DNA of 64,000 nt from a virus. This document shows, piece by piece, positions 1 to 64,000 of this stretch. Numbering within the stretch: position 1 is the stretch's first letter; each line of letters begins with the position of its first letter. Where the stretch lies: IMG/VR virus record IMGVR_UViG_3300030105_002498, positions 1-64,000 of that record, one strand, 5' to 3'. Position numbers and translations under genes: made by a program. The notes beneath the pieces are model-generated. The model had not been told where the DNA came from. It saw only the letters and a list, made by a program, of their open reading frames with translations, and searched no databases.

Positions 1-269
1 CTTTTCCATTTCTTCACAGCAGAGAATCCTAAACTGTGAACTGTAAGTGATTTCCCTTGGTCAAGACCTCGACTCTCAATTTGATTTTGAATCTCCTCTT
101 GTACAGAAGAGTTAAAAGCTAAAAATAGAGTTCTATACTCACACATCTCAAGTAGCTGAAGCAAAGTAGTGGTCTTTCCACTACCTGCAACAGCATTAAT
201 TAAGATGTTAGTATCACTATTATTCCAAAGGTCAAAGATGTCTTGTTGTCTGCTACTAGCCTCAAACAT
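1..269 (-). CDS. UvrD/Rep-family SF1A helicase, N-terminal part (runs off the window)
   Basis: Not in the ORF track. Hand translation from the ATG at 269: MFEASSRQQDIF...INAVAGSGKTTTL...LFLAFN...LTVHSLG, giving Q motif, Walker A, motif Ia and TxHS of UvrD-like helicases. Confidence 0.85.
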   Translation of the reverse strand, partial: MFEASSRQQDIFDLWNNSDTNILINAVAGSGKTTTLLQLLEMCEYRTLFLAFNSSVQEEIQNQIESRGLDQGKSLTVHSLGFSAVKKWK

Positions 270-795
270 TAGTTGCAATTGAAATGTCTAAAATTACCCA
301 TTCATCTGATGTGTCAGTGTAAATATTGACATTAGGGAATCTTTTTTTAATCAATTTTTCTACTCTGGTTGCGTCTTTTAAATCTATGTCAGAGTACTTT
401 TCTTGACCAACATCTCCGTTTTCTCTGGTGTAGAAGTGTAAACGATTTTCTCCAGGGTATCTTTTCTCTAAAGTGAGGTTAGACTTAGAACAAGATTGCT
501 TAAAAAAAGCTTGGATTGTATCTAATTCTTCATCTACCTCTTCAGAGGAGAATTCTTTCTTCATTCTATCTGTACCTAGATTATCTATAGCCTCTTGCCA
601 TACCTCCAAACTCTTTGCATAGGTCTCAGGAAGAATGTCTCTAGCTGGGTCAAGTATATCTGAAGCTTTGCCAATAAAATATTTGGCATAGTCTCTAGCT
701 AATTTTAATACAAGCTCTCTCTCTGCTATGGGTAAATCAAACAAGTCAGAGTAAGGACCTGTTAAAGAAAACGTAGTTATTCTATCTAATTTCAT
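262..795 (-). CDS. hypothetical protein
   Basis: 177-aa ORF tightly packed in the minus-strand operon; no recognised motif. Confidence 0.6.
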   Translation of the reverse strand: MKLDRITTFSLTGPYSDLFDLPIAERELVLKLARDYAKYFIGKASDILDPARDILPETYAKSLEVWQEAIDNLGTDRMKKEFSSEEVDEELDTIQAFFKQSCSKSNLTLEKRYPGENRLHFYTRENGDVGQEKYSDIDLKDATRVEKLIKKRFPNVNIYTDTSDEWVILDISIATNV

Positions 796-806
796 TATTA
801 TTATTT

Positions 807-1547
807 TTATCCTATAATTAAAGTTTCAACAAGAATGGAGTCAACTTTTTTATACAAGTCTTCCAAAGTGCCATTATTTTCCAATACATAATCCCAATTG
901 TCCCAATTATCAAGAGCTGTTTCTGATTCATGCTCTTTAACTAAACCTAAGTAAACATCAGGTCTATTGACTCTAATTGTTATAGACCTATACCTAAGAG
1001 CTTCAGCTTCATTAGGAAATCTCATATCAGGTATAATCCATTTTGGATATGTACCATTAGATACACTTGCTTCATACTCAGCCAGCAAACCATTAACCCA
1101 TACATCAGGGTGTAAAATCTGTCTGCCACATTCAGTACCAAGGAGTTGCATGAGAAGTCTTGGAGTCTGCTTCTTTAAAGTGTATTTACTCCCACTTTGT
1201 GAAGGTCTAAAATTTGCGTATGCTTGCAAATTTTGAGGTATATCCCCATAAGTGTGAGTATAATAATACCACCATTCTTCTCCAAGTTCTTTCTCCTTAA
1301 ACTCCCTATCTTCAAGTTTCTCTCTAGTACATCCAAGTAACATACAAACCATGTCTTTAAGTTTGTCTGCAAATCTTTTAGTCTGATACATGGTTATTGC
1401 ATGAGGTTCATAAACTGCAAATTTATTCTCTAAGGTGGAGTGCTTTGGAAAGCTGACTCTCCCCACCTCTTCATCAACTATTAGTTGAATCATTTTGGCA
1501 ACGGTGTCCTTACCAGAATTTTTCTTTCCCGAAATCGCTATAATCAT
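807..1547 (-). CDS. deoxynucleoside monophosphate kinase (T4 gp1-like)
   Basis: ISGKKNSGKDT P-loop, FADKLK, TPRLLMQLLGTE, DMRFPNE and HESETALD motifs. Confidence 0.9.
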   Translation of the reverse strand: MIIAISGKKNSGKDTVAKMIQLIVDEEVGRVSFPKHSTLENKFAVYEPHAITMYQTKRFADKLKDMVCMLLGCTREKLEDREFKEKELGEEWWYYYTHTYGDIPQNLQAYANFRPSQSGSKYTLKKQTPRLLMQLLGTECGRQILHPDVWVNGLLAEYEASVSNGTYPKWIIPDMRFPNEAEALRYRSITIRVNRPDVYLGLVKEHESETALDNWDNWDYVLENNGTLEDLYKKVDSILVETLIIG

Positions 1548-2130
1548 CTTCTTTCATTTTTGGGTAATTAAATACTTCTTCTTCAAGTCTAAAAGGTAAG
1601 TCAAATTCAATTGATTCTTTATCAAAATCATCCTCATCAACATTACTTTTAAACTCTTCGTTCAGCTTATTTATAAAATGCGTGTAGGCAATAGGTTTCT
1701 TTGATAAAACATTTGCATCCTTCTTACGCTCATGTCCAAACAGTCCTTTAATTTGATCTGAAGTAAACATCTTACTGTACTCTCCAGCAAGAAGGTGATA
1801 GTAAGTTTTTACGTAGGGTTCGGGAACTGTAAGAACTACCATGTGCTTTCTCCCATCTTTTAAATCTGAAGAGTACAGGTAATCTACAACATAAAAATCT
1901 TGGTATCGAACCCAAGACAAAAACTTTTCAAAGTTCTGGGGTTGGTATTTTGCATCAAACAATAGATACACACTTGGGTCAGGATTAATGTGGTTATTAT
2001 CTCCTACTCCAACTGCAAGTTTATGGGTTGTGTTTATCCAACCAATAAGAGCTTTCCCATAATAATTCAAAATCGGAGCAAAGTAGTTCCAAGTTTTGTT
2101 TTTATAAATATTTCCAATTTTAATTTCCAT
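1510..2130 (-). CDS. hypothetical protein
   Basis: 206-aa ORF overlapping its neighbours in the operon. Confidence 0.65.
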   Translation of the reverse strand: MEIKIGNIYKNKTWNYFAPILNYYGKALIGWINTTHKLAVGVGDNNHINPDPSVYLLFDAKYQPQNFEKFLSWVRYQDFYVVDYLYSSDLKDGRKHMVVLTVPEPYVKTYYHLLAGEYSKMFTSDQIKGLFGHERKKDANVLSKKPIAYTHFINKLNEEFKSNVDEDDFDKESIEFDLPFRLEEEVFNYPKMKEDDYSDFGKEKFW

Positions 2131-2131
2131 T

Positions 2132-2962
2132 CTAACTAATCATTTTCATACACTTCTCATAAGTTAACGTTTCATAATACTCTTCTGCTTTAACTAACCT
2201 TGATTCTAAAAAGGTAATGTCAGCAACAATGTCACTTTGAACTTGGTAGGTTTTAACTCTTTGTGCTAGAGTTAAACTCATAATTGCAGCTTCAGTTTCA
2301 TCAAATTTATCACAATCTTCCCCTGAGAAACCTCTAACGAATTTAGGGATAAGCTCATGTGGAGTAGGCATTAATATATAATCCAGGTATGCTTGATTCG
2401 CTTCATAAAGAATACAATAAGCAATTAATTGCCAATGGTAGACTAATGGAATACCTGTCTTACTTCTAAAGCTACTCCAATTTTGAGGAACTTTAATATC
2501 TCTAATAACTTTGCCATAAATAAGGTCACACTCTCCACTCATAAAGTTTCTAGTAATTCTCTCTTCATTTTTCTTGAGGGAGATTCCAATACACTCTTCT
2601 AAAACTTCAATAGCTGCATCTTCAGAAAAGTTCCCTTTATTGACTGCAAAAGAGTCTCCACTAAGAGAAAAATCATGCAAGTTTTGATTAAGCTCTAACC
2701 ACCTTTCTTCAAGATAAGTTTTAGCTCCATCTGGTAAAGGGTCATTCTCTGCTTTAAATTTGTTCTCGAAAGAAGTGCGGAGTTTCTTGGCATCAGTCAT
2801 CATACCTTTAGTCTCACAAAGACTGTCTATGGTTTCTGAGTTTAATAATACTCCAGCTAAGTCTGCTTTCTTTTTGACGACTCCATAAATAGCATCATGT
2901 GCTTCTACATTAAAATTGGGTCGATGTGTGCATATCCTGTATGCTGAGGAACTTCTAATCAT
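2132..2962 (-). CDS. PD-(D/E)XK (YqaJ/lambda-exo-like) exonuclease
   Basis: KGNFSE, SGECDL, RDIK and YHWQLIAYCILY match phage recombination exonuclease motifs. Confidence 0.75.
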   Translation of the reverse strand: MIRSSSAYRICTHRPNFNVEAHDAIYGVVKKKADLAGVLLNSETIDSLCETKGMMTDAKKLRTSFENKFKAENDPLPDGAKTYLEERWLELNQNLHDFSLSGDSFAVNKGNFSEDAAIEVLEECIGISLKKNEERITRNFMSGECDLIYGKVIRDIKVPQNWSSFRSKTGIPLVYHWQLIAYCILYEANQAYLDYILMPTPHELIPKFVRGFSGEDCDKFDETEAAIMSLTLAQRVKTYQVQSDIVADITFLESRLVKAEEYYETLTYEKCMKMIS

Positions 2963-3021
2963 AATTCAATTTTTAAAAAGTTTGGTAAAATAAAAAAACA
3001 ACAAAGCCAGAAAAAACACCC

Positions 3022-3924
3022 TTAAAAGGGTGCTTCATCTGTGCTATATATTGGGTTTGTGCTCGATATAGAATCAAGTTCTCTGTACCCCATTCCAGAA
3101 GGAGATATAATGAATACTGGTTCTTCAGTTGCATTTTCTGTATCATCAATTATGCGATAACTTAAAGGATAAGCAAGGCAATCTCTACCTCTGTAGATGT
3201 CTTCCAACTCTGTCCCTCCATGTGTATCAAAGATTCCAAAAAGCTCTGAAATATTATTTCCAAGGAGTTTATTTAACCCGTTAAATTTCTCGTTTAGTTC
3301 AGTAACAGAGTTAAAGTCTACGTTAAACCCTGTATTGTAACAGTCTTTCTCAATTCTCTCTGAAGTAGTAATTTCTACAGGGACTTTATTGTGGTAGCAA
3401 TAAGGAATGTACCTATCTTTAAGGATTTCCCAAAGCTCCGAATATTTCTCTGCTGTAAAAATCTCTGAAGAAAGAAATAATTTTAAATGTGAATGATTGA
3501 TAACTCTTCGTCTTCGTACACCACTATTCTCAATAAGATTCTCAAAAGAATCTGTAGCTAACAATAAAAGTATATTATCGTTTTCATCAGCTATATAGCC
3601 TCTACAAACAGTAAGTCTATAATCATCACAACGGTAAATTTTAAGTTTATTCTCATCTGTAAGTTGCTCTAAAAATTCAGCAGGTCTAGATATACTATGG
3701 TAACTGTGTATATCCTTCATTACATTTTTAGGTCTACAGTATGAATAGACATTTCCTGCAATCTGCTCATAAAAACTTTTCCGACTTTCTGAAGGTTCAA
3801 ATATCCCTGTAGGTACATAACTGGGAAACCATTTGTTAGCTGCTGTAGTTGCCATCTTATCTTGATTAATTTGCATTCTTCCAGACTGACTTAAATAAAT
3901 TATACTAGATATGACATTATTCAT
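3022..3924 (-). CDS. hypothetical protein immediately downstream of the E1 gene (possible member of the Ubl operon)
   Basis: 300 aa; the start overlaps the E1 stop by 4 nt (ATGA). Confidence 0.6.
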   Translation of the reverse strand: MNNVISSIIYLSQSGRMQINQDKMATTAANKWFPSYVPTGIFEPSESRKSFYEQIAGNVYSYCRPKNVMKDIHSYHSISRPAEFLEQLTDENKLKIYRCDDYRLTVCRGYIADENDNILLLLATDSFENLIENSGVRRRRVINHSHLKLFLSSEIFTAEKYSELWEILKDRYIPYCYHNKVPVEITTSERIEKDCYNTGFNVDFNSVTELNEKFNGLNKLLGNNISELFGIFDTHGGTELEDIYRGRDCLAYPLSYRIIDDTENATEEPVFIISPSGMGYRELDSISSTNPIYSTDEAPF

Positions 3925-4610
3925 GATTGTATTTCAGTTAAAGTTACAGGAATAAAAAATTCATAAAAGAAAGGGACATCTCTGACATACTCTCTTTCAT
4001 AAATGTTTGTAATATGGTTTGTGAAGAAACCTAGCATGTGAGAAGCAATCATAGCAGCACTATGAGTTGTCTGCTTCAAAGTACATGGAGCATCTTCTAC
4101 ATCTCCATCAGAAAACAAGTGTTCTCTCTCATACTCATCCATATTATCTGGAGTAACACAAAAGATTTGCAATTGTTCCATAGTTAATCTTCCATCAATG
4201 AAGATAGGAGTTACAGGACAATTCTTATGACTCTTTTTCCATACATTAAATAGGTCTGTCCTTGCTTTCATGTTATCGAAAGCAGAGAAGATAAAATAAT
4301 GTGTTGGAGAATTAAGGTCAATCTTCTTATTAAATATGTTAATACTCATCCCACAAAAACTTTTAACAATATTAAAGATGGCATCCACTTTAAAGCTTCC
4401 AATATCCTCTTTTCTGAAAAGTTGTCCTCCAATGTTATGAGCTTCAATAGTATCAAAATCATATACCATAGGCTTGATATTTGCCCTGGAACAAAAGAAA
4501 GCTAACCAACTTCCAATCCCACCTGCCCCCCCAATGAGGACAGATTCAGGATTATCTGTATTAAACCAAGGTGCTCCTTTAAAACGACTGTGTTGTGTAC
4601 TTACTGGCAT
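3921..4610 (-). CDS. ThiF/E1-family ubiquitin-like activating enzyme
   Basis: GAGGIGS nucleotide-binding loop, DFDTIEAHNIGGQ, KVDA, SAFDN..AR, IDGR; candidate catalytic Cys176 in EDAPCT. Confidence 0.9.
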   Translation of the reverse strand: MPVSTQHSRFKGAPWFNTDNPESVLIGGAGGIGSWLAFFCSRANIKPMVYDFDTIEAHNIGGQLFRKEDIGSFKVDAIFNIVKSFCGMSINIFNKKIDLNSPTHYFIFSAFDNMKARTDLFNVWKKSHKNCPVTPIFIDGRLTMEQLQIFCVTPDNMDEYEREHLFSDGDVEDAPCTLKQTTHSAAMIASHMLGFFTNHITNIYEREYVRDVPFFYEFFIPVTLTEIQS

Positions 4611-5794
4611 TTTTCTTTTTTAATTATCTCTTCGCAGAGAAATGAAGTAATAGATTTAATAAATGGGTAATCTTTCTCAAAGCTTTCTAAAATTTCCATA
4701 GCTTCTTCCATAATGGTGATATATTCTCGCTCTCCTTTTGCATTTGGAAAATGCAATTGAATAACAGGAACAATATCTGCAAGCAACTCTACAACAAATA
4801 CTGGTAAAGAAGCATCATCTACGTCTTCCCAATAGAATGCTAATTCTTGAATAGCAGTTTCAACCTCAAACACAACTATATCAGCAGGTTTTCCAAATCT
4901 TAACATATAGATCAAGAACTCCTCTATCTCCTCTGTCCTAGGTTGTGCTTTACTTACAACTCCATAGAAAGCTTGTTTTTTTGGATTACCCTTGGGTTTT
5001 TTCTTTTTAGAACTAGTCTTAGGCAACTTTTTATAATAAGAATTACCTTGATTTGGATTCCAACCTTTATTTACAAAAGGTTTTGACGTTTTAGTTTTAG
5101 CTATAACTGCTTTCTCAATAATTCCTCTTACTCCTTCTGCAAAATCCACATCTACACTAATTTCTTCTTGTGGTGTTTCAAGTCCACAATCATAAACAGC
5201 TACAACTTCTCTTTTGAGCGTATAAACTTGATCTTTAATACTGTAACTGTCTCCTTCATCATTAGTAGCTTCAAAAGAAACTGGAACTTCTACTTCCACT
5301 TTTGCATGAACTGCAACTTTAGCTGTAAATTCCATGAAATTATTAACTATCAAAGAAAGATAATAATTGTGAGATGGAGAGTTATCTTCTAATTCTTCTG
5401 TATCTGTATTTGAAAAATAAACAGCCATAGTATTGTGACTATGGATATGTCCAATTTTCCAGTCCATTGCTTCAGGTTTATTCATCACATAATCAATATG
5501 CTTATCATCATAACCTGAAGTATCTCTTTTCTTTTCATTGAAACTGTACTCTGTGTAGACCTGGCTACCTTTGTGCATAGGAATGATGTCTTGAAGAGTT
5601 ATCACCATCTCAGTTGGATTAGTGATACTTCCAGAAACACTATAAAGTAAAATACCAGACCATTCTACTTTATTTATTGCACGACATAAGTATTTAATCT
5701 TATTTAGAACCTCTTCAGGCATTATGGTTTTGATAATAGCTGTTTGCTCCTGCAAACTGGATGCTTTTTTTGTAGAGACTTTTGGATAATTCAT
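4601..5794 (-). CDS. JAB/MPN+ (JAMM) metallo-isopeptidase with C-terminal extension
   Basis: EWSG glutamate followed by HSH-NTMAVYF-S-NT-D, an exact H-x-H-x7-S-x2-D JAMM motif. Confidence 0.88.
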   Translation of the reverse strand: MNYPKVSTKKASSLQEQTAIIKTIMPEEVLNKIKYLCRAINKVEWSGILLYSVSGSITNPTEMVITLQDIIPMHKGSQVYTEYSFNEKKRDTSGYDDKHIDYVMNKPEAMDWKIGHIHSHNTMAVYFSNTDTEELEDNSPSHNYYLSLIVNNFMEFTAKVAVHAKVEVEVPVSFEATNDEGDSYSIKDQVYTLKREVVAVYDCGLETPQEEISVDVDFAEGVRGIIEKAVIAKTKTSKPFVNKGWNPNQGNSYYKKLPKTSSKKKKPKGNPKKQAFYGVVSKAQPRTEEIEEFLIYMLRFGKPADIVVFEVETAIQELAFYWEDVDDASLPVFVVELLADIVPVIQLHFPNAKGEREYITIMEEAMEILESFEKDYPFIKSITSFLCEEIIKKEKCQ

Positions 5795-6938
5795 TAGATA
5801 TATGATTTAAAAAAACTGGATGAATAATAAAATTTATTGTATCAGGGACTTCCTCTGCTTTAAGGCTATCCACTTGCATGTAATGTTTCCTACCTTGCAT
5901 TAAAACATAAGGTCTTCCTTTCTTTCTATCAAATTCCTCTCTTAACTGGTGTTTAGATAAGTAGTTTTCAGGGTGTGTTGTCCCCATGTATTTCCCATCT
6001 ATCTTAATAGGAGAAACTAAATAGTATTTTTTTGCATGAAATGAAGCTTCGAGATTCGCTTTAATCAAATCTCCTAATGCTTCATCAGGTTGCACTTTGA
6101 ATCTATCTTTATCTACATAAAAATTTAGCTGGTCGTAGTCTCTCATGTTGTCTATCACTCTATGAGCAAATCTATCCATATCCGAAGTAGATACCTCATT
6201 TGAGTCTGAATAAGAGCCTAGAGTAATATTTTTCATATCCATGTGAGGTACACCATCAATAGATTCCCACTCTAACATACTATCAATAGTTAATAAAAGT
6301 AACATAAAGTTATTTTCATCGAACTCTGCTCTTAATAAGGCAAGTAAGTCAGATATTTCATTATCACCTAAACAAAAATTATTCAAATAAAGTTGGTCAC
6401 TCTTACTACTATGCCATGTGGGAAGATGAGAATGAGTGTATCTTGAATGCCATTCTCTAAAAGTAAGTTTACTTCGAGTACCTCTTGGTGATCTGAAATT
6501 GACAGTAAACTGGTCAAGAGTAAAACCTTCAGGTTCAATTTCCATAACAACAAATAGATTTTCAATCTTATGTTTATGGTCAAATTTATTAGTGATATGA
6601 ATTTCTGGGTAGAGTATGTTAATATGAAGACGAAATCCTTCAAAGTGGTCATGACCACTAAATTCAGGCTCACAAATTATATCCCAATTGTCTTTGTGGT
6701 GTAAGGTTAGTTGTTTCATAACTTGGTCCATGATAACCTGAAATTTTGTTGCCATATTATGGTTGTTTCTAACCCCCCTAATCAAACCTTTCATCACCAT
6801 ATTAAATAAAAAAGAAGGTTTACGAGAGCAACCAGTTTCTTGTAAACTCCTACCTATATTAAACCATTTTCTAGTTTTAGCTGCGTTATTCTGGTTATAC
6901 TCTCTATCATGGTTAAAAATTGCTGAAGTTAAGTCCAT
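5715..6938 (-). CDS. putative E2 (UBC-fold) conjugating enzyme-like protein
   Basis: Beta-rich region followed by HSHLP (HPN-like flap) and FCLG with Cys189, then helices; sits between the Ubl and JAB genes. Confidence 0.65.
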   Translation of the reverse strand: MDLTSAIFNHDREYNQNNAAKTRKWFNIGRSLQETGCSRKPSFLFNMVMKGLIRGVRNNHNMATKFQVIMDQVMKQLTLHHKDNWDIICEPEFSGHDHFEGFRLHINILYPEIHITNKFDHKHKIENLFVVMEIEPEGFTLDQFTVNFRSPRGTRSKLTFREWHSRYTHSHLPTWHSSKSDQLYLNNFCLGDNEISDLLALLRAEFDENNFMLLLLTIDSMLEWESIDGVPHMDMKNITLGSYSDSNEVSTSDMDRFAHRVIDNMRDYDQLNFYVDKDRFKVQPDEALGDLIKANLEASFHAKKYYLVSPIKIDGKYMGTTHPENYLSKHQLREEFDRKKGRPYVLMQGRKHYMQVDSLKAEEVPDTINFIIHPVFLNHISNELSKSLYKKSIQFAGANSYYQNHNA

Positions 6939-6964
6939 TATTTAAAATTTTAGAGTTAGAAAAT

Positions 6965-6997
6965 AAGAAGAGGACTTTATAAAAAAGTCCTCTTCTT
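6965..6997 (-). terminator. intrinsic terminator-like hairpin between the Ubl and E2-like genes
   Basis: Perfect 14-bp inverted repeat AAGAAGAGGACTTT / AAAGTCCTCTTCTT with T-rich flanks. Confidence 0.75.
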
Positions 6998-7011
6998 TTA
7001 ATTAGTTGATA

Positions 7012-7659
7012 TTAAAATCCAGCTTTGATGATATTCCAATCAGCAATTAAAGCTAATGTTTCTTCTTTATCTTCTGAAGCTTGTGCCATAGCTGTATCAA
7101 AACAAGCTTTTGCATCTTGAATCTCACGAACATAGCCAGTAGCTTCTTCGTTTCCTTCTGCAACTACTAACATAGCTTCCACTACAGCATCAAAATCCAA
7201 AGTCTCATCTTTTACGATGGCTTTAGTCATTTGCTTTACTGCACCCATAACACTATCAGATTCAGGAGCAACCCAAGCTGCAATTGCTTTTCTAAGAGCT
7301 GAAGTTCTTAGTTGAGTCCAATTTCTACCTTCTTCGATAGTTTTCAAGTGGTCTTTTAAGTCTTTTCCAAACTCTTTGATAATAGCTTTCAACTCTTTTC
7401 TTGAAGTTTCAGAACCATTAGGTAATTCAACTCCAGACTTAGTTTTAACTGGTCTCAAGAAGATTACAAAGTCCCCTTCAGGTAATACAGATAAATCATT
7501 ATCTAATCCACAACGATTAATGTTCTCTGTTGCTGCAAGAGTAGATAAATCATAACCTTCTGCTGCAACTGCACTTTTGAGTTCTCCCCAAACTTTAGCG
7601 TCACTTTGAATTTTTGTTTTGTTGCTTCCTTTAGTTGAAAAAATAGTTACTGTTCGCAT
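7012..7659 (-). CDS. ubiquitin-like (beta-grasp) protein precursor with helical C-terminal extension
   Basis: Residues 1-76 follow a beta-beta-alpha-beta pattern and end FVIFLRPVKTKSG; about 140 helical residues follow; first gene of the E2/JAB/E1 block. Confidence 0.65.
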   Translation of the reverse strand: MRTVTIFSTKGSNKTKIQSDAKVWGELKSAVAAEGYDLSTLAATENINRCGLDNDLSVLPEGDFVIFLRPVKTKSGVELPNGSETSRKELKAIIKEFGKDLKDHLKTIEEGRNWTQLRTSALRKAIAAWVAPESDSVMGAVKQMTKAIVKDETLDFDAVVEAMLVVAEGNEEATGYVREIQDAKACFDTAMAQASEDKEETLALIADWNIIKAGF

Positions 7660-7717
7660 AATAAAAAAATTTTAAAATTAATTAATAATAAATAAATAAA
7701 AAAGAAAACGTCACCTT

Positions 7718-8287
7718 CTATAATTCTATAGTTGGCTTCCTAAGTTTACTTAGGATTGTATTTGTAAATTCATAGGATTTGTCATCACCTGGAGCAATAA
7801 TATAATTATAGTCAGGGTGAATCGGAATCTCTTTAATCGTGGTTTTATCATAGGCTTTAGTGAAGAATGGGTTCTTGATGTAGGGAATAAAGTATTTTGT
7901 TTCTTCAGTAACACGCCAAATACAAGGTTGTAAAGAAGAGATAAAATCTATTACTCTTATACTGAAATTCATCCAGGAATATCTGTGAGTTTTAGGATTT
8001 CCAGTCTGAACAGTTAAAGCCGTAGGATAAAAAAATACTCCTTGGAGTTCTAAATTAACTCTTTGAATACTCTTTGCTAAGTCCACTCTAGGACTGCAAT
8101 TAACTTCAAGATGGAGGTCCACCACATTGATGTTAGTCAGAGGAAAATTGAACACTTGGAATATCTTGTTCTTTTGAGGTTGGTGAGAAATATTAGGAAG
8201 GACCTGTTCTTCTAGTGTTACTAGTTCTTCCAGGTATAAGGGAAGGAGAGAGTGCCAAGTTTCATGTACATCATGGATTGGTATCAT
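7718..8287 (-). CDS. uracil-DNA glycosylase (family 1)-like protein, catalytic motifs missing
   Basis: W..L, P....IF..F, QGVFFYPTALTV..G.P.TH...W..F...VI..IS scaffold present; GQDPY and HPSP absent. Confidence 0.65.
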   Translation of the reverse strand: MIPIHDVHETWHSLLPLYLEELVTLEEQVLPNISHQPQKNKIFQVFNFPLTNINVVDLHLEVNCSPRVDLAKSIQRVNLELQGVFFYPTALTVQTGNPKTHRYSWMNFSIRVIDFISSLQPCIWRVTEETKYFIPYIKNPFFTKAYDKTTIKEIPIHPDYNYIIAPGDDKSYEFTNTILSKLRKPTIEL

Positions 8288-9366
8288 ATCAGTCTTTTTT
8301 CAGTTAAATAATCTTTCAAGACTCTTTCACCTTTTCTATAGAATAAATCCGCAGGGTCAGTTATCTTGAGTTTTCTGAGTTCTTCAGGTAAGTAAAGGAA
8401 TGTTGCTTTAGGTTGTTCAAACAACTTATTAATAGTTTTAGCTACTTCTTGTGAAGCTTTAATACCAGTATCATCATTATCAAAAAATACAACAACTTTA
8501 TCAAATCTACTACATAAATCTTTAAGAGCCTTCTTATCAGGTGTTTGTCCTTCATTTTGAAACCACACAACATTTAAGCCTAAGTTTCTAAGTACTCTAC
8601 AATCTTTATAAGATTTAGAAATTACCAATTGTCTACCTGATGATACAAGCCTTTTAAAGTCTCCAATATCATCATTGTTACAATTAGTAACGAACTTGTA
8701 TTTTTTATTTTTCTGATAAGGTCTGTAAATTTTTCTGTGGGAATCTCCGAAGTCTGTGTAAGCATAACCTAAATCTCCAACATTGAAAGTAAAGTCTCCT
8801 TTCTTCGTGTTTTTTAACTTTAACTTTTGTATAGGAAAAACTTTGTCTTCAATAAGGTTAGCTTTTGATATGCCATACTTACTCCAGTAAATACCATCTC
8901 TATTTTGCCAACCTCTAGTAGAAACAAATATCTTAACAGGTAAGACATGTTTTTTAACAACATTAGTTATAGATAACTCTCGTCTTTTAGGACCTTGATA
9001 CTCTTTGCCATCAATTAGTTTAGCTTTTATAAAACTTAAAACTTCGTACAAATTATTAAGTTTCTCGCTGACTTGGATTGCATCAAAACAATCTATGTTT
9101 TTCATTTTGATTCTTCCATACTTAGATGGATTACCAAAATCCTTAAATCTTAATTTGTTGTTATAATACTCAAACCAACATCCAGGGTTATTGTCATTTA
9201 GTCTTGGGTCATCACTCACCCTAAAAGGAGAAGTCACATATTGAAACTCTTCAGGTTCAAAGTCAAAGACTAAAGAAAAAATCTCTTCTTGAGATATATA
9301 TTTAAGAATGGTGTTCTTATCAATATATCCTATTGGGTCTAAATCATCAGTCTTTTGATTACACAT
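8284..9366 (-). CDS. DNA primase (TOPRIM, crAss-type)
   Basis: SPFR, FKDFG, ISKSYKD, FQNEG, FFDNDDTG and DPAD motifs. Confidence 0.85.
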   Translation of the reverse strand: MCNQKTDDLDPIGYIDKNTILKYISQEEIFSLVFDFEPEEFQYVTSPFRVSDDPRLNDNNPGCWFEYYNNKLRFKDFGNPSKYGRIKMKNIDCFDAIQVSEKLNNLYEVLSFIKAKLIDGKEYQGPKRRELSITNVVKKHVLPVKIFVSTRGWQNRDGIYWSKYGISKANLIEDKVFPIQKLKLKNTKKGDFTFNVGDLGYAYTDFGDSHRKIYRPYQKNKKYKFVTNCNNDDIGDFKRLVSSGRQLVISKSYKDCRVLRNLGLNVVWFQNEGQTPDKKALKDLCSRFDKVVVFFDNDDTGIKASQEVAKTINKLFEQPKATFLYLPEELRKLKITDPADLFYRKGERVLKDYLTEKRLI

Positions 9367-9387
9367 AGATAAGATTTAAGATGAAAT

Positions 9388-9420
9388 AAAAGGAGTCTCC
9401 AAGGGGAAGAGACTCCTTTT
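9388..9420 (-). terminator. intrinsic terminator hairpin
   Basis: AAAAGGAGTCTC / GAGACTCCTTTT inverted repeat after 9443..10231. Confidence 0.75.
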
Positions 9421-9442
9421 TCATATACGGAAAATTATTTGA

Positions 9443-10231
9443 CTACCACTTTGACTTAGATGCTGCTTTTCCTGCATCAGCAGTAAAGTTCTCATTAGAA
9501 CCAACAGCTTGTCTTGGACCATTTTCTTGTCCTTCTTCTTGTAAGTAAGCTTTCTCTGAACCCATGAAGTTTGCATCTCTAGTGAATGGGTGTTCCACTC
9601 CTTCAGGTGTTACATACTTCAAGTTTCCTTCAAAACATTCTTTGAAGTCACCTCTGAAAGAAGGGCAGAAGAATCTTCCACCTTTCATATTTTTAGCTAA
9701 CTCTAAGAATGTTCTATCTTGACCATCAGCAATTTGCCATTGGTATTGCAAGAAAGTATCAATAGGAATTGTAGTATAAGTCTGAGGTAACAGACCACAT
9801 ACAATTTGCGCCCATGCAGCAAAGTTTGCAGCAGGTGTTGCTAGAGCAGCATCAAGACTAGCTTGAGTAACTCCTACAGCTTTAACTGCATGAATCACTA
9901 CAGCTTTTTGTTGCTTAATTTTCGTATTATAAGCAATAGTGTACTCATCTTCCCACTCTGCACCTGGTACTGGAGCTGGAATTTTGTCCCCACTTGCCCC
10001 AAACAAATCTCCAGTTACATCATAGATTCTACGATTGTATTCTCTGTCCCCAATTTTCACGTTGATGTCTACTGCATCAGCAGCAGCTCCATCTGCACCA
10101 GCAGTTGCATTATAGATAATCTTTGTGAAGAATACTCCAGAATTTAGACCAAATGCTCCACCTGTTTTTGATTTTAAGCTTTGGTCATTGTCATTAACTG
10201 TACCGAAACCTTCTCTTTGAATTTTTCCCAT
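9443..10231 (-). CDS. hypothetical protein, possibly single-stranded DNA-binding
   Basis: Lies between the Sak4-like ATPase and primase; flexible tail ending in W; followed by a terminator. Function inferred from context only. Confidence 0.5.
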   Translation of the reverse strand: MGKIQREGFGTVNDNDQSLKSKTGGAFGLNSGVFFTKIIYNATAGADGAAADAVDINVKIGDREYNRRIYDVTGDLFGASGDKIPAPVPGAEWEDEYTIAYNTKIKQQKAVVIHAVKAVGVTQASLDAALATPAANFAAWAQIVCGLLPQTYTTIPIDTFLQYQWQIADGQDRTFLELAKNMKGGRFFCPSFRGDFKECFEGNLKYVTPEGVEHPFTRDANFMGSEKAYLQEEGQENGPRQAVGSNENFTADAGKAASKSKW

Positions 10232-10288
10232 GTTAGGATATATTTTTTAAAATAATAAATGATAAAAATAGAAAACTCTCGGAATTTA

Positions 10289-10723
10289 TTACCCATTATT
10301 CCAACTAGAACGGGGTGTTTCTTGGGTAGCAGCTTCTTCGTCTACTACTTCTTCTTTTTCTTCTCTTTTAGTTCCTTCTTCAGTTACTTCATCAGTTGGT
10401 GAAGAATCATTATTTTCAAAAACTGTTAAACCTTCAAAAGCTTGCGCATCTTGATTAGCTTCTTCATCCATGATTGCAGCAGCTTCAACATCAGGAATAA
10501 CCAATGGAGTAGGTGCTAAAGAAACTTCGTTTTCATCATCTAAAACGACAAAAGTAGACACTTTAACTTTCTTAACTTTTCTTCCTTTCAACTTAGGGTG
10601 TTGAAATAATTCTTTACACTCTGTTTTAGTGATGCCATAGTATACTGCAATTGCATCTCGATCTTGACCATTTCCTAGCAATTCTAGGACTTTACTAATT
10701 CTAATTTGAATTTGATTGCTCAT
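10289..10723 (-). CDS. hypothetical protein (HTH-like N-terminus, very acidic tail)
   Basis: RDAIAVYYGITKTECKELF helix-turn-helix-like segment; Glu/Asp-rich C-terminus. Confidence 0.6.
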   Translation of the reverse strand: MSNQIQIRISKVLELLGNGQDRDAIAVYYGITKTECKELFQHPKLKGRKVKKVKVSTFVVLDDENEVSLAPTPLVIPDVEAAAIMDEEANQDAQAFEGLTVFENNDSSPTDEVTEEGTKREEKEEVVDEEAATQETPRSSWNNG

Positions 10724-10770
10724 TTTATAAAATTTTTAACGTTAAAATAAATAAATAAAATAGAAAACTC

Positions 10771-11445
10771 TTAAACTTCCATAAGTCTTTCAACAAGGAA
10801 CTGATAATCATTGTCAATGACAGCATCAAATGCTCCCATAGGACTTCTCCCTGTATTAGCTCCTGAATTCTCTGTGTAGAGAATATACCTTGTGTTACCT
10901 TCCTCTTTAATTACGTCAGAGTACAATACAGTTTCAAGTTTACCTTCAATCTGCATGTTTGTTGCCATATTACCAAGAGTCTTTAATCTCTTCTTCATAT
11001 CTGCACCAGTCTTGTAATCTTCAACATGTCCTGTAAGGATTGCAAACTTTTCATCTTCAAACATATCTCTTGATGCTACCTCATCAATATGGTCTCTGAT
11101 GTCCTTATAAGTCTTTGGGATTAAGTGATAAGGCATTGTAGGATTAAACTTCTTACCATACTCCGCTTTTCCTCCTGTCCATACAGGATTCTTGTTATCA
11201 GCATTGAACCAGATATTAGTCTGGCTAGGCAAGTTTCTCATTCCAGTAGATTTACCTGTTCCAGGTTCTCCTAAAATAAGAATAATTTCAAAGCCTTTCT
11301 CTTGAAAGTAAGATATAAGTTTCCAAATATCTTGTCCATAATCCTTCCACTTATCATGGTTGGCTTTCTTACTGCTTGTCATGTACATCTCATTTTGAAT
11401 ACCAGTAAGAGTATCAACGCAGATGGTTCTGATTTTTTCAGACAT
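10771..11445 (-). CDS. AAA_24/Sak4-like P-loop ATPase (probable start 11445)
   Basis: ILGEPGTGKST, ILTGH, KTLG, IEG, RSPMG and IDND motifs; a Walker B-like ICVD lies N-terminal to Walker A. Confidence 0.8.
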   Translation of the reverse strand: MSEKIRTICVDTLTGIQNEMYMTSSKKANHDKWKDYGQDIWKLISYFQEKGFEIILILGEPGTGKSTGMRNLPSQTNIWFNADNKNPVWTGGKAEYGKKFNPTMPYHLIPKTYKDIRDHIDEVASRDMFEDEKFAILTGHVEDYKTGADMKKRLKTLGNMATNMQIEGKLETVLYSDVIKEEGNTRYILYTENSGANTGRSPMGAFDAVIDNDYQFLVERLMEV

Positions 11446-11461
11446 AAATAATAAAATTTTA

Positions 11462-12589
11462 CTAATCAATTTCCAATTTCTCAAAACTCTTATATGCCCC
11501 TGCCATATTAACTCTAAAATGCTGTGGAAATTCACAATGTCGTGACTCCACTAAATGAACTGTTCGCATCTTAGGATATAATTCATTCCCTCCTTTGTCT
11601 TTTATTTCTTTACCAAAATGTTTAGATAGGTTATATCTTTCATCATTAGGGTTGAAGAGTGTAAAAACATAATCTGCATCCTCTGCAAGATTACCAGTAT
11701 CTTTTATATCATCTGAGTTGGGGTACAATAAATCACTAAACTCCTTAATCCTGTCCAATTGAGTCATGTTTCTGTTAAGATGTATTATGTCAACAAAAGT
11801 CCATTGACACCAGTTTCTTATTTCAACCTGGTATTCTATGTACTTGTCAACAGCTTGCTTCTTTTGGAAACCTCTCTCAAGGAGTATTTTTCTCAAGTGG
11901 TCAGTAATAACAATAGTAAATTTTTTAGGGTCATGAGGATTATATCCTGTGATTCTCCTACCTTTACCCATTTTTACATAGTTAAACTTACCATGTTTTT
12001 CAGCATGAGCCAAAAAGAATTTATAATAGCCAGTAGGGTTATCTTTTTGTTCTATAAAAGTCATTATGCCAGGAACTATACAAACACCATTGGTACTGTA
12101 CTCCCCAAAAATAGGGATTATTCTTCTGTCATAAACATCTTTTAAAGGTTCAAGAAGTATCTCTTTGACTTTAATAATATTCTCATTATCATCCTGAAGT
12201 CTACCTCTCAAGTAGTTAGCACTAAGTTCAACATCATCACTACCATTTCTTGTCACACCTGGAGGTAAGGAAATATGAGTAATTCCATAGTCCAAGAAAA
12301 GAAAGTGGGCAGCATATTCAAATTCTTTGCTAACTCTGTCAATCTCTAAAGATAAATAAATGACTTCTAAGGGAGTGTTACTTGCTATAGCATCAAGTAT
12401 AGGATTTATGACAAATCCATTATCAACGAATGTTGACTTACCTGCTTTAGGTGCAGCTCCAACTCCGTAGAGTCTTCCTTTCTGCACTCCATTAATAGCA
12501 TTAGAAATATGGGATAGTCCTTTACCCATAGATAGTCCTTTGTTACCTTCAGCTTGACCTTTCTTAAACTCTTCTATAAAATTACTCAT
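11462..12589 (-). CDS. DnaB-like replicative helicase
   Basis: AAPKAGKSTF, LSLEI, ITDH, IHLNR and DIKDTGNLAEDADYV match DnaB motifs H1-H4. Confidence 0.88.
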   Translation of the reverse strand: MSNFIEEFKKGQAEGNKGLSMGKGLSHISNAINGVQKGRLYGVGAAPKAGKSTFVDNGFVINPILDAIASNTPLEVIYLSLEIDRVSKEFEYAAHFLFLDYGITHISLPPGVTRNGSDDVELSANYLRGRLQDDNENIIKVKEILLEPLKDVYDRRIIPIFGEYSTNGVCIVPGIMTFIEQKDNPTGYYKFFLAHAEKHGKFNYVKMGKGRRITGYNPHDPKKFTIVITDHLRKILLERGFQKKQAVDKYIEYQVEIRNWCQWTFVDIIHLNRNMTQLDRIKEFSDLLYPNSDDIKDTGNLAEDADYVFTLFNPNDERYNLSKHFGKEIKDKGGNELYPKMRTVHLVESRHCEFPQHFRVNMAGAYKSFEKLEID

Positions 12590-12590
12590 T

Positions 12591-13142
12591 CTACTTCATG
12601 GTTATGGATTTACTAACTCTCTCTTTATTTATAAACTTTCTGTCTTTCGCTAAATCTACAAAAGTTAAGATTGGATTAGTTTTGTCTGTCCCTTTTCCTT
12701 TTTGAATAAAGTAGTGGGGGTTACTGACAAACTTAGCTTGTCTCCTCTCTTGCTGACAACTCATAATATAAAGTTGTGTAGCTTCAAGGATTAAATCTTT
12801 ATGTAGTTCAGGAAACTCAAGTAATAAAGCTTGCATTCGATTAACACACTCTCTCTTGTATTTGTTATGTTTTTGAAAGGGTTCAAAGAGAATTAAGTAT
12901 TCATCTTTAACCCAGTCTAATCCCATATCAAGATTTTCAAAGAGAGAAATTTTCCAATCAAGAGACTTTAGAGTTTTGTCAAACTTGACAATATTCAGAA
13001 TATGGAGTTTTTGTTTAAGACCTTCAGGAACATAGGAAACTTCATATCCAAGATATAAAGATACTAAATAACAAATAGAATCTCCAACATGAAAGCCACT
13101 TTCTCGTAAAAATTTAATTAAATCTGGATTAATTTTTCTCAT
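12591..13142 (-). CDS. hypothetical protein upstream of the DnaB-like helicase
   Basis: 183-aa ORF ending 1 nt before the helicase start. Confidence 0.6.
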   Translation of the reverse strand: MRKINPDLIKFLRESGFHVGDSICYLVSLYLGYEVSYVPEGLKQKLHILNIVKFDKTLKSLDWKISLFENLDMGLDWVKDEYLILFEPFQKHNKYKRECVNRMQALLLEFPELHKDLILEATQLYIMSCQQERRQAKFVSNPHYFIQKGKGTDKTNPILTFVDLAKDRKFINKERVSKSITMK

Positions 13143-13236
13143 CTTTTCTTTTTGTTTATTTCGTAATATTCCAACACTTTTTTGATAAACTCATCCTTGT
13201 GGCTCTTAAAAATCTTAGCCACTTCTTTAGGTGTTA

Positions 13237-14313
13237 TCATACTGTGTCTAATTTTACAAAATAGTATTGTCTAACTCTATTAGAAAACTCTTTAGAAATT
13301 TGCTTCCACTCTAAGTTGTTAGCTTTCATGGCTTCATGTTCTTCAGTAATGATGTCATTAGCAACCCATTTTAATAAGGCTGGCATGTGCTTTTTCTCTG
13401 TAGCTCCTACTTCCATAATACCTTGTTCAATTCTATTTTCACTACAAGAGTAATCAATGAAATCTCCAACACTTTGAAGTAGTGCCTCATCAACTGGTGC
13501 AAGTTGCTTGATGCTTCTGCCACCAGTTACAGAATGTTTAATACCTTTTACTTTAAAGATATGTTTAGCACCATTAACAATAGCAGACCAAACTACACCT
13601 TCTCCAACACCTTTAAATCCTAAAGAAGCTGTTACAGGACAAAGGGATTCAACCCTGTTGGTAATTTCAATCAGAATGTTTTGTATAGCAGCAGGAGTAT
13701 TGAAATCAATATCAAGTTCAAACTTAGGAAAATTATGGATATTGTAAATATCTTCAACAACAACTCTATCATATCCGTTATTTAACCATGATGCTTCCTC
13801 GGCAATTTTAATGCCACTAATATCTATCCAGATTTCTTCTTCTGTTACAGGATTCCAAATCAACAAATCAAATACATAGAAAGCTTTCTCTCTTTCAGAA
13901 ATTCCAACTCCTTTCTGTACACCTTTTCCTGCCCACTCTCCAAATAGATGCATCTGGTCTCCCTCAAAACATTCATACTTGTCCCACCAGAGCCTAAATA
14001 AATGAGTAAAATACTCTTTATTAGTAAGCTGGACAAACTGATTAAATCCGAAATGGGCATTTTTAGAAGAGAAATCATCAGCCTCAAGTAAAGAAGTTCT
14101 TTTCTGTGCTACAATACCTTCTTTAGGAGTGTAAGCAATCCCAGCATTTGTTCCATGTAACTTAACTGTCCCCTCAAAAGTAATAGTAGGTTTTTCGTAA
14201 GTATTGTAAACAGGGTCTCCATTTTCATCAGTATACGCATAGTTAGCTGTATGTTGAATGTCCCTGATTACATCTTTAAATTGTCTAATCTTGTGGTATG
14301 CTTTGAATTCCAT
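13237..14313 (-). CDS. RNA ligase (Rnl2-like nucleotidyltransferase)
   Basis: KLHGTN (motif I), FGEWAG, FYVFD, GEGVVW, FKVKG. Confidence 0.85.
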   Translation of the reverse strand: MEFKAYHKIRQFKDVIRDIQHTANYAYTDENGDPVYNTYEKPTITFEGTVKLHGTNAGIAYTPKEGIVAQKRTSLLEADDFSSKNAHFGFNQFVQLTNKEYFTHLFRLWWDKYECFEGDQMHLFGEWAGKGVQKGVGISEREKAFYVFDLLIWNPVTEEEIWIDISGIKIAEEASWLNNGYDRVVVEDIYNIHNFPKFELDIDFNTPAAIQNILIEITNRVESLCPVTASLGFKGVGEGVVWSAIVNGAKHIFKVKGIKHSVTGGRSIKQLAPVDEALLQSVGDFIDYSCSENRIEQGIMEVGATEKKHMPALLKWVANDIITEEHEAMKANNLEWKQISKEFSNRVRQYYFVKLDTV

Positions 14314-15598
14314 TAGTTATGCTTTTTAGATGTTTATAAATAATTTTACTTTTATCAAAACTCGCTAGTGTTCGTTGTACCCATACTTCATCTTGGGTGT
14401 CCTTTATACAAAGCAGCCAAATCTTAGCTATGTAATTCTTTTGACTTAATAGAGTCCTACAAATCTTTTGAGATGTTGAACCATTCTTATCAGAATCACA
14501 TTGCACTAGTATTAAGTTATCCAGGTTCTTATAAGTGTAACCTGTCCCTCCTGTATTCACCATAGCTATTGTATCAATCTCATCTTTCTGAAATTGTAAT
14601 AACTTGGTGTTGTCTGTTTTACTGTGGTAAGTAGCATTAGGATGAATTTCTTCAGCTTGAGCTATACTATTACAGAAAATCAATTTCTTAGTGTCTTTTA
14701 GTTCTTCAATAAGAGCTTTTGTTACAACCTCTTTAAGTTCTGAATTACCAATGGCTTGCTTTCTTCCAATCAATAATGAAGCATGATATGGAGTATGTAA
14801 CTTGTCTTTAGTAATTCTATACAGAACTCCTTCAAGTGTTACCTTACCAGTATATGTACCATCATCTTGTATTACAAAGTATCCAAGAGAACTTCCACTT
14901 GCTCCAATAATAGCAAACAATCTTCCACCATATTTACTAGTCTTCTCTGCTAGACCTAGAGTACCATTTAATCCTCCAGTTAAAGTTAGCATTCCTTCTC
15001 CATCAAAGACAACCTTTGCCATAGTCTTAGAATTAATTGCAGCTTGAATCCTATTATACTTAGTCAGTAATTCCTTAATAGGATTAATCATAAGTACAGT
15101 AACTTCATAGTTTGCAAGTATTCCCATATCAACAGCTTCATTAATAGGCATCTCATATAAAATCTCTAATTCCAATTGTTTATACAATTCCAACTTATTC
15201 TTATGTTTTGTTGGTGTACCTGTCATAGATAAAATAGATTCATAATCTAATAACCTATCAAATAAAGCAATAGAATTTAACTCAGTTAAAGCTTGTTCTT
15301 CATCGAGTATTATCAATTCAAAATAGCCTTTTATTTTACTTAAAGAACTATATGTAACAGTAGTCAATTTTTTCAAGTATCTTTTTGCTCCCCATTTCTC
15401 AAACTCTTCAGGTATGTCAACCTTAGATAGTTTAGCAGAAGGTGTTACCCATAGGATTGACTCAGGCTTAAATTTCTTTATAGCCATGATTGCAATCTTA
15501 GTCTTACCTACTCTAGGAGCAAGTAACAACCTACCATGAAGTTGTTCAACTTGAGATACTACATTCTTCTGGATTGCAGTTTTATCTTTATTCGTCAT
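14285..15598 (-). CDS. SF2 (DExx-box) helicase
   Basis: APRVGKT, IILDEEQ, MTGTP, LIFCNS, GGTGY, QKICR. Confidence 0.8.
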   Translation of the reverse strand: MTNKDKTAIQKNVVSQVEQLHGRLLLAPRVGKTKIAIMAIKKFKPESILWVTPSAKLSKVDIPEEFEKWGAKRYLKKLTTVTYSSLSKIKGYFELIILDEEQALTELNSIALFDRLLDYESILSMTGTPTKHKNKLELYKQLELEILYEMPINEAVDMGILANYEVTVLMINPIKELLTKYNRIQAAINSKTMAKVVFDGEGMLTLTGGLNGTLGLAEKTSKYGGRLFAIIGASGSSLGYFVIQDDGTYTGKVTLEGVLYRITKDKLHTPYHASLLIGRKQAIGNSELKEVVTKALIEELKDTKKLIFCNSIAQAEEIHPNATYHSKTDNTKLLQFQKDEIDTIAMVNTGGTGYTYKNLDNLILVQCDSDKNGSTSQKICRTLLSQKNYIAKIWLLCIKDTQDEVWVQRTLASFDKSKIIYKHLKSITNGIQSIPQD

Positions 15599-15806
15599 TT
15601 CCCTCCCACATTACACTTACGATCCATAGAGTAAAGAGTAAAAGTGTTGCAGTTGGCAATACAAATATTCCTATGATAGTATCGTATGATAAAATAACTT
15701 GACCTTGTTTAACCTCTCCCCAAATATGGAGAGAACAACAGATGCCAAGAACAGTCATAAGTCCGAAGATTATAATAGTAAAAATTTTTTTCATTCCTTT
15801 TAGCAT
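15588..15806 (-). CDS. small membrane protein
   Basis: Two hydrophobic helices; overlaps neighbours as in an operon. Confidence 0.6.
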   Translation of the reverse strand: MLKGMKKIFTIIIFGLMTVLGICCSLHIWGEVKQGQVILSYDTIIGIFVLPTATLLLFTLWIVSVMWEGNDE

Positions 15807-16045
15807 AATAAAAGTGTTTTAAGGTTAGGTTTAATGTAAGTGTAATGAGCCATGATGTGTTTATTAGTATAACCATCCTTATCTGCTGTCCCCATATTTC
15901 TATTAAGACTAGCAAAAATTACGTCATCTCTATTCTTGATTTCTATGTAATGCTGCATAGCATCAACATATTTATCAAAACCAGTAATTTGATTTCTATT
16001 CTTTCCAGTACCACCCATTATTATAACGTAAGCAATTATCCACAT
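15800..16045 (-). CDS. hypothetical protein
   Basis: 81-aa ORF in the operon; weakly resembles its upstream neighbour (MW-I start, ASL/ANI segment). Confidence 0.55.
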   Translation of the reverse strand: MWIIAYVIIMGGTGKNRNQITGFDKYVDAMQHYIEIKNRDDVIFASLNRNMGTADKDGYTNKHIMAHYTYIKPNLKTLLLC

Positions 16046-16299
16046 AATAATAAAATTTTAAAACTGGGTTTATAAGATGTTGTTTTACAAAAAGAAAGTT
16101 CGGCATCATTCCAAAATCCTTCCACATGATGTGGTTCAGTACTTTGTGTAATAACAGAAATATTAGCTGAGTAAATATCATCATAAGTCATTAGATTATC
16201 ATAGTATTCTTTAGCTTCCTTTTCTGTTTCATGTACACACCAAGAATCTGTTAATTCTCCAGTCATACAATCTTTAATAGTTGATGATATTAGCCACAT
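16036..16299 (-). CDS. hypothetical protein
   Basis: 87-aa ORF in the operon. Confidence 0.55.
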   Translation of the reverse strand: MWLISSTIKDCMTGELTDSWCVHETEKEAKEYYDNLMTYDDIYSANISVITQSTEPHHVEGFWNDAELSFCKTTSYKPSFKILLLCG

Positions 16300-16302
16300 A
16301 AG

Positions 16303-16551
16303 TCAAGATATTTTGTTACGTTGATTAAATGAAAGCATCATTGCTTGTTGTCTAATTCCCCACTTTCTTGTTAAGACATCGGGTAAATAACTATCAAACA
16401 TGATACATCTATCTGCCATCCTTTTTGCATCAAAAGTACTCATCCTTCCTTCGATAAGACCTTCTTTATCTGCAAAAGATAAAATAACATCTGCAAGCTC
16501 TTTTAAACTCTTTGTAAAGTTGACAGCTTGGTATTTTTCTAATTCATTCAT
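16303..16551 (-). CDS. hypothetical protein
   Basis: 82-aa ORF containing LTRKWGIRQQA. Confidence 0.6.
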   Translation of the reverse strand: MNELEKYQAVNFTKSLKELADVILSFADKEGLIEGRMSTFDAKRMADRCIMFDSYLPDVLTRKWGIRQQAMMLSFNQRNKIS

Positions 16552-16554
16552 AAG

Positions 16555-16722
16555 TCATTCAAATTTAAAGTGTTCAATTAAAAAATAAATAGCAAATAAA
16601 AGTGGGATAAGGATGCCTATAAATATATAGACTAAGACTGCAAATCTTTTTCTATCACTATCCATCTTTTGTAAATTGTCTTGTCTCTCTTTGGAGATTC
16701 TTTCACGGTCTTGGTCATTCAT
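16555..16722 (-). CDS. small single-pass membrane protein (55 aa, not in ORF track)
   Basis: Hand translation MNDQDRERISKERQDNLQKMDSDRKRFAVLVYIFIGILIPLLFAIYFLIEHFKFE fills the gap after the polymerase. Confidence 0.55.
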   Translation of the reverse strand: MNDQDRERISKERQDNLQKMDSDRKRFAVLVYIFIGILIPLLFAIYFLIEHFKFE

Positions 16723-16760
16723 AATCGGGGGGATTTTTATGGGTTAAAAAATTTTGTTTA

Positions 16761-18680
16761 TTAATGGCAGTCAGCATAATTGCTGCCCCAGTCTATACTA
16801 CAACCTAGCTCTACATTAAGGTTGCATTCAGCATTAGCTGCTACTATACTATCTCTTACAACTTTAGTTGCGAAGCTCTTATCTGTTTTCTTACAGACAA
16901 ACATGAGTTCATCATGATATTGCATTGCTACTTTAATTCCTCTCTCAGAGAGTCCTCCCCTGACATGTCTTAACCATGTATCAAAAAAGTACACACCTGA
17001 ACTTTGATTCAAAGTAGAGAACTTATCTTTATCTTCTTTAAGGAACATCCAAAATCCAGATAAAGGATTATAAAGCCATTTCTGACCTTCAAAAGTTTTA
17101 ACTAAGCAAGCATCAGCAGTTTGTTTTACACCTTTATTTCTCTCCCAGTAAGTAGTGTGTAACTTCTTACCTTGAGATAAAGGTTTTTGTAATGTTTTAG
17201 CTATTTTGGCTGCACCTGCTCCATAAGTAGCACTAAAGTTCACCTGTTTAGCATCACTTCTAACTTCATTAATAGTATAGTATCTAGCTTTACTTGCACT
17301 TGACTCCCACACAAAATTTTCATCTTCCCTTTCTTCTTTTATAGACTGATAAAAGTCTACATCATCTTGAGTAAGCATCTCTGCAATCAAACCTATATCT
17401 AAATGAGGGTCAAAACCTGGCACTCTCATCTCTGTAACATAATCTGGGTCAAAGAAGTAGATATAATGTTGTTTAGTATTATCTTCAAGTCCTGAAATAT
17501 CACTACCACACATTATATACTGGTCATTAGGTACAGTTAAGCACCCTCTAATCTCTTTGCCATAAGGTTTATGAGTTCCAGGTAAGTTGACAATAGGTTT
17601 AGCATGTTGTAATCTCATGGTGTTTGTGAAACCATGAGCATTAGCTTGCATAAAACCCTCTTTATCAACATTCTCTTTAAATGACTTGAGAAGTCCTATT
17701 CTATGTTTTGCAACATACAGTCCTTCTAAGTTATCAAGACCTTCAACAGTCTTATAAAAAGCTTGTACTGAAGGACAAATACCTTGCCCAAATGGTAAAC
17801 TTATCTGAGGAACAGGCTCACCAGTATTCTTAGATACTTTGTGAGTTGCAGGAGTCCACCCTAATTCAAATAACCATTTTTTCAACTGCAATGTTGAACC
17901 TGGATTAGGTAAATTATAGATAACTTCTGTGTCTTCAGGTAAGCCTTTCAATATTAACAGGTCAAACCACTTTTGTCCATGGCTTGAGAGTGTCCCATCT
18001 TGCTTATGAGGCTTCTTAGGTTTCTCTTTCAAAACTGTAGCTATGTGTAGTGGCATTGATGCTCTTAAAGCATCAATTTTCTCTTCATAGATAAAATCTA
18101 AGTCAAGTTTAGTCCTATCACACAATTCCTGGTCTAAAAATACACCAATCTCTTCTTGGTCTTTTAAACATCTTAACTTATAGTTAATGTAACCAATGAT
18201 TCTCTTCATCTCTGAAATATTCCCTGAGTAAATAGAGTGTAAGTAATCCAGTTGTTTATGAAACAACTCTGCATTAATCTTTACATCCTCTTCACATCTA
18301 AAAATATACTCCTCAACAGTCAAGTTCTTCCAATCATCAATGACTGGTTTAGGGATTCCAAACTCTTCTCCCCAATAAGCTAATCCATGTCTCTTTCTAT
18401 AACAGTACAAATACCAGGACAAACCAAGTGTGTCAATAATATCACATGTTATAACATAGCCTAGTATTTTTTCAATTAAAGGTATGTCATATCTAATAGA
18501 ATTGTGAGCCACTAAGTAGCCTTCCTGTAGTACTAAGAATCTAACAATAGATTCAGGTGTCGTTAAGCTACCAGACTTAATCAGAATACCATCTTTATAA
18601 GTCTGGTAGGATAAACAATGAATTTTTGTTGCTACATTAAGCAACCCATCTGCCTCCACATCCCATATAGTATATAACAT
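16761..18680 (-). CDS. polA: DNA polymerase family A with 3'-5' exonuclease
   Basis: Exo motifs DVEADG, HNSIRYD, RCEED; polymerase motif A DISGLE, motif B RSDAKQVNFSATYG (Phe at the 762-equivalent), motif C YHDE. Confidence 0.95.
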   Translation of the reverse strand: MLYTIWDVEADGLLNVATKIHCLSYQTYKDGILIKSGSLTTPESIVRFLVLQEGYLVAHNSIRYDIPLIEKILGYVITCDIIDTLGLSWYLYCYRKRHGLAYWGEEFGIPKPVIDDWKNLTVEEYIFRCEEDVKINAELFHKQLDYLHSIYSGNISEMKRIIGYINYKLRCLKDQEEIGVFLDQELCDRTKLDLDFIYEEKIDALRASMPLHIATVLKEKPKKPHKQDGTLSSHGQKWFDLLILKGLPEDTEVIYNLPNPGSTLQLKKWLFELGWTPATHKVSKNTGEPVPQISLPFGQGICPSVQAFYKTVEGLDNLEGLYVAKHRIGLLKSFKENVDKEGFMQANAHGFTNTMRLQHAKPIVNLPGTHKPYGKEIRGCLTVPNDQYIMCGSDISGLEDNTKQHYIYFFDPDYVTEMRVPGFDPHLDIGLIAEMLTQDDVDFYQSIKEEREDENFVWESSASKARYYTINEVRSDAKQVNFSATYGAGAAKIAKTLQKPLSQGKKLHTTYWERNKGVKQTADACLVKTFEGQKWLYNPLSGFWMFLKEDKDKFSTLNQSSGVYFFDTWLRHVRGGLSERGIKVAMQYHDELMFVCKKTDKSFATKVVRDSIVAANAECNLNVELGCSIDWGSNYADCH

Positions 18681-18690
18681 ACACGCTAAT

Positions 18691-19053
18691 TTAATTGTTC
18701 CTTTCTTCTTCTCCTCCTCCTACTGAGGGGATTAGTTCCAAGTTCTTAAAATGCCAAGGGAGTTTAAAGAATAAACCCTTCCCTACTAATTTGTAGTTTA
18801 CTTTTTTACCAAAAGTACTTCCAACTTCAATCACTCTCCAACTAAGAAGATTCTCATCCATAACAATATCATTTAAGTTAAAATAAGGAATGTCATCCCC
18901 CTCAACTAAAAAAGATACTGTTACTCCGTATTCAATCTTCCTTCTATAAGAAGAAAAATCCCATTCGTTTAAAGCTTCCCAAAAAGTTAAGGGACGATAG
19001 TGTCTTTGAGTTCTTCTATCATAAGAAAAACCAGATATTGTAGGATGTCTCAT
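18691..19053 (-). CDS. hypothetical protein
   Basis: 120-aa ORF coupled to the upstream gene. Confidence 0.55.
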   Translation of the reverse strand: MRHPTISGFSYDRRTQRHYRPLTFWEALNEWDFSSYRRKIEYGVTVSFLVEGDDIPYFNLNDIVMDENLLSWRVIEVGSTFGKKVNYKLVGKGLFFKLPWHFKNLELIPSVGGGEEERNN

Positions 19054-19340
19054 TAAACTACACGTAAGCTGAACAAAAAGATGTTGTTATAAATCTTACC
19101 ATTCTTTTCACTTCCCTCAAAAGAAAACTCTATTGTGGCAAAATCACCCACTTGTACAGTTTCTAATAATTTCATCTTGTTATTCCTTACTTCAGGAAAT
19201 AACTTTTGTCCATCTGGTGATACAAGAGTAATAACTCTCTTATAAAGGTCTCTCCCTTGTCTTGGAATATGAATTTCTGGTCCAATTGCTGTAATTTCTC
19301 CTGCTATTGTCAAATAATTCTTTTGCTGTGATTGTGCCAT
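19053..19340 (-). CDS. DUF3127-like OB-fold (SSB-like) protein
   Basis: I.G.I..I, YKRVITL, VQVGD..TIEFSFEG.E..GK.YNNI pattern typical of Bacteroidota DUF3127. Confidence 0.7.
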   Translation of the reverse strand: MAQSQQKNYLTIAGEITAIGPEIHIPRQGRDLYKRVITLVSPDGQKLFPEVRNNKMKLLETVQVGDFATIEFSFEGSEKNGKIYNNIFLFSLRVV

Positions 19341-19402
19341 GTCTTTCAGTTATTTTAAGTGTTCTAAATTTTTCTCAACTTTGTCAAAAAACTCGTGCAT
19401 AG

Positions 19403-19822
19403 TTACTCTATACTTCTTTTAATAATTCTTAAAGCTTCTTTTAATACTATCTCCAAAGCTTCTTCATAAGTACCTGTAAACTCTGACCTATAACTATGTT
19501 GTGTAGAATACCCTTTACCATGCTCTGAAAGAGAGTAGTGGAATTCAACATCACTTCTATAGTTCACTCTACTGACCATAATATCAATATGCATATTGCA
19601 ATGATCTCTTAGCCATTTCTGTAAGCTTGGTTGAGTTGGTGCAGATACGTTCCAATATTCACTAGACTCTAAAGAATTAAAGTCTAACCAACAAGTAAAG
19701 TCCTTAACATCCACAATCTGAGAAGCCTCTTCTTCTGCTCCATAAGCAAAAATACACTTCTCTTTAAATCCTTTCTCTTTAGCTAACTTAGCTGTCTCAA
19801 ATGAGACTAGTTGTTCTTGCAT
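19403..19822 (-). CDS. conserved Bacteroidota-phage hypothetical protein
   Basis: VSFETAKLAKEKGF...SAPTQ..LQKWLR...TYEEALE signature. Confidence 0.75.
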   Translation of the reverse strand: MQEQLVSFETAKLAKEKGFKEKCIFAYGAEEEASQIVDVKDFTCWLDFNSLESSEYWNVSAPTQPSLQKWLRDHCNMHIDIMVSRVNYRSDVEFHYSLSEHGKGYSTQHSYRSEFTGTYEEALEIVLKEALRIIKRSIE

Positions 19823-19824
19823 GA

Positions 19825-21111
19825 TTAGGTGTTATAAAGAATTAATAATTCAGAAGCTCTTGTAACACCAGTATATGATATTCTCTCGACTTCCACTTTG
19901 TTTCGGTTCTTCTTAATATCTTTAACATTCATAATAGTCTTCTGAAAAGTAGAACCTTGGCTCTTGTGAACAGTCAAAGCATGATTATGGTTCAAGTTTG
20001 CAAACTTCTCTTGGAAGTTATAAAAGTCTACCCATTTAAGTTGGTAGGCTTTAGCTTGCTGTTTCATGAAATTAACTATGTTCTTATAGTCTTGCTCAGA
20101 ATCCTCATGTATTACTATTACCCCAGGTGGGAGTGTCCTGTCTACCTTCGCTAATAAATCCTCTGGATTAATACAGTACACTTTCATATCTACCTCTCCT
20201 ACGTCTACATTCACTTTAGTGTTTCTGGTAAGGTACTTTAAAGATATGGTTTTTATTTCTAAAGTGTTCACTTTTATCTCACCATTAGTATAATGAGTCT
20301 CTCCATAAGGAGCATTAAACACTAAACTCTCTCCAATCTCTACTTTATTTGGGTCAGTATAAATGGCTTTTCTCACATCTCTATTGATTGCATCAACTTC
20401 TTTGTTTGTCCAAGCCAAGTACTTAATTTCATCAGTTCCATTAACTGCTGCCAGAGATTCAATAACTTTTTCTCTATCATTACTGAAGAGATAACCATTC
20501 ATATTCTCATCTACAGCATCAATGTTACTATTAAGTAAATCTAAGTTCCTACTCAAGTTAATGATAGAACTACCCTTTGCTTGTCTGATAATTTCAGTCA
20601 ACTCTACTGTTGGATAATCAGCTAAAAATACTGGAGACTCTAACTCTTTTATAGGATTGATTTGTTTATCATCTCCTAAGAAAAGAATTTTACATCCTGC
20701 AAGAGTAGCATACTCTTCCAACCATAGAAGTAAATCTGCACTTACCATTGATGCTTCATCAATAATAATACAACTCATCCCTTTTAATGGAGGATAATGA
20801 GGATGAAAGTCAGGCTTAAAATCTATCTCTCCTGTCTTAGTATTAATCTTCCTCTTTAGTTTAAGTATAGATTGAAGAGTTCTAAACTCAATGAGTTCGT
20901 GTTCATCAATCTTCAGTCTTAATACTGCAAGAGCTTTGTGTGTTGGGGCAGACACACTAATTTTCTTCCCTTTAAGTAGCATAGGAATTAATGTTTGTGC
21001 TAGTGTAGTTTTCCCTACTCCAGCACTCCCTTTAATTAATAATCTTTTATGGACTTCAAGTAATATCAGTCCTACCTTTTTAACGTCGTCTTGGTGTTCT
21101 GTTAGAACCAT
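19825..21111 (-). CDS. Dda/RecD-like SF1B helicase (probable start 21111)
   Basis: GSAGVGKT, APTHKA, IDEASMV, GDDKQ, LTEIIRQ, TVHKSQGST, YTGVTRA. Confidence 0.9.
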   Translation of the reverse strand: MVLTEHQDDVKKVGLILLEVHKRLLIKGSAGVGKTTLAQTLIPMLLKGKKISVSAPTHKALAVLRLKIDEHELIEFRTLQSILKLKRKINTKTGEIDFKPDFHPHYPPLKGMSCIIIDEASMVSADLLLWLEEYATLAGCKILFLGDDKQINPIKELESPVFLADYPTVELTEIIRQAKGSSIINLSRNLDLLNSNIDAVDENMNGYLFSNDREKVIESLAAVNGTDEIKYLAWTNKEVDAINRDVRKAIYTDPNKVEIGESLVFNAPYGETHYTNGEIKVNTLEIKTISLKYLTRNTKVNVDVGEVDMKVYCINPEDLLAKVDRTLPPGVIVIHEDSEQDYKNIVNFMKQQAKAYQLKWVDFYNFQEKFANLNHNHALTVHKSQGSTFQKTIMNVKDIKKNRNKVEVERISYTGVTRASELLILYNT

Positions 21112-21221
21112 GAGTCTTAATTTTAAAAGTTCGATAATAAATAAAAAAACAACAGTCCAACCCATAATAGGTCAGACTGTTGTTGCCATGTGAAACATTA
21201 TATAGATTATAAAATTCCAGA

Positions 21222-21851
21222 TTATAACTGTTGTTCCGCAATTACTGTCACAGTTGTGTTATCCACTTCTGCTTGTAATTCTGCCGAAACATAACCATAA
21301 TCCAAATCAGCATTCCGATTATCAACATCGTTCTTAGCTGTAGCAGAGAAGGCTATTCTTCTGTACTGAACTTTGCCACTTGAATGGATTGCTAACTTTC
21401 CTTCGTTAGTATGACCCATTGGGTAACGTACTGCTTGTCTATTTGAAAATGTGTCAATAGTGACATTTCTTTCAGGATTTCTGATTGCATCCTGCTGATT
21501 GTCAGAGATAACAGGTTTATTATCCATGATACGATATAAGCAAGCTCCTGGTGCTCCTGCCAACTTAGCAACAACTGCCTCAATTGAAGTCCCTACAGGA
21601 ACATCAATCCAAGCTACTCTAGTTTCATGATTAACAAAAGGCTCTGAAGGCTCAAACCCAAACTCTTCAGTACTAAATACATTTCCATCAAGAGAATTTG
21701 TAACTCTCTTACTTGGGTATGTAGTGTTAGTAGTGATTTTTTGTTTCAACTCAGCAGTAAGAGTTCCTTCTTTTTGGTAGTCACTAGCATACACTCTTGA
21801 AACTGTAACTGGACCTGCAATTACTTCTTTGATAATTTCTGAATTTGCCAT
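21222..21851 (-). CDS. hypothetical protein
   Basis: 209-aa ORF followed by a hairpin near 21149-21185. Confidence 0.65.
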   Translation of the reverse strand: MANSEIIKEVIAGPVTVSRVYASDYQKEGTLTAELKQKITTNTTYPSKRVTNSLDGNVFSTEEFGFEPSEPFVNHETRVAWIDVPVGTSIEAVVAKLAGAPGACLYRIMDNKPVISDNQQDAIRNPERNVTIDTFSNRQAVRYPMGHTNEGKLAIHSSGKVQYRRIAFSATAKNDVDNRNADLDYGYVSAELQAEVDNTTVTVIAEQQL

Positions 21852-21887
21852 AATAAAATTCTTTTTAGAAAATGTTTGTAAAAATTG

Positions 21888-22463
21888 TTATTTAGATAAT
21901 AGTAAGATTCTTAAATCGCTTGTAATTTGAATGCTGTCAACATGGTTGACCTTATTTTCCACCTGTAAGTTCCCTGTTACAAAATTGTAAAAACTTGCAC
22001 CATCCTTTCCATAAGATGTGGATTGAACTTTAGCATACTGTTTCTTCCAAGAAGTAATGTCATAAAGACCCATAGAACTAAAAAGATAAATTTTTATATC
22101 TGTGATAAAAGATTGGTTTACACAAATAGTAGTATCAGGGTAAGTCAGATATTTTATTCTATTATTAATTGTAATAAGTTTACCATTGCACAAAGCAATT
22201 TTAAGTTCATTGTATTGCCCTTTACCAATAAAAGACTCACCAACTACATTATTACCCTCTGTATACCGTGAATCAATCTTACTTGGTGTAAGACACAAGA
22301 AAACATCAGCATCTAATATTGGTTGAGAAGAATATTTACCCTTCTCGTCGTGGTAGGTCACTAAAAAACCCTCATTTGTAAGGTGTTGAACAACTTCCTT
22401 AAATGCTTCTTTAGGGTATTTTAATGACCTACTTACATAAACCTTGATTGGTCTACTTAACAT
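21888..22463 (-). CDS. nucleoside 2-deoxyribosyltransferase/TIR-like flavodoxin-fold protein
   Basis: KVYVS...ILDADVFLCL...GKGQYNELKIALCNGKLI resembles the NDT pattern I..AD...G...E...A...GK. Confidence 0.5.
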   Translation of the reverse strand: MLSRPIKVYVSRSLKYPKEAFKEVVQHLTNEGFLVTYHDEKGKYSSQPILDADVFLCLTPSKIDSRYTEGNNVVGESFIGKGQYNELKIALCNGKLITINNRIKYLTYPDTTICVNQSFITDIKIYLFSSMGLYDITSWKKQYAKVQSTSYGKDGASFYNFVTGNLQVENKVNHVDSIQITSDLRILLLSK

Positions 22464-22743
22464 CTAGGAAAAATTCTTGCATCGTAGCATTAGCAAATTC
22501 GATTTGTTTCTCGATTAAAGCAAGTTCTACAATTGAATTTTGAAATTGGTCATTCCAAGTTTCTTCAACAGTAGCCAAATTGACTTGAAGAAGATTCTCT
22601 TTTCTCATTAACAATTCATCTCGCTTGTCTTCTAGTTTATCAATCAATCTCTCTTGATTACGAGCTAATGATTTAGCTTTTCGGATAGCTTTGTTTTGGT
22701 CAGCAGTTGCTTTGTCCTGAGTTAGGATTTGTAAAATTTTCAT
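22453..22743 (-). CDS. coiled-coil hypothetical protein
   Basis: Heptad-rich 96-aa ORF. Confidence 0.6.
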   Translation of the reverse strand: MKILQILTQDKATADQNKAIRKAKSLARNQERLIDKLEDKRDELLMRKENLLQVNLATVEETWNDQFQNSIVELALIEKQIEFANATMQEFFLDVK

Positions 22744-22818
22744 CTTGAGTTATTTTTATGAAATTAATAATAATAAATTTTAAAAGGAGATTAAAAACAC
22801 TACAATCTTTTCCTGTTG

Positions 22819-22863
22819 CGTCAACAACAGCATAACAAACTATAACGTCAACAACGTCATAAC
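22819..22863. repeat. direct repeat CGTCAACAAC-NN-CATAAC x2 (putative operator)
   Basis: Copies at 22819-22836 and 22846-22863 (27-bp period), adjacent to the 22-bp motif. Confidence 0.6.
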
Positions 22864-22875
22864 TAGTTATCTTCC

Positions 22876-22897
22876 CAAATTAGTGGGGGTCTTGAAG
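22876..22897 (-). promoter_or_regulatory. 22-bp phage-specific motif, copy 1 (putative early promoter)
   Basis: Plus strand CAAATTAGTGGGGGTCTTGAAG; intergenic and repeated. Confidence 0.7.
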
Positions 22898-22922
22898 GGA
22901 TGTTATTCCTCCATATGTATTT

Positions 22923-23002
22923 TGCATGACTGAGTGGAATCGAACCACTTTCTCTCCACCTAGAACTAAGAGCAAATTATCCAGTATATTATACAATCAC
23001 GC
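22923..23002 (-). ncRNA. degenerate tRNA-like element
   Basis: GCGTGATTG/CAGTCATGC acceptor-like stem and AGTGG-TTCGATT-CCACT T-arm; weak D and anticodon arms. Confidence 0.5.
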
Positions 23003-23008
23003 ATTTTG

Positions 23009-23151
23009 TAGGGATAGTGGGACTTGAACCCAGGTGTATACACTTTGTACTTCAGCATATACCTCAACTTCGTTCACGTTATAAAGTTTAAGAAACCTTT
23101 TACGACCTCCTGCTTATAAGACAGGTGCTCTACCAACTGAGCTATACCCCC
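23009..23151 (-). tRNA. tRNA-Ile(UAU) interrupted by a 70-nt insertion in the T-stem
   Basis: GGGGGTA-TA-GCTC-AGTTGGTA-GAGC-A-CCTGT-CT-TAT-AA-GCAGG-AGGTC-GT[70 nt]GGG-TTCAAGT-CCCAC-TATCCCT-A. Removing 23032-23101 gives a canonical 73-nt cloverleaf. Confidence 0.8.
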
Positions 23152-23244
23152 ATATTTAAAAATCCAGATAGACCCTGACACCATACTCAAACGTAACATC
23201 TTGTCAACTCCTAAGAGTTACGGGTATCTACCTGGTTTTTATTG

Positions 23245-23398
23245 TAGCGTAGATAGGAGTCGAACCTACAATCTTCACCTTAACGGTGATGCATAACGGA
23301 ATACTAAATAGGAAAACTTCAATTAGAATTAGTTGCAACTACTTCTTATTTTATAAATTCCATTTCAAACATATTCCTGTCCTTCATGCTTCTACGCA
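23245..23398 (-). ncRNA. tRNA-like element with a large structured D-loop insertion and a 5-nt anticodon loop (Asn-derived?)
   Basis: GCGTAG/CTACGC acceptor, GCAT/ATGC D-stem enclosing about 90 nt, TCACC-GTTAA-GGTGA arm, GTAGG-TTCGACT-CCTAT T-arm. Confidence 0.6.
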
Positions 23399-23474
23399 AA
23401 AGTTTATTCTTGAGAGACTTTAACTAGCTAGCTTTCAGTACGATATGATATACTTTATCATAATCTCTCAATTG

Positions 23475-23544
23475 TATCTTAGATGGGAGTCGAACCCATA
23501 ACTAATCCCGCTAGGGAGTACTCTACCTGTTGAGTTACTAAGAT
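23475..23544 (-). ncRNA. tRNA-like element with a 4-nt anticodon loop
   Basis: Perfect ATCTTAG/CTAAGAT acceptor, ACTC/GAGT D-stem and ATGGG-TTCGACT-CCCAT T-arm; the anticodon arm is TCCC-TAGC-GGGA. Confidence 0.7.
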
Positions 23545-23676
23545 TGCATATTAAAATGCTACCAAAAACATTATCTTTTCTAACCTGGCAATGGCTGTCT
23601 ACCCTCTTCACACCATGTACTCATGGATATTGCCCTTCAGAGTGGGTTGTTGAAGCCTTTTACGGGAAAAGATAAA

Positions 23677-23868
23677 TCAATAAGGTATTCTAATGTGAGA
23701 CCACCTTTTCTTAGTTCTAATATCTGATATAGTAACAGGATTTACTCCGTAGTCTTCAGCTATTTTCTTATTAATCCCATGATAAGGGTATCGTAATCTC
23801 TTTTTAATATCCCTCACATCATCAGGAGTAAGAACATCTCTATTATTAGGTATTTTACTTTCTCTCAT
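23677..23868 (-). CDS. stand-alone helix-turn-helix protein (like the C-terminal HTH of HNH endonucleases)
   Basis: LT.DDV.DI...IAEDYGVNPVTISDIRTKKRWSHI. Confidence 0.75.
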   Translation of the reverse strand: MRESKIPNNRDVLTPDDVRDIKKRLRYPYHGINKKIAEDYGVNPVTISDIRTKKRWSHIRIPY

Positions 23869-23968
23869 GACTTTAGATTGAATTATTAATTAATAAAATT
23901 GTGAGGAGAAGATTTTCTATGTATTACTTCTCCTCACTCAGGCGTGGGTTGACCTGATTTTTTGGGAT

Positions 23969-24416
23969 TTGTGGAGGTGCTGGGATTTGAACCCAGGTCC
24001 AGACAATTTTCTAAAATACAAATTATACATGTTTTGCACAGAGAATTTCACTCTACACACTTGAACGTCAACCTAAGTTGTCAAGTCACGGTTATTTCTA
24101 GAAATAACAAGAGCAAAGTTTTCCACTTCACAGTTTTGGGATTCGCAATTCCCAGGGCTAACCGAAGTTAACTTCCACCATCTCATTTTTACTTCAAACA
24201 AAAATGAGAAAAAAGAATTACTATGCTGCTTCCAAAACTTGTGTTCTAGGAGATACATAGGTTGCAGTCAGTAAGTTATTCGCAATAGCGTTGCTTACCT
24301 CTGCTTTGTTAATTGTATTAGCAATTATGTTTTACTTATTAGTATTTTAGTGGTTAATAAGCTTTCCACTACATGTTTGTACATCTTCCAATTCCTGTCG
24401 ATTCCATTTCACCCCC
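23969..24416 (-). ncRNA. ssrA: tmRNA (transfer-messenger RNA)
   Basis: 5' GGGGGTGAAATGGAATCGAC; 3' GGACCTGGGTTCAAATCCCAGCACCTCCA(CAA); G3.U70 pair; tag frame 24322-24221 ANTINKAEVSNAIANNLLTATYVSPRTQVLEAA then TAG TAA. Confidence 0.92.
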
Positions 24417-24626
24417 ATTAAAAATTAGCAACTGACTTCAGGACTTTACCTGCTTTCTAGTTATCACTTCGGAGTATCTATTAGAGTAAGCTCTGAGAGT
24501 TTTTTACTTTGTCAGTTACTAAAAGTGACCAGCCTACGCCTTACATCTGGTCTGTTACCCTCATTGTAATTTCCTCTGCTACTGAGAGAGTTCAAATTAC
24601 TGAGTCAATAGTCTAGAAACTATAAT

Positions 24627-25364
24627 CTAACCTAGTCTATTTTTCTGTATCTGATTTAGAACCTTTTTCTTAATTTGGATTCCAATCTTCTGCCTATCTT
24701 TTTTACTTGCTAGTAATAAAGCTGCTTCTTTGTTTCTCCTTTTCACTAAGCCTTTTAATTTTTTACCATTGGCATCACGAAAGTAAAGTTTCATAACTCT
24801 AGCTATTTCAATTCTATTTCCAGAGTTAATAGCAGAATTCAACTGCTTCCCGAAATGACCTACATTATAGTCTGTCACGGACAGAACTAATTTAGTCCAA
24901 CGATCTAACTTAGGAAACCTCTCATCAAGGTTCTGGTAAACTCTATTAAACTCTTTAGCTGCCCTTTTATTGGCTTCCTTTAGAGAAATAACTTCACCTT
25001 CCTTACTCTTTGTTCCCCAACCATTTGTCCATTGGTTAACATCCCAGTAAGCTGTAGGTCTAAAGCTTTCACAAGACTTCAGCAACAAGAATGTTAGTTC
25101 ATAGTCTGTCATTTCAGGACCTACCACTTTTTCCTCTTCTTCTAAAGAAGGAGAGACATTACTTACTCTGACAGCACTTGTGGATAAGTCTCGTAGTGTA
25201 ACTTCTTCTTTTAACTGTATCACTTCTTTATCAATGACCAGGTTAACATTTATTTTCTTAACGAAGAGTAACATTAAAATTAATATTACTAACGTCATTT
25301 TTCCCAGCACATTACAAAGAGTTGCAAAAGAGGGGATTTGTGATTGGATTGTTTGAAAATTCAT
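24627..25364 (-). CDS. GH24 lysozyme with N-terminal membrane anchor
   Basis: E-x8-D-x4-T triad region CESFRPTAYWDVNQWTNGWG, YNVG, GLVKRRNKE; hydrophobic segment at about residues 22-35. Confidence 0.85.
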   Translation of the reverse strand: MNFQTIQSQIPSFATLCNVLGKMTLVILILMLLFVKKINVNLVIDKEVIQLKEEVTLRDLSTSAVRVSNVSPSLEEEEKVVGPEMTDYELTFLLLKSCESFRPTAYWDVNQWTNGWGTKSKEGEVISLKEANKRAAKEFNRVYQNLDERFPKLDRWTKLVLSVTDYNVGHFGKQLNSAINSGNRIEIARVMKLYFRDANGKKLKGLVKRRNKEAALLLASKKDRQKIGIQIKKKVLNQIQKNRLG

Positions 25365-25406
25365 TATGAGTGTTTTTTAAATATTAAATATTAAGAATAA
25401 ATTTAG

Positions 25407-25480
25407 TACCCTGACTAGGATTTGAACCTAGAACCTACACTTTAGAAGAGTGTTGCTCTATCCAGTTGAGCTACCAAGGC
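25407..25480 (-). tRNA. tRNA-Arg(UCU)
   Basis: GCCTTGG-TA-GCTC-AACTGGATA-GAGC-A-ACACT-CT-TCT-AA-AGTGT-AGGTT-CTAGG-TTCAAAT-CCTAG-TCAGGGT-A. Confidence 0.9.
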
Positions 25481-25553
25481 AAAAGTATGAGGAGGATAAC
25501 CTTTGTTAAACTCCTCATTTGACCAATACTCTTCATTTTGAAGAATCTACTTC

Positions 25554-26357
25554 TTATAATTTTGTCAATTTAAAGGCGTTCTTTTCAACCCCATTAGATA
25601 TTGACACAACATATAAACCTGGATAAGACAAATCAATGTCTAATTTAGATGACTCCTGCGAGTCCCAAACGTCTTGGGATATTAACTTCCCTGTCATATC
25701 AAAGACCATTACCTTATAATAAAAGAACTCTTCCGAGGTCTTAAATGTAAAGGTATTTTCTCCTATAGTTTTATTGACTGTTACACCAGACTCTCCATCA
25801 TACCTAACAGCTACTATATTTGACAACTCATTTTTTCCATCAAAATCTACAAAATCTAGTTGGTAATAATTCATCCCATCAACAGGGTTATCATCATAAA
25901 ATGTCCATGATAATTGGTCAGTAATTGTATTTTGAATTACTTCAATTACCTTACCATTTCTTATTACCACTATATTTTCTAGATTCTCTTGCATTGCTAA
26001 CCTCCATTGTAGCTTAGTTCTTTCACCTTCGAGACTAACTTGAAAATCAATTAACTCAATAGGTAAAGACTGATTGTACTGACAAATCTCATTGCAGTCA
26101 ACAAACTTAATTGAATGTAAGAATGGGTTTCCAGTAACACTAGAAAATTTATATTCTCCTGCTGTTAATTGTCCTCCCCAATCAAATACACCAGTTCCAA
26201 CCGTGTCAATGTAAATGCTATCACTAGCACAAGGGACATCATTGAACTCAATAAATGTGTAATTACTATCTGTTGTCTGCTCATGTTCATTAGGACATTG
26301 CCCACTACATGCAGTTACAAATAAAAATAAAAATAAAATGTTGTATATGTTTTTCAT
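25554..26357 (-). CDS. secreted protein with a T9SS (Por) C-terminal sorting domain
   Basis: Signal peptide or lipobox (VTAC); LPIEL..F...LQW...F.DD.P..G.NYYQL...DFDG...LSNIVAV Ig-like module; CTD-like VFDMTGKLI...IDLS.PGLYVV...FKLTKL. Confidence 0.8.
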   Translation of the reverse strand: MKNIYNILFLFLFVTACSGQCPNEHEQTTDSNYTFIEFNDVPCASDSIYIDTVGTGVFDWGGQLTAGEYKFSSVTGNPFLHSIKFVDCNEICQYNQSLPIELIDFQVSLEGERTKLQWRLAMQENLENIVVIRNGKVIEVIQNTITDQLSWTFYDDNPVDGMNYYQLDFVDFDGKNELSNIVAVRYDGESGVTVNKTIGENTFTFKTSEEFFYYKVMVFDMTGKLISQDVWDSQESSKLDIDLSYPGLYVVSISNGVEKNAFKLTKL

Positions 26358-26403
26358 ATTTCAATATTTTAGTACGTTAAATAAATGTTTTAGAAAACTC
26401 TCC

Positions 26404-26838
26404 CTACCCTCTAGCTCTTCGCTGTCTTGGTGGGTCATATGTTGCAGTATATCTTACTTCACCTAAAGCATTTGTTTCTTTAATTACTGGTCCATGTTCA
26501 ATGACTCCAGCAAACTGAGGCATACCCATTTTATCATTTTCATAGACATGGATAGTTGAGATATACAATGGTTTACCCATACATGCTGTCAATCTTCGGA
26601 TATTCTCCAAGATTTTGTTTAAGTATGACTCACTATAAGTATCAGCTAAAAAGAAAGATTTACTTGATTGATTCAATCTTCGCTTTCTTGCATACTGTCT
26701 TTGTAGTGAAGACACTTTACGTGCTATTTTACTATCTGTTAATGATCCCTTTGTCATCTTTTTCATGATATTTATTTTAAAGTGTTTAAAAATTCTTAAA
26801 TAAAGCGTAAAGCTAACATATTTCATGGAATAGTTCAA
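26404..26838 (-). CDS. basic hypothetical protein (true start probably internal, MKKMTK)
   Basis: ORF downstream of motif copy 2. Confidence 0.55.
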   Translation of the reverse strand: MNYSMKYVSFTLYLRIFKHFKINIMKKMTKGSLTDSKIARKVSSLQRQYARKRRLNQSSKSFFLADTYSESYLNKILENIRRLTACMGKPLYISTIHVYENDKMGMPQFAGVIEHGPVIKETNALGEVRYTATYDPPRQRRARG

Positions 26839-26920
26839 GTTCTCACACTCAAACTATTCCATTTTACAAAAAGTAGTTCTTGATATTACATGACTCTTTT
26901 ATTTAAAGATGTATAAGCTT

Positions 26921-26942
26921 CAAATTAGTGGGGGTCTTGAAG
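26921..26942 (-). promoter_or_regulatory. 22-bp phage-specific motif, copy 2
   Basis: CAAATTAGTGGGGGTCTTGAAG, identical to copy 1. Confidence 0.7.
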
Positions 26943-27057
26943 ATAGGTAGGAAAGAAAAAAGAGAAGCCAAGACACAATTTATGTCTTAACTTCAATAAT
27001 ACTACCATTTCAAACTCTTAATAAATAATTATACAATTACAATTATTTATTAAGTTG

Positions 27058-27429
27058 TTAATAGTTTGAATTTATAAGGTGTTTATTTATGCCGTAAATT
27101 ATCATATTATAATTAACATAAACTCCTTCACCTCTAACTTCATGCCATCTGGAGATTAAATCCAGCATAACAGTATTTTCCTTTGTCCCGTCTTTAGCTT
27201 GTGCATACGACTTATAAGGCTCTTTAAAGAATTTACAGAATGCTTCAGATTGTGTATCTATAAAGTGGATAATCATCCTATTGTTTCCATCCCATTCTCT
27301 TACTGCCTCATTTCTTATATCTTGGTAAATTTCTTCTTTGTTTGCTCTTAACCATTCAGATTTCTCTGATAATTGAGCATTTGCAGAAATAGTAATAAAT
27401 AAGAATGCTAATAAAATTAAGTTTTTCAT
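27058..27429 (-). CDS. secreted hypothetical protein
   Basis: Sec signal MKNLILLAFLFITISANA-Q. Confidence 0.7.
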   Translation of the reverse strand: MKNLILLAFLFITISANAQLSEKSEWLRANKEEIYQDIRNEAVREWDGNNRMIIHFIDTQSEAFCKFFKEPYKSYAQAKDGTKENTVMLDLISRWHEVRGEGVYVNYNMIIYGINKHLINSNY

Positions 27430-27500
27430 GAGTGATTAAATTTAAGTGGTTAAAAAAGAGAGTCATGTACTAGCATACACAACTCTCATATTGAACAACA

Positions 27501-27848
27501 TTAGTTACTTTTCAAGTATTTGTTATAAGGATTCCCAGTATTCTTACTAAGAATGATAATAAAGAATGTGCCTTTCTTGCTCACTCTAACATTACTACCT
27601 TCAAATACATGCTCAGTTGGTTTCCCAACCCAGACAGCGTAATCATTGCCAGTCTTAGGACTATTACATTTGATATACTCTGAACCACCAGTAGTGGTAA
27701 ATGTATCAAATGTCTTGTCTCCAACAACAATATTACTAGTAGGTGTTCCTGTATTTACATCAAATCCACCACCTTTAGATGCTGTGAATGTTTGAGCACT
27801 AGCGTTGATGCTAAATGCCAAGACTAAAAAGATTAATAAGTTCTTCAT
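27501..27848 (-). CDS. secreted hypothetical protein
   Basis: Sec signal MKNLLIFLVLAFSINASA-Q. Confidence 0.7.
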   Translation of the reverse strand: MKNLLIFLVLAFSINASAQTFTASKGGGFDVNTGTPTSNIVVGDKTFDTFTTTGGSEYIKCNSPKTGNDYAVWVGKPTEHVFEGSNVRVSKKGTFFIIILSKNTGNPYNKYLKSN

Positions 27849-27882
27849 AATTTGATTGAATTGAATTTGTTAAAGAATAATT

Positions 27883-28029
27883 TTACGTGTTGATCTTAGC
27901 TACCACATTAATGAGATGCCTTTTTCTGATACTAAAGCAAAGTTGAGCCTTCATTCGTTCTTTCTTTGGCTTACCTGTCGCTTTGTTAATCTTTACACCT
28001 GGTGGTGTTGCTTTTTTAAAAATATCCAT
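27883..28029 (-). CDS. small basic protein (48 aa, not in ORF track)
   Basis: MDIFKKATPPGVKINKATGKPKKERMKAQLCFSIRKRHLINVVAKINT. Confidence 0.45.
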   Translation of the reverse strand: MDIFKKATPPGVKINKATGKPKKERMKAQLCFSIRKRHLINVVAKINT

Positions 28030-28123
28030 ATCTGGGGGTTTTTTGATGTTTTAGCTATTAACTAAAACAGTTAGAAAATAGGAGAACCTTAATGAAGGCT
28101 CTCCATGAAATATAGGTTAGTTG

Positions 28124-28522
28124 TTATTGTTCAACTACTTGAGTCTGTCCAATTATACTAAGGAACTCTTCCCAAGTCTTACAAATTAAATCAGTCCCAT
28201 TTGCAAGCACTACTCTAAAATAAGTATAATTATTGCAAGCTTGGTTTTTTGGAGACATAGTATCACGAATGTAATCATAGCCTTCAATTTTTGGCTCTCT
28301 ATTCGTATCAATTTGATAGTCTTGAAGAATTTTAAGTCCTCCTAAATGACTATAAGATGTGCCATGCTCATGATTGTAAAGGGTTTGCACCTCTTGCTCT
28401 ATAAGACAATAGTTCCTATTTCCTTGGTGACTTCTTGACCAGTTGTTAATAATTATTCCAGGTACTCCTAAATCAAAGGATTCTTTTATCTCTGGAGATG
28501 ATAAATTGTGTCGCTTTTTCAT
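28124..28522 (-). CDS. hypothetical protein
   Basis: 132-aa ORF with an AT-rich leader. Confidence 0.55.
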   Translation of the reverse strand: MKKRHNLSSPEIKESFDLGVPGIIINNWSRSHQGNRNYCLIEQEVQTLYNHEHGTSYSHLGGLKILQDYQIDTNREPKIEGYDYIRDTMSPKNQACNNYTYFRVVLANGTDLICKTWEEFLSIIGQTQVVEQ

Positions 28523-28551
28523 GATGGTAATATTTATAAAGGATTAAAAAA

Positions 28552-28770
28552 TTAAATGTAAGGCACTCTATCGAATGAGAGTGTAATTATTGTATCTCTT
28601 GTTACCACATTGATAACTAAATACACAAAACAATTCTCATAACTATCATACGTGAAATGATATTCCACATTTGCTATGTCACAACCTTTTAAGGCTTCAA
28701 TACTAGATTCTAAACTATCTGTAGCTGTATAATCAACTAATAGTTTAATTATATGGTCTGCAATAATCAT
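28552..28770 (-). CDS. hypothetical protein
   Basis: 72-aa ORF; leader resembles that of 28124..28522. Confidence 0.5.
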   Translation of the reverse strand: MIIADHIIKLLVDYTATDSLESSIEALKGCDIANVEYHFTYDSYENCFVYLVINVVTRDTIITLSFDRVPYI

Positions 28771-28965
28771 AATATTGTAGTTTTATAAAGGATTAAAAAA
28801 TAAAGTGTATGTTATAATACTATTAAGAGCTTTTAGTCTCTCTCATACTCGTTAGGAAAAGTGCTGTTTTTAAAGCCTGTCTTTTCCCTCACAAATATCT
28901 TCAGGACATGCAACTAGTGCAGCCTAAATCCTCATTATTTCTAATGATTAAATAATATTGTGTCC

Positions 28966-28987
28966 CAAATTAGTGGGGGTTTTGAAA
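28966..28987 (-). promoter_or_regulatory. 22-bp phage-specific motif, copy 3
   Basis: CAAATTAGTGGGGGTTTTGAAA. Confidence 0.7.
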
Positions 28988-28990
28988 GAA

Positions 28991-29060
28991 TGTGTCTTCA
29001 CTCTTGGAGTCGAACCAAGAATTACCACGTTACATTTAATAGTCATTGAAGTTAAGCACA
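28991..29060 (-). ncRNA. tRNA remnant (T-arm plus acceptor-like stem)
   Basis: TCTTGG-TTCGACT-CCAAGA T-arm and CTTCA/TGAAG pairing; no clear D or anticodon arm. Confidence 0.4.
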
Positions 29061-29203
29061 CACTTAAAATCTTTCGATTTAAGGCTTTAAGTCTCGTTCT
29101 TCATATATTTACAGATTGCTATTAAATGTGCAAGGCTCTATACTATTCCATCAGCAGTTAAATTAATAACTTTTGCGAAAATACATTACCATAGATTTAC
29201 TTT

Positions 29204-29428
29204 TCACCTTGCAAGTGAAGATATTGTAAACTCATCCCAGAGTTTATCTTTAACAGCGTCAAGTTCTTGCTGCTTTTCTCTTATAAAATCACTCACCATG
29301 TGTGAGTGTGTTACATCTAGGAAGTATCTATCTTCCATACTCATTAAACTAACCTCTTTTGAATACTCTTCTTCATTGAGCATCATGTTGTACTCCCAGA
29401 TTTCATAATCTGTGTTATAGTCTTTCAT
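29204..29428 (-). CDS. acidic hypothetical protein
   Basis: 74-aa ORF. Confidence 0.55.
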   Translation of the reverse strand: MKDYNTDYEIWEYNMMLNEEEYSKEVSLMSMEDRYFLDVTHSHMVSDFIREKQQELDAVKDKLWDEFTISSLAR

Positions 29429-29587
29429 AGTGTTGTTTGTTTAATGAGATAATATGCTAAAATAGGTGGAAGCCTTATCATCATAGCTTCCAAAGTGACA
29501 TTTACATGAAACCACAAAGGGCTGTCAACTTTTATTGTCCTATTTCAAGACTTGATATTAATTTGTGTAATGCTCTTATTCTTAAAG

Positions 29588-29866
29588 TTAAAATGGTGGG
29601 TCAACAATAGACTCAAAAAAGTCTTCAAATTCACTATAGTCTTTAGACCAACCATGTCCTTGTTTATCTTCATTTTCTAAAATCAATGTTTTAGACTCTT
29701 CATGATATTCTTTCACTTTGTAAACATAACCAGCTACAAACTCTTTTGTTTCTTTATGGTAATCATCTTCCATATGAACATCCTGATAACAGTACGCATA
29801 AGTAACCTTATTTTCCTTAATGTTGTTTTTAAAGGTTTCAACAACTAAATCAAATTGTATGTTCAT
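29588..29866 (-). CDS. acidic hypothetical protein
   Basis: 92-aa ORF starting 57 nt downstream of motif copy 4. Confidence 0.6.
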   Translation of the reverse strand: MNIQFDLVVETFKNNIKENKVTYAYCYQDVHMEDDYHKETKEFVAGYVYKVKEYHEESKTLILENEDKQGHGWSKDYSEFEDFFESIVDPPF

Positions 29867-29922
29867 AATAGTGGTAGTTTTAAAGGTAAAATGAATTCGC
29901 TAAACTAAACAAATAGTTGCTA

Positions 29923-29944
29923 CAAATTAGTGGGGGTTTTGAAG
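29923..29944 (-). promoter_or_regulatory. 22-bp phage-specific motif, copy 4
   Basis: CAAATTAGTGGGGGTTTTGAAG. Confidence 0.7.
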
Positions 29945-30000
29945 GTAGGCTAAAGGACAAATAAAGAATGCTAACCTAAAGTGGCTAACATTCTTTGGGT

Positions 30001-30183
30001 CTATTCTAGTCCTAATTTATCAAGTCCTAAGCCATAAGATGCAAGCTTCCAGGTTAACACACCTTTCTTAATCTTATACTTATAAACTATACCATCAGCT
30101 AAAAATTGTGTCCTCCACACTTTAACTTCAGAATTAAAATGCTTATTTAAAGCAAGTTGTATGTAATTATTTAAGTCAATCAT
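30001..30183 (-). CDS. hypothetical protein
   Basis: 60-aa ORF followed by a hairpin. Confidence 0.5.
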   Translation of the reverse strand: MIDLNNYIQLALNKHFNSEVKVWRTQFLADGIVYKYKIKKGVLTWKLASYGLGLDKLGLE

Positions 30184-30258
30184 AATACTTTCCTATTTTA
30201 CCTTGATTAATAAAATGGAGCAGCCAAGCATAATTGCTCAACTACTCCACATTGGACA

Positions 30259-30594
30259 CTAGTAGGATATTACTCCTTCCATGTCTTCAACCACTATCTC
30301 TAAGTCTTCAGTTATGTACACAATACCTATCTGTAGGTCTTGGCTATCATAAATCTCCATGTCAGCTTCAGGGTAATCTCTATCATCAACTATGTATGCA
30401 TAGTCTAAGTAATCACCAACAAAAGTATCAACCTCTTCTTCCACCATTCTTTCAATTGTTGTTGAAACTAACAGTTGATTTATAATAGCTTCAGATTGTT
30501 CCATACTATTTGCAGTTTCAACGTAATGGCTAGAAGAAACTAATAGGAATGCTGTAAAGAGTACGATGAGCATAATTGTTATTTTATTTTGCAT
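30259..30594 (-). CDS. membrane-anchored or secreted acidic protein
   Basis: N-terminal hydrophobic helix, very acidic body. Confidence 0.6.
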   Translation of the reverse strand: MQNKITIMLIVLFTAFLLVSSSHYVETANSMEQSEAIINQLLVSTTIERMVEEEVDTFVGDYLDYAYIVDDRDYPEADMEIYDSQDLQIGIVYITEDLEIVVEDMEGVISY

Positions 30595-30818
30595 GATGTT
30601 ATTATTTTGTAAAATGAGTGATTATAAGTTAAGGCTATTAATAAAAAGGTTTAGTAAATAAGGTTTATTTTGAATAGTGTTTATGGTGATGAGGAGTACT
30701 AAAAGGCACTTCTACTACAACTAAACTGCAAACTAAACTGCAATTTATACAACAAACACTACAATTATGTAATAAACACTACAAAGAACACCAGTTATGA
30801 TGCCCTTTGTAGTATTGA

Positions 30819-30974
30819 TTATACGAGAAACATTACATAGACACCACAAAAGGTGCAAGCTGCAATGAGCAACCAAGTTATAACAGTTTCACCAAGCTTC
30901 TTCATATACTGCAATTGCAATGAAACAAAGAAAGCAATACCAAAGAATAGAATACCAACCATTAGGTGTATCAT
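30819..30974 (-). CDS. small two-helix membrane protein (51 aa, not in ORF track)
   Basis: MIHLMVGILFFGIAFFVSLQLQYMKKLGETVITWLLIAACTFCGVYVMFLV. Confidence 0.5.
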   Translation of the reverse strand: MIHLMVGILFFGIAFFVSLQLQYMKKLGETVITWLLIAACTFCGVYVMFLV

Positions 30975-31006
30975 AATAAAAGTGTTTAGCAAGAGATTAA
31001 AGAAAA

Positions 31007-31036
31007 GGGATATACACCTATTATAGTGTATATCCC
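31007..31036 (-). terminator. intrinsic terminator
   Basis: GGGATATACAC / GTGTATATCCC perfect 11-bp stem, followed by TTTTCTTT on the minus strand. Confidence 0.75.
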
Positions 31037-31043
31037 AATGTAA

Positions 31044-31316
31044 TTACAACGTGATTTCAGAAGCCTTGTACTTCACAATCCTCTTAGCGGTGTATTGTCC
31101 TTGAGGAGCATCACGCAATTCAGATTGGATAGCTAAGTCGCTAATGCTAGGGTCAGCCTGTAACTGAGCAATAAGTTCCTTGTGTAAGGACACAGCTACA
31201 CGAGCCTCATTATCCCAATGGCGCATCCATTCTGTTGGAACACCATTAGAATCATTGCTTGTGTTCAAGTTCAGAGTTGAGTAGCCGAGTTCAGATTTGA
31301 TTTCATTGATAGTCAT
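31044..31316 (-). CDS. first gene of the left arm, hypothetical protein
   Basis: 90 aa containing WMRHWDNEARVAV; flanked by a degenerate 22-bp motif and a terminator. Confidence 0.7.
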   Translation of the reverse strand: MTINEIKSELGYSTLNLNTSNDSNGVPTEWMRHWDNEARVAVSLHKELIAQLQADPSISDLAIQSELRDAPQGQYTAKRIVKYKASEITL

Positions 31317-31541
31317 GATACATACTGTTTAGATAGATAGTGGTTGACAAAATTGCCAGGAATCAGAGTGGGTCTCGAAGAGAACCTTGAGAAACAAGAA
31401 GTAGATTATTCTGCCCCAAGTTTATGTACTCTGCTAAAAATAGGTGGGGGTATTTAAGTTGGGAAAATGAGAGGGGGTTTTAATTAGGGTGGCTCACAAA
31501 CTCACATTTTTCTAAAAAATTTTCACAAACCTTTAAAAAAT

Positions 31542-31571
31542 TTGCGTACTAAAATAATCCTCAGTACCTTG
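31542..31571 (+). promoter_or_regulatory. Bacteroidota-type promoter variant TTG-N20-TACCTTG
   Basis: Same 20-nt spacing as the canonical copies; precedes the ATG at 31589. Confidence 0.55.
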
Positions 31572-31588
31572 TTTCAAATTAAAATATT

Positions 31589-31807
31589 ATGAAAGACTTC
31601 ACACACATAACACAGACAGAATTTTACGAATTATTTATAGATACAGAAAGATATTCATGGAGACAGACTGCTCCTGATATGGATTGGAGAGAAGCACACA
31701 TGGATTTTGTATGGGATAATGACACTATGGAAACAGTAGGATTTAAGAGGACTTCCTCATGGGGAGAAAAAGATGAATATTTTATCCAAGAAAAACTTGC
31801 ATACTAA
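31589..31807 (+). CDS. hypothetical protein
   Basis: 72-aa ORF behind a promoter. Confidence 0.6.
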   Translation: MKDFTHITQTEFYELFIDTERYSWRQTAPDMDWREAHMDFVWDNDTMETVGFKRTSSWGEKDEYFIQEKLAY

Positions 31808-31826
31808 AATAAGTCTTATTATCTTG
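31797..31826 (+). promoter_or_regulatory. Bacteroidota-type promoter variant TTG-N20-TATCTTG (tRNA operon)
   Basis: Same spacing; shares the TACTAAAATAA spacer sequence with the 31542 promoter. Confidence 0.6.
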
Positions 31827-31880
31827 CAGTCATAAAGGGGTTTCGCTACCTGCCTTAATTTTTAATAAATAAATAAAAAA

Positions 31881-31937
31881 ATGTTTTTAATAACTATATA
31901 TACTTATACTTGCAAATCGACTCACTACTGTGAGTAA
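31881..31937 (+). CDS. putative attenuator leader peptide MFLITIYTYTCKSTHYCE
   Basis: A-rich leader then ATG TTT TTA ATA ACT ATA TAT ACT TAT ACT TGC AAA TCG ACT CAC TAC TGT GAG TAA. Confidence 0.65.
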   Translation: MFLITIYTYTCKSTHYCE

Positions 31938-31976
31938 GAGCATTTCTATATTGTTATAACAAAACAAAAATTTAGG

Positions 31977-32011
31977 AGACTCTTACTTTAAAATAGTAAG
32001 GGTCTTTTTTT
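31977..32011 (+). terminator. intrinsic terminator (attenuator 3:4 helix) just before tRNA-Tyr
   Basis: AGACTCTTACT-ttaaaat-AGTAAGGGTCT 11-bp stem with a T-tract at 32005-32011. Confidence 0.85.
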
Positions 32012-32015
32012 ATTT

Positions 32016-32099
32016 GGGACAGTATGCAAGTTAGTCAAAGCAGGTGGATTGTAAATCCATTCTCTCACGAGTTCATAGGTGCAAATCCTATCTGCCCCA
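32016..32099 (+). tRNA. tRNA-Tyr(GUA)
   Basis: GTGGA-TT-GTA-AA-TCCAT arm, long variable arm, ATAGG-TGCAAAT-CCTAT T-arm (atypical loop), GGGACAG/CTGCCCC acceptor. Confidence 0.85.
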
Positions 32100-32105
32100 C
32101 AACAT

Positions 32106-32179
32106 GGGTTTTTAGCTCAATTGGTTAGAGCACCTCACTCATAATGAGAAGGTTCTTAGTTCGAGTCTAAGGAGACCCA
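32106..32179 (+). tRNA. tRNA with CAU anticodon (Ile2-like or elongator Met)
   Basis: GGGTTTT-TA-GCTC-AATTGGTTA-GAGC-A-CCTCA-CT-CAT-AA-TGAGA-AGGTT-CTTAG-TTCGAGT-CTAAG-GAGACCC-A; lacks initiator features. Confidence 0.88.
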
Positions 32180-32185
32180 CATTAC

Positions 32186-32258
32186 ACCATATTAGTATAG
32201 TGGCTAATTACACTTCTCTTGTAAAGAAGAAACAACAGTTCAACTCTGTTATATGGTG
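32186..32258 (+). tRNA. tRNA-Thr(UGU)
   Basis: ACCATAT/ATATGGT acceptor (C2-G71), CTTCT-CT-TGT-AA-AGAAG arm, AACAG-TTCAACT-CTGTT T-arm. Confidence 0.8.
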
Positions 32259-32480
32259 CTACTCATAGGCATGTCCTGTTTGTTTTCTATTCTCAGCATT
32301 AGTTGCTGACCAGCCTCCTATATTAGGTAGACCTTCTGACTCTTCATCAACTCTGGTACATTCTGTACTCTGACAAGTTGGGCATTTAAGAGGTCTTTTA
32401 AATTGATCCCTAAGTTCTCCTTTGATAGTGATTAATCTTTGCACTTCAAATTCATGATTGTTCTCGCAAGTTATCTTCAT
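32259..32480 (-). CDS. zinc-ribbon protein
   Basis: CENNHEFE...CPTC. Confidence 0.6.
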   Translation of the reverse strand: MKITCENNHEFEVQRLITIKGELRDQFKRPLKCPTCQSTECTRVDEESEGLPNIGGWSATNAENRKQTGHAYE

Positions 32481-32628
32481 CTTTTATTAATTGTTTTATT
32501 GATCCTTTTAATTCACTTGGGTGTGGTGTTGTTCCATATAGTACAAAGTCCCAGAATCGTTTATCCATCATATCTCTCCACTTTTTCTCAAACTCAGCAT
32601 CTTCCTTTGACATCCATAATTTATTCAT
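32452..32628 (-). CDS. small hypothetical protein (58 aa, not in ORF track)
   Basis: MNKLWMSKEDAEFEKKWRDMMDKRFWDFVLYGTT...; overlaps the zinc-ribbon gene start. Confidence 0.45.
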   Translation of the reverse strand: MNKLWMSKEDAEFEKKWRDMMDKRFWDFVLYGTTPHPSELKGSIKQLIKDEDNLREQS

Positions 32629-32881
32629 GATTGTTATTGTTTATTAAACTCGATTACGAGTCTTATGATTAAAAGTATTATAATGTAGAGTAGCATAGTA
32701 GAATCCTTTGATTATTATTAATCCAGGTGGAGGGGGACAATTTTCAGAATTGACGTATTGACTGGATTCTCTATCCAAAATTACTCATAATTACAATACA
32801 AGTCAAGTTATAACCAATATATTTTCAAAATAATTTTATTATAGGAAATCACATATTTCAGAAAAAAATTTAAAAGAAAGC

Positions 32882-32912
32882 TTGTTTAGGATTAATATTA
32901 TACTTAACTTTG
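32882..32912 (+). promoter_or_regulatory. Bacteroidota housekeeping promoter TTG-N20-TAACTTTG
   Basis: Matches the -33 TTG / -7 TAnnTTTG consensus; heads the packaging operon. Confidence 0.75.
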
Positions 32913-32934
32913 TTTCAAATAAAAATGTAACATC

Positions 32935-33276
32935 ATGATAATCGAATTCAACACAGTAAGAACCAATGACCTCGAAATGTTCGAGAGAGGGCAAGAGATT
33001 CAAAAATCTCAAGAAATGGGAATGGAGTATGTAGCTGACTTTTACAATGAAAGTGATTGGCAAGCTATTACCAGTTTAGACATGACCACAGTTATTGACT
33101 GGTCTGAAGGAACAGTATGGCTGAATGACACAGAGCTTCCTTGTGTCTATGCAAGACTCCACGGAGGTTTTATGACTAGTGCCATACTTATTACAATTGA
33201 CGACTTTAGAAAAATCTACGAAAAGATTTTCAACATTGAAGTCAAATCAGGATTAGATTACTTAAATGGACACTAA
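32935..33276 (+). CDS. hypothetical protein
   Basis: 113-aa first gene of the packaging operon. Confidence 0.65.
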   Translation: MIIEFNTVRTNDLEMFERGQEIQKSQEMGMEYVADFYNESDWQAITSLDMTTVIDWSEGTVWLNDTELPCVYARLHGGFMTSAILITIDDFRKIYEKIFNIEVKSGLDYLNGH

Positions 33277-33707
33277 TGGAAAAAATTCAAAGAGGATTAT
33301 ATTTGGGTAGAAAGGAATATTATGAGAAGCATCTCAGCATTATCAATCCTCTACTTCCTACTCAACTCACAGTAAAAGAAATTTCAGTACTGGCAGCATT
33401 TATGTCTTTGTCAGAAGAAATTACAGAGGATGATGTATTCAATACTCTTGCGAGAAAGAAAGTTAAAAAGGCTTTGAAATTATCAGCAGGAGGATTGTCT
33501 AATTACCTAGACGCATTAATAAAGAAAGGGTTTGTAAATAAATCCGACATCACTAAGAGAATAACTATTAAAGAGTACTTAATTCCAGACCCGATAGCAC
33601 AAGGGTATCAATTTAAAATCATACTTAAAAATGAAGAAACAAAAGAAGAGAGACCCAAGCGTGATACTACAGAGACATCTGATACTAGAAGAGTTGAGGA
33701 ACTTTGA
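33276..33707 (+). CDS. winged helix-turn-helix DNA-binding protein
   Basis: LTVKEISVL...RKKVKKALKLSAGGLSNYLDALIKKGFV. Confidence 0.7.
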   Translation: MEKIQRGLYLGRKEYYEKHLSIINPLLPTQLTVKEISVLAAFMSLSEEITEDDVFNTLARKKVKKALKLSAGGLSNYLDALIKKGFVNKSDITKRITIKEYLIPDPIAQGYQFKIILKNEETKEERPKRDTTETSDTRRVEEL

Positions 33708-33912
33708 TGTAAAGTATATTAAAGAACTTAATCCTCACATATTAGATTCGTTCTGTGAACAAGACAAAGAAGGGAATGTAATTGAGCTTTGTGAAATTAA
33801 TTGGGAGTATGCTTTATTTACAGCTCCCTTGAAAGAATTAATTTACTTGATGGAAAGACTTTTAACACATAGACATGAAAGGATTATTGAAGCAAATAAT
33901 ACAACTACTTAA
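33631..33912 (+). CDS. hypothetical protein
   Basis: 93-aa ORF in the operon. Confidence 0.55.
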   Translation: MKKQKKRDPSVILQRHLILEELRNFDVKYIKELNPHILDSFCEQDKEGNVIELCEINWEYALFTAPLKELIYLMERLLTHRHERIIEANNTTT

Positions 33913-33914
33913 AG

Positions 33915-34238
33915 ATGAAAATACACAGTAAAGAGTTGCTCGAAGAATTTCATAAAGAAGTAGATGAGGATTTCCCAGGTCTGACTACCCAACAGATAAG
34001 AGAGATAGCATACGGACCTTGGAGATACCTCAAAGCTCAGATGGAAAGTGGAAGCTTGATAACTGTTAGATTCAAATACTTCGGGACATTTACTGTGTAT
34101 GAAGGACGAGCAAGAGGTTTACTTGAAAGACTGAAGAAAAGGTTTCAGGAACATGGTATAGAACCAGATGAGTATTTTAGAATCAAGACTATGTTAGAAG
34201 ATTACTTAAATAAAAAAGATGAAGAAGAAGGGAGTTAA
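33915..34238 (+). CDS. HU/IHF-like protein
   Basis: Two helices then ITVRFKYFGTFTV (V.l.gFGtF motif). Confidence 0.65.
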   Translation: MKIHSKELLEEFHKEVDEDFPGLTTQQIREIAYGPWRYLKAQMESGSLITVRFKYFGTFTVYEGRARGLLERLKKRFQEHGIEPDEYFRIKTMLEDYLNKKDEEEGS

Positions 34239-34566
34239 ATTTATATATGATGTAGGCTATTACATTCAAGGTAACACTAGGTATCATATCTACTACTCCT
34301 CCTACAGTTGGTTGATTAGAGATTTTATTATGGAACAGATTAAGTTTCGGATTCTGGTGATGGATGAAGAATGCTACAACAGAGGGACTTGTGTTAAGTG
34401 TGGTTGTCGAACAACAGCATTACAAATGGCTGACAAAATGTGTGACAAACCTTGTTACCCACCAATGTTGACAGAAGAAGGTTGGAGAACTTTAGGTCCA
34501 ATCTTAAAGAAAGCTTTTATAGAAGATAAAGAATTGTATAAAGAATTAATAGCTTGTCATGAATAG
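34219..34566 (+). CDS. Cys-rich hypothetical protein
   Basis: C....TCVKCGC...CDKPCYPPM. Confidence 0.65.
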   Translation: MKKKGVKFIYDVGYYIQGNTRYHIYYSSYSWLIRDFIMEQIKFRILVMDEECYNRGTCVKCGCRTTALQMADKMCDKPCYPPMLTEEGWRTLGPILKKAFIEDKELYKELIACHE

Positions 34567-34858
34567 ATGGAAAAATTATAGATTGAATGTTGGACCTATT
34601 GAAGTAGGGATGTTAATAAGTATTGTCTTTCAAGCTGAAGGACCACTTCCTGGGATTGTTTCTATAACACCTGGATGTAGTTGTAGCTCTGCTAAGTATA
34701 ATAAAGATACGATGGAGTTGACAGTTAAATACAGAGCAGAAAGTATTCCAAAACATTTGAGACACCAAGGATGGTATCTTGCTGGAAAGAAAGTGACTGT
34801 TCTCTACACCGACAAGACTACGGATGTATTATCATTTATCGCAAAAGTAACAAACTAA
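34559..34858 (+). CDS. DUF1573-like Ig-fold protein
   Basis: I..ITPGCSCS followed by beta strands, resembling the DUF1573 CGCT motif. Confidence 0.55.
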   Translation: MNRWKNYRLNVGPIEVGMLISIVFQAEGPLPGIVSITPGCSCSSAKYNKDTMELTVKYRAESIPKHLRHQGWYLAGKKVTVLYTDKTTDVLSFIAKVTN

Positions 34859-35436
34859 TGGCATTCTTATTTGAAATAACAGAGAACGTAGCTTACCCAA
34901 ATGCAGAGACACTACTTGTACAACCTTTTAAAGAAATTTGGGAGAGAGATGCAAGTAAGAATAAAACTTATGCATTAGAAGAATTTGCTTACATGGAGTT
35001 TATGACTTCAATGAAAAAGTCTAATCCTTACAGACAGTATGATGAGTTGAGAAAAGAACGAGTAGTAAGGGAGGCTGTAATCACACAAGAAAATTGGAAT
35101 CCTGATGGATTTATTGAAGATGGTATGAATGCTATTAGAAAGTTTCAGACTGAAGCATCCACTACATACTCTTACTATCTTGCGGCTAAAATGGCTGCCG
35201 AGGGGATGAAGGACTTTTTTATGACTCCAGGTTTATTGTTGCAGACAAACCCCAAAAGTTTAAATCCTATTTATAAGCCGAGAGACATTACATCTGCGTT
35301 GAATGACACAGAGAAAGTTTTATCAAATTTAAAAGCACTTGAGAAGAAGGTTGAGGAAGAATTGTACGAAGAGACTAAGAATAGAGCAGATAAACAAATC
35401 TCTCCATTTGCAGACCCTAACAGTTTAAAAAGATAA
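34858..35436 (+). CDS. conserved crAss-like packaging-region protein (possible terminase small subunit); probable start 34858
   Basis: F..IW.RD.SK.K..A..EF.Y pattern and C-terminal coiled coil; upstream of TerL. Confidence 0.55.
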   Translation: MAFLFEITENVAYPNAETLLVQPFKEIWERDASKNKTYALEEFAYMEFMTSMKKSNPYRQYDELRKERVVREAVITQENWNPDGFIEDGMNAIRKFQTEASTTYSYYLAAKMAAEGMKDFFMTPGLLLQTNPKSLNPIYKPRDITSALNDTEKVLSNLKALEKKVEEELYEETKNRADKQISPFADPNSLKR

Positions 35437-35438
35437 GT

Positions 35439-35870
35439 ATGAATAGTATGACACCTTGGATGGACACAAAAGGAAAGATTTATGATACTTTGGATAATGA
35501 AGAGATGGTAGACTGCGTAGGATTTATCTACGAGGTTCAATTTAACAATGGAATGAAGTACTTAGGAAGGAAAGCTTTGTATCACAACAGAACTCTCCCC
35601 CCATTGAAAGGGACAAAACGAAAGAGAAAGAAAGTAGTAGAATCTGATTGGTTGAAATACTGTGGCTCAATTAAGAATGAAGAATTTAAAGAGGGTATGA
35701 AGAGGGGAGAAATTTTTCCTATAGCTCGTACCATACTTAGATTCTGCAAGACAGCTTGGGAGATGACTTATCACGAAACAAGAATTTTATTCATCCAGGA
35801 TGCCCTACTACAAGATAGTTATTATAACAGTAATATCTTAGGGAAATTCTACAGACCCAAAGAATCATGA
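35439..35870 (+). CDS. GIY-YIG (Seg-like) endonuclease
   Basis: GFIYEV...KYLGRK, ESDWLKYCGS, E, YYNSNI. Confidence 0.75.
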   Translation: MNSMTPWMDTKGKIYDTLDNEEMVDCVGFIYEVQFNNGMKYLGRKALYHNRTLPPLKGTKRKRKKVVESDWLKYCGSIKNEEFKEGMKRGEIFPIARTILRFCKTAWEMTYHETRILFIQDALLQDSYYNSNILGKFYRPKES

Positions 35871-36358
35871 AAAATTTATTCATTCTATTATTCACTCTGT
35901 TCACTTTCAGCACCTTTGCTCAAGTGGGAGTGAAAGATCATAACCTTATACTCAGTCTTGAAACTTACTATGAGAATGTCCAGTACCAGGGTGACTCAGG
36001 AGATATTTTTAAACATCAAGGAGGAATGGAGTTTAATGTAAAATTTGAATTTAAAAATCCAAAGCTCCAGTTTATAGGAGCAGACTTTGGAGTTGGATTT
36101 AATACTTACGAAGACTTTTTTAAACTCCACCTTGGAGTTGCCTTTAGGAAAAAACTATTTAAAGACTTCGTTGAAGCAAGTTTAATTATCCCTAGACTTT
36201 CTGCACCTTTGGATGGTATTAAAGGTACAGGTTACAACACGCCTTGGGGATGGAGTTTAGAATTTTTAAAATCCCCTGTAAAACTAAAACTTACGCAGTA
36301 CTTCTATAAGAATGCAAGTTTATCAAGAGTAGGGATTGTCTATAGATTTAACAATTAA
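35867..36358 (+). CDS. putative small outer-membrane beta-barrel protein
   Basis: Sec signal ending FA-Q, alternating amphipathic strands, C-terminal VGIVYRF beta-signal-like strand. Confidence 0.6.
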   Translation: MKNLFILLFTLFTFSTFAQVGVKDHNLILSLETYYENVQYQGDSGDIFKHQGGMEFNVKFEFKNPKLQFIGADFGVGFNTYEDFFKLHLGVAFRKKLFKDFVEASLIIPRLSAPLDGIKGTGYNTPWGWSLEFLKSPVKLKLTQYFYKNASLSRVGIVYRFNN

Positions 36359-36713
36359 ACAAAACTATATGTTCACACTATTTAAAAAACACACAGAGGA
36401 AGTTTATACAGAAGATGGTATAGAAACTAGCTGGTGTTTAGAATCAGGATTACTTTTAGAAATTAGTCCTGTTAAAGAACAAGAAATTGGACTGGCAACA
36501 GCCTTAATGGAATTACATAAATCCGCTGATATTGCAGAGGACTTAACCCTGAGTTTCAATAAGAGGAGGGAACTTCTGCAATACAAAGAAGAAGAACTAG
36601 CACGTCGTGCTTATCTAGATAGTTTAGAGGAGGGGAGATTTGTTAGTAGGCAGGAAGGAATTTTTATTAAAGACCCAACAAAAGGATTCGATTTAGCCTT
36701 TGATTTTGAATAA
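36336..36713 (+). CDS. hypothetical protein
   Basis: ORF directly before TerL; true start probably MFTLFKK. Confidence 0.5.
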   Translation: MSIDLTIKQNYMFTLFKKHTEEVYTEDGIETSWCLESGLLLEISPVKEQEIGLATALMELHKSADIAEDLTLSFNKRRELLQYKEEELARRAYLDSLEEGRFVSRQEGIFIKDPTKGFDLAFDFE

Positions 36714-36720
36714 ATATAAT

Positions 36721-38949
36721 ATGGCAAAGAAAGAGATATTAGATGAATGGTTTGCAAGTGGTGCAGACTCAGAGTACAAGGAAGGTAAACTAAATTCCAT
36801 CAGAAACCCTGAAGGGATTTGGATTAATAGTTCTGTGTTTAGAGAAGAGGGAGACCACTTTATGAAACATGGTTATTACTGTGCAGACCCTTGGGGTTCT
36901 CCTGCATGGTATGACTATTGGGAGGAGCAAAGGAATAGATGTATAATAGGATATACTGTTGGTGGTGTCAAGGTAACTGGAGACCATTACTCTTATCTAA
37001 ATTTTTGTCCAATACAGAAAGCTGAAGATGCTGGAGCAAAAAGAACAAAGAAGATTAAAGGCTTTCCAGATTTTTGGGATGGAGATTATAATTACTTCTG
37101 GATTAGGGAGATTGCAAGGTATGGTGTATTCGAGGCTACTGAAGAGGGGCATGATGATAACCACGCCTTTCTTAAAATGGACACTATGGGACAAGCTGTT
37201 GAGATGAAGAAAAGATTTGAAAGTCTTAAACTTGAAGTTGTCCTTGAAGCTGATTGTCTTAGTGGAGGTTGGAATTTGATTGTAGGTAAGTCAAGACGTA
37301 AAGGTTACTCTTACAAATCTGCTGCTGCTGCATCAAGAAATTATTTTACTAAGCCGAACTCCTACACTATTTTTGCAGCCTATGAAAAAAAGTATCTTTA
37401 TCCAAAGGGACTTCTTACGATGGCAGTAAACAATATTAACTTTATGAATGGTAACACAGGTTGGGCAATGCCTTCTGATGTTGTCCAAAAGCAAGACCAT
37501 ATTAGAGCATCTTATATTCAGTATAAGAATGGTATCAAACTTGAGAAAGGTTTTATGTCAGAGATTCAAGGACTTACCTTTAAAGATAATGCTGATGCTG
37601 CCAGGGGAAAAGATGCTGAAGAAGTTTACTTTGAGGAGTCAGGAGCTTTTGGTACACCTGGACTATTAAAGAAAGCATATAAAGCAACGGAAGATTGTGT
37701 CATGGCTGGAGCTATAAAAACAGGGATGATAACAATATTTGGTACATCTGGAGATATGCAAGGTGGTACTGCTGATTATGCAGACATGCACTCAAGACCT
37801 AAAGCCTTTGGATTATTACCATTTAAGAATATTTGGGATGAAGATATGGAAAGTACTGTCTCAGGATTCTTCCACCCTATTACATGGAACATGGAGGGGC
37901 AGGATTTACACACAGGTAAACCATTCTATGACAAGCAAGGTAACTCAGATAAAGTTGCTGCGGATAGATTTGAGATGGAGTACAGAGCCGAACTTATTAA
38001 GAATGGAGCAACATCAACTGAGATTCAAGCAAGAATGCAGGAGAAGCCTCGTGGACCAGGAGAAGCATTTGCTTCAGTTTCCGTGAACAATTTTCCAGTA
38101 GTTGAATTGAAGAAGAGATTACAACTTGTAAAAGGTAAGCAATTACATAAGACTCATGCTACACCAGTTGAGCTATACATGGAGAAAGGTCAAGTGAAAG
38201 CTAAGATGTTACTTGATGGTAAAGCTACTCCAATAGATAGTTACAATAATGTACCCACAGATAAAAGAGGAGTTGTTCAGATTTATGAACAACCTATTTA
38301 TGACCCACCAAAAGGATTATATAAAATTGGATATGATCCTGTCAGACAAGATATTGGACCATCATTGGCAGCTATCATAGTTTATAAGAGTGTGCATACA
38401 GGAAGTCTCTATCATAATATTATTGTGGCTGAGTACATTGGGAGACGAGAATCTCCTGAAGACATGGACAGAATTGCTGCCATGTTAGCAAAATTGTACA
38501 ACACTCAAATCATGCACGAGAACGAGGTGACAGGTGTTAAGAATTATTTCAGAAGAACAAAACAATTACACCTACTTGCTGCTCAACCTGATGCAGTTAT
38601 TAGTAAGAATATTAAGAAGTCTAAGGTAGCCAGGGTTTTTGGATGTCACATGAATGAGATGCTTAAAGATGCAGGAGAAAGATATGTGAAGGAGTGGTTA
38701 CTTACAGTACTAGACTTTGATGAGAATGGAGACCCAGTTACAGTTATAGATAGAATCTACTCTGTAAGAATGTTAGAAGAACTTATTGCATATAATAGGA
38801 AAGGTAATTTTGATTTACTTTCTGCGTTCTTTATGTGCATGTTCCAAGTGCAAGAAGAGACACTAGGTAAAAAGCATAGTACAAACAAGAAAAATAAAAA
38901 TGCAAAAAAACTTCTTAAAATGATGGATAAAATGCACAAAAAGAATTAA
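36721..38949 (+). CDS. terL: terminase large subunit
   Basis: KSRRKGYS Walker A, YFEESG Walker B, FGTSG coupling motif, IGYDP and GNFD nuclease motifs. Confidence 0.92.
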   Translation: MAKKEILDEWFASGADSEYKEGKLNSIRNPEGIWINSSVFREEGDHFMKHGYYCADPWGSPAWYDYWEEQRNRCIIGYTVGGVKVTGDHYSYLNFCPIQKAEDAGAKRTKKIKGFPDFWDGDYNYFWIREIARYGVFEATEEGHDDNHAFLKMDTMGQAVEMKKRFESLKLEVVLEADCLSGGWNLIVGKSRRKGYSYKSAAAASRNYFTKPNSYTIFAAYEKKYLYPKGLLTMAVNNINFMNGNTGWAMPSDVVQKQDHIRASYIQYKNGIKLEKGFMSEIQGLTFKDNADAARGKDAEEVYFEESGAFGTPGLLKKAYKATEDCVMAGAIKTGMITIFGTSGDMQGGTADYADMHSRPKAFGLLPFKNIWDEDMESTVSGFFHPITWNMEGQDLHTGKPFYDKQGNSDKVAADRFEMEYRAELIKNGATSTEIQARMQEKPRGPGEAFASVSVNNFPVVELKKRLQLVKGKQLHKTHATPVELYMEKGQVKAKMLLDGKATPIDSYNNVPTDKRGVVQIYEQPIYDPPKGLYKIGYDPVRQDIGPSLAAIIVYKSVHTGSLYHNIIVAEYIGRRESPEDMDRIAAMLAKLYNTQIMHENEVTGVKNYFRRTKQLHLLAAQPDAVISKNIKKSKVARVFGCHMNEMLKDAGERYVKEWLLTVLDFDENGDPVTVIDRIYSVRMLEELIAYNRKGNFDLLSAFFMCMFQVQEETLGKKHSTNKKNKNAKKLLKMMDKMHKKN

Positions 38950-38969
38950 CTTGCATAAAACTTGACTTA

Positions 38970-41378
38970 ATGAAAAAAATTACTCAGAACCAACGACTAA
39001 GTACTTCTGCTAAAAAAGCAGAGGACTTTAGCTGGTATAAAGAACAGGCGGATTTATTGGACACTCAACAGAACGGAGGTACTGGGTATGGTGATATAAC
39101 AGATTACAAGAGACAAAAAGTAAACTACGATCTTTTTAATAACATTCTTAATTTATCTGACTTCGAGTATGTTTGCCAACCTTATGGTGCAGATGTAGGA
39201 GAATTGCCAGCAACAATGGTAAATAGAGATATTGTATCAGGAAAGATCAAAGCTATGCTAGGTATGGAAATGAAGAGGTCTTTTTCCTGGAAAGTTATTG
39301 CCACTAATCCTGAAGCCACTACACGAAGAGAAGATGAAGAGTTCAAAAGGATTAGAGAATTTGTCATTAGCTCCATCATGCAACCAATTAGGCAAGAGGC
39401 TGAAGTGAAAGCTCAACAACAAATGAAGAGTGCTGGGGAATTAAGTCAACAACAAATTGAAAAGATACAACAACAAGTAGAAGCGGAGACAAAACAAATG
39501 ACTCCAGATAGTGTACGAAAGTACATGGAGAGAGACCATCAAGACCCTGCTGAAGTTTTATCCCACCAATTACTAGAATACCTAATACAAAAATGTGACC
39601 TTAAAAGAAAATTTAATGATGCCTTTAAGCATGGTTTATTATCTGCCAAAGGTATTATGTATGTAGGTACTATGAATGGAGAGCCTGAAGCTTGGAATGT
39701 AAATTCTATTAGGTTTAATTGTGAAAAGTCTACTGACACTCCTTTTACTCAAGATGGGGAATGGGCAACTTGTGAATACAGAATGACTCCTTCAGAAGTA
39801 ATTGCTAGATTCAATGATGAGTTGACTCAAAAAGAAATTGATAAAGTCTATAGTGACTTTGCAAATTATACTCAGAGTAAGCTCCGAGATAACATTTTTA
39901 GCTTTAACGATAGCGATGATGAAGAGGATTACGCAACTGTCAGAGTATTACATTGTACCTGGAAGTCTTTAAGAAAGATTGGATTCCTTACTTTTGTCAA
40001 TGAGCAAGGTGAGGAGCAGGAAGTTATAGTAGACGAAAGCTATGAGATGGATATATATTCAGGAGATATTTCTGTAGATTGGAAATGGATTCCAGAAGTA
40101 TATGAAACGTGGAAGATTGGTTCAGACATTTACAAGCACATGAGACCTATTCCAGGTCAATTTAAAGATATTGAAAACTTATATTACTGTAAGCTTCCTT
40201 ACTATGGAGTGATTTATGATAATATGAACTCTCAAGAGACAGCTCTTATGGATAGATTGAAAGTCTACCAGTACTACTACAACATTGTAATGTACAGATT
40301 AGAGTTGCTTTTAGCATCTGACAAAGGGAAGAAAGTGATGATGAACATTAATGCTATTCCAGATAGTGCTGGTATCGACATTGAGAAATGGAAATACTAC
40401 ATGGATGCATCACCAGTAATGTGGTATGACCCTAATGAAGAAGGGGTAGAATACAATGATGTAAACACCATGGCTAAGACTATTGATTTGTCTTTAGCTT
40501 CTGATATTGGAAAATATATTGAACTTGCTGAATACTTAAAGCAACAAGCTGGACTCTCTGTAGGAATTACTCCTGGAGTTGAAGGACAAACTGGAGCTTA
40601 TGAAGGTAAAGGTAATGCTCAACAAAACTTAATTCAATCATCACATATATTAGAACCTTACTTTGATTTACATAATCACTTAAAGAAAAGTGTGTTACAA
40701 GCATTACTTGAGACTGCTAAAATTGCTTACGCTAATTCAGGTAAGAAAAAGCTAACTTACATTTTGGACGACTTTAGTAGAAAGATTATTGATTTAGACA
40801 TAGCTCTATTGGATAATTCTACTCTAGGTTTATTTGTATCTAATGCAGCTAAAGCTGAAGAAGCTCAAGAATTAGTAAGAACTCTTGCTCACGCTGCACT
40901 ACAGGCTCAGAAAGTTGAGTTCTCAGATGTACTAGCTGTTGTTAAACAGACTGGAATTGTTGAAGCTGAAGAGACTCTTAAAGCTGCTGAACAAGTAAGA
41001 AGAGAACATGAACAAAAATCACAACAAGAGCAGCTACAAGCAAATGCAGAAGAGGCTGACAAAGCAAGAGAGTTTATCAAAGAGACATGGGAGCATGAAG
41101 CTAACATGATTAGACTCAAAGAAGAAGAAAGAAGAGAAACAGAGATTGTTAAAGGTGGTCTCATGGCTGCATCCTTTAATCCTGACATGGATAAAGATCA
41201 AGATGGAGTGAATGATTTCATTGAAATAGCTAGAGATGGACTTGATGCAGACATTAAACAATCTGCCCAACAACTAGCAAGAGAGAAATTTGAACATGAT
41301 AAGATAGTCCATCAAGATAAAATGGATAACGAAGAGAAAAAAATGGAAGCTAATGCTGCTAAAGCAGTACAAAAATAG
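38970..41378 (+). CDS. portal protein
   Basis: 802 aa directly after TerL; NYDLFN, WIPEVYE..KIG and Q.LIQSSHI.EPYF..H segments; coiled-coil C-terminus. Confidence 0.88.
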   Translation: MKKITQNQRLSTSAKKAEDFSWYKEQADLLDTQQNGGTGYGDITDYKRQKVNYDLFNNILNLSDFEYVCQPYGADVGELPATMVNRDIVSGKIKAMLGMEMKRSFSWKVIATNPEATTRREDEEFKRIREFVISSIMQPIRQEAEVKAQQQMKSAGELSQQQIEKIQQQVEAETKQMTPDSVRKYMERDHQDPAEVLSHQLLEYLIQKCDLKRKFNDAFKHGLLSAKGIMYVGTMNGEPEAWNVNSIRFNCEKSTDTPFTQDGEWATCEYRMTPSEVIARFNDELTQKEIDKVYSDFANYTQSKLRDNIFSFNDSDDEEDYATVRVLHCTWKSLRKIGFLTFVNEQGEEQEVIVDESYEMDIYSGDISVDWKWIPEVYETWKIGSDIYKHMRPIPGQFKDIENLYYCKLPYYGVIYDNMNSQETALMDRLKVYQYYYNIVMYRLELLLASDKGKKVMMNINAIPDSAGIDIEKWKYYMDASPVMWYDPNEEGVEYNDVNTMAKTIDLSLASDIGKYIELAEYLKQQAGLSVGITPGVEGQTGAYEGKGNAQQNLIQSSHILEPYFDLHNHLKKSVLQALLETAKIAYANSGKKKLTYILDDFSRKIIDLDIALLDNSTLGLFVSNAAKAEEAQELVRTLAHAALQAQKVEFSDVLAVVKQTGIVEAEETLKAAEQVRREHEQKSQQEQLQANAEEADKAREFIKETWEHEANMIRLKEEERRETEIVKGGLMAASFNPDMDKDQDGVNDFIEIARDGLDADIKQSAQQLAREKFEHDKIVHQDKMDNEEKKMEANAAKAVQK

Positions 41379-41422
41379 AAAAAAGCTATTACATTAGTAA
41401 AATTAAAAATTAAGTTTTATAC

Positions 41423-41453
41423 TTGAAATTCTTAAAGTAAAATATTAAATTTG
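41423..41453 (+). promoter_or_regulatory. Bacteroidota housekeeping promoter TTG-N20-TAAATTTG
   Basis: Consensus match ending 7 nt before the ATG at 41461. Confidence 0.7.
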
Positions 41454-41460
41454 TATCACA

Positions 41461-42660
41461 ATGGCAAAACAAGAAGAAAATTTAGATGACTTTGGAGGTT
41501 GGGAACAACAGACAGAAGCAATGGACTTTTTCGGAAGTTCAGAAGAGGTAGTCAGCTACGCACCTAAAAAAGAAGATGAAGTCGAGGGAAAAGCAGCTTC
41601 ATCAGAAAAGAAAGCAAAAAAAGAAGAGGAAGGTGTCCACTTCTTTGGAGAAGATGATGAGCCTGAAGCAGCTCCCAATCCAAAAGAGGATGAGGAAGAA
41701 GACGCAGTAGCAGATATTCTAGATGATTCGGAAGAAGAAGAATCTGAAGGAGGTGCTAATTTAGATGATGAATCTGAAGTTCAAACTGGTTCTCTTGGAA
41801 CTTTAGCTCACTTAAAAGAGAAAGGTCTTATGGACTATGAACTCGAAGAGGGAGAAGAGTTGACAGAAGAGAAAGCTGCAACAATTATTGAAGATAACTG
41901 GGAAACTGGTATTGAAGATAGAGTTGGAGAATTGTTAGAAGACTTACCACAATCAGTTAAAGACTTGAATAAGTTTGCAATGGCAGGTGGAGATGTTGGA
42001 AAATTTTTTGCTGCATTCGCTAAAGGAGTTCCTTCAACAGGAGATTTAGATATGAGTATAGTAGCTGACCAAGAGTCTCTAGTAAGGGAATCTTTAAAAG
42101 CTGAAGGATATGATAAAGACTATGTTGATACTCAATTAGACTTCTTAAAAGATTCTAATAAGTTGAAAGTCTTTGCTGAGAATAAGAAAGCTAAACAAGA
42201 TCAGGCAAAAGAAACTGAAAGTGCAGAACTAGCTACGTCTCAAAGAGCTGCTGCAACAGCGAGAAAGAACCAACTCAAACAAACTAAGACTGCCCTCTCA
42301 GGAAGTATTAACAAATTAGAGGATGTAAAAGGCATTACATTATCTAAACAAGACAAGAAAGAATTACCAACCTATATGGTTGATAGAAATATAAAGCTGC
42401 AAAATGGAAGTTCAATAACTACCATGCAGAAAGATTTAATGGAAGCTTTGCAAGATGAAGGTAAAGCTCTGTTCATTGCTAAACTTTTAAGAACTGATTT
42501 TGACCTAACTGAAATTCAATCAAAAGTCGAGGAAAAGATTACCAAGAAAGTGAAGGATGGCATCCGAAGAAATACCAAGGATGTTAAGGGAGGCAAAAGC
42601 TCAAGTTCTAGAAATAGTACTAAGCCTAAAAAGTCTCTGGCGGATTATTTTAACGATTAA
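41461..42660 (+). CDS. capsid scaffolding protein
   Basis: Very acidic, helical protein between portal and major capsid genes. Confidence 0.7.
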   Translation: MAKQEENLDDFGGWEQQTEAMDFFGSSEEVVSYAPKKEDEVEGKAASSEKKAKKEEEGVHFFGEDDEPEAAPNPKEDEEEDAVADILDDSEEEESEGGANLDDESEVQTGSLGTLAHLKEKGLMDYELEEGEELTEEKAATIIEDNWETGIEDRVGELLEDLPQSVKDLNKFAMAGGDVGKFFAAFAKGVPSTGDLDMSIVADQESLVRESLKAEGYDKDYVDTQLDFLKDSNKLKVFAENKKAKQDQAKETESAELATSQRAAATARKNQLKQTKTALSGSINKLEDVKGITLSKQDKKELPTYMVDRNIKLQNGSSITTMQKDLMEALQDEGKALFIAKLLRTDFDLTEIQSKVEEKITKKVKDGIRRNTKDVKGGKSSSSRNSTKPKKSLADYFND

Positions 42661-42685
42661 TTTTAAATTTTAAAACAAATTATTT

Positions 42686-44143
42686 ATGGCAACTCTTGGT
42701 AGTAAGCTAATTACTAAAGAAATGGAATGGAGTGCGAATATGACAGAGCAATCTCACTTAGGGAGAGCATTGTTAGCAAAGCCTCATAAATTCATAGACC
42801 AGATGGACCAGTTGTTTTCTGCACAAAACTACTACTCGGATAATCCGATGTCTAGTATGTTGATGGGTAACAAGAAAACAGAGGAAACTATCGCTGCTAC
42901 AGAATGGGAGTGGGATTTGAAAGGTGCAAATACAAGACCATTAGTTGTCTTGGAAAATATTTTACCTGCTTCAGATACGACTCCTGGTAAGTTCCGAAGA
43001 ACTTTCCGAATTAAATTGGATGAGAATTGGTATGTACCTGGTGATGTAATCACTCCTGGAACATCTAATAAAAGATTCCAATGTCGAATTATGGATGAAG
43101 TAGTCCGTCATGGTGATGGATGGATTTATACAGTTCGTCTAATGTCTGATGACCCTGCTTTATCTCTCCCAGTTAAGTACTTAGCTCCTGGGACACAATG
43201 GGCAAAACTGTACTCTCAATACGAAGAGGCAGCAGAACAATCAGGTAGTACTCAATACAGCTTACCTATTTCTCTTAGAAATAAGATGGGTAAGTTTAGA
43301 AAGAAGTACAAAGTAACTGATTACGCTTCAACAGAAGTACTTGCAGTAAAAGTACCAGATAGCAAAGGGAAATACCATGATTCATGGATTCGCTATGCAG
43401 AGGTAGAATACTGGCAACAATGGTACAGAGAGTTGGAAAGAGGGTACTGGTACTCAAGAAGTACTGATACAGTTATTGGAGCAAATGGTAGACCAGTAAG
43501 GTCAGGTCCAGGAATCCAACAACAATTGGAAGATTCTCATATTCACAGATATTCTCACTTAACTACTAAGTTAATTGAAGAGTACTTGATGGACATTTTC
43601 TACTCACGAGTTAAGCCAGGTAAAGGTCGTTCTATCAAAGGATTTACAGGTGAATATGGTATGCTTGCATTCCATAGAGCTGTACAAGACTGGATGAACA
43701 AATCTGGTTTCATTAAGAATTTCGAGATATTCTCAAACAAAGTTGGCTCTCCTTACCATACTAATGCGTTAGAAGGTGGATTCCAATTTGTAAAATACAA
43801 CATGGCAAATGGTACTAGTCTTGAATTAGTCCACAATCCATTGTATGATGACAGAGAAATCAATTTCGAGATTGACCCTATCACAGGTTTCCCTGTAGAG
43901 TCACAACGAATCACTTTCATGGACTTCTCTGGAGAAGGGAATAAGTCTAATATGAAGTTAATCAATAAAAAAGATGGATTTGCGTTCACTTATATTGAAG
44001 GACTTTATGGACCTTACGGACCTAAGAAAGGTGGAAGTTCTGCTCACTCAGGTTCTTACTATGAAATGCACGTTGAGAAATCTTGTGGACTTCACATTCA
44101 CGATGTTACAAGATGTGGTGAATTGATTCTTTCAAGAAACTAA
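42686..44143 (+). CDS. major capsid protein
   Basis: 485 aa after the scaffold and followed by a terminator; EWEW.L, SGPGIQQQLE, TGEYG...F and HNPLYDD segments typical of crAss-like capsid proteins. Confidence 0.9.
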   Translation: MATLGSKLITKEMEWSANMTEQSHLGRALLAKPHKFIDQMDQLFSAQNYYSDNPMSSMLMGNKKTEETIAATEWEWDLKGANTRPLVVLENILPASDTTPGKFRRTFRIKLDENWYVPGDVITPGTSNKRFQCRIMDEVVRHGDGWIYTVRLMSDDPALSLPVKYLAPGTQWAKLYSQYEEAAEQSGSTQYSLPISLRNKMGKFRKKYKVTDYASTEVLAVKVPDSKGKYHDSWIRYAEVEYWQQWYRELERGYWYSRSTDTVIGANGRPVRSGPGIQQQLEDSHIHRYSHLTTKLIEEYLMDIFYSRVKPGKGRSIKGFTGEYGMLAFHRAVQDWMNKSGFIKNFEIFSNKVGSPYHTNALEGGFQFVKYNMANGTSLELVHNPLYDDREINFEIDPITGFPVESQRITFMDFSGEGNKSNMKLINKKDGFAFTYIEGLYGPYGPKKGGSSAHSGSYYEMHVEKSCGLHIHDVTRCGELILSRN

Positions 44144-44174
44144 TCGAATTTTAAGTGTGAACAAATAGTTTTGT

Positions 44175-44217
44175 AAGAGAAGGGAGGAACTTAAACCTCC
44201 TCCTTTCTTCTTTTTTT
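44175..44217 (+). terminator. intrinsic terminator after the capsid gene
   Basis: AAGAGAAGGGAGG...CCTCCTCCTTTCTTC followed by T7. Confidence 0.65.
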
Positions 44218-44243
44218 AGCATCATCAATAAATAAAAAAAATC

Positions 44244-45041
44244 ATGAGTTTAAAAGTAGAAGTAAGACCAATAGAAAGAAAGACATGGCATGGAAAAACT
44301 GGACATGAATCTTTTAAAAGACCTGTCAAGTTAAAAGCATTAGTCGATGGAGATACTATGGAGTATGCAACAGGAATGAGTCCTCAAGAAATTAAAGAGT
44401 ATTCAGAGATTTTAGGACAGAATTTAAGTCCTATTTTCAATCCAGATACTCCTCACCCATTTTGGGATTCAGCTATGGCTACTATAAATTTAGAGAACAG
44501 CACATTGTTTCTCGACCCCCAAAGACCAATTGAATTCGTGAAAATCAAATTCATGAAAGCAAGTAGATTCGTTGCAAACTCTATGAGAGAATACGAACAA
44601 GGTTTATTCCCAGATGCTACGCATGTGATTAGTGACGAAAGAGAAGAAGTGGATGCAAGAGCAAGTAAAATTGAAATGAAAAAGAACGCAGTTATTAAAT
44701 CTGCGGGACTTGGAAAAGAAAGAAAGATAAGTTTGATTATGGTACTTGCAGGTAAAAACCTTAAAGGAAAATCAGACAATTTCATTGAAGTAGAATTGGA
44801 CAAAATTGTTCAAGGACAATCAAGAGAAGTTTTAAGACATATTGATATGGATGCAGAAGATGTATCAGCACATGCTTTAGTCTTAGAATGTTTACAGAAA
44901 AGTGTACTTATGAAACAAGGACACAAAATTTTCTACCATGACAACTTCTTAGGAGGTGACGTATTAGATGTGATAACCTACTTAAAACAACCAGATAACC
45001 AACAATTGAAATTAAGATTGATGGCTGCTGTTAACGATTAA
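44244..45041 (+). CDS. conserved crAss-like head-region protein
   Basis: Position after the capsid gene; PFWD and FVANS motifs. Confidence 0.6.
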   Translation: MSLKVEVRPIERKTWHGKTGHESFKRPVKLKALVDGDTMEYATGMSPQEIKEYSEILGQNLSPIFNPDTPHPFWDSAMATINLENSTLFLDPQRPIEFVKIKFMKASRFVANSMREYEQGLFPDATHVISDEREEVDARASKIEMKKNAVIKSAGLGKERKISLIMVLAGKNLKGKSDNFIEVELDKIVQGQSREVLRHIDMDAEDVSAHALVLECLQKSVLMKQGHKIFYHDNFLGGDVLDVITYLKQPDNQQLKLRLMAAVND

Positions 45042-45043
45042 TT

Positions 45044-45751
45044 ATGACTATAAAGGAAATGCACTTTGACGTAAAGATGAAGCTTAATAAAGTGGATAGC
45101 CAAAGCTATAGGAATCTAAAAGTTCCTGAGATAGATTGGGCATTGAATGAAGCTTTAGAACTCTTTATTAAAATGGTAGCTTTCCCTAGGATTAAGACTC
45201 GACTAGGTTTTGAAAATGTACAAAGAAATACAGATAATATTAGGACTCTAGTGATTTCATCAGGAACTTTACCAGTAGTTGGAAATGTTTTTCCAATTAC
45301 AGGTCCTTTAAACTACTGGCACTTTATTTCTGGAAATGTTACTATAACAAAAGAGAATTGCACAAAACAAGCAAGAATAAAGATTAGACAACACGATGAT
45401 GAATTTGAGTCTAGTCCTTTTGATAAATCTTCATTTGAGTGGAGAACTGTGAATGCAGTTTTTAATTCAGGAGGATTGAGTTTTTTTACCGACGGTACAT
45501 TTGCAATAACAAGTGCAGAAATTCAGTACGTGAGGCGACCTGCCTATATACACAATGCTGGAGATTATGCAGGAGGGACGTATATTTTACCATCTGGTGT
45601 AACTTTATCTGGTACGCAAGATTGCGAATTGCCAATGGAGACACACCGAGAGATTGTGGATATTGCAGTTTTAATTCTATCAGGACAACTTCAAACTTCT
45701 GATTACCAATTGAAATTCAGTAAACTCAACTTTAACAACTTAAATAACTAA
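45044..45751 (+). CDS. tail ring / head-tail adaptor protein
   Basis: MT..EM...EIDWALNEA...YVRRP...CELP...H.EIVDIAV pattern. Confidence 0.75.
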   Translation: MTIKEMHFDVKMKLNKVDSQSYRNLKVPEIDWALNEALELFIKMVAFPRIKTRLGFENVQRNTDNIRTLVISSGTLPVVGNVFPITGPLNYWHFISGNVTITKENCTKQARIKIRQHDDEFESSPFDKSSFEWRTVNAVFNSGGLSFFTDGTFAITSAEIQYVRRPAYIHNAGDYAGGTYILPSGVTLSGTQDCELPMETHREIVDIAVLILSGQLQTSDYQLKFSKLNFNNLNN

Positions 45752-45755
45752 CGTT

Positions 45756-46973
45756 ATGTCAATTAACAATGATGTTTTTACAGTAATTGTATCAACAGGA
45801 AACTCTGCACTTATTGCAGCAGGAAATCCAATCTCTGCTTTAGCAGTTAACCAAATGGGATTCTTTGATGCTAAGACAAACCTCTCTATCACTACACCAG
45901 CGAGAGAATTCTTTATCGCAATTGGTAAAGATACTACTGGTGGAGCTGTGGTAAATGAGATTAAAACTTCAGCAGGACAAAAAGTCCAAAAGGAGAACAT
46001 TCGAGCTTTAAGCTTTAGAGAGCACTCAGCTTCACAACCAATGATTGTGAAAGTAGCAGATTATGCTGCTGATTGTGATTCAGACTACACTATCAGAGTG
46101 GAGTTTAGAAATCAAGAAATTTATCGAAGACAAGGGTACAACCAATTTACAAAAGCATATTCAGTAAGAACTGCTTGTTGTGAAGATTGTGCATCATGTC
46201 CTTCAGGAGATGCTAACGAAATCACTAGTCTTTTGATTAATGAGATAGCAATTCAAAAAGATGGATTGTTGACTACAAACCCAATTGCAAGACAGGCTAT
46301 GACAATTGCAACACAAGGGGTAGCTGCAAACTATGCTGCTGGAGATGTTATTCTTGTAGCTGATTTAGCTGTAATGATTGCATACAATGCAGTTCAGACT
46401 GATGATACTTTGAAAGTATATAGTGACATTGAGTTAACTAGTACTGAATTAGCTATCAAAGCTTTCTGTGCTATTAACGTGGCTTACTTCAAACCAAGAC
46501 AAACTGAATTAATCATCTCTTTAGTTGATGGATTTGGATGTACTGGAACAGTAAGTACAACTCAAAACCTTGCTTATGAAGAAGGACATGGGTATGATGT
46601 ACAACAAAAAGAATACCATGCAGGTGGATGGGATAACAACCCAGGACCATACCGAGTAAATGTATCAACAGGATTAGCGAGAGCTATTAACTATGATGCA
46701 GTTGTCTCTGAAAAGTATGACCAATTTGCATTAACTTATGACCAATACTCAGTAGCAGGTTGGGGTGAAAACCGTAACAACCTAGCAACTATTGTTGCTA
46801 TTCCTGCAACTAGTACAGTTACAAGAAATAGTTTTGCTACAGTTTTAGATGCGGTTACCGCAGGATTAGGTTTTGACCCTTTAGCTAACGATGCTGCTGC
46901 GGCAAATGTTAATCCAGCAATTGTTGTACCTACGACTGATATTGATGATGTTACATTGGATGGAGATGCCTAA
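45756..46973 (+). CDS. virion structural protein (possible auxiliary capsid protein)
   Basis: 405 aa, Ala/Thr-rich, in the structural block. Confidence 0.6.
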   Translation: MSINNDVFTVIVSTGNSALIAAGNPISALAVNQMGFFDAKTNLSITTPAREFFIAIGKDTTGGAVVNEIKTSAGQKVQKENIRALSFREHSASQPMIVKVADYAADCDSDYTIRVEFRNQEIYRRQGYNQFTKAYSVRTACCEDCASCPSGDANEITSLLINEIAIQKDGLLTTNPIARQAMTIATQGVAANYAAGDVILVADLAVMIAYNAVQTDDTLKVYSDIELTSTELAIKAFCAINVAYFKPRQTELIISLVDGFGCTGTVSTTQNLAYEEGHGYDVQQKEYHAGGWDNNPGPYRVNVSTGLARAINYDAVVSEKYDQFALTYDQYSVAGWGENRNNLATIVAIPATSTVTRNSFATVLDAVTAGLGFDPLANDAAAANVNPAIVVPTTDIDDVTLDGDA

Positions 46974-47016
46974 TTAGGTATCTTCTCCAATCTTTTAACA
47001 TTGGAAAAGACCATTT

Positions 47017-47592
47017 ATGATTATAGTAAATGACATAAACATTAGCAGCGATAGCTCATCATTAGATGTGTCTATTGCTGCTCCTGTCGGTGAAGTCTTT
47101 GTTTCAGGTAGTATTTGGACTTCAAGTACTTACAAGAGCCTTACGACTTTGATTGACCTAACATCTTTAATGAGTGGAACACTATTAGAGGTTTTTTCTA
47201 TTCCAGTAGCTACTATTGGAGAAACAGCTTTTAATGGAGTTTTCTTTTTAGAGTTTACTACAGATTTGGGAACTACTAGGACTGTAGCTGTAAGTAATTT
47301 GACAATTTACAACCAATGTATTTTAGATAAATTACTCAAGGTTACTTTAATTGATTGTACACCTGTAGAAGTTAATGATTGTAATGAATCAGAACCTTCC
47401 ACTATCTCTACAATAAACACTTTTTTAGAGGGATTATATTTTGCCTTAGAGCAACAAGATTTTCTCTCAATTCAAAAAATCGAAATTTGCATACAAAAAT
47501 TGTGTTGTAATGATTGTGGTTGTACTGATACAACAAACACAGACAATCTTACAGGAAATACAATCTTTGCTAATGCCGTTGTAAAATATTAA
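47017..47592 (+). CDS. virion structural protein (possible fibre-attachment hub)
   Basis: Beta-rich N-terminus with a CCNDCGC cluster; precedes the fibre genes. Confidence 0.5.
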   Translation: MIIVNDINISSDSSSLDVSIAAPVGEVFVSGSIWTSSTYKSLTTLIDLTSLMSGTLLEVFSIPVATIGETAFNGVFFLEFTTDLGTTRTVAVSNLTIYNQCILDKLLKVTLIDCTPVEVNDCNESEPSTISTINTFLEGLYFALEQQDFLSIQKIEICIQKLCCNDCGCTDTTNTDNLTGNTIFANAVVKY

Positions 47593-47609
47593 AATAAAAT
47601 AAATAAGCT

Positions 47610-48797
47610 ATGTTAAACAAAAAATTCAACAACTTACCTCTTTTAGACCAAATTAAAAGATTACACCAACAAATTAACAAACTGAATGGTGTTTTAAATA
47701 ATGGGTCAGCTAAATTCACTTCTACATATATTCCTTTTGGACAGGGAGATGGAGACTTAACTGAAAATGCTCAATTCGTTTTAGTGAATCCTACTTCAAT
47801 GACGGCTCAGAAAAGTTTGTTAATTAATAGAGAAGGAATAGGTCCTAGTAATGGTGCTTGGGGTGCTCTTGATGTATTGGCAGGGGAGTCTTACGGAATC
47901 AACTTCGGAGTAACGGATGGAGGTACTGCTATAGATGGGTTTGGAGGTTCTGATTCTCGATCTTATTTTACAAAAGTAAAAGGAACTACTGTTCAAGCAA
48001 TTGCAGGTATTGGTTCTCTAGCTCCATTAGTTAATGGAGAAAATATACAAGCCAATGAGTTTCGATCTAGTCACTCTTTAAGAATGAATGCGAGAGGTGG
48101 AATGAATAGCGTTTCCGTAAATACAATTAGAGGAGATGGAAATCATTCTGTAGATTATAAATGGTTTTCTGCTAACGCTACAAATTCTGGTTACGGAAGT
48201 CTTGCTACAGAGATATTTGTGATGAATGGAGAAACTGGACAGATAACTTTTAGTAAATACGGAACAGGTGCAATGAGTGCTGCAACGTTGGGAAAAGTAG
48301 AGTCAGGATATGTGACAGTAAGTGCAACGGATGGAACTCAATTAGATAAACCTATTGCAGATTTAGGCGCAAAGTCGTTTGCTAGTTTTGGAATGGCTTT
48401 TAATTCGTCTGGCGTAGTTACAGGAAATGCTTTAAACTGGCAGGCTAGAGTGTCCAATAATGCAGGAATAACTTTGACTAATAGTAGCAGAACGATAACA
48501 CTACCCGCAAATTCGGGATGGTACGAAGTTACAGCAGGTTTTGGTATCAGCATGACATTGGCAACTGATTTTGTAGAATTTAATACTGCTGCCACTACAG
48601 GTGCAATTGCAAATAGTACCAAATCACGACACATTCCAAGCACGTCAACTAGTAACAATTCTCCTAATAATATAAACACATCTTACATTAATACTGCATC
48701 AGGAGCAGTAGCATTTGAGGTACGAGTAACAGCTTATTCAGGTTCAATTGAAATAGAGTCAGACAACACTTTTTTAATAGTAAAACAAATAAACTAA
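47610..48797 (+). CDS. fibre protein 1
   Basis: N-terminal coiled coil (FNNLPLLDQIKRL), G/S/T/N-rich body, C1q/BclA-like C-terminus (ITLP..GWYEV...FLIVKQI). Confidence 0.7.
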   Translation: MLNKKFNNLPLLDQIKRLHQQINKLNGVLNNGSAKFTSTYIPFGQGDGDLTENAQFVLVNPTSMTAQKSLLINREGIGPSNGAWGALDVLAGESYGINFGVTDGGTAIDGFGGSDSRSYFTKVKGTTVQAIAGIGSLAPLVNGENIQANEFRSSHSLRMNARGGMNSVSVNTIRGDGNHSVDYKWFSANATNSGYGSLATEIFVMNGETGQITFSKYGTGAMSAATLGKVESGYVTVSATDGTQLDKPIADLGAKSFASFGMAFNSSGVVTGNALNWQARVSNNAGITLTNSSRTITLPANSGWYEVTAGFGISMTLATDFVEFNTAATTGAIANSTKSRHIPSTSTSNNSPNNINTSYINTASGAVAFEVRVTAYSGSIEIESDNTFLIVKQIN

Positions 48798-48800
48798 AAT

Positions 48801-48860
48801 ATGTTAAATAGAAAATTTAATAGCCTACCTCTATTGGAGCAAACTAAGAAACAAAGATAA
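48801..48860 (+). pseudogene. 19-codon stub of a fibre gene (MLNRKFNSLPLLEQTKKQR)
   Basis: Near-copy of the fibre 1 N-terminus MLNKKFNNLPLLDQIK. Confidence 0.7.
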
Positions 48861-48881
48861 AATTAATAAAAAAAATATATT

Positions 48882-50762
48882 ATGAATAGTCATTTTAAAA
48901 ACAAACCGCCTTTAGAGCAAATTAATAGATTGCATAAAGAAATTCATCTTTTGGAAAAAAGGTTAAATGAAAATAGTGGAAACTTTCCCTCAAACTTTAC
49001 CTATAAATCTATTGTATTTGTAGATGCTAGTGGTAATGCAACAGAAGACAATGCTAATTTGAGATTTGAGTCTGCGACAATAGTGGTAGGTGATTATATG
49101 AGATTAGGTTCTAATAGAGTAAGATGGGGGTTAGCTGGAGATAATAATTTTGCAGAAGATTGGGGAGGGGATAGATTTAGAACTAAGCATACCAACAGTA
49201 CTAATGGTGGTTTAACTAACGTCTCTACTACAATTGGAGGTACAGGAGCAGTTCCTACTGAAACATCAAATGGTCAGATATTATTTCAGGACCTATATCG
49301 AACTAGGGATTCTAATAGTGAAAATTATAGAGGTGGTGTAACTACACGTCTTAGTAAAGACGGACCTGCTCATAAACTAAACTGGAAATTCGATAGTGGT
49401 AATCTTGGGGAAACTATACTTGAAATTGGAGGGGAAAATGATACTTTAAAACTTAATAAATACGGTAAAGTAAATCCAACTCAAACTATAGCGAATACTG
49501 GGGGAAATTATACCAATAATTCAACTATTCCATTTTTCAGTAACGAGGGAATATTTACGGAATCCAATGATTTTTTTACTGGGAAAAACACGTCAGGAAG
49601 TGCAAATAGTTTTCTATCAATTGGAGGAGTCAAAAACGTTCCTTTGAATACTGGAAATAGTACTTTCGTAGTTTTTGAAGCTACTAATCCTAGTTATGGA
49701 AATACCTTTGCTGTTACTGATGACCAAACTTTCTTATACAAAGGAGGTCATGGCTACCAAGCTTTTCACATAAGTGTTCATGGGGGAACTGATAACAGAA
49801 ATGCAGCTACCTTTGATCCTGTTGGGAGAGCAGGGGTGAGTCCTGGAGGTTACAGAATATCAGCAGCAACTAATGGAAGTGGAACGGGGTCAACTGGGGA
49901 CTTTCAAGTCTCTATGCTTGCTGAAGTAAATGTTGAAGAGGATGGACTAAATATGAAGTTATCCAATGGTCCTTTTACAAATCAAGATACTTACACATGG
50001 ATAACTCTTTTAGCTAAGAATAAAGCTATCCAGTTTGCTAGATTTAATAGACCAACTTTAGAGCAGACAACTGCTGATACAAATGGTAACTACACCAAAA
50101 GAAGTACTATACCATTCTTTTCTGATGAAGGTATAATTACTGAGAGTCCCACTTTAACGTTTGACACTACTTTAGATTATTTAGTAGTAAAATCCCCGTC
50201 AGAAGATTTTGAATCTAAGTACGGAGGACCTTCTTATGCACATTATCCAGTATCTTCTCATCATTATAGTAATGTAGGTGTATCTTCAAGTAGAAACACA
50301 TACTCTAGAAGTGGAGGTACGGCTGCAATCCCAACAGATGCCCCTAATGCTGTAGTACCTATGATGAATAGATACTATGCAACATTAGGAGGAGCAGAGG
50401 TAATACAAGCTCAAGACGGACTTTATATGTCTGATGTAGCAAATAACGAAGCATTTTGGTGCTGGCAAGGGTCTTCTGGAGCTTACTCTCCTACTGGATC
50501 AAATGTAGTAGGTAGATTACACTCAATAAGTGGAGTATTTGAATTACCTAAATACGGAGCAGGTACAAAAACTGCAACTACTTTAAGTAAGACTCCTTCT
50601 ACGGGTCTTGCACAATTTGCAACAGATGGAACTGTACTTGATAAAGCTATATCTGTACAAGCTAGTACTGCTGCTGCTGCTGCTGATGGTACATTACTTA
50701 CTAATGAAGTTTTCATGGTAACTAATGGAGATGGTACTTCTGCACTACATATTAAAAACTAA
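48882..50762 (+). CDS. fibre protein 2
   Basis: Shared N-terminal motif (FKNKPPLEQINRL); internal repeat GNYT..STIPFFS.EGI.TES x2. Confidence 0.7.
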   Translation: MNSHFKNKPPLEQINRLHKEIHLLEKRLNENSGNFPSNFTYKSIVFVDASGNATEDNANLRFESATIVVGDYMRLGSNRVRWGLAGDNNFAEDWGGDRFRTKHTNSTNGGLTNVSTTIGGTGAVPTETSNGQILFQDLYRTRDSNSENYRGGVTTRLSKDGPAHKLNWKFDSGNLGETILEIGGENDTLKLNKYGKVNPTQTIANTGGNYTNNSTIPFFSNEGIFTESNDFFTGKNTSGSANSFLSIGGVKNVPLNTGNSTFVVFEATNPSYGNTFAVTDDQTFLYKGGHGYQAFHISVHGGTDNRNAATFDPVGRAGVSPGGYRISAATNGSGTGSTGDFQVSMLAEVNVEEDGLNMKLSNGPFTNQDTYTWITLLAKNKAIQFARFNRPTLEQTTADTNGNYTKRSTIPFFSDEGIITESPTLTFDTTLDYLVVKSPSEDFESKYGGPSYAHYPVSSHHYSNVGVSSSRNTYSRSGGTAAIPTDAPNAVVPMMNRYYATLGGAEVIQAQDGLYMSDVANNEAFWCWQGSSGAYSPTGSNVVGRLHSISGVFELPKYGAGTKTATTLSKTPSTGLAQFATDGTVLDKAISVQASTAAAAADGTLLTNEVFMVTNGDGTSALHIKN

Positions 50763-50767
50763 ATAGA

Positions 50768-50974
50768 ATGGAAACATTACTAAAAAATATATTGTGCCAA
50801 ATAGATAGAATGAAAGTTTTAGGAAAAGATGTTGATTCAACTTCCCTAAATCTTTTATCTCTACTATTAAAATATCAGACTTACACTACTGCACACAGTC
50901 TGACTGAGTATTCTGATAAGATAGATAAACTCCTCTTCCAACTTGAAACTTCCTGTTGTAAGATTTCAAAATAA
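50768..50974 (+). CDS. small structural or assembly protein
   Basis: 68 aa, helical, ending SCCK. Confidence 0.55.
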   Translation: METLLKNILCQIDRMKVLGKDVDSTSLNLLSLLLKYQTYTTAHSLTEYSDKIDKLLFQLETSCCKISK

Positions 50975-52717
50975 GTGAAGATGAATGATAATTTTCCAAC
51001 AGGAAACTTTCAAAAACAGATAGAGTGGTTACGAAGACAGATAATTTGCATTAAAACTGATTGCTGTGATGGAGGAGTGAATATATATACTACTTCTCTT
51101 AGTCTTGAAGATGATAGAGAGGTTACTATGGCAGAGAAGAATTTAAGTTTCTTATCTGATACAGGTACATTCTTAGCTAGTGTTACAGGAGGTACTAATA
51201 ACCACTACTTTAAACTAACGAGTACTGGACCTTCTTTACAATACTTTGATGGAGCAGTTAAGAGTTCAGTTGTAGCAACAGTTACAACCTTGGACTTAGC
51301 TTACGTTGATGGTACTGGAACTTCAGCACTCTCTATAAAAGGGACTGGCATAGATTTAACCTTGGGAGCTTCTAAAGACTTGAGGATTAATTCTAATCCA
51401 GGTACAAATGGACAGTTAATGGTTTCTCAAGGACCTAACTTACCTCCAGTATGGTCTACTGTATCTTCTCCTGCAAACAGTAACTATGCTATTGCAGATT
51501 TAGTAGCTGATAATGCTAGAGCACACACCTGGGCAGGATTTAACCTTACTGAGAACTTCACTACAGGAACTAAATTCCTTACTTTTATAAATGGTGCAGC
51601 GATAAATACAATAAGTAATTCGTCAAGTGGTCATGGGACTAGTGTAACTAATGGGACATCTACTTCAGGATTACTAATAGTTCCTGCTCTTTCACAACTC
51701 AATTTTGTAAATGGAGGAGATACTGTTCAAATGTCAGCAAGTTCAGCAGGAGTTTCTATAAATCTTGCAGGGAACACTTCTTTACTAATCAATGCTTCAG
51801 CAGGTGTAGTAGGAGAAGTTCTTACTTCGCAAGGAAGTACTACAGCTCCCATTTGGACTGCTTTACCAGCAAGTGGAAGTAACAATATAAGTTTCATTGC
51901 TTTTGGAACTAATTATAGTATAACAGATGGGGCAGGAACTTTATCAACTCCAATAGTCAATTGGGCATACTCAAATTTGACTGTAACAACCCCTCGTACT
52001 CACACTATTGATGCATTAGTAACTTATAACTTTGGTGCAAATAACCAAGTAAAGAATTTCACTACTGGTGGAATAGACTTTGATGCTATTGATGGAACTG
52101 AAGTAAATGGATTTACATTCCACTCTGGACAAACTTTTATATCTACTGGAATAACTGGAGGAGATTCTACTAGTTTGAACATGATAGGAGGAGCAACTAA
52201 CCTTACTCACACACAAGCTGGAGGCAGAGTTAAAAGCTTATCTTTCCAACTTAACTCAGTTGAGATGTATAGTATTCTAGCAGGGTCAAGTTCAAGAATG
52301 AAATTAGTGACAGAAGAGATTGCACAAATCTTAGTGACAAATGGAACTAAAATTTCAGAAATTGTTATAGACACAAGTACTATCAATCTGAAATTTACTG
52401 GTACAGATTTGAGGTTAAATGGAAGTGCAGGATTAGATGGAGAAGTACTAACTTCAAAAGGACCTGGAGTTGCTCCAGTATGGGGTAAGAAATTAGATTA
52501 CTTTGTTATAGCAGCAGGTGCAGAAACTTTTGTAACAGTTACAGGAGCATCTTTACCAATATTAACTGCTGAAATTTTAGTTACTAAGAATGGAATAGTT
52601 CTTAGACCTGATGCAACAAATGGATATACTCACGTAGCAGCTACAGGAGTTGTCACTTTTAATGGAACAAGTTCTCCTTTAGCAACAAGTGATGAAATCT
52701 ATATACAATATAAATAA
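50975..52717 (+). CDS. fibre protein 3
   Basis: Related N-terminus (FQKQIEWLRRQI); three G..G(Q/E).L.S.G...(P/A)P.W repeats typical of fibres. Confidence 0.72.
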   Translation: MKMNDNFPTGNFQKQIEWLRRQIICIKTDCCDGGVNIYTTSLSLEDDREVTMAEKNLSFLSDTGTFLASVTGGTNNHYFKLTSTGPSLQYFDGAVKSSVVATVTTLDLAYVDGTGTSALSIKGTGIDLTLGASKDLRINSNPGTNGQLMVSQGPNLPPVWSTVSSPANSNYAIADLVADNARAHTWAGFNLTENFTTGTKFLTFINGAAINTISNSSSGHGTSVTNGTSTSGLLIVPALSQLNFVNGGDTVQMSASSAGVSINLAGNTSLLINASAGVVGEVLTSQGSTTAPIWTALPASGSNNISFIAFGTNYSITDGAGTLSTPIVNWAYSNLTVTTPRTHTIDALVTYNFGANNQVKNFTTGGIDFDAIDGTEVNGFTFHSGQTFISTGITGGDSTSLNMIGGATNLTHTQAGGRVKSLSFQLNSVEMYSILAGSSSRMKLVTEEIAQILVTNGTKISEIVIDTSTINLKFTGTDLRLNGSAGLDGEVLTSKGPGVAPVWGKKLDYFVIAAGAETFVTVTGASLPILTAEILVTKNGIVLRPDATNGYTHVAATGVVTFNGTSSPLATSDEIYIQYK

Positions 52718-52730
52718 AGTATAGAATTTT

Positions 52731-52761
52731 TTGGACTTTAACTAAAAAATATTTATCTTTG
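52731..52761 (+). promoter_or_regulatory. Bacteroidota housekeeping promoter TTG-N20-TATCTTTG
   Basis: Consensus match upstream of 52833 and the holin gene. Confidence 0.75.
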
Positions 52762-52832
52762 CGATGTACTGAGGATAGTCCTCCGAGTATTTTCATCAAT
52801 AGAAATCATATCTTAAACTTAAATTTTAAATT

Positions 52833-53093
52833 ATGTCAAAAGCAGAAAGTCCCGTATTAACTTTTCCAGAACCAATTCATCAAAGACTCCTTGAAATCGT
52901 TTTACAAGGCAAGCAGATTGAGCAGGAAAAAAATATTATTTTAGGTACTTACTTCTCAACCCTTAACATCGCAGACCCACAAAGTTACGATATTAATTTG
53001 GAAGCAAATACAATTACCAAACAAGAAAAAGTAGCTTCCGTTCCAGTTCCAGAATCAAAAGCACCTAAACGAAAAAGAAAAACAGTCAATTAA
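52833..53093 (+). CDS. hypothetical protein
   Basis: 86-aa ORF with a basic tail. Confidence 0.6.
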   Translation: MSKAESPVLTFPEPIHQRLLEIVLQGKQIEQEKNIILGTYFSTLNIADPQSYDINLEANTITKQEKVASVPVPESKAPKRKRKTVN

Positions 53094-53094
53094 A

Positions 53095-53622
53095 ATGGTG
53101 TTTAAAGTAGCTTATATAACAAAATTTTTTTTAGGAAAGAAGTCAGTTGTTCTGACTTCTTTCTTACTTAGCCTTTCCCTTGGAGGGATATTAAATCAAG
53201 TTTCAACCCGTGTCTCAACTAAAGACTTAGAAGGTTCAATCTTAGTGCTAGTAATTCTAGTTGGATTAACTGTATTCTTTTCTATTATAGATATGATTAC
53301 AGGAGTTTTAGCTAGACCCAAAGGGTCAAATATTAGTAGTGGTAAATGGGGAAACACAGTAGGAAAACTAGTATCTCTAGTTTTATACTTGAGCTTCAGT
53401 TTATTTCTAATGATTATTTTGTCAGATAATTACTTTGTTTTAGTAGTTCTGTTCTCCCCCTTAGTTTTAAACATCCTCAAAGAATATATAAGTATTGGGG
53501 AAAACTTAGAAAAACTTAATGGAAAAAAGCCTTATTTATTTTCTGTAGTAGATAAGATATTCTTAATGCTAGAAAATAAGTTTTTCACTCACGTCACAGA
53601 AAAAATTAATAAACTAGAATAA
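53095..53622 (+). CDS. holin (phage holin family 4-like)
   Basis: Three to four TM helices; DMITG...ISS.K...E..SIGENL signature. Confidence 0.75.
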   Translation: MVFKVAYITKFFLGKKSVVLTSFLLSLSLGGILNQVSTRVSTKDLEGSILVLVILVGLTVFFSIIDMITGVLARPKGSNISSGKWGNTVGKLVSLVLYLSFSLFLMIILSDNYFVLVVLFSPLVLNILKEYISIGENLEKLNGKKPYLFSVVDKIFLMLENKFFTHVTEKINKLE

Positions 53623-53623
53623 T

Positions 53624-54886
53624 ATGATTAATAAAGAATTGATTAACCACATACTATCAAACTCAGGACAATTAAGAGATAAGGAAACTTGGTATGATGT
53701 GGGAGAAAAATTTCATGTTACTGCCCCCGATGAAGACAAAGCTAAAATAGACAACACTTACAAGAAAAAAGCCGTAGCCAGGAAAGCTCAACAAATCTGG
53801 CAAAAATATATAGGTCAAAAGAATGACTTGAAATTAGACAGAGAAACTTATGTCAATGGAAAGTTAAAATTCGAGACCTTTAAGAAGAAGCCTGATTCAG
53901 CAGAAATGGATTTTGAAGGCTACAGTTTAGAGAGAGTTACCACCAATCCCTATGGTGGAATGTGGATGAAGTATAAGAAAGATGGACCAACCCCAGACAG
54001 CTTCAAAGAAATCCTAGAAGCTGGAAATATCGAAGCTTGGAATATAGATAGAAATATAATTAAAGGAGAATCAGACTTAATGGTTCTTATCTCTGATACT
54101 CATATTGGAGCGAAATCTAGTAATGGTGAAGCTTACACTAAAGAAGTATATCAAGCTAGATTAAAATCAATCACAGACAATGTAATTAATAATCAAACTG
54201 CACCTTACAAAAGGTTGATAGTAGTTCACTTAGGAGACTGGTTAGATAGTGTATTTACTAATAGTGATTCTAAAACAGGATTGACTACAAGAGGTGGGCA
54301 TGAGATGCCATCTTTATACTCTCCTGTGGAATCTTTTAAGATGGCTTATGAAACTCACCTGAGTTTTATTAAAACACTTAGAGCAGAGGTAGAGCATGAA
54401 TCTATGGAAGTTATAATGATGACCAATGCTAACCATGATTCTGATAGTGCTTTTGCAGCTTCAACTTGTTGTGAAATCCACTTAAAATACTTAGACCCTG
54501 AAATCAAATACACCACTTCAAGAGATTTTATTGAAACTTTGAAGGTGCAAGGAGTGACTATAGGACTTTCACATGGAAAGGACAGAGAGTATTTGAATAG
54601 ACCCTTACCTAGAGTGATGACAGAAAAGGTAGAGAATTACTTAATTTCCTACTGTCTGAATCATAACATTAATCCTAAAGAATTTATTTGTTTATCTGGA
54701 GACCAACATAATTGGTCAGATACTTTCTCACAAAATTTAAGGTATATCAAATGCCCATCTCTTTTTGGGTCTTCAGAGCATTCAGAAATGAATTATGGAA
54801 GGTCTATTATTGGATTTGTAACTGCGGAATTTAAGCCTGGAGCTACAATTAAAAATGGAGTCATTATAAAACCTGAACTATTATAA
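53624..54886 (+). CDS. calcineurin-like metallophosphoesterase
   Basis: SDTHIG, LGDWLD, NHD, SHG and GDQH motifs. Confidence 0.85.
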   Translation: MINKELINHILSNSGQLRDKETWYDVGEKFHVTAPDEDKAKIDNTYKKKAVARKAQQIWQKYIGQKNDLKLDRETYVNGKLKFETFKKKPDSAEMDFEGYSLERVTTNPYGGMWMKYKKDGPTPDSFKEILEAGNIEAWNIDRNIIKGESDLMVLISDTHIGAKSSNGEAYTKEVYQARLKSITDNVINNQTAPYKRLIVVHLGDWLDSVFTNSDSKTGLTTRGGHEMPSLYSPVESFKMAYETHLSFIKTLRAEVEHESMEVIMMTNANHDSDSAFAASTCCEIHLKYLDPEIKYTTSRDFIETLKVQGVTIGLSHGKDREYLNRPLPRVMTEKVENYLISYCLNHNINPKEFICLSGDQHNWSDTFSQNLRYIKCPSLFGSSEHSEMNYGRSIIGFVTAEFKPGATIKNGVIIKPELL

Positions 54887-54926
54887 TAGGTGTTTCATTT
54901 ATTGATTAATTTTTGTATATTTACAG

Positions 54927-55631
54927 ATGAAATCACTTAAAAATCAAATACTATTTTTCTTCCAAGATTTAACCTTTGAAGAAAGCACACATAAATACTT
55001 TGTAAAAGGAGACCCACTTGAAAAATCGGTTTCAAAACTGATAAAGGATTTTTGTCCTTTTACTGACTTTAAGAAAATAGCACTAGCTTGTGACAAGAGG
55101 GATAATTTGCCTCTAGGTACAACTAGAACCTTTTGGAAAAACAAGTCAGATGTCTCTTTAGCTCAAGGTAACAAGGCACATTTCTTCGGAGAGTATTATC
55201 CTTTCAGAAGAAAATTGAAACCTACAGATAAACTTGAAGAAGCTGTGGTCAACTTTTGGAATGATCTTCCTGACCACATTCTTCCAGTTTTTACAGAATT
55301 GAAGATGTACCACAAAATAAGAATGTTTGGTGGTATGATGGATATTCTACTTTACAATACAAAGACGAAAAAATTTATTATAGCTGACTACAAAACTAAT
55401 GAAGACCTCTTTAAAAATTTTAAAGGAACAAAGATGACAGGTCTCTTTTCACACTTATTAGACAGTCCATACAACCACTATCAACTTCAATTCAGTTTTT
55501 ATCAGATACTATTTGAACAAACTGGATTAGAAGTAGAAGGTAGAGTTCTAATACATCTCAAGCGAGATGGGACTTATATAATGTATGATACAGATGACTT
55601 AACTAGTACTTTAAAACAATATTTAAAATGA
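54927..55631 (+). CDS. PD-(D/E)XK (Cas4-like) exonuclease
   Basis: F.E..H.Y, SVS, G...H, E, GGMMD, IADYKT, Y.LQ.S.Y. Confidence 0.85.
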   Translation: MKSLKNQILFFFQDLTFEESTHKYFVKGDPLEKSVSKLIKDFCPFTDFKKIALACDKRDNLPLGTTRTFWKNKSDVSLAQGNKAHFFGEYYPFRRKLKPTDKLEEAVVNFWNDLPDHILPVFTELKMYHKIRMFGGMMDILLYNTKTKKFIIADYKTNEDLFKNFKGTKMTGLFSHLLDSPYNHYQLQFSFYQILFEQTGLEVEGRVLIHLKRDGTYIMYDTDDLTSTLKQYLK

Positions 55632-57073
55632 AAGAATTTAATCGAGAAACTTTTGAACAACTTCTAAAGACAGTTTCTTGTCTTCAATGTGAAGTAGCTA
55701 AACTTCCCTCTACTCCCAAATTTACTGCTAATAATATTATTGTTGCTAATGCAGCAGGAAACTTATCAGAAGATGTTTCTCAAAGATTTACATACGATCT
55801 CGTTAATGGAATTCTTGATATAAAGAATAGTATAGGTTCTACTGACTACCGAATTCGACATGGAAATGACGGACTTCAATTAAACGGTTATGGTGGAGCA
55901 GGAAATGGATTGGTTAATATAAATCATGCTGCTAGTCGTGGGACTGAAGCAGTTCCAACTTCTATTGTAGGCGATACTGTTAATTCAAGAACTTTATTTT
56001 GGAGTCATGCTAATAATGCAAATGGACTTGCATCTTATAATTTAGTTGGAGAAGCTCACACAGACACTTATGAAAGAAGTGATGGATGGCATGCAGGTGC
56101 TTATACCTGGACAGTTAAACCTATATCAGGTGGAGTAAATTGGTCAACACAGACTGATGTTATGGAACTTACAAGTGTGTCTTTAAGATTGCATAAATAT
56201 GGTTTAGGTAATATTACTTCTGCTTCTATTACTGCTGCTTTAGGGGCATTAGCTAGTGGAGGTCCTGGAGCTGCTGTTGACTCTGATTTTATATTAGGTG
56301 TTAGTAATAATGGACATTTAATTGAAGTTAATAAAACAACCCTTGGTGGTGCTAATCTTTATAATATAGATGGAGAAATAACTGGAAACAGAAATGTGGA
56401 TTTAAGAAGCTTGGACCTAAACTTTAGGAAAGGTGCATCAGGTTCAGAAACTCCATTGATCTCTTTTGATGGAGGTAGTACAAGAGTTATAGTTGGTGGA
56501 ACTACTTCTGAAGGCTTTGGTACACTCCATGTTAAGTCTCAAGGAGCAGGAGATTCACAAGTCTTTATTTGTGGAGATACTACTAATACTGTTATTTTAA
56601 GACTATTAAATAGTGGTACATTCAGACTTGATGCTTATGGTGAAGGTAATAAGAGTGCTGCGGACTTATCAGAAGTTTATACTAATGGAACAATTTTAGC
56701 TCCTGCGGATAATGGAACTATTATTGAAGTGCCTAATCCCGCAGGTGGAACTTATGTTTGGAGGACAACTACTGAAAATTCCAATATTAATAATTGGAGT
56801 CCTACTGCCCTTGACATTAGTAATGTTATTTTAAGAAATGGAACTGGAGCTATCAACTGTACAGGACTAGATGCTACTGATGCAATACAAGGTACTGAGA
56901 AACAAATACATAACAGAGGAACTGGAGTACTTAGTCTTACTAATGCTGATGCATCATCAACTGTTGGGAATAGATTCAGACTCCCTGGAGCAACAACTCA
57001 TGCTATAGCTGTAGATGCTGTGGCTACTGTGATTTATAATGGTACGGACTGGTTTTTAAAATCTTCTTCATAA
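55628..57073 (+). CDS. fibre protein 4
   Basis: N-terminal coiled coil; shares the KYG.G and GT.AVPT modules with fibres 1 and 2. Confidence 0.7.
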   Translation: MKEFNRETFEQLLKTVSCLQCEVAKLPSTPKFTANNIIVANAAGNLSEDVSQRFTYDLVNGILDIKNSIGSTDYRIRHGNDGLQLNGYGGAGNGLVNINHAASRGTEAVPTSIVGDTVNSRTLFWSHANNANGLASYNLVGEAHTDTYERSDGWHAGAYTWTVKPISGGVNWSTQTDVMELTSVSLRLHKYGLGNITSASITAALGALASGGPGAAVDSDFILGVSNNGHLIEVNKTTLGGANLYNIDGEITGNRNVDLRSLDLNFRKGASGSETPLISFDGGSTRVIVGGTTSEGFGTLHVKSQGAGDSQVFICGDTTNTVILRLLNSGTFRLDAYGEGNKSAADLSEVYTNGTILAPADNGTIIEVPNPAGGTYVWRTTTENSNINNWSPTALDISNVILRNGTGAINCTGLDATDAIQGTEKQIHNRGTGVLSLTNADASSTVGNRFRLPGATTHAIAVDAVATVIYNGTDWFLKSSS

Positions 57074-57780
57074 TGTTAAATAGCGAAGTAATACAAAGAG
57101 TACAAAGCCTGTACTCAAGAGGGGTTCAATCTGATGACACTAGGTTACAGGATAGGCACATATATAATAAACTACTTACGAGTAGAGCTAGACTTTTGGT
57201 CCAAAAGGCTAAGAAGAGGCAGAAGATTAATCAATGGAACTATCAGTTACTACCTTGTGTGGAGATGATTGAAGCTGCAAAACATGAATGTCCTTGCTTA
57301 CCTCCTGTTGGATGTAAGATATTAAGGACTAAAGAAGTGTTACCAAGTGTTTTAACAAACCTGGATTCTCATTTAATACAATCTGTTACTTCAATTGAAG
57401 GGAGTATTGTATTTTCTGAGATAACGTGGAAAGAGATGAAGTACAAAGCAGGGGCAAAATATACTAGATTCAAACCTGAGTATTTTCTCCGTGGAGACTA
57501 TTTATACATTACTACTAAAAATGCTTCAGAAGTTATTTCTATAGAAGCTTTGTTTCAGAATCCAGAGGAGGCTGATACTTTTCCTTCTTACTGTGATGAC
57601 CCAGATTGTACTGACTGTTCAGACTGCACAAGTGTTTTAGATAAAGTATTTCCTCTTGATGATGACTTAATTGATACAGTAGTTGAGATGGCAAATGCAG
57701 AACTTATATCACTCTTTACACAAATGTTAGAAGACAAAACAAATAACTCTTCTGATACAGAAGAACAAAGAACCAAATAA
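57073..57780 (+). CDS. tail ring protein
   Basis: SDD.RL..R...Q.LPC...YLYI...ALF.NP...FPL pattern in the tail block. Confidence 0.7.
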   Translation: MLNSEVIQRVQSLYSRGVQSDDTRLQDRHIYNKLLTSRARLLVQKAKKRQKINQWNYQLLPCVEMIEAAKHECPCLPPVGCKILRTKEVLPSVLTNLDSHLIQSVTSIEGSIVFSEITWKEMKYKAGAKYTRFKPEYFLRGDYLYITTKNASEVISIEALFQNPEEADTFPSYCDDPDCTDCSDCTSVLDKVFPLDDDLIDTVVEMANAELISLFTQMLEDKTNNSSDTEEQRTK

Positions 57781-58241
57781 TGACAAACATTAGAGACAGT
57801 TATAAATTGTATAAAGAGAGTGTTGATAATCCAGTAGACATTAAGACTTACGTAAAGTTGTCAGGATTGTACAACAAGTTTCTAATGAATAAAGTACTCG
57901 AAGGAGAGACAGTAACACTTCCTTGTAGGCTAGGTAACATCTATGTTGCAGGAAGGAAACAAAAAGTTAGGTTTGATGAAGATGGCAATGTCCAAGGACT
58001 AGCTCCAGATTGGGTAGGTACTAAAAAACTTTGGGAGTCTAATCCAGAAGCAAAAGAAAAGAAACAACTTTTATACCATCTTAATGCTCACACAGATAAT
58101 GTGAGATATAAATATGTATGGAGTAAGAAGGATGTATTAGTAAAAAATAAAACATTGTATTCCTTGAGATTAACCAGGACTAATAAAAGAGCAGTTCATA
58201 AAAGGATAATAGAAGGACAACAATACATAACTAAATATTAA
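57780..58241 (+). CDS. HU/IHF-like protein (crAss tail block)
   Basis: EGETVTLPCRLG.I, PDW..TK.LW and N.HT...Y...W segments. Confidence 0.65.
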   Translation: MTNIRDSYKLYKESVDNPVDIKTYVKLSGLYNKFLMNKVLEGETVTLPCRLGNIYVAGRKQKVRFDEDGNVQGLAPDWVGTKKLWESNPEAKEKKQLLYHLNAHTDNVRYKYVWSKKDVLVKNKTLYSLRLTRTNKRAVHKRIIEGQQYITKY

Positions 58242-58243
58242 TT

Positions 58244-59203
58244 ATGGCTGAATCAATTCAATACATAAGTGTTACGAGAATTTTTAACAAGTTATCTCGT
58301 GACCTAAGAGGAACAGAACTTAATGAGTCAGATGTAATAGAGTGGATTGGGGAAGCTTTAGACTTTCTAAGAGTATCTGGAACTCAAGAAGAATCAATAG
58401 CATTCATTACTGTAAAAGACCACATGGCAGATGTGCCTATAGGGTTACAGACTGTACTTCAGATAGCAAGAAACAATAACTACTCTTCTGATGAGTGTCT
58501 TACAACTGCTGACATAGCTGATACAATTGAAGATACAGTAAACAACCCAGTCTTTTTAGATTGCCAAGGTAAGCCTATTGTAGATTATGATGTTGCATAC
58601 TACAGACCTTTCTTCGATTTACAATGGGAATATGACCCTTGGAGTAGAAGTAACTTGTATGCTACTCAATACACTCCAGTAAGACTTGCTAACCATACAC
58701 TATTTGGAAGTATTGTTTGTAAGGAGAAAGGCTTTGATAATTTGTACACAAGTAAAAGTGATGAGTATAATATAGTGGGAACTGATGAAAAGAAATTTAG
58801 ATTCTCTTTCCGTGAGGGTTCTATTGCAGTCTCTTATTTGAAGACTGCTACAGATGAGGAAGGCTATCCATTAATTCCTGACCAGGTATCTTATATCACA
58901 GCTATAACCTACTTTGTAAAGTGGAAACTTGCAGAATGGTATGCTTGGAACAGTAGAGATGGGTCTGTTGGTAACAGAGACTACAATGAAAAGAGATGGT
59001 TAAAGTATGTAAGACAAGCTAAGAACTGGACTAAGATGCCAAAAGGTATTGACCAGTATCAAAACTTACTTGAAGAATCTCATTACCTTATTCCAAGACT
59101 TAAAAAATATTATGGATTTTTTGGTAACTTAGGTAGATCAGAAGACAGAGTGTTCAATGACCCAGACTACAGAAAAAAATTCGAGTCTTACGACAATTTA
59201 TAA
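58244..59203 (+). CDS. tail ring protein
   Basis: D.IEWIGEAL..., SY.....DEEGYPLIPD..SY..AI.Y pattern. Confidence 0.7.
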   Translation: MAESIQYISVTRIFNKLSRDLRGTELNESDVIEWIGEALDFLRVSGTQEESIAFITVKDHMADVPIGLQTVLQIARNNNYSSDECLTTADIADTIEDTVNNPVFLDCQGKPIVDYDVAYYRPFFDLQWEYDPWSRSNLYATQYTPVRLANHTLFGSIVCKEKGFDNLYTSKSDEYNIVGTDEKKFRFSFREGSIAVSYLKTATDEEGYPLIPDQVSYITAITYFVKWKLAEWYAWNSRDGSVGNRDYNEKRWLKYVRQAKNWTKMPKGIDQYQNLLEESHYLIPRLKKYYGFFGNLGRSEDRVFNDPDYRKKFESYDNL

Positions 59204-59206
59204 ATT

Positions 59207-62200
59207 ATGGCAGAAAAAAATAATGTTAACAGATTAAGTAAAGGAATTAGTACTGATGTTTCTCCTATTGACCAAAAGCAAGGGACTTACAGGTATGCTA
59301 AAAATGCTGTACTTGAAAGCCGAGACGGAAATATTGGATTCCTTTCTAATGAGTTAGGGAATGAAGTTTGCGCTTTGTTCCCTACTGGTTATACACCAAT
59401 AGGTAAAGAGTACATGACTAATGGAGAAGTTGCTATCTTCCTAGTGAGCTTAGATGATGCTACATCTGAGATAGGTATTCTAAAAGATAACTGTACTTAT
59501 GAAACTGTAGTTAATACTAACTTAGGTTTTAAAATAAAAAATCAGATAGACGCTACTTACAGATTGAGAAGAGGTTGTGAAAGAACTGTCTACTTTACTG
59601 ATGGTGCTAACAAACCAAGAATATTTAACTTTGATAGTCCAGAAGACTTTCAAGATGGAGCTGGAGCTTGGGTTGAAACTAAGTTCAATCTATTCAAGAT
59701 TTATAATAGCATTCCAAGATTTTCAAATATTGAGATTGCGGAGACAGGACAATTACCTCCTGGTTCATACAACGCTGCTATACAGTATCTTGATGAAGAC
59801 TTTAATCCTACAGAATGGATTAATACTACAGACACAGTTATTATTTACAATGATAATGGTAAGTCAAAGCCTTTTAGAGATGTAAGAGGTTCTACAAATG
59901 CTATCACGGATTACCAAGACTATGGTAATACTAATAAGTCCATCAAGTTTACACTTAGTAACTTAGATGAAACCTTTTTATTTTATAGAATAGCTATCAT
60001 TGAAGCTAACAATGGTTCTGGAAATGTGAGTAGAGTTGTTTTCTCAGGAGAGATTTCTACTAAAATACTGAGTTACACTTATACTGGAACTAATGGACAG
60101 ACTGAAGGTACTGTACAAGAGATACAACAGTTTAATAATATCATTGAAAGTGCTAAACATATTGAGCAAATTGAAAACAGACTAATTTTATCTAATACAC
60201 AAGGTAAGCAAATTAACTATTGTAGATTACAAAAGTATGCTTCAAGAATTAAAGCTAATCTAGTTACTGAATCAGTAGTACTTAATGATCTAACTTTTGA
60301 GAACAATCAAAAGAGACCTGAACACCACCTTGAAAAAGTAGGCTACATGCCAGGAGAGATATACTCTTTTGGGATTGTATGGGTATTTGATGATGGCACT
60401 ACATCACCTGGTTATCATATTCCAGGTAAAGCTTCAACTTACAATTCTCTGATGAGTTCAGATAATGTACTAGAGAATAGTTTCTATACTGAGAATGATA
60501 GTTGTAGTGGAGAAGACTTTTGGGGATATGATTCTCAAGGGACACCTTTAAAAAATACAGCAATTAGACATCACAGATTCCCACTAAGAAGTAAAGTTAA
60601 TAAACCTTTAGTTACAAGTCTTGGTTCAAGTACTGAGTTAACTCAGAATGTTTTATCTCTTACTATTACTGGAACTATTGCTGACCCTCCTGTAAGTGCT
60701 TCGACTATGGAGGTGACTGTCAATTATACTATTGATGCTGTTGCTGCTACAGAAGTTATTGACATAAACACAGAGACTTATGACCCAGCAACAGGAATAT
60801 TAAATCTTCAGATAACTTCTAACTTAGGTGTGTTAGTATTTGTAGATGTATTAGAAACTCCTGATGCAGGTGGAGCTGGTGTTGCTCCTTCAACAAATTC
60901 AACTTTAACTTATGTTGGTACAGTTACAGAAGAAACTGTAATCTTAAATGATATAGTTTATACTTCAGACATATTTGGGATTAACTTCTCTAATATTGAT
61001 GTACCAAGTGCTGATGACCTTAATGGAGAAGTTGTAGTTGGTTACTACATTGTGAGAAACAAAAGAGAAGAAGCTGAGAAGACTATTTTAGATACTGGTG
61101 TTATCACACCTTTACTTGAAGAAAAGAGAGCAGGAGTCAGTAAGTTTGTTTCCTTTGGACACATAGCACCAGAGAGTGCAGATTTAAAAGATGATGTATT
61201 TGCACTAGTTCACCCTGAACATAAATTTAGACAAAAAGAATATACAGGTGTCACAGAGTTGATACAAGAAGGTGAGTATGTTATAACAAGTAGAAATGTT
61301 TCTTCCCGTGTTACACAAGATGTGCTACCTGGGACTTCTTACGATGCTTCTGTAAATAAAAGAAGAGAGAGGGATTCTGATGGTTTCGATTTACATACTA
61401 TTACTAGAAACAACAATGTTACTTATAATGTAAAAGAAGGAACTCTTGCAGATCAAGCTGACATAAATGAAGTCTTTTATCTTGACAGTCTTTTTAGTAA
61501 GACTATTACTGACTTAGGTGGAGATAGAAAAGACATCTTCAATATGTCAGGAGATAACAAGACTGGAATCTTACACTTAAATAAAACTTTAGATACTGTT
61601 GATCTAAGAGATAATCTTCCTTATGTAGTTATGAAGAGAACTTTAACTGACCCTTATGGGAATTTTAGAGTGCTACCTTATTACAAGGAGAATGCAAACA
61701 CAATTAACCTTAGTGGAGCTACAGAGAATACTGTAACAATCTTTAATGGAGATTCTTATATCTCTTCAATGAGATATGTTTCTTCAAGTTACTATGACCT
61801 AAGAATCAAAGATAGAGATAGAAAATCAGGAGCACTTAATTTTATTATAGGTGTTCTTGGAGTTATTACTGGAGCTGTTTTAATTGCTACAGGTGTTGGA
61901 GCTGCTGCTGGTATTGCTGTTATTGGTTTTGGAGTTACACAACTATCAACAGGATTTAAAGTTGCACAAGCTTCAAGAGTTTACCAAGATTTGTATGACC
62001 AAGGTTTACAAGATACTGTAGATGATGCTGCTACCCAACAATACTTTGCACCTGACCCACAAGATGATGAATTACAATGGATGACAGATGTTGTCACTAA
62101 CCTTTGGTTTGAGAGTAGTGTGAATATGAATTGGAGACAAGGGAATACTGTTGGATTAACAGATTTCTTACCTTCTCCTGGAGACGTAGATACAGAAGCT

Positions 62201-64000
62201 TTAAATGGTTATGCCCTGGAGAAAGTTACAAACATAGACCCTTCAGCAGATGGAGGTAGAAACTACCAAGGATATTGCAAATCTGAGATATATGAAGTGA
62301 ATGCAGATTACTTTAGAAGAGATAGAGAAAAGATTTTCTTTCATCTTGCTTTAGAGTATGACTGTTGTACAAAGTGTCTTGAGCAATTTCCACATAGGAC
62401 TTATAATTCAGAGCAATCTTTTCAAGAGGAGCTTACAGATAACTACAGAATCTTCTTACCTAACAACTATAGAGATATGGAAGGAGAGACTGGTATTATA
62501 ACAAATGTATTCAGAATACAAAACAACTTGTACATTCATACTGAAGAAGCTTTGTGGCATTTACCACAGAACATTCAGGAAAGAGTTACAGGTGACATTA
62601 TATCTTTTATTGGAACTGGGAGTTTCTTTAGCATTCCTCCAAGAAAAATATTAGATGATTCTTCAGGTAATTCCGCAGGAACACAACACAAATGGGGAAT
62701 GCTTAAAACTCCTCACGGAGTGTTTTTTCCTTCTGAAAATCAAAATACTCTTTATAAATTTAATGGGAACGACCTTGTTCCTATTAGTAACTTAGGTGAG
62801 TATAGTTGGTTTAAAGAAAACATTACATTGAACCAAGATAAGACTTATTTTAATGATACAGGTAAACAGTACCCTTATAAAGATAACCCTTCCAATGATT
62901 ATGGTACAGGGTTTATATTAACTTATGATTCTAAATTTGAAAGAGTCTTAGTTACTAAGAGAGATTTCTTAATTGATAGTGGTCTTTTAAATTCTACTCA
63001 TGGAGACTATACGATTTGTGTATATAATGGACAACTCCTTGCCCACCTTAACATCTCTGAAACTATTGCTGCTGAAGCTTTAGATGGATGGTATGTTACA
63101 GGAATGAATGAGAACTGTTACCTATGCTTTGAAAAGTTGACTACAGAGATTATTCAAACTGAGGTAGCAAGTACTATACCTAACGATGCAGACATTCATG
63201 TATTCTTTGATACTTCAGGTTCATTTGGAGGTATCAATGATTCTTGTTTAACGAGTATTGATGATGCTATTGATGAGTGGATTGTAAACTATGCACTAGC
63301 TAATCCTGATTGGACTGGAACAGTTTATAAGTATGAAGATAATACAGAGAGATGGATTAACTACCCTCAAATTATTGCAAGTACAACTTACTCAGGGGTT
63401 GATTTATCAACTAAAGATATTATTGTAATTTCATTTTGTAATGAAGCTACACCTATTTATCATGATTCAAGTTTAGATAGTCCAATTGCTCCACCAACAG
63501 CAGCATACCTGGCTGATTTTAATAACTTTAAGACACTCCATGGTTTGTATAAATCTTTTATCGGAGTAGCTTATCCAATAGTATTTGGAACAGATGCAGG
63601 GTCTTGTGGAACTGGTGGAGGTAGTGTACCTTCGTCAAAGAATTTCTTGTCGCATTCTATTGCTGCAACTTTTGGACTACCTCTGACTGTTGAAGAAGTA
63701 GCTTCAGAATTGGGTTCACAGAATCCAGGCTTTACTGCTGGAGAATGGGCAGACCTTAAAGTTACCTTACAAGGAATTAATCCTTACCCTGATGATGGAC
63801 TAAAAGATTATGGTTGGGCAGGTAAATGGGACAGAGCAGCTAATACTTCAGGAGAGGTAATTGATTCTGTACAGTTTCAAGTTGATATGGAAGACATTTT
63901 AGCTGGAACAATAGTGACAGAAATTGTTGATGTAGCTGTACCAGTATTTGAAACACAATGCTTACCACCTACACCTTTAGTATCTGCAACTCTCCTTGAT
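59207..64000 (+). CDS. tail muzzle / stabilisation protein (more than 1590 aa, runs off the window)
   Basis: Not in the ORF track. ATG at 59207 (MAEKNN...KGISTD.SP..Q..GTYRYAKNA...NE.GNE); the same frame is open at every spot checked through to 64000; GYMPGEIYSFGI segment. Confidence 0.8.
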   Translation, partial: MAEKNNVNRLSKGISTDVSPIDQKQGTYRYAKNAVLESRDGNIGFLSNELGNEVCALFPTGYTPIGKEYMTNGEVAIFLVSLDDATSEIGILKDNCTYETVVNTNLGFKIKNQIDATYRLRRGCERTVYFTDGANKPRIFNFDSPEDFQDGAGAWVETKFNLFKIYNSIPRFSNIEIAETGQLPPGSYNAAIQYLDEDFNPTEWINTTDTVIIYNDNGKSKPFRDVRGSTNAITDYQDYGNTNKSIKFTLSNLDETFLFYRIAIIEANNGSGNVSRVVFSGEISTKILSYTYTGTNGQTEGTVQEIQQFNNIIESAKHIEQIENRLILSNTQGKQINYCRLQKYASRIKANLVTESVVLNDLTFENNQKRPEHHLEKVGYMPGEIYSFGIVWVFDDGTTSPGYHIPGKASTYNSLMSSDNVLENSFYTENDSCSGEDFWGYDSQGTPLKNTAIRHHRFPLRSKVNKPLVTSLGSSTELTQNVLSLTITGTIADPPVSASTMEVTVNYTIDAVAATEVIDINTETYDPATGILNLQITSNLGVLVFVDVLETPDAGGAGVAPSTNSTLTYVGTVTEETVILNDIVYTSDIFGINFSNIDVPSADDLNGEVVVGYYIVRNKREEAEKTILDTGVITPLLEEKRAGVSKFVSFGHIAPESADLKDDVFALVHPEHKFRQKEYTGVTELIQEGEYVITSRNVSSRVTQDVLPGTSYDASVNKRRERDSDGFDLHTITRNNNVTYNVKEGTLADQADINEVFYLDSLFSKTITDLGGDRKDIFNMSGDNKTGILHLNKTLDTVDLRDNLPYVVMKRTLTDPYGNFRVLPYYKENANTINLSGATENTVTIFNGDSYISSMRYVSSSYYDLRIKDRDRKSGALNFIIGVLGVITGAVLIATGVGAAAGIAVIGFGVTQLSTGFKVAQASRVYQDLYDQGLQDTVDDAATQQYFAPDPQDDELQWMTDVVTNLWFESSVNMNWRQGNTVGLTDFLPSPGDVDTEALNGYALEKVTNIDPSADGGRNYQGYCKSEIYEVNADYFRRDREKIFFHLALEYDCCTKCLEQFPHRTYNSEQSFQEELTDNYRIFLPNNYRDMEGETGIITNVFRIQNNLYIHTEEALWHLPQNIQERVTGDIISFIGTGSFFSIPPRKILDDSSGNSAGTQHKWGMLKTPHGVFFPSENQNTLYKFNGNDLVPISNLGEYSWFKENITLNQDKTYFNDTGKQYPYKDNPSNDYGTGFILTYDSKFERVLVTKRDFLIDSGLLNSTHGDYTICVYNGQLLAHLNISETIAAEALDGWYVTGMNENCYLCFEKLTTEIIQTEVASTIPNDADIHVFFDTSGSFGGINDSCLTSIDDAIDEWIVNYALANPDWTGTVYKYEDNTERWINYPQIIASTTYSGVDLSTKDIIVISFCNEATPIYHDSSLDSPIAPPTAAYLADFNNFKTLHGLYKSFIGVAYPIVFGTDAGSCGTGGGSVPSSKNFLSHSIAATFGLPLTVEEVASELGSQNPGFTAGEWADLKVTLQGINPYPDDGLKDYGWAGKWDRAANTSGEVIDSVQFQVDMEDILAGTIVTEIVDVAVPVFETQCLPPTPLVSATLLD

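Follow-up and report, generated by a model that had tools for sequence, protein, structure and literature searches.

Does a bacterial virus carry a complete ubiquitin-like (Ubl) conjugation cascade of its own? In prokaryotes, Ubl conjugation is familiar as a weapon that hosts use against phages (in Bil, type II CBASS, and probably Bub), and a virus that keeps such a kit for itself reverses this picture. All kits of this kind studied to date are cellular ones, and no phage kit has been shown to tag proteins. The question is raised by a four-gene cassette in the window, i.e., the whole stretch of 64,000 nucleotides of viral DNA that was analyzed. Our literature searches found no published description of such a phage cassette, in agreement with the first-pass annotation of the window, whose author knew of no characterized phage-encoded Ubl cascade. 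Here, we consider what the proteins of this cassette are predicted to be, how they compare with known Ubl systems, and which explanations of their linkage can be sustained.

Organization and Conservation of the Cassette

The cassette is carried by a complete phage genome of 93 kb, in which it adjoins the DNA primase gene inside the replication block. Four adjacent, co-oriented genes had been proposed between positions 3921 and 7659; the coordinates of the four minus-strand ORFs (Table 1) proved exact against the ORF listing, and the residues named in that proposal were checked at the codon level. The Ubl, the E2-like protein, the JAB peptidase, and the E1 are encoded by separate genes, without fusions, that overlap or abut one another. 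The source phage is a marine crAss-like phage.

Table 1. Features of the cassette and its surroundings (positions in the window).
Feature	Positions	Strand	Description
Ubl precursor	7012..7659	-	215 aa; beta-grasp 1-76 and helical tail 77-215
Gly76 codon	7432..7434	-	predicted mature Ubl C-terminus; predicted JAB cut after Gly76
Stem-loop and T-rich tract	6965..6997	-	between Ubl gene and E2-like gene
E2-like protein	5715..6938	-	407 aa; UBC/UEV-type fold ~33-240 and domain ~245-407, fold unassigned
Cys189 codon	6372..6374	-	candidate E2 active-site cysteine
JAB/JAMM metallopeptidase	4601..5794	-	397 aa by longest ORF
Minimal E1-like adenylyltransferase, ThiF family	3921..4610	-	229 aa, single domain, Cys176
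Linked fifth gene, function unknown	3022..3924	-	up to 300 aa; start overlaps E1 stop (ATGA)

With phmmer, the same four genes were recovered in 74–81 of 84 loci, 80 of which are independent IMG/VR viral contigs, and the E1 and E2-like genes are as tightly linked as that of the JAB. A domain HMM finds the Ubl in 83 loci, and this protein was also found in FpV3, Kolpuevirus, and DAC15. Cultured relatives with the cassette include crAss001, DAC15, and FpV4. Synteny across crAss-like phages had been suggested as a check, and the order primase-(UDG-like)-Ubl-E2-like-JAB-E1 is indeed kept in nearly all of the 80 viral contigs, cultured phages also being included among the carriers. Because the four genes recur at so many of these loci and the residues picked out below are invariant or nearly so, the features of the cassette are far beyond chance.

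A further element is found between the Ubl and E2-like genes, where a stem of 14 bp followed by a T-rich tract forms a terminator-like site. Most related loci contain a stable hairpin in the same 45–70-nt gap (MFE about −13 to −28 kcal/mol), which may be a terminator, an attenuator, or an RNA-stabilizing element.

The Ubl Precursor and the JAB Peptidase

The first 76 residues of the Ubl precursor had been read as a beta-grasp, and this fold is predicted with high confidence for residues 1–70. In the AF2 model (overall pLDDT 88.7), residues 1–70 adopt a ubiquitin-type beta-grasp with β-β-α-β-β topology (pLDDT 96–98 in this region). Foldseek matched the Ubl to SUMO1, NEDD8, Ub, ISG15, and MoaD (prob 1.0, rmsd 2.3–2.8), and VIA returned Z scores of 8–9.8 with an rmsd of about 2 Å across 66–73 residues, the best 50 neighbors all being Ub, Ubl, UBX, or DIX entries. 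At the level of sequence families, no Pfam or NCBIfam family and no PADLOC model of Bil-type systems matched the Ubl.

In an alignment of 60 Ubl homologs, Gly76 is the sole invariant column, and the preceding K74 and S75 (K74-S75-G76 encoded at 7432–7440) are at least 90% conserved; the residue before Gly76 is Ser or Ala in this family, not Gly. None of 70 unique variants ends at Gly76. Instead, a tail of 1–267 aa follows this residue in the 60 variants that could be scored, with a variable residue at P1′. Trimming by a protease is thus obligatory, although the cleavage itself is inferred. According to the model, residues 77–215 of the window protein would form a helical tail capping Gly76; this tail recurs as a conserved domain at 56 loci, including those of Steigviridae, and amounts to only 1–3 residues in several phages. 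With respect to membership among the ubiquitin-like beta-grasp modifiers, the protein meets both the fold and the conserved C-terminal Gly in need of processing.

A candidate for such processing is encoded within the cassette. The JAMM motif of the JAB protein, previously reported as intact, is complete (E44, H118, H120, S128, and D131, in the pattern E...HxH-x7-S-xx-D), and its residues are invariant or at least 90% conserved across relatives, satisfying the metal and catalytic motif of the JAMM/MPN+ (JAB) metallopeptidases. The JAMM domain comes first in the protein and is followed by a Lys-rich linker and then by a helical region at the C-terminus; an alternative start, Met25, lies at 5720–5722. 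In the window JAB, the Pfam family Prok-JAB (PF14464) scored 14.5 bits and did not reach its cut-off of 25, and a PADLOC JAB match was obtained at an E-value of 1.5e-4. Of the 52 relatives, 19 match Prok-JAB, the only family that recurs among them, at E ≤ 0.01 (best 1.4e-7).

The E2-Like Protein

The UBC fold expected for the second gene product was obtained as a UBC/UEV-type prediction, with modest Z scores and without a sequence-family match. The AF2 model (pLDDT 90.4, pTM 0.87) has its elements in the order N-terminal helix, antiparallel sheet, active-site loop, and C-terminal helices, and its top Foldseek matches are UEV/UBC proteins. A wide VIA search yielded the UEV domain of TSG101 (Z 5.7), UBE2O (Z 5.1), BubB (9eav_D, Z 5.1), and Cap2 (Z 4.1), with at least 38 of the 50 best rows classed as UBC/UEV/RWD by our own count. 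In a second look, all 50 best re-aligned PDB rows were UBC/UEV/RWD (Z 4.3–6.2), the best of them with 139 of 144 residues aligned. Even there, the modeled similarity is modest, Z being at most 6.2, and the best neighbors are UEV domains (TSG101, Vps23), which are catalytically dead.

Two motifs stand out in the sequence: Y167-x-H169-S170-H171-L172 (H169-S170-H171 encoded at 6426–6434) and F188-C189-x-G191. Across 103 relatives that are only 20–35% identical, residues S170, H171, C189, E225, and P231 do not vary; HMMER searches retrieved 1691 cluster representatives of this protein. Cys189 lies 5 residues before a helix in the model, and, counting back from the C-terminal ends of the alignments, the catalytic Cys residues of UbcH5b and Ubc9 fall within about 3–4 residues of it. 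This placement is an estimate, made without a residue-level superposition or inspection of the coordinates. H171 is located 18 residues ahead of Cys189, and the motif is H-S-H rather than HPN, which would be expected about 8–10 residues before the Cys. No Pfam or NCBIfam family was found among the 103 members, and the window protein matched neither a PADLOC E2 family nor UQ_con or Prok-E2. An hhalign comparison with Prok-E2_D was not significant (E 0.059 over 11 columns), its only local match pairing FCLG with VCLG. Of the features of the UBC/E2 superfamily, the fold is therefore met, whereas the HPN motif and a family match are not. The protein is a probable carrier enzyme, an identity that rests on a modeled fold, invariant residues, and context.

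The first-pass annotation had named the computational outcomes that would refute it, namely no beta-grasp, no UBC fold, or a lack of conservation of Gly76 or Cys189. These tests have now been run, and none went against it, with Gly76 invariant in the 60-sequence Ubl alignment and Cys189 in all 103 relatives.

The E1-Like Protein

The remaining gene product, annotated as a ThiF/E1 protein with Cys176 as candidate, scores 50.4 bits against the Pfam ThiF family PF00899 (curated cut-off 28.1, E 2e-13). Cys176 (codon at 4083–4085) is invariant in 51 sequences, as are G28, G30, G31, D51, D53, N59, K74, D112, R117, and R141. The protein thus qualifies as a Rossmann-type nucleotide-binding domain of this family, its Gly-rich loop being represented by G28, G30, and G31. 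The best solved relatives of the E1 profile are UBA5 (2.5e-13), MccB, UBA3, SAE2, and MoeB. Its closest NCBIfam models are short ThiF families, with all matches far below the equivalog cut-offs, and PADLOC gave weak matches to Cap2 (best E 3.7e-7).

Among the active-site features, the Mg/ATP-binding Asp of the D-N-x-x-x-R motif and the phosphate-binding Lys are kept in the invariant D112, R117, and K74. The ATP-contacting Arg of N-x-x-R-(Q/L), by contrast, is replaced by Gly: the window E1 reads N59-I-G-G62-Q63, G62 aligns with the Arg of UBA5, and the family conserves both G62 and Q63 at 90% or more. This criterion of the ThiF/MoeB/E1 superfamily is not met; we infer that the conserved R9 and R141 might substitute for the missing Arg. 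Cys176 follows D112 by 64 residues, a spacing that we take to be similar to that of ThiF Cys184. Conjugating E1 enzymes have their catalytic Cys downstream of the adenylation core, in the region of the crossover loop; a corresponding position of Cys176 in the fold is inferred without a predicted structure of the E1.

Comparison With Known Ubl Systems

Bil and Bub are bacterial systems in which the same parts carry out conjugation, and in Bub the Ubl is likewise excised from a precursor (PMC11601596). Bil (BilA-BilB-BilC-BilD) resembles the phage cassette in that the Ubl, E2, JAB/JAMM peptidase, and E1 are separate genes and no E3 is present, and its E2 is proposed to select the target (PMC11601596; Chambers et al., PMC10557695). 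However, Bil is host-encoded and the phage cassette is virus-encoded. The Bil E1 (BilD) has an IAD-AAD-CYS architecture, whereas the phage E1 is a lone adenylation domain without extra domains. The phage Ubl further differs in being one beta-grasp of 76 residues whose Ser-Gly end is capped, and the E2-like protein, at 407 aa, in including an extra domain; Bil-type models of PADLOC, Pfam, and NCBIfam match neither. With a one-domain ThiF E1 of 229 aa and residence in a complete phage genome, the cassette does not qualify as Bil. In Type I Bub (6E.1: BubAB, BubCD, BubE), the precursor Ubl is excised by the JAB/JAMM peptidase before activation (Ye et al. 2024, PMC11601596), as predicted here, and BubB is among the structural neighbors of the phage E2-like protein. 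Unlike the separate phage genes, Type I Bub fuses Ubl to E2 and JAB to E1, and it relies on a DUF6527 serine protease and Tyr/Ser oxyesters without a catalytic Cys (PMC11601596), whereas Cys176 and Cys189 are invariant in the phage proteins. No DUF6527 was detected with Pfam in the cassette proteins or the scanned flanking ORFs, and membership in Type I Bub, defined by these fusions and DUF6527, is not met.

Like the phage cassette, the PRTRC (class 6d) systems of plasmids and ICEs are carried by mobile elements and combine a small Ubl with a small, single-domain ThiF and with an E2-like protein that has C-L-G around its Cys (Iyer et al. 2006, PMC1779556). The phage E1 profile matches PRTRC ThiF with an hhalign probability of 97%. 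Nevertheless, none of the PRTRC models TIGR03735-03741 scored above its cut-off, the only matches being to PRTRC_ThiF (36.2 bits vs. 144.75) and PRTRC_A (15.6 bits vs. 101.8) in NCBIfam, and profile comparisons of the phage Ubl and E2-like protein with PRTRC C and Prok-E2_D were not significant. PRTRC adjoins ParB, whereas the phage cassette adjoins the primase; the function of PRTRC is itself unknown. Type II CBASS (Cap2/Cap3) applies E1, E2, and JAB chemistry to a protein C-terminus, as proposed for the phage kit, and Cap2 recurs among both the structural neighbors of the E2-like protein and the weak matches of the E1. In contrast to the phage cassette, it conjugates the CD-NTase itself and thus has no beta-grasp Ubl, its E2 is fused to its E1, and its role is host defense. 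Lastly, the tail assembly proteins I and K of lambda and T1 include a phage beta-grasp with a conserved C-terminal Gly and a further domain, beside a JAB whose predicted cleavage site is that Gly (Iyer et al. 2006, PMC1779556). These proteins are encoded without E1 or E2 in the tail module, whereas the cassette is part of the replication module.

Proposed Pathway and Alternative Explanations

For the observed gene set, predicted folds, conserved residues, obligatory Gly76 cap, order beside the primase, and absence of sulfur partners, the explanation that we consider probable, if not secure, is a Ubl conjugation cascade encoded and run by the phage. Its binding and chemistry are inferred, and neither has been shown. 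The Ubl would be made as a precursor with Gly76 capped by the tail, and the JAMM peptidase would cut after Gly76; the analogy to Cap3 and BilC suggests possible later removal of the tag as well. The minimal ThiF-type E1 would then adenylate Gly76 and load the Ubl onto Cys176, from which it would be handed to Cys189 of the UBC-fold protein. The extra C-terminal domain of the latter may pick the acceptor, with no separate E3 involved, and the Ubl would finally be attached to a lysine of a phage protein or a host protein. The hairpin after the Ubl gene would probably permit an excess of modifier over enzymes. All of these chemical steps, the cleavage site, the role of the E2-like protein, and the lysine acceptor are inferred. 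Counting against the cascade are the lack of biochemical or expression evidence, the modest structural similarity of the E2-like protein with dead UEV domains as its best neighbors and no E2 family match, the merely estimated position of Cys189, the Gly for Arg in the E1 and its want of the extra domains found in conjugating E1s such as BilD, the Ser-Gly end of the Ubl, and the absence of an identified E3 or target. The core-like conservation of the cassette in the replication block favors a part in the phage's own cycle over accessory counter-defense; its target and purpose are unknown.

It is possible, though in our view unlikely, that the pathway dispenses with an E2. The JAB would mature the Ubl and the E1 would transfer it directly, as for archaeal SAMPs, Urm1, and Thermus TtuB, leaving the 407-aa protein as a non-catalytic, UEV-like Ubl-binding adaptor or substrate receptor. 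Its best structural neighbors, being ubiquitin binders without catalysis, would suit this role, as would the missing HPN motif and E2 family match. However, UEVs are defined by loss of the catalytic Cys, and the phage protein retains Cys189 together with His171, Ser170, and Glu225 in an active-site-like set that is invariant despite the low identity of its relatives.

Two further alternatives assign the Ubl to other chemistry or to none. As a carrier resembling ThiS, MoaD, or TtuB, it could be adenylated by the E1 and converted to a thiocarboxylate that delivers sulfur for phage nucleotide, DNA, or tRNA modification, a reading to which the short ThiF families nearest the E1 and MoaD among the neighbors of the Ubl lend some support. 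We regard it as very unlikely. The complete genome holds no sulfur-transfer partners: the absence of ThiG and MoaE, noted previously for the window, extends to the entire 93 kb, in which no TtuA-type PP-loop ATPase, PP-loop thiolase, rhodanese, or cysteine desulfurase (IscS) was found either. Control genomes were positive in this search; host enzymes are not excluded and could serve. The partner-enzyme criterion of ThiS/MoaD sulfur-carrier pathways is not met, the NCBIfam matches of the E1 are too weak for equivalogs, and the always-linked UBC-fold protein with its invariant Cys would be left unexplained. Equally hard to credit is processing alone, with the beta-grasp as a removable folding or timing tag (cf. 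ubiquitin-ribosomal protein fusions and the Ubl of lambda tail-assembly protein I). In that case, the JAB would free the helical tail as the working product, and the E1 and E2-like protein would act elsewhere. The conservation of the tail as a domain would fit such an arrangement, and phage tail modules do include Ubl genes paired with JAB genes in the absence of E1 and E2 (Iyer et al. 2006, PMC1779556). Yet the tail is reduced to 1–3 residues in several phages, so that it is the Gly-terminated Ubl, and not the tail, that forms the conserved functional unit, and linkage of the E1 and E2-like genes is no looser than that of the JAB gene.

Implications for Phage Biology

Beyond this locus, we hold with about even confidence the wider conclusion that crAss-like phages run a self-encoded, E3-less Ubl pathway that is near-core to replication and relies on a new E2 family (H-S-H ... 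F-C-x-G) and on a pared-down E1 working without the ATP-contacting Arg. If true, bacterial viruses would have their first complete Ubl cascade, and host Bil, Bub, and PRTRC systems may have exchanged parts with this pool. A kit fixed beside the primase in thousands of crAss-like genomes, of which the E2-like protein alone accounts for 1691 cluster representatives, would add a layer of post-translational control to the biology of phages that rank with the most abundant viruses in the human gut and in marine Bacteroidota. The conclusion is directly testable in cultured phage-host pairs that carry the cassette: crAss001 on B. intestinalis, DAC15 on B. thetaiotaomicron, and FpV4-type phages on F. 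psychrophilum. Pfam, NCBIfam, and PADLOC lack the E2-like and Ubl families, and public records name the cassette genes only as "hypothetical protein," "thiamine biosynthesis protein," or "metalloprotease"; thus, current annotation hides the Ubl system.

A fifth gene frequently accompanies the cassette. It is weakly conserved, with phrog_15446 as its sole family match and no motif found in a conservation analysis of its homologs. A homolog is present at 45 loci and lies directly downstream of the E1 in 44; the sequence extends at least 900 nt beyond the E1 in 68 loci.

Probable Reading of the Cassette as a Conjugation Cascade

The cassette encoding a ubiquitin-like precursor (Ubl), an E2-like protein, a JAMM metallopeptidase (JAB) and a ThiF-type adenylyltransferase (E1) is best fitted by a Ubl conjugation cascade, a reading that we regard as probable rather than secure, with no chemistry, binding or expression yet shown. 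It is favored because of the parts list, an invariant Ubl glycine that is always capped, invariant cysteines in both E1 and a protein of predicted UBC fold, and strict co-inheritance of the genes. In the proposed sequence of events, JAB would first mature the Ubl, which would next be adenylated and then carried on Cys176 of E1, before moving to Cys189 of the E2-like protein and finally to an acceptor.

Gene Organization and Synteny

The window is AT-rich (GC ~34%), and its parent virus record (93,330 bp) is complete by CheckV. The four co-oriented ORFs of the first-pass annotation match the ORF listing exactly in their coordinates, all on the minus strand, and every residue that it named was verified and its codon located. 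One flank of the cassette holds a DnaG-type primase gene and a UDG-like ORF; the opposite flank holds a 300-aa ORF and a PD-(D/E)XK-type exonuclease. The UDG-like ORF, situated between the primase and Ubl genes, gives weak partial matches to uracil-DNA glycosylase models (E ~2e-4, 40 residues) and is found in about half of the related loci.

Features of the cassette region in the window
Feature	Positions	Strand	Remarks
E1 ORF	3921-4610	-	229 aa
JAB ORF	4601-5794	-	397 aa
Lys-rich JAB linker	4940-5120		JAB residues ~226-285
E2-like ORF	5715-6938	-	407 aa
E2-like/JAB overlap	5715-5794		80 nt, different frames (longest ORFs)
JAB Met25 codon	5720-5722		putative alternative start
Hairpin, Ubl/E2-like gap	6965-6997	-	14-bp stem, T-rich tail
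Ubl ORF	7012-7659	-	215 aa
UDG-like ORF	7718-8287		189 aa
DnaG-type primase	8284-9366		phrog_12622, E 4.5e-76
Second terminator-like hairpin	9388-9420	-

When IMG/VR was pattern-scanned with the E2-like profile, 80 loci were obtained. Their ORFs, searched with phmmer and HMMs, show the order primase-(UDG-like)-Ubl-E2-like-JAB-E1 in nearly all of these loci, contig ends accounting for most of the incomplete orders. Records of Flavobacterium phage Fpv3, Kolpuevirus Bc03 and Bacteroides phage DAC15 have the identical order, with the cassette genes labeled "hypothetical", "thiamine biosynthesis protein" or "metalloprotease". Megablast of the cassette region against phage records gave no match. Three studies (one possibly the source sample) contributed metagenomes of marine or marine-sediment origin that contain DNA nearly identical to positions 3000-9500, and no RNA run is among those listed; thus, the phage is marine. 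Its closest cultured relatives have Flavobacterium psychrophilum as host.

Gene overlaps in the window involve the E2-like/JAB and JAB/E1 pairs as well as E1 and the next gene. The E2-like/JAB overlap measures ~89-149 nt in two related loci (L003 and L004) and in Fpv3. Judging from sequence alone, initiation at JAB Met25 would shrink it to 8 nt, but residues upstream of Met25 still show some faint conservation in the alignment, which leaves the choice of start unsettled. A fifth, weakly conserved gene directly follows E1 in 44 of the 68 loci with enough sequence there. The enzyme genes are separated from the Ubl gene by a hairpin, and a stable hairpin occupies the same gap in most relatives. 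In the window, this hairpin and the second one, both strong and terminator-like, bracket the primase/UDG-like/Ubl block (13-14 bp stems). Since the second hairpin lies only ~22 nt upstream of the primase start, these structures may act not as full stops but as terminators that leak, or may serve to stabilise RNA.

The Ubl Precursor and Its Putative Peptidase

Family libraries did not recognize the Ubl beyond phrog_15560, and scanning its whole alignment, member by member, with Pfam and NCBIfam gave scattered chance matches only. An AlphaFold2 model built with a 60-sequence alignment predicts residues 1-70 as strand-strand-helix-strand-strand with pLDDT 96-98; residues ~71-80 are modeled less certainly and are followed by a helical tail. 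Foldseek retrieved SUMO1, NEDD8, ubiquitin, ISG15, FAT10 and MoaD at probability 1.0 (rmsd 2.3-2.8 A), and a Foldseek-independent search returned Z scores of 8-9.8 over 66-73 residues, with ubiquitin-type domains in 50 of 50 rows. The beta-grasp initially suggested for the N-terminal part is thus borne out by the model and the structure searches.

Homologues were collected by a full HMMER and synteny harvest, which superseded a word-based search that had found six proteins for the Ubl and, for the E2-like protein, itself alone. Conservation of Gly76 had been named as a check on the first-pass annotation; this residue is the sole invariant column of the Ubl alignment, with K74 and S75 almost so. 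None of 70 unique domains from related phages stops at this glycine, the 60 scorable tails extending 1-267 residues past it, and the position after it is variable. What is conserved is a beta-grasp of 76 residues that terminates in (S/A)-G and is always capped. A co-inherited peptidase is therefore necessary, in agreement with the universal presence of JAB. In 56 loci, Steigviridae included, the tail is conserved as a helical domain; in other loci it is dispensable. Its relocation onto the E2-like protein in short-Ubl phages was considered and rejected, as the tail HMM matches Ubl genes only.

Each residue of the JAB motif (E44 ... H118-S-H120-x7-S128-x2-D131) is either invariant or conserved to at least 90% across 52-67 relatives. 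The window JAB itself matches Pfam Prok-JAB (14.5 bits) and PADLOC JAB (E 1.5e-4) weakly; Prok-JAB was matched by 19 of 52 relatives (best E 1.4e-7), and no second family recurred. A linker in JAB carries 16 Lys in 60 residues. It was rejected as a conserved acceptor site, given 25% Lys in the window versus a mean of 13% in relatives.

The E2-like Protein

The full HMMER search identified 1691 cluster representatives related to the E2-like protein. Across 103 of these, with 20-35% identity, S170, H171, C189, E225 and P231 are invariant, which satisfies the corresponding check on Cys189, and Y167, H169, L172, F188, G191, W224, S226 and G229 are nearly so. The AlphaFold2 model (pLDDT 90.4, pTM 0.87) starts with a long helix that leads into a five-stranded meander; a short helix and then the H-S-H loop follow, ahead of Cys189 and further helices. 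Residues 245-407 are without an assigned fold.

The top Foldseek matches in the PDB were UEV and UBC domains with weak E-values. A wide search with VIA, a structure-alignment search giving Z scores, listed the TSG101 UEV (5.7), UBE2O (5.1), Citrobacter BubB (5.1) and Cap2 (4.1) along with many E2s and RWD domains; by our classification, at least 38 of 50 rows were UBC/UEV/RWD. In a second-look VIA alignment all 50 of 50 rows were of this type (top Z 6.2, 139/144 residues aligned). These Z values fall where the tool warns of a possible common arrangement. Because this range is not decisive, weight is placed on how uniform the list is, on alignments that cover the reference domains almost completely and on the confidence of the model. 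The proposed UBC fold is accordingly supported as a UBC/UEV-type prediction, though with modest Z scores. Counting back from the aligned ends, without sight of the coordinates, we estimate that the catalytic Cys of UbcH5b/Ubc9 would fall ~3-4 residues from Cys189.

No sequence family matches the E2-like protein. Pfam and NCBIfam scans of all E2-like alignment members yielded scattered chance matches only, and the E2-like and JAB family profiles found nothing relevant among PDB sequences. A BFVD fold search returned only uncharacterised crAss-like proteins and giant-virus E2s at E ~0.2, and ESM Atlas matches were meaningless given its poor own model (pLDDT 0.37).

The E1-type Enzyme

E1 scores 50.4 bits with Pfam ThiF, above the cut-off of 28.1, and a profile of 51 phage homologues matched solved structures of UBA5 (E 2.5e-13), MccB, UBA3, SAE2, MoeB, UBA1 and Cap2. 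Invariant columns are G28, G30 and G31 of the Gly-rich loop, D51, D53, N59, K74, D112, R117, R141 and C176. In NCBIfam, short ThiF families, PRTRC_ThiF and a 6A-MBL Cap2-like protein all scored far under their cut-offs, which places E1 in a separate family. It has no second adenylation domain, separate Cys domain or ubiquitin-fold domain. The phage family has N-x-G-G-Q throughout, in contrast to N-x-x-R-(Q/L) in E1/ThiF/MoeB enzymes; in the alignment, G62 takes the position of the UBA5 Arg. Complex prediction for E1 with Ubl(1-76) reached scores of 0.11 and 0.09, below the mark of 0.32, which is evidence neither way.

Alternative Readings and Possible Roles

A sulfur-carrier pathway in place of conjugation seems unlikely, weakened by a complete genome in which ThiG, MoaE, PP-loop thiolases, rhodanese and cysteine desulfurase are all lacking. 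For the E2-like protein, catalysis at Cys189 is not the only option: its role could instead be UEV-like binding, and a metal site could be built from H169, H171, C189 and E225. The absence of the Arg from E1 remains a caveat on the conjugation cascade and needs explaining. As to the purpose of such a cascade, the replication-block position and near-universal retention suggest that it serves the phage's own programme, with an unidentified target; a counter-defence role is possible.

Relation to Known Systems

The bacterial precedents Bil and Bub function with the same parts as the phage cassette. In Bil, Ubl, E2, JAB and E1 are separate and an E3 is absent (PMC11601596); in Bub, the Ubl is excised from a precursor and intermediates are non-Cys (PMC11601596). 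The PRTRC/6d class resides on mobile elements and is uncharacterised (PMC1779556). By sequence or architecture, the phage cassette falls outside all three. With hhalign, the Ubl and E2-like profiles found no match in single PRTRC C and Prok-E2_D sequences; when Prok-E2_D was represented by a profile of 25 sequences, the alignment was confined to the F-C-L-G/V-C-L-G Cys motif, without significance. Full-text literature searches found no description of the phage cassette, and a 2026 preprint goes no further than noting that one family of phage proteins resembles UBA5.

A Bacteroidales PRTRC cassette occurs on a Parabacteroides distasonis plasmid (1558-4470); its annotation lists proteins E and C, a hypothetical protein of 375 aa, a Prok-E2_D protein and ThiF, without a JAB (protein A). 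Xanthomonas phage PhiXhv-15 encodes a ThiF homologue with 27% identity (84889-85572 of its record); in jumbo Xanthomonas phages, the homologue has topoisomerase genes and a hypothetical protein of 892 aa as neighbors, a context that differs from the cassette.

Follow-up and report, generated by a model that had tools for sequence, protein, structure and literature searches.

The gene considered here raises the question of what becomes of 70 nt of additional sequence that lie within a helix of an otherwise ordinary tRNA, and whether they are removed from the transcript, stay in an oversized tRNA-shaped RNA, or mark a gene that has been broken. The gene, for a tRNA-Ile(UAU), is on the minus strand of the window, by which we mean the whole 64-kb stretch of DNA analysed. 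The window is the first part of a 93,330-bp phage genome (with a 99-bp overlap between its ends) that is ~90% coding, uses the standard genetic code, and comes from marine water and sediment metagenomes of three studies. Its closest cultured relatives are the Flavobacterium psychrophilum phages Fpv1, Fpv2, and FpV4 (~89 kb), with a helicase identity of 46%, and a single IMG/VR contig (L001) is close to it (97% protein and 98% DNA identity), the next relatives being at ~50%. In FpV4 (KT876724.1 78191-80739) the helicase match is in two pieces with an annotated endodeoxyribonuclease in between, which suggests a mobile insertion (an intron or intein) in that helicase gene. The interrupted tRNA gene and its parts are as follows.

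23151..23009, minus strand: the interrupted tRNA-Ile(UAU) gene (Rfam tRNA model, 50.7 bits; tRNA-Ile(tat) in ARAGORN with introns allowed)
23102..23151, minus strand: 5′ part, tRNA positions 1-50 (Rfam alignment, covariance model, and ARAGORN on the joined sequence)
23032..23101, minus strand: insert of 70 nt (comparison with 16 uninterrupted phage tRNA-Ile(UAU) genes)
23009..23031, minus strand: 3′ part, tRNA positions 51-73 (Rfam, ARAGORN, and covariance model)

The Rfam score is reached with the insert in place and compares with a threshold of 29 bits for the tRNA model (RF00005). The 5′ part holds an acceptor strand, the D-arm, the anticodon arm (loop CUUAUAA), the variable loop AGGUC, and G49 U50 of the T-stem; the 3′ part holds G51-G53, the T-loop UUCAAGU, C61-C65, an acceptor strand, and the discriminator A. 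As RNA, exon 1 reads GGGGGUA UA GCUC AGUUGGUA GAGC A CCUGU CUUAUAA GCAGG AGGUC GU and is followed by the 70-nt insert, after which exon 2 reads GGG UUCAAGU CCCAC UAUCCCU A. With a slash marking the boundary, the unspliced junctions are GGUCGU/AAAAGG and ACACCU/GGGUUC, and the joined exons read GGAGGUCGU/GGGUUCAAG across the junction. Because a U flanks both sides, the edge of the insert is ambiguous by one base, between GU/A...CCU/G and G/UA...CC/UG (positions 50/51 or 49/50).

Deletion of 23032-23101 leaves 73 nt that form a perfect cloverleaf with both ARAGORN and RNAfold, have the T-stem GUGGG/CCCAC, are called tRNA-Ile(tat) by ARAGORN, and carry U8, A14, G18-G19, A21, U33, G53, U54-U55-C56, A58, and C61. 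The sequence-only reading of this DNA had described a tRNA-Ile(UAU) with intact halves whose T-stem is restored on excision of the insert, and on both points it agrees with these results. The anticodon UAU in a 7-nt loop, A37, A38, and the discriminator A73 are as in other phage tRNA-Ile(UAU) genes, and apart from the split T-stem the features of a working tRNA are all intact. UAU anticodons are rare in bacteria; tRNA-Ile(UAU) genes are common in phages, as seen in our search of viral contigs.

The joined sequence is found as an ordinary tRNA-Ile(UAU) elsewhere. A search for AGGTC-GTGGG-TTCRANT-CCCAC preceded by a TTATAA anticodon loop gave 23 viral contigs, a match far beyond chance, and as these provide 16 distinct uninterrupted genes with the exact joined sequence, the locus corresponds to an insertion between tRNA positions 50 and 51. 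A covariance search, suggested earlier as a check on the assignment, finds the locus at 46.8 bits with a model built from the 16 uninterrupted genes, and the alignment pairs G49-U50 with A64-C65 and jumps 83 nt to do so. Marine metagenomes also contain tRNAs from other organisms whose alignment to the 5′ part begins at 23144, breaks off at 23101-23104, and gives way to their own T-arm. By these comparisons the locus is evidently a normal class I tRNA-Ile(UAU) gene that has gained 70 nt in the 5′ strand of its T-stem.

The insert is known from one lineage, comprising the window, IMG/VR contig L001, and two metagenome variants, all ~98% identical. It is kept whole in L001 and in the lineage contig of run X3, whereas a contig of run X4 spans just its 3′ 43 nt and keeps that part, and the samples of three studies that have the gene and insert date from 2014 to 2024 and include both water and sediment. 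Among the runs found to contain the phage there is no RNA data set. Two substitutions are seen in the gene among these copies: A57 to G57 in the T-loop, which keeps a purine, and an A-to-G change at position 4 of the insert, by which an A-U pair of its end-to-end pairing becomes G.U. As the copies are all ~98% identical, conservation of the insert is uninformative on selection. Uninterrupted counterparts with an identical joined sequence do occur in unrelated phages, as described above, but no insert-free allele was found in the lineage or its relatives in IMG/VR, the JGI metagenomes, or DNA contigs across the locus. Several gapped patterns yielded no second tRNA split in the T-stem in IMG/VR or the JGI metagenomes, and a search with the exact 26-mer of the anticodon arm gave the 98%-identical contig as its sole match. 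Gapped-pattern matches in viral contigs beyond L001 were rejected as promoter-plus-tRNA or tandem-tRNA false positives, and 36 matches from JGI as ordinary tRNA-Ile(UAU) genes with a partial 3′ duplicate or as unrelated tandem genes. Many environmental tRNA-Ile(UAU) genes (JGI contigs L050-L085) show such a partial duplication, the variable loop and T-arm of the gene's 3′ end being repeated 40-60 nt downstream, which is the pattern of elements integrating into tRNA genes.

The insert itself is rich in A+U; its two ends can pair over 4 bp (AGGU/ACCU), and it has one 9-bp hairpin. It had been called structured, a description that finds no support, as the best fold of its RNA strand (-12.2 kcal/mol) is little different from that of shuffled sequences (-9.7 +/- 2.6; z -0.94, with 37 of 200 shuffles folding as well) and it has neither an Rfam family nor a homologue; for the plus strand z is 0.02. 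We thus find in it no domain fold clearly above chance, among sampled relatives that are all ~98% identical. The hairpin proposed earlier, AGGTGTAT/ATATACCT, was written in plus-strand letters and has an A.C mismatch in the RNA strand; the latter can nonetheless form a hairpin of 9 bp, GUAUAUGCU/AGUGUAUAC. No second copy of the insert was found in the phage genome and no homologue among GenBank phages; promoter and terminator scans gave counts at chance level, and pairing of the insert with the exons or neighbouring RNAs is no better than for shuffled sequence. We rejected the insert as a tRNA-shaped module for RNase P/Z, its ends pairing over 4 bp only and no T-loop-like hairpin being present, and judged a 30-codon reading frame from its AUG behind GAGG to be a chance occurrence.

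Removal of the insert by its own catalysis, or as an archaeal-type bulge-helix-bulge intron, is highly improbable. In a sensitive search against Rfam (E<=1), 22600-25700 yielded the tmRNA and tRNAs only, without any group I, group II, or small-ribozyme family, and the earlier judgement that 70 nt is too short for a group I or II intron is upheld, the catalytic core of group I being roughly 100 nt (PMC4033280). Group I introns of bacterial and phage tRNAs (PMC3984707, PMC4033280) are likewise intervening sequences in tRNA genes of the bacterial world, but they are self-splicing, at least 200 nt long, and located in the anticodon loop, whereas the present insert is in the T-stem. In archaeal tRNAs, short introns occur at many non-canonical positions and are spliced by proteins, EndA and RtcB (PMC4033280, PMC4090602), and the likeness is real in that these too are short, lie at positions other than 37/38, and separate exons that re-form a tRNA, and in that splicing in the present case would also rely on proteins. 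A bulge-helix-bulge consists of two 3-nt bulges at the exon-intron junctions with a 4-bp helix between them, however, and at the insert only one of the four central pairs forms in either cut register, with flanking helices of 0-1 bp. The host is bacterial, and the phage genome has neither a tRNA splicing endonuclease (PF01974) nor RtcB (PF01139) at E<=1 in searches to which control genomes respond. We regard both the bulge-helix-bulge and the ribozyme readings as essentially excluded.

The enzymes of the phage suggest a different route. The sequence-only reading had pointed to an Rnl2-like ligase at 13237 and a phosphoesterase at 53624, and the former is borne out.

13237..14313, minus strand: T4 Rnl2-type ATP-dependent RNA ligase (PF09414, 46.9 bits, residues 46-256)

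The product also matches phrog_548 ('RNA ligase') over its whole length (residues 1-352, E 3e-51), the ligase family profile matches the T4 Rnl2 structure 2hvq (residues 34-331, E 7e-13), and motif I, KLHGTN, is invariant in 39 ligase homologues. With the lysine motif KxxG and the C-terminal domain both present, gene 13237-14313 is, as far as its sequence can tell, a true full-length T4 Rnl2 homologue. The supposed phosphoesterase has no Pfam match, is an 'exonuclease' by PHROG alone, and lies in the late/lysis region, and that assignment is not supported; no PNK-type kinase was found in the phage genome. Rnl2-type ligases require 3′-OH/5′-P ends, whereas EndA yields a 2′,3′-cyclic phosphate and a 5′-OH. 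T4 Rnl2 closes 3′-OH/5′-PO4 nicks in duplexes in which the broken strand is RNA (PMC3884662), and the ligase is thus a candidate for sealing a nick in a re-formed T-stem. In this the phage, with its full-length Rnl2 homologue, resembles T4 Rnl2 and the tRNA repair by phage ligases (PMC3884662; DraRnl, PMC1807946): a cut T-stem would be a duplex nick, the preferred substrate of Rnl2, although the link between ligase and tRNA is one that we infer.

The ligase is absent from three near-complete relatives (at least 92% complete) with few or no tRNAs, and among contigs of at least 30 kb with a member of the ligase family (viral contigs, L110-L188) 27 of 29 have tRNAs, many of them 13-65. A general tie between the ligase and interrupted tRNAs was rejected, as the tRNA matches in 20 stretches of ligase-bearing phage contigs are all at most 95 nt (156/156) and none is interrupted. 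Since the family accompanies tRNAs in general, its presence fits tRNA repair, which would explain it equally well.

The tRNA-Ile gene lies within a 1.9-kb protein-free stretch that holds a cluster of RNA genes. Downstream of the tmRNA the order is a tRNA body with a 4-nt anticodon loop, a tRNA body with a D-loop insert, a hairpin, the tRNA-Ile, and a CUA tRNA:

23969..24416, minus strand: one-piece tmRNA, at the head of the cluster (Rfam RF00023, 98.8 bits)
23475..23544, minus strand: tRNA-shaped gene with a 4-nt anticodon loop, UAGC (Rfam tRNA, 48.8 bits, and fold)
23245..23399, minus strand: tRNA-shaped gene whose D-loop has an insert of ~100 nt and whose anticodon loop is 5 nt, GUUAA (fold)
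23152..23244, minus strand: 93-nt hairpin (fold of -27.1 kcal/mol, z -3.32, a level reached by 2 of 200 shuffles)
22924..23000, minus strand: tRNA with the amber-reading anticodon CUA (ARAGORN; unreported by the Rfam tRNA model)

CAA follows the discriminator base in all five cluster RNAs and in the phage tRNA-Tyr, so that CCA is not encoded in the tRNA-Ile gene. The tmRNA gene appears to be a conserved feature of the phage group, being found upstream of a Dda-like helicase in nine of the related loci scanned (L001, L003, L004, L006, L007, L008, L010, L012, and L017) and, unannotated, in the cultured Flavobacterium phage Fpv1 (KU599877.1; 58.2 bits); the sites include L245:4200-4614. The tRNA cluster is absent from the relatives with ~50% helicase identity and from Fpv1, all of which have the tmRNA gene upstream of the helicase.

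The RNAs between the tmRNA and the tRNA-Ile are unusual. The gene at 23475..23544 has four intact stems, and a C-to-G change of base 27 in L001 replaces a C.U mismatch by a G.U pair, but an anticodon loop of just 4 nt makes its RNA unable to decode; a role as decoy or processing signal is conceivable. At 23245..23399 the minimum-energy fold has an acceptor stem, a D-stem (GCAU/AUGC), an anticodon hairpin, and a T-arm (GUAGG/CCUAU), and the 3′ half is matched by the tRNA-Ile(UAU) covariance model at 20.9 bits. Read as 7 nt (CGUUAAG), its anticodon loop would show UUA. The 93-nt hairpin, followed by the U-run AUUUUUA, lies directly upstream of the tRNA-Ile 5′ end and may be a terminator or processing element inside the cluster. 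In the CUA tRNA, 8 nt downstream of tRNA-Ile, the anticodon stem is 6 bp long and the variable loop has 3 nt; a different 11.9-kb contig of run X3 has this same tRNA with 7 differences. TAG is the stop codon of 13 of 80 long reading frames of the phage, and recoding is not needed.

The three odd tRNA bodies have four insertions or deletions in total with nearly all stem pairs intact, a ratio that is atypical for neutral decay and suggests that at least the tRNA bodies of the cluster are kept for some purpose. A body built like that at 23245-23399 is the sole tRNA match (110 nt) in an unrelated complete 84-kb phage that has an Rnl2-type ligase (L191; G031:C1:76045-76154, plus strand), with ~45 nt in the D-loop and a 6-nt anticodon loop. 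Outside the cluster, a CAU tRNA at 32106-32179 (plus strand) is 90% identical over 58 nt to the 'tRNA-Met' of Cellulophaga phages phi4:1 and phi17:2; it may be a tRNA-Met or a lysidine-type tRNA-Ile2, and if modified may read AUA.

The reading we favour, at a probability of about 0.4, is that the insert is removed by proteins and the break sealed as a nick in the T-stem. The insert would be an intervening sequence excised from the precursor by proteins and not by itself, with cellular RNases that leave 3′-OH and 5′-phosphate ends cutting both junctions. G49-U50 would then re-pair with A64-C65 next to G51-G53/C61-C63, leaving a nick within a duplex, which is the substrate that an Rnl2-type ligase prefers, and the phage ligase would seal it without need of an end-healing enzyme. 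The product would be a 73-nt tRNA reading AUA, in line with phage tRNAs that read the A-ending codons AGA and ACA, and serving what looks like a phage need, as AUA makes up 27% of its isoleucine codons.

Excision by proteins is favoured by flawless exons that join into the exact sequence of ordinary phage genes, and by the position of the insert in a stem rather than a loop, as a ligase of duplex nicks requires. The phage has a full-length Rnl2 homologue that three near-complete relatives without these tRNAs lack; the absence of kinase/phosphatase and of RtcB is consistent with 3′-OH/5′-P chemistry; and the insert is kept, as far as the contigs of three studies cover it, both substitutions in the gene being conservative. 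Short unexplained tRNA introns have a precedent in Lak megaphages (10.1101/356790), and the indels with intact stems in the neighbouring tRNA-derived genes are unlike neutral decay. Against it, the insert has no significant fold, homologue, or bulge-helix-bulge, no candidate endonuclease was found in the phage, and, not being tRNA-shaped, the insert offers no obvious handle for RNase P or RNase Z. The event is a single one in one lineage of ~98% identical copies without an insert-free allele among those searched, the predicted fold of the unspliced RNA favours a different T-stem, the ligase family occurs elsewhere beside normal tRNAs, where repair explains it as well, and AUA may already be read by the CAU tRNA if modified. 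The earlier interpretation, of a protein-spliced intron or a tRNA scaffold displaying an extra RNA domain, keeps its ligase and loses its phosphoesterase; no splicing endonuclease was found in the genome, and the structure of the insert is neither significant nor conserved. That the locus represents a type of tRNA splicing new to the bacterial world, with a short non-catalytic T-stem intron that lacks a bulge-helix-bulge, is cut by RNases to 3′-OH/5′-phosphate ends, and is sealed by Rnl2, is a more doubtful proposition than excision as such.

It is somewhat unlikely, although a serious competitor, that the gene is simply disrupted, a foreign 70-bp piece having entered a dispensable tRNA gene that no longer gives a working tRNA and in which decay is yet to come. 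A single event in one lineage with ~98% identical copies is what this would produce, and the insert does resemble random A+U-rich sequence (z -0.94, and no homologue or known motif found). At such divergence the 73 exon bases should have taken up only ~1 neutral change, and intact exons therefore prove nothing. The relatives live without any of these tRNAs, the CAU tRNA at 32106-32179 may serve AUA, and two adjoining tRNA-shaped genes are unable to decode. However, mutations that insert 70 bp of unrelated sequence are rare, and the cluster combines four indels with almost no stem-breaking substitutions, the reverse of the usual ratio in decay. Gene and insert have also persisted from 2014 to 2024 in three studies of water and sediment, and both observed substitutions are compatible with structure.

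Quite unlikely, in our estimate, is that the insert is never removed and that the 143-nt cloverleaf functions with an oversized two-hairpin 'variable region', as an odd Ile tRNA or a non-decoding RNA. The Rfam tRNA model does assign the whole insert to the variable region, at the cost of one C.C mismatch, and its score is 50.7 bits nonetheless. In the minimum-energy fold of the unspliced RNA (-36.6 kcal/mol) the acceptor, D, and anticodon arms are kept, a 4-bp T-stem is made of the last U of the insert with G51-G53 (pair probability of the insert U with A64, 0.56), and G49-U50 are held in a weak hairpin with the insert start; this is exactly the retained form, and it is ~4 kcal/mol better than the fold in which the split T-stem is forced (G49-C65, U50-A64; -32.4 kcal/mol). 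The precursor could thus, by prediction, resemble a tRNA with a 75-nt variable region, as in the Rfam alignment. That tRNA-framed RNAs exist in phages is shown by the neighbours at 23475-23544 and 23245-23399, both of them tRNA bodies whose anticodon loops are unusable and the latter with 100 nt inserted in its D-loop, and by the 110-nt body of the unrelated ligase-bearing phage. A displayed domain would be expected to be well folded and conserved, however, and the insert is neither. G49-U50 complete the T-stem perfectly (~1 in 16 by chance) and would have no role in a retained form, and a canonical anticodon loop would be useless in a non-decoding RNA. Natural variable arms are single hairpins of about 10-25 nt, and to our knowledge a variable region of 75 nt far exceeds those of natural class II tRNAs, which we count against retention. 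The locus differs from class II tRNAs (Leu, Ser, and bacterial Tyr; PMC4033280) also in its two weak hairpins, its 4-bp T-stem, and its evident origin as a class I tRNA-Ile that took up an insertion.

Bacterial tRNA genes have been held to be uniform and, as far as known, to be interrupted by nothing but self-splicing introns at position 37/38 (PMC4033280), and our literature search found no T-stem insert in a bacterial or phage tRNA. The nearest parallel is in the Lak megaphages, for which 'enigmatic' short introns in tRNA genes were reported (Devoto et al., preprint 10.1101/356790). These too are phages of Bacteroidota-type hosts with short inserts, outside the known intron classes, in otherwise normal tRNAs. 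The Lak inserts, though, were predicted by tRNAscan in eukaryote mode and lie at or near the anticodon loop rather than in the T-stem; they are shared by several tRNAs and do not differ between cohorts, whereas the present insert is confined to a single lineage, without relatives. Interrupted phage tRNA genes are therefore already on record, and it is the T-stem site, here in a single lineage, that appears to be new.

An insert inside a helix, in a phage with a ligase specialised in duplex nicks, makes for a concrete hypothesis. If the RNA is not spliced, the gene either shows how far a tRNA body tolerates insertion or is freshly broken. We know of no established natural substrate for Rnl2. 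If the insert is spliced out, this would be protein-dependent tRNA splicing in phage-infected bacteria, and would give Rnl2 a natural role with its first natural substrate.

Follow-up and report, generated by a model that had tools for sequence, protein, structure and literature searches.

In leader-peptide attenuators of amino-acid operons such as trpL, hisL, and pheL, a short ORF close to the promoter carries regulatory codons in a run, and its stop codon adjoins RNA segment 2 or lies within it. The helices 1:2, 2:3, and 3:4 exclude one another, and an intrinsic terminator precedes the regulated genes. In enterobacterial thrL and ilvL, the codon run is multivalent, i.e., directed at several amino acids. 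The genes controlled by these classical elements are biosynthesis, transport, or synthetase genes. T-box riboswitches likewise read the state of a specific tRNA by transcription attenuation, yet they bind uncharged tRNA directly, require no translation, and regulate synthetase or amino-acid genes. Concerning tRNA genes as targets, the trn tRNA operon of Anabaena sp. PCC 7120 is an accessory array that is silent by default and induced on impaired translation; its control takes place at the promoter, where direct repeats span the -10 box and TrcR acts as the repressor, with no mention of a leader ORF, attenuation, or a terminator (PMC8421152, PMC10272220). Phage tRNAs, in turn, are described as counter-defence against anticodon nucleases (PMC10264068), replacing host tRNAs depleted by defence, including tRNA-Tyr, which is cut by Septu (PMC13096335). 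Both of the latter papers concern the tRNAs themselves and not a demand-sensing switch of their expression.

The locus investigated here is part of a window of 64,000 nt (positions 1 to 64,000 of IMG/VR record IMGVR_UViG_3300030105_002498). It resembles trpL, hisL, and pheL in the arrangement of short ORF, codon run, stop codon, exclusive helices, and terminator, and thrL and ilvL in the multivalence of its run. In contrast to the classical attenuators, the genes that it would regulate are tRNA genes; since only three of these lie downstream ahead of convergent ORFs, it would represent a variant instead of a classical member, and the signal would be the decoding capacity supplied by the operon itself. 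Further differences are its occurrence in a Bacteroidota phage, the A-rich start lacking a Shine-Dalgarno sequence, and the position of most of the run upstream of, not inside, a short 1:2 hairpin. With the Anabaena operon it would share a tRNA array tied to impaired translation, the proposed control being attenuation in the one case and promoter control in the other. No T-box (Rfam RF00230) was matched at E up to 1 in the region 31000-33000, and in our literature search no report turned up in which a leader peptide attenuates tRNA genes; the first-pass annotation had likewise named no such case in a phage. We consider the locus to be probably a ribosome-mediated (leader-peptide) transcription attenuator gating a three-gene phage tRNA operon. 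Judged from its sequence, this marine crAss-like phage most likely restricts the synthesis of these tRNAs to times when the leader codons are read slowly by the ribosomes. The attenuator reading, already proposed in the first-pass annotation, gains from the statistics of the locus and from analogues in related and unrelated Flavobacteriia phages, and is weakened by the identity of the CAU tRNA, the Thr codons, and the geometry of early stalls.

Promoter-like sites, leader ORF and tRNA genes

Two promoter-like sites of the form TTG-N20-TAnnTTG are located on the plus strand. Copy 1 (31536-31571) precedes an ORF of 72 aa (31589-31807), for which a search of 5.8 billion proteins returned no relative, and copy 2 (31791-31826) overlaps the stop of this ORF. 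Together they constitute a 36-nt direct repeat of 81% identity, and the 16-mer TTGCRTACTAAAATAA occurs exactly only at these two positions. A promoter had been assigned earlier to 31797-31826; the site is indeed present and repeated before the neighbouring ORF, but its motif is weak, being a shortened variant and not a canonical TAnnTTTG match, and it is not enriched genome-wide. The leader transcript presumably starts near 31832-31835, and transcripts from copy 1 are predicted to enter the leader as well. As an internal promoter of the leader, TATACTTG was considered as a -7 box and rejected, no TTG being found at the -33 distance. The motif search revealed no promoter within the leader, and there is no room for one between terminator and tRNA-Tyr. 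A transcription start downstream of the terminator, named earlier as a case against attenuation, would have a gap of only 5 nt available ahead of tRNA-Tyr. Considering this gap, the lack of an internal leader promoter, and the intact and conserved tRNA genes, the tRNAs seem to depend on read-through.

The leader ORF (31881-31937, plus strand) comprises 18 codons followed by TAA, with an ATG in an A-rich, Bacteroidota-type start context. Its codons 4-10 (31890-31910) read ATA ACT ATA TAT ACT TAT ACT (Ile Thr Ile Tyr Thr Tyr Thr), and further Thr and Tyr codons are found at positions 14 and 16; ORF and run are thereby located as first annotated. Translation of this ORF is predicted from its start context: among real gene starts, 92% have a lower position weight matrix score, and among all ATGs 99.4%. 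With regard to the earlier caveat that AT-rich codons may cluster by chance, none of the six frames of the 93,330-bp genome contains another run of {ATA, ACT, TAT} as long as these seven codons, the runner-up having four. In terms of composition, the combined Thr and Tyr content of 0.41 (mean 0.10) ranks first among 608 ATG ORFs of 12-30 codons, and Thr+Tyr is the highest of the 190 amino-acid pairs. The described sequence features of the leader locus are not due to chance. On DNA level, the codon run is a low-complexity near-palindrome, positions 31890-31907 being 92% palindromic.

Downstream of the terminator, only three tRNA genes are encoded on the plus strand, each called by ARAGORN and Rfam: tRNA-Tyr (GTA; 32016-32100; Rfam 46.9 bits), an elongator-type tRNA with CAT anticodon that is either Met or Ile2 (32106-32180), and tRNA-Thr (TGT; 32186-32259). 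They are followed by convergent minus-strand ORFs reaching down to 32259, with a minus-strand promoter at 32806. The leader module is thereby situated at a strand-switch region, and the cumulative GC skew is lowest at 30-32 kb. Neither a terminator nor a leader precedes the other tRNAs of the phage, which are encoded on the minus strand at 22.9-25.5 kb.

On the amino-acid level, the leader codons correspond to the downstream tRNAs for Tyr and Thr, as had been claimed. On the codon level the agreement is less complete: all four Thr codons are ACT and not ACA, the cognate codon of UGU, so that the caveat raised earlier on this point stands. The ATA codons match the CAU tRNA only if the latter is Ile2. 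The G1-C72 pair and an anticodon stem without three G-C pairs show that it is not an initiator. As TilS determinants of tRNA-Ile2, C4:G69 plus 5:68 or 3:70 were described for E. coli and B. cenocepacia (PMC11947777). The CAU tRNA of the window carries U4:A69 and U5.G68 and lacks C4:G69, a rule derived from these two species that may not be the one of Bacteroidota; C4:G69 is present in the annotated Ile2 tRNAs of the IAS virus and in the CAU tRNAs of the contig L095 and the relatives G004 and G005. In favor of Ile2, the body of the tRNA is identical or similar to Ile2-like tRNAs. A metagenome scan with this body returned one unrelated contig, L095, and a genome scan yielded nothing beyond a Shigella metU-like tRNA. 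Against Ile2, the phage of the window also carries a separate tRNA-Ile(UAU).

Alternative RNA folds and the proposed mechanism

All helices and the terminator proposed by the first-pass annotation were found at their positions. Hairpin 1:2 (31920-31935; 31920-25 pairing with 31930-35, -7.0 kcal/mol), a candidate anti-antiterminator, is the tip of a longer stem in which 31882-31925 of the ORF fold onto 31930-31966 (-15.5 kcal/mol, z -2.8). Segment 2 (31932-31948), the putative antiterminator strand, is a near-copy of the terminator 3' arm (8-mer AGTAAGAG matched against AGTAAGGG) and holds the stop codon of the leader ORF. Helix 2:3 consists of a perfect 8-bp pairing of 31933-40 with 31980-87, extended by 6 bp (31943-48/31973-78), the whole fold reaching -14.1 kcal/mol. 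When the 134 nt upstream were dinucleotide-shuffled, 0.06% of the shuffled sequences contained a perfect complement of at least 8 nt to the terminator 5' arm (p ~6e-4). The predicted intrinsic terminator, composed of segments 3 and 4 and a U-run (31974-32015), ends 5 nt before tRNA-Tyr, and its hairpin (31974-32008) plus U-run folds with -16.2 kcal/mol (z -4.6). Its minus-strand version is much weaker (-9.7 kcal/mol) with a displaced T-run, and for these reasons a bidirectional terminator was dropped. The leader RNA as such is structured (z -4.7 including and -2.8 without the terminator), and Rfam contains no family for it, with matches to PyrR, GlmZ, and AgvB far under threshold. Furthermore, the sequence at 31919-52 can be aligned to the terminator (31978-32014) and looks like a diverged duplicate of it (p ~0.05).

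Modeling is consistent with mutual exclusion of antiterminator and terminator as previously proposed, with a ribosome at codons 17-19 concealing segment 2. The modeled probability of the antiterminator amounts to 0.7-1.0 with the A site at codons 11-14 and falls to 0 at codons 17-19. For stalls early in the codon run, the folding models differ. When the full 5' UTR is included, stalls at codons 4-10 give 0.07-0.28 and those at codons 4-9 only about 0.25, an alternative pairing of the 5' end also taking up segment 3 in all states; a stall at codon 10 gives 0.6-0.98 if the footprint edge is at P+15 or more. After exclusion of the 5' hairpin, stalls at codons 1-10 result in 0.77 if all eight pairs are counted and in 0.97 if only the inner five are. 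Without the 5' hairpin, the antiterminator is predicted for a stall at any codon up to 14, and with the full 5' UTR only for codons 10-14.

Based on these elements, we infer from the sequence that the ORF is translated and that termination, read-through, and a response to tRNA shortage take place. RNA synthesis would begin at or upstream of the promoter-like site located near 31826, and ribosomes would translate the 18-codon ORF while the transcript is being made. Under fast decoding of Ile, Thr, and Tyr codons, the ribosome would have reached codons 17-19 by the time the polymerase makes the terminator; being placed on segment 2 (31932-48), it would allow segments 3 and 4 to form the terminator, and transcription would stop 5 nt before tRNA-Tyr. 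A ribosome lagging in codons 4-10 or at Thr14 would leave segment 2 free to pair with the terminator 5' arm, and with the antiterminator formed, the polymerase would read through into tRNA-Tyr, tRNA-CAU, and tRNA-Thr. The new tRNAs would then speed up decoding of the leader and close the switch again, so that tRNA supply would follow demand. As pure conjecture, the shortage may be linked to defence-triggered tRNA cleavage.

Sister haplotype, analogous modules and alternative explanations

Searches of IMG/VR with three DNA patterns and three neighbouring proteins revealed the locus in one near-identical relative only, the sister haplotype. Congruently, a Tyr-CAU-x cluster upstream of the terminase was found only on the sister contig (tRNAs being scanned in 60 of 80 terminase-based relatives), and contigs of four DNA runs yielded the two known haplotypes and no more. 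The cultured relative Fpv3 lacks tRNA genes altogether. Owing to this single near-identical relative, direct covariation at the locus is thin. Between the haplotypes, the leader region differs at 5 of 208 nt, the adjacent ORF at 18 of 216 nt (Fisher p 0.009), and helices 2:3 and 3:4 are identical; hairpin 1:2 of the sister is weakened to -3.0 kcal/mol by the loss of one pair without compensation. The leader ORF of the sister haplotype is intact, and tRNA-His (GTG) takes the place of tRNA-Thr. Its leader shows a two-base change from Cys (TGT) to His (CAT), the sole change in the predicted direction, and retains the Thr codons despite the loss of tRNA-Thr, one ACT being ACC.

The retained Thr codons fit another explanation, which we regard as unlikely: an ordinary, somewhat leaky terminator would end transcription of the 72-aa ORF as well as transcription from the second promoter, the tRNAs would arise by constitutive read-through and processing, the small ORF would be fortuitous or encode a non-regulatory micropeptide, and helix 2:3 would be the relic of a tandem duplication. 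The diverged copy of the terminator at 31919-52, the low-complexity, palindromic codon run, and the location of the hairpin between convergent units are in line with this view. It requires, however, that several coincidences occurred jointly, namely the first rank among 608 ORFs, a start context within the top 0.6%, a stop codon in segment 2, and the longest run of the genome, and as a terminator of the minus-strand unit the hairpin would be poor. A leaky terminator would also not account for the recurrence of the design, including its leader-tRNA correspondence and compensatory changes, in other phages.

This recurrence is found in G004 and G005, family-level crAss-like relatives (G004 terminase ~65% identical), and in the Cellulophaga phage phi4:1. 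In G004, a canonical TTTG-N19-TAAATTTG promoter is followed by an ORF of 27 codons with a 15-residue run, IQNNPFFNHIQEPIF, whose amino acids are drawn solely from those of the eight downstream tRNAs, and by a terminator ending ~4 nt before tRNA-Pro. The run of G005 comprises 14 codons and mirrors an array of seven tRNAs; in this homologous module, tRNA-Ala and tRNA-Ser are present and tRNA-Pro is absent, and the run contains Ala and Ser codons and no Pro codons. Segments 2/3/4 covary between both phages (AGAGGGA/TCCCTCT/AGAGGGA in G004, AGGAGGA/TCCTCCT/AGGAGGA in G005), a three-way compensatory change that keeps both pairings and alters the peptide from KRE to KED. Covariation between leader codons and tRNA identity, suggested as a check of the attenuator reading, is seen in the tracking of the tRNA set in G004 and G005; in the sister haplotype, the Cys-to-His change goes in this direction and the retained Thr codons do not. 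Phage phi4:1 contains three modules with block-specific runs of 11, 16, and 10 residues, compared with 1-5 for the wrong blocks, and the 11 codons of the first run are cognate to all seven tRNAs behind it. Throughout the modules of the three phages, the gap from terminator to first tRNA amounts to 4-10 nt. A near-copy of the terminator 3' arm is present in the 3' part of the ORF in G004, G005, and module 3 of phi4:1; in module 1 it is recognized only with G-U pairs, and in module 2 it covers only 6 nt. No paper describing these tRNA-array modules was found. The module of the window shares their signature by its 5-nt gap, its run ITIYTYT facing tRNA-Tyr, tRNA-CAU, and tRNA-Thr, and its terminator 3'-arm copy. 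In comparison, it is small (three tRNAs, a seven-codon run), has no sequence homology to them, is situated at a strand switch while the analogues lie away from such sites, and matches its tRNAs less exactly on codon level than module 1 of phi4:1.

A second alternative, conditional termination without a ribosome, appears rather improbable. According to this explanation, an antitermination factor of the phage or the host would act on the ~175-nt leader (as in lambda pR'-tR'), or the leader would be a small RNA or a riboswitch-like element. The order of promoter, short structured RNA, terminator, and genes is also the layout of the lambda late operon, and in Stx phages tRNA genes lie just behind tR'; the significant structure of the leader RNA agrees with such a role as well. 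Against it, no Rfam family is present, the matches to PyrR and GlmZ being weak, and an ORF composition mirroring the tRNAs here and in four other modules would be left unexplained. Moreover, with only three tRNA genes before the convergent genes, a processive antiterminator would find no operon to act on. Finally, it is very improbable that the AT-rich run is a DNA-level element with accidental Ile, Thr, and Tyr codons, be it a palindrome bound by a protein or a portion of a replication origin at the strand switch, since the skew minimum and the 92% palindrome agree with it but the in-frame ATG with its strong start context, the stop in segment 2, the antiterminator, and the analogues away from strand switches would be unaccounted for.

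Implications for phage tRNA genes

The attenuator reading is directly testable by reporter fusions and in vitro transcription-translation. The host of the phage of the window is uncultured; with phi4:1 and Cellulophaga baltica, both growing in the laboratory, a cultured model is at hand. The signature of a small ORF, a terminator abutting a tRNA, and a codon run matching the tRNA set could help to annotate phage tRNA operons and to infer the tRNAs that are limiting or attacked in a given host. In addition, leader codons could help to assign ambiguous tRNAs such as the CAU tRNA (Met or Ile2).

The purpose and control of phage tRNA genes represent a long-standing question. With about even confidence, we propose that gating of tRNA genes by multivalent leader peptides may be widespread among Flavobacteriia phages, including crAss-like ones, the peptides being encoded by the codons that the gated tRNAs read and each block being transcribed only when its decoding becomes limiting. 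Such a limitation could arise late in infection or after host defence nucleases cut tRNAs, and the window would harbor a minimal, three-tRNA version of this self-tuning device. If true, a leader peptide would read out the very tRNAs that it gates, providing a demand-driven, self-limiting tRNA supply, and attenuation would steer the translation machinery itself instead of amino-acid synthesis.

Architecture of the leader locus

The first-pass annotation had described an ORF with a biased codon run, mutually exclusive helices, a terminator, and three tRNA genes, all of which were found at the positions assigned to them. The leader ORF (31881-31937, plus strand) comprises 18 codons, codons 4-10 (the regulatory run) being ATA ACT ATA TAT ACT TAT ACT. 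Hairpin 1:2 (31920-25 with 31930-35), the anti-antiterminator candidate, has a fold energy of -7.0 kcal/mol, and the antiterminator pairing 2:3 (segment 2 at 31932-48) is a perfect 8 bp helix, extendable to a -14.1 kcal/mol fold. The terminator hairpin 3:4 (-16.2 kcal/mol) carries a U-run, separated by 5 nt from the start of tRNA-Tyr, which is followed by tRNA-CAU and tRNA-Thr(UGU). The weakest part is the proposed promoter: a TTG-N20-TAnnTTG site is present, but it is one T short of the Bacteroidota TAnnTTTG, and this relaxed pattern showed no enrichment across the genome. The site (31791..31826) is 81% identical over 36 nt to a correctly placed copy (31536..31571) before the neighboring 72-aa ORF (31589-31807).

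Several further features accompany the locus. An 11-nt A-tract (31871-31881), just 5' of the leader ATG, is complementary over its full length to the terminator U-run (32005-32015), a pairing that would sequester the start region in terminated RNA. A 12-nt perfect inverted repeat links 31794-31805 in the -33 region of the second promoter copy with 32021-32032 in the tRNA-Tyr D arm (chance estimate roughly 0.05-0.1); it is kept in the sister haplotype and, in transcripts from the upstream promoter, 31794-31805 could pair with the tRNA-Tyr precursor. On a contig of one marine run (X3), 60 nt within 31528-31589, including the first promoter copy, are swapped for 422 other letters, with leader and tRNAs unchanged.

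A promoter would not fit between terminator and tRNA-Tyr, and the leader contains no promoter motif. As the tRNA genes are intact, with the CAU tRNA unchanged between haplotypes, they seem to need read-through of the hairpin. Its minus-strand version is weak (-9.7 kcal/mol, T-run displaced); thus, it is not simply a shared terminator for convergent minus-strand genes.

The run of {ATA, ACT, TAT} codons, a low-complexity near-palindrome, is the longest over all six genome frames (runner-up, 4). Independently of the CAU tRNA identity, the leader comes first in Thr+Tyr content when compared with all 608 ATG ORFs of 12-30 codons, and Thr + Tyr is its top residue pair out of 190 possible pairs. Scored by a position weight matrix from 75 long ORFs, its A-rich start context exceeds 92% of real starts and 99.4% of all ATGs. 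When the upstream 134 nt were dinucleotide-shuffled, a perfect complement of at least 8 nt to the terminator 5' arm arose in 0.06% of cases. Segment 31919-52, however, aligns as a diverged duplicate of the terminator (p about 0.05), and such a duplication would by itself generate the 2:3 complementarity, as expected for a leaky ordinary terminator next to a fortuitous ORF. The duplicate-like resemblance of segments 2 and 4 is the usual look of any attenuator too, and we regard this leaky-terminator explanation as improbable.

Leader modules before tRNA arrays of other phages

Cellulophaga phage phi4:1 (L100, NC_021788.1 84000-94000) harbors three promoter/leader-ORF/terminator modules (3030-3197, 3950-4171, and 5740-5927 of this piece), each preceding a tRNA block of its array (22 tRNAs by ARAGORN, 23 annotated in the record). 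In module 1, the ORF (L100:3066-3134) contains the 11-codon run QRLHLQELEQP, whose codons are cognate to all seven tRNAs behind (Pro, Glu, Gln, His, Leu-UAG, Leu-UAA, and Arg-ACG), followed by a terminator (3160-3187) and tRNA-Pro from 3197. The 16-residue run of module 2 draws all its amino acids from the Ala...Arg block. Module 3 (ORF 5772-5870) places YNNSNWSFSY ahead of Tyr, Ser, Asn, Trp, and Phe tRNAs; within its ORF, 8 nt are perfectly complementary to the terminator 5' arm, and 6 nt lie between terminator end and tRNA-Tyr. The longest in-set runs are 11, 16, and 10 for the own block vs 1-5 for the other blocks. The annotation's gp075 probably represents a leader, called from a later start. 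A 38-nt promoter-like repeat is found ahead of modules 1 and 2.

Two complete crAss-like relatives, G004 and G005 (terminase identity to the window about 65%), carry homologous leader/terminator modules (L101 962-1160 and L102 821-1010, both minus strand) directly behind a GroEL-like gene and before 8- and 7-tRNA arrays, respectively. G004 has a canonical promoter and a 15-residue run, IQNNPFFNHIQEPIF, ahead of Pro, Asn, CAU, Gln, Ile, Glu, Phe, and His tRNAs. In G005, where the array consists of Ala, Asn, CAU, Ser, Gln, Phe, and His, the run contains Ala and Ser codons and zero Pro codons, retaining one Glu and one ATT codon without corresponding tRNAs. Leader and tRNA set covary in this pair. 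ORF copy, 5' arm, and 3' arm read AGAGGGA/TCCCTCT/AGAGGGA in G004 vs AGGAGGA/TCCTCCT/AGGAGGA in G005, a three-way change altering the peptide and keeping both helices. This is genuine covariation for an antiterminator-terminator switch, found in analogues rather than in the window's own module. The window element has every part of the phi4:1/G004/G005 design, in miniature.

In a further relative, G002 (L103), a terminator-like hairpin (922-947, minus strand) ends 7 nt before tRNA-Arg(TCT)-tmRNA-tRNA-Thr, and a 22-codon ORF with Phe-Phe and Trp overlaps a hairpin (3150-3220, minus strand) upstream of tRNA-Trp and tRNA-Phe.

Haplotypes, tRNA identities, and host

The window covers the first 64 kb of a 93,330 bp IMG/VR virus record; its G+C is 34%, and GC skew and gene strand both switch at 30-33 kb. 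Terminase, portal, and major head protein match crAss-type PHROGs. The marine origin of the DNA runs holding this stretch, together with Flavobacterium psychrophilum FpV4-group phages as nearest cultured relatives (head protein 72% identity), points to a host that is probably a marine member of Flavobacteriia.

IMG/VR searches with DNA patterns and neighboring proteins found the locus on one other contig only (L003, the sister haplotype), and the same pair of haplotypes recurred in contigs of four marine runs. The two haplotypes differ at 5/208 positions in the leader region vs 18/216 in the adjacent ORF (Fisher p 0.009). Codon 5 of the sister haplotype reads ACC rather than ACT, and two adjacent substitutions turn its codon 17 from TGT (Cys) to CAT (His), which weakens hairpin 1:2 from -7.0 to -3.0 kcal/mol. 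Its third tRNA is His(GUG) (L003 7056-7129, minus strand) vs Thr(UGU) in the window (32186-32259); the downstream minus-strand gene differs too, with the breakpoint directly after the CAU tRNA, and both tRNA forms occur in one marine run (X4). In this comparison of two sequences, the gain of a His codon alongside tRNA-His goes in the direction expected if the leader mirrors the tRNAs. However, all Thr codons are kept, and the new His codon sits at a position where stalling would make the ribosome cover segment 2.

The CAU tRNA is a non-initiator, and its proposed identity as Ile2 receives mixed support. Against it stand U4:A69 and U5.G68 in the acceptor stem; TilS of E. coli and B. cenocepacia uses C4:G69 as a determinant (PMC11947777). 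The two tRNAs annotated as Ile2 in the crAss-like IAS virus both begin GGGCC, and among E. coli tRNAs the top match is elongator tRNA-Met. Also against it, the phage has a separate tRNA-Ile(TAT) (23009-23151, minus strand; Rfam tRNA, 50.7 bits; ~70 nt insert in the T arm), which would read ATA independently. In favor, its D and anticodon arms agree at all of 36 nt with a CAU tRNA on an unrelated metagenome contig (L095) that has C4:G69 and C5:G68, the CAU tRNAs of G004 and G005 (both C4:G69) are similar, and every module with these CAU tRNAs has ATA codons in its leader run. For Thr, the run-tRNA match holds at the amino-acid but not at the codon level, because the run uses ACT, the commonest Thr codon of the phage (56%), and the cognate of UGU is ACA (35%).

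The phage also encodes a tmRNA (23969-24416, minus strand; Rfam RF00023, 98.8 bits, E 2e-37; without ARAGORN call) adjoining tRNA-Arg(TCT), as in G002 (L103 456-915). A tRNA with the TAG suppressor anticodon CTA (22924-23000, minus strand), labelled 'Pyl' by ARAGORN, may point to recoding of TAG in some part of the genome.

Modeled ribosome masking and biological meaning

Folding of the full presumed 5' UTR under a ribosome-masking model gave the antiterminator at A-site codons 11-14, and at codon 10 provided that the footprint extends to at least P+15; the value was near 0.25 across codons 4-9 and zero for every position from codon 15 up to the stop. Here, the transcript 5' end pairs with segment 3, competing in all states. 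With the 5' hairpin taken as pre-folded, a ribosome at any of codons 1 to 14 yielded antiterminator values of 0.77 or more. In the truncated fold, a ribosome at codons 17-19 abolishes the antiterminator, which already reaches 0.62 without any ribosome, so that this model resolves only the end-of-ORF state. The robust prediction is that the antiterminator is blocked by an end-of-ORF ribosome but stays available when the ribosome is held upstream, whereas the modeled efficacy of stalls early in the run varies with the folding model.

We consider a ribosome-mediated attenuator of tRNA genes the probable nature of the window element. Conditional termination independent of the ribosome is slightly less credible than the leaky terminator with its fortuitous ORF, and a DNA-level element is very improbable. 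As an attenuator, the element would work like the multivalent thr and ilv systems; unlike in that family, the regulated genes are tRNAs, not amino-acid or synthetase genes. A 2010 survey knew leader-peptide systems only from Proteobacteria and Actinobacteria and added Firmicutes (PMC2965389). In agreement with the first-pass annotation, to which no described attenuator of this type regulating phage tRNA genes was known, the literature searched contained no report of tRNA genes controlled by leader-peptide attenuation. The nearest published stress-induced accessory tRNA genes, the Anabaena trn operon, are controlled at the promoter (PMC8421152, PMC10272220). Putative sensing of defence-triggered tRNA cleavage by such an element would fit the published work on phage tRNAs as counter-defence (PMC10264068, PMC13096335).
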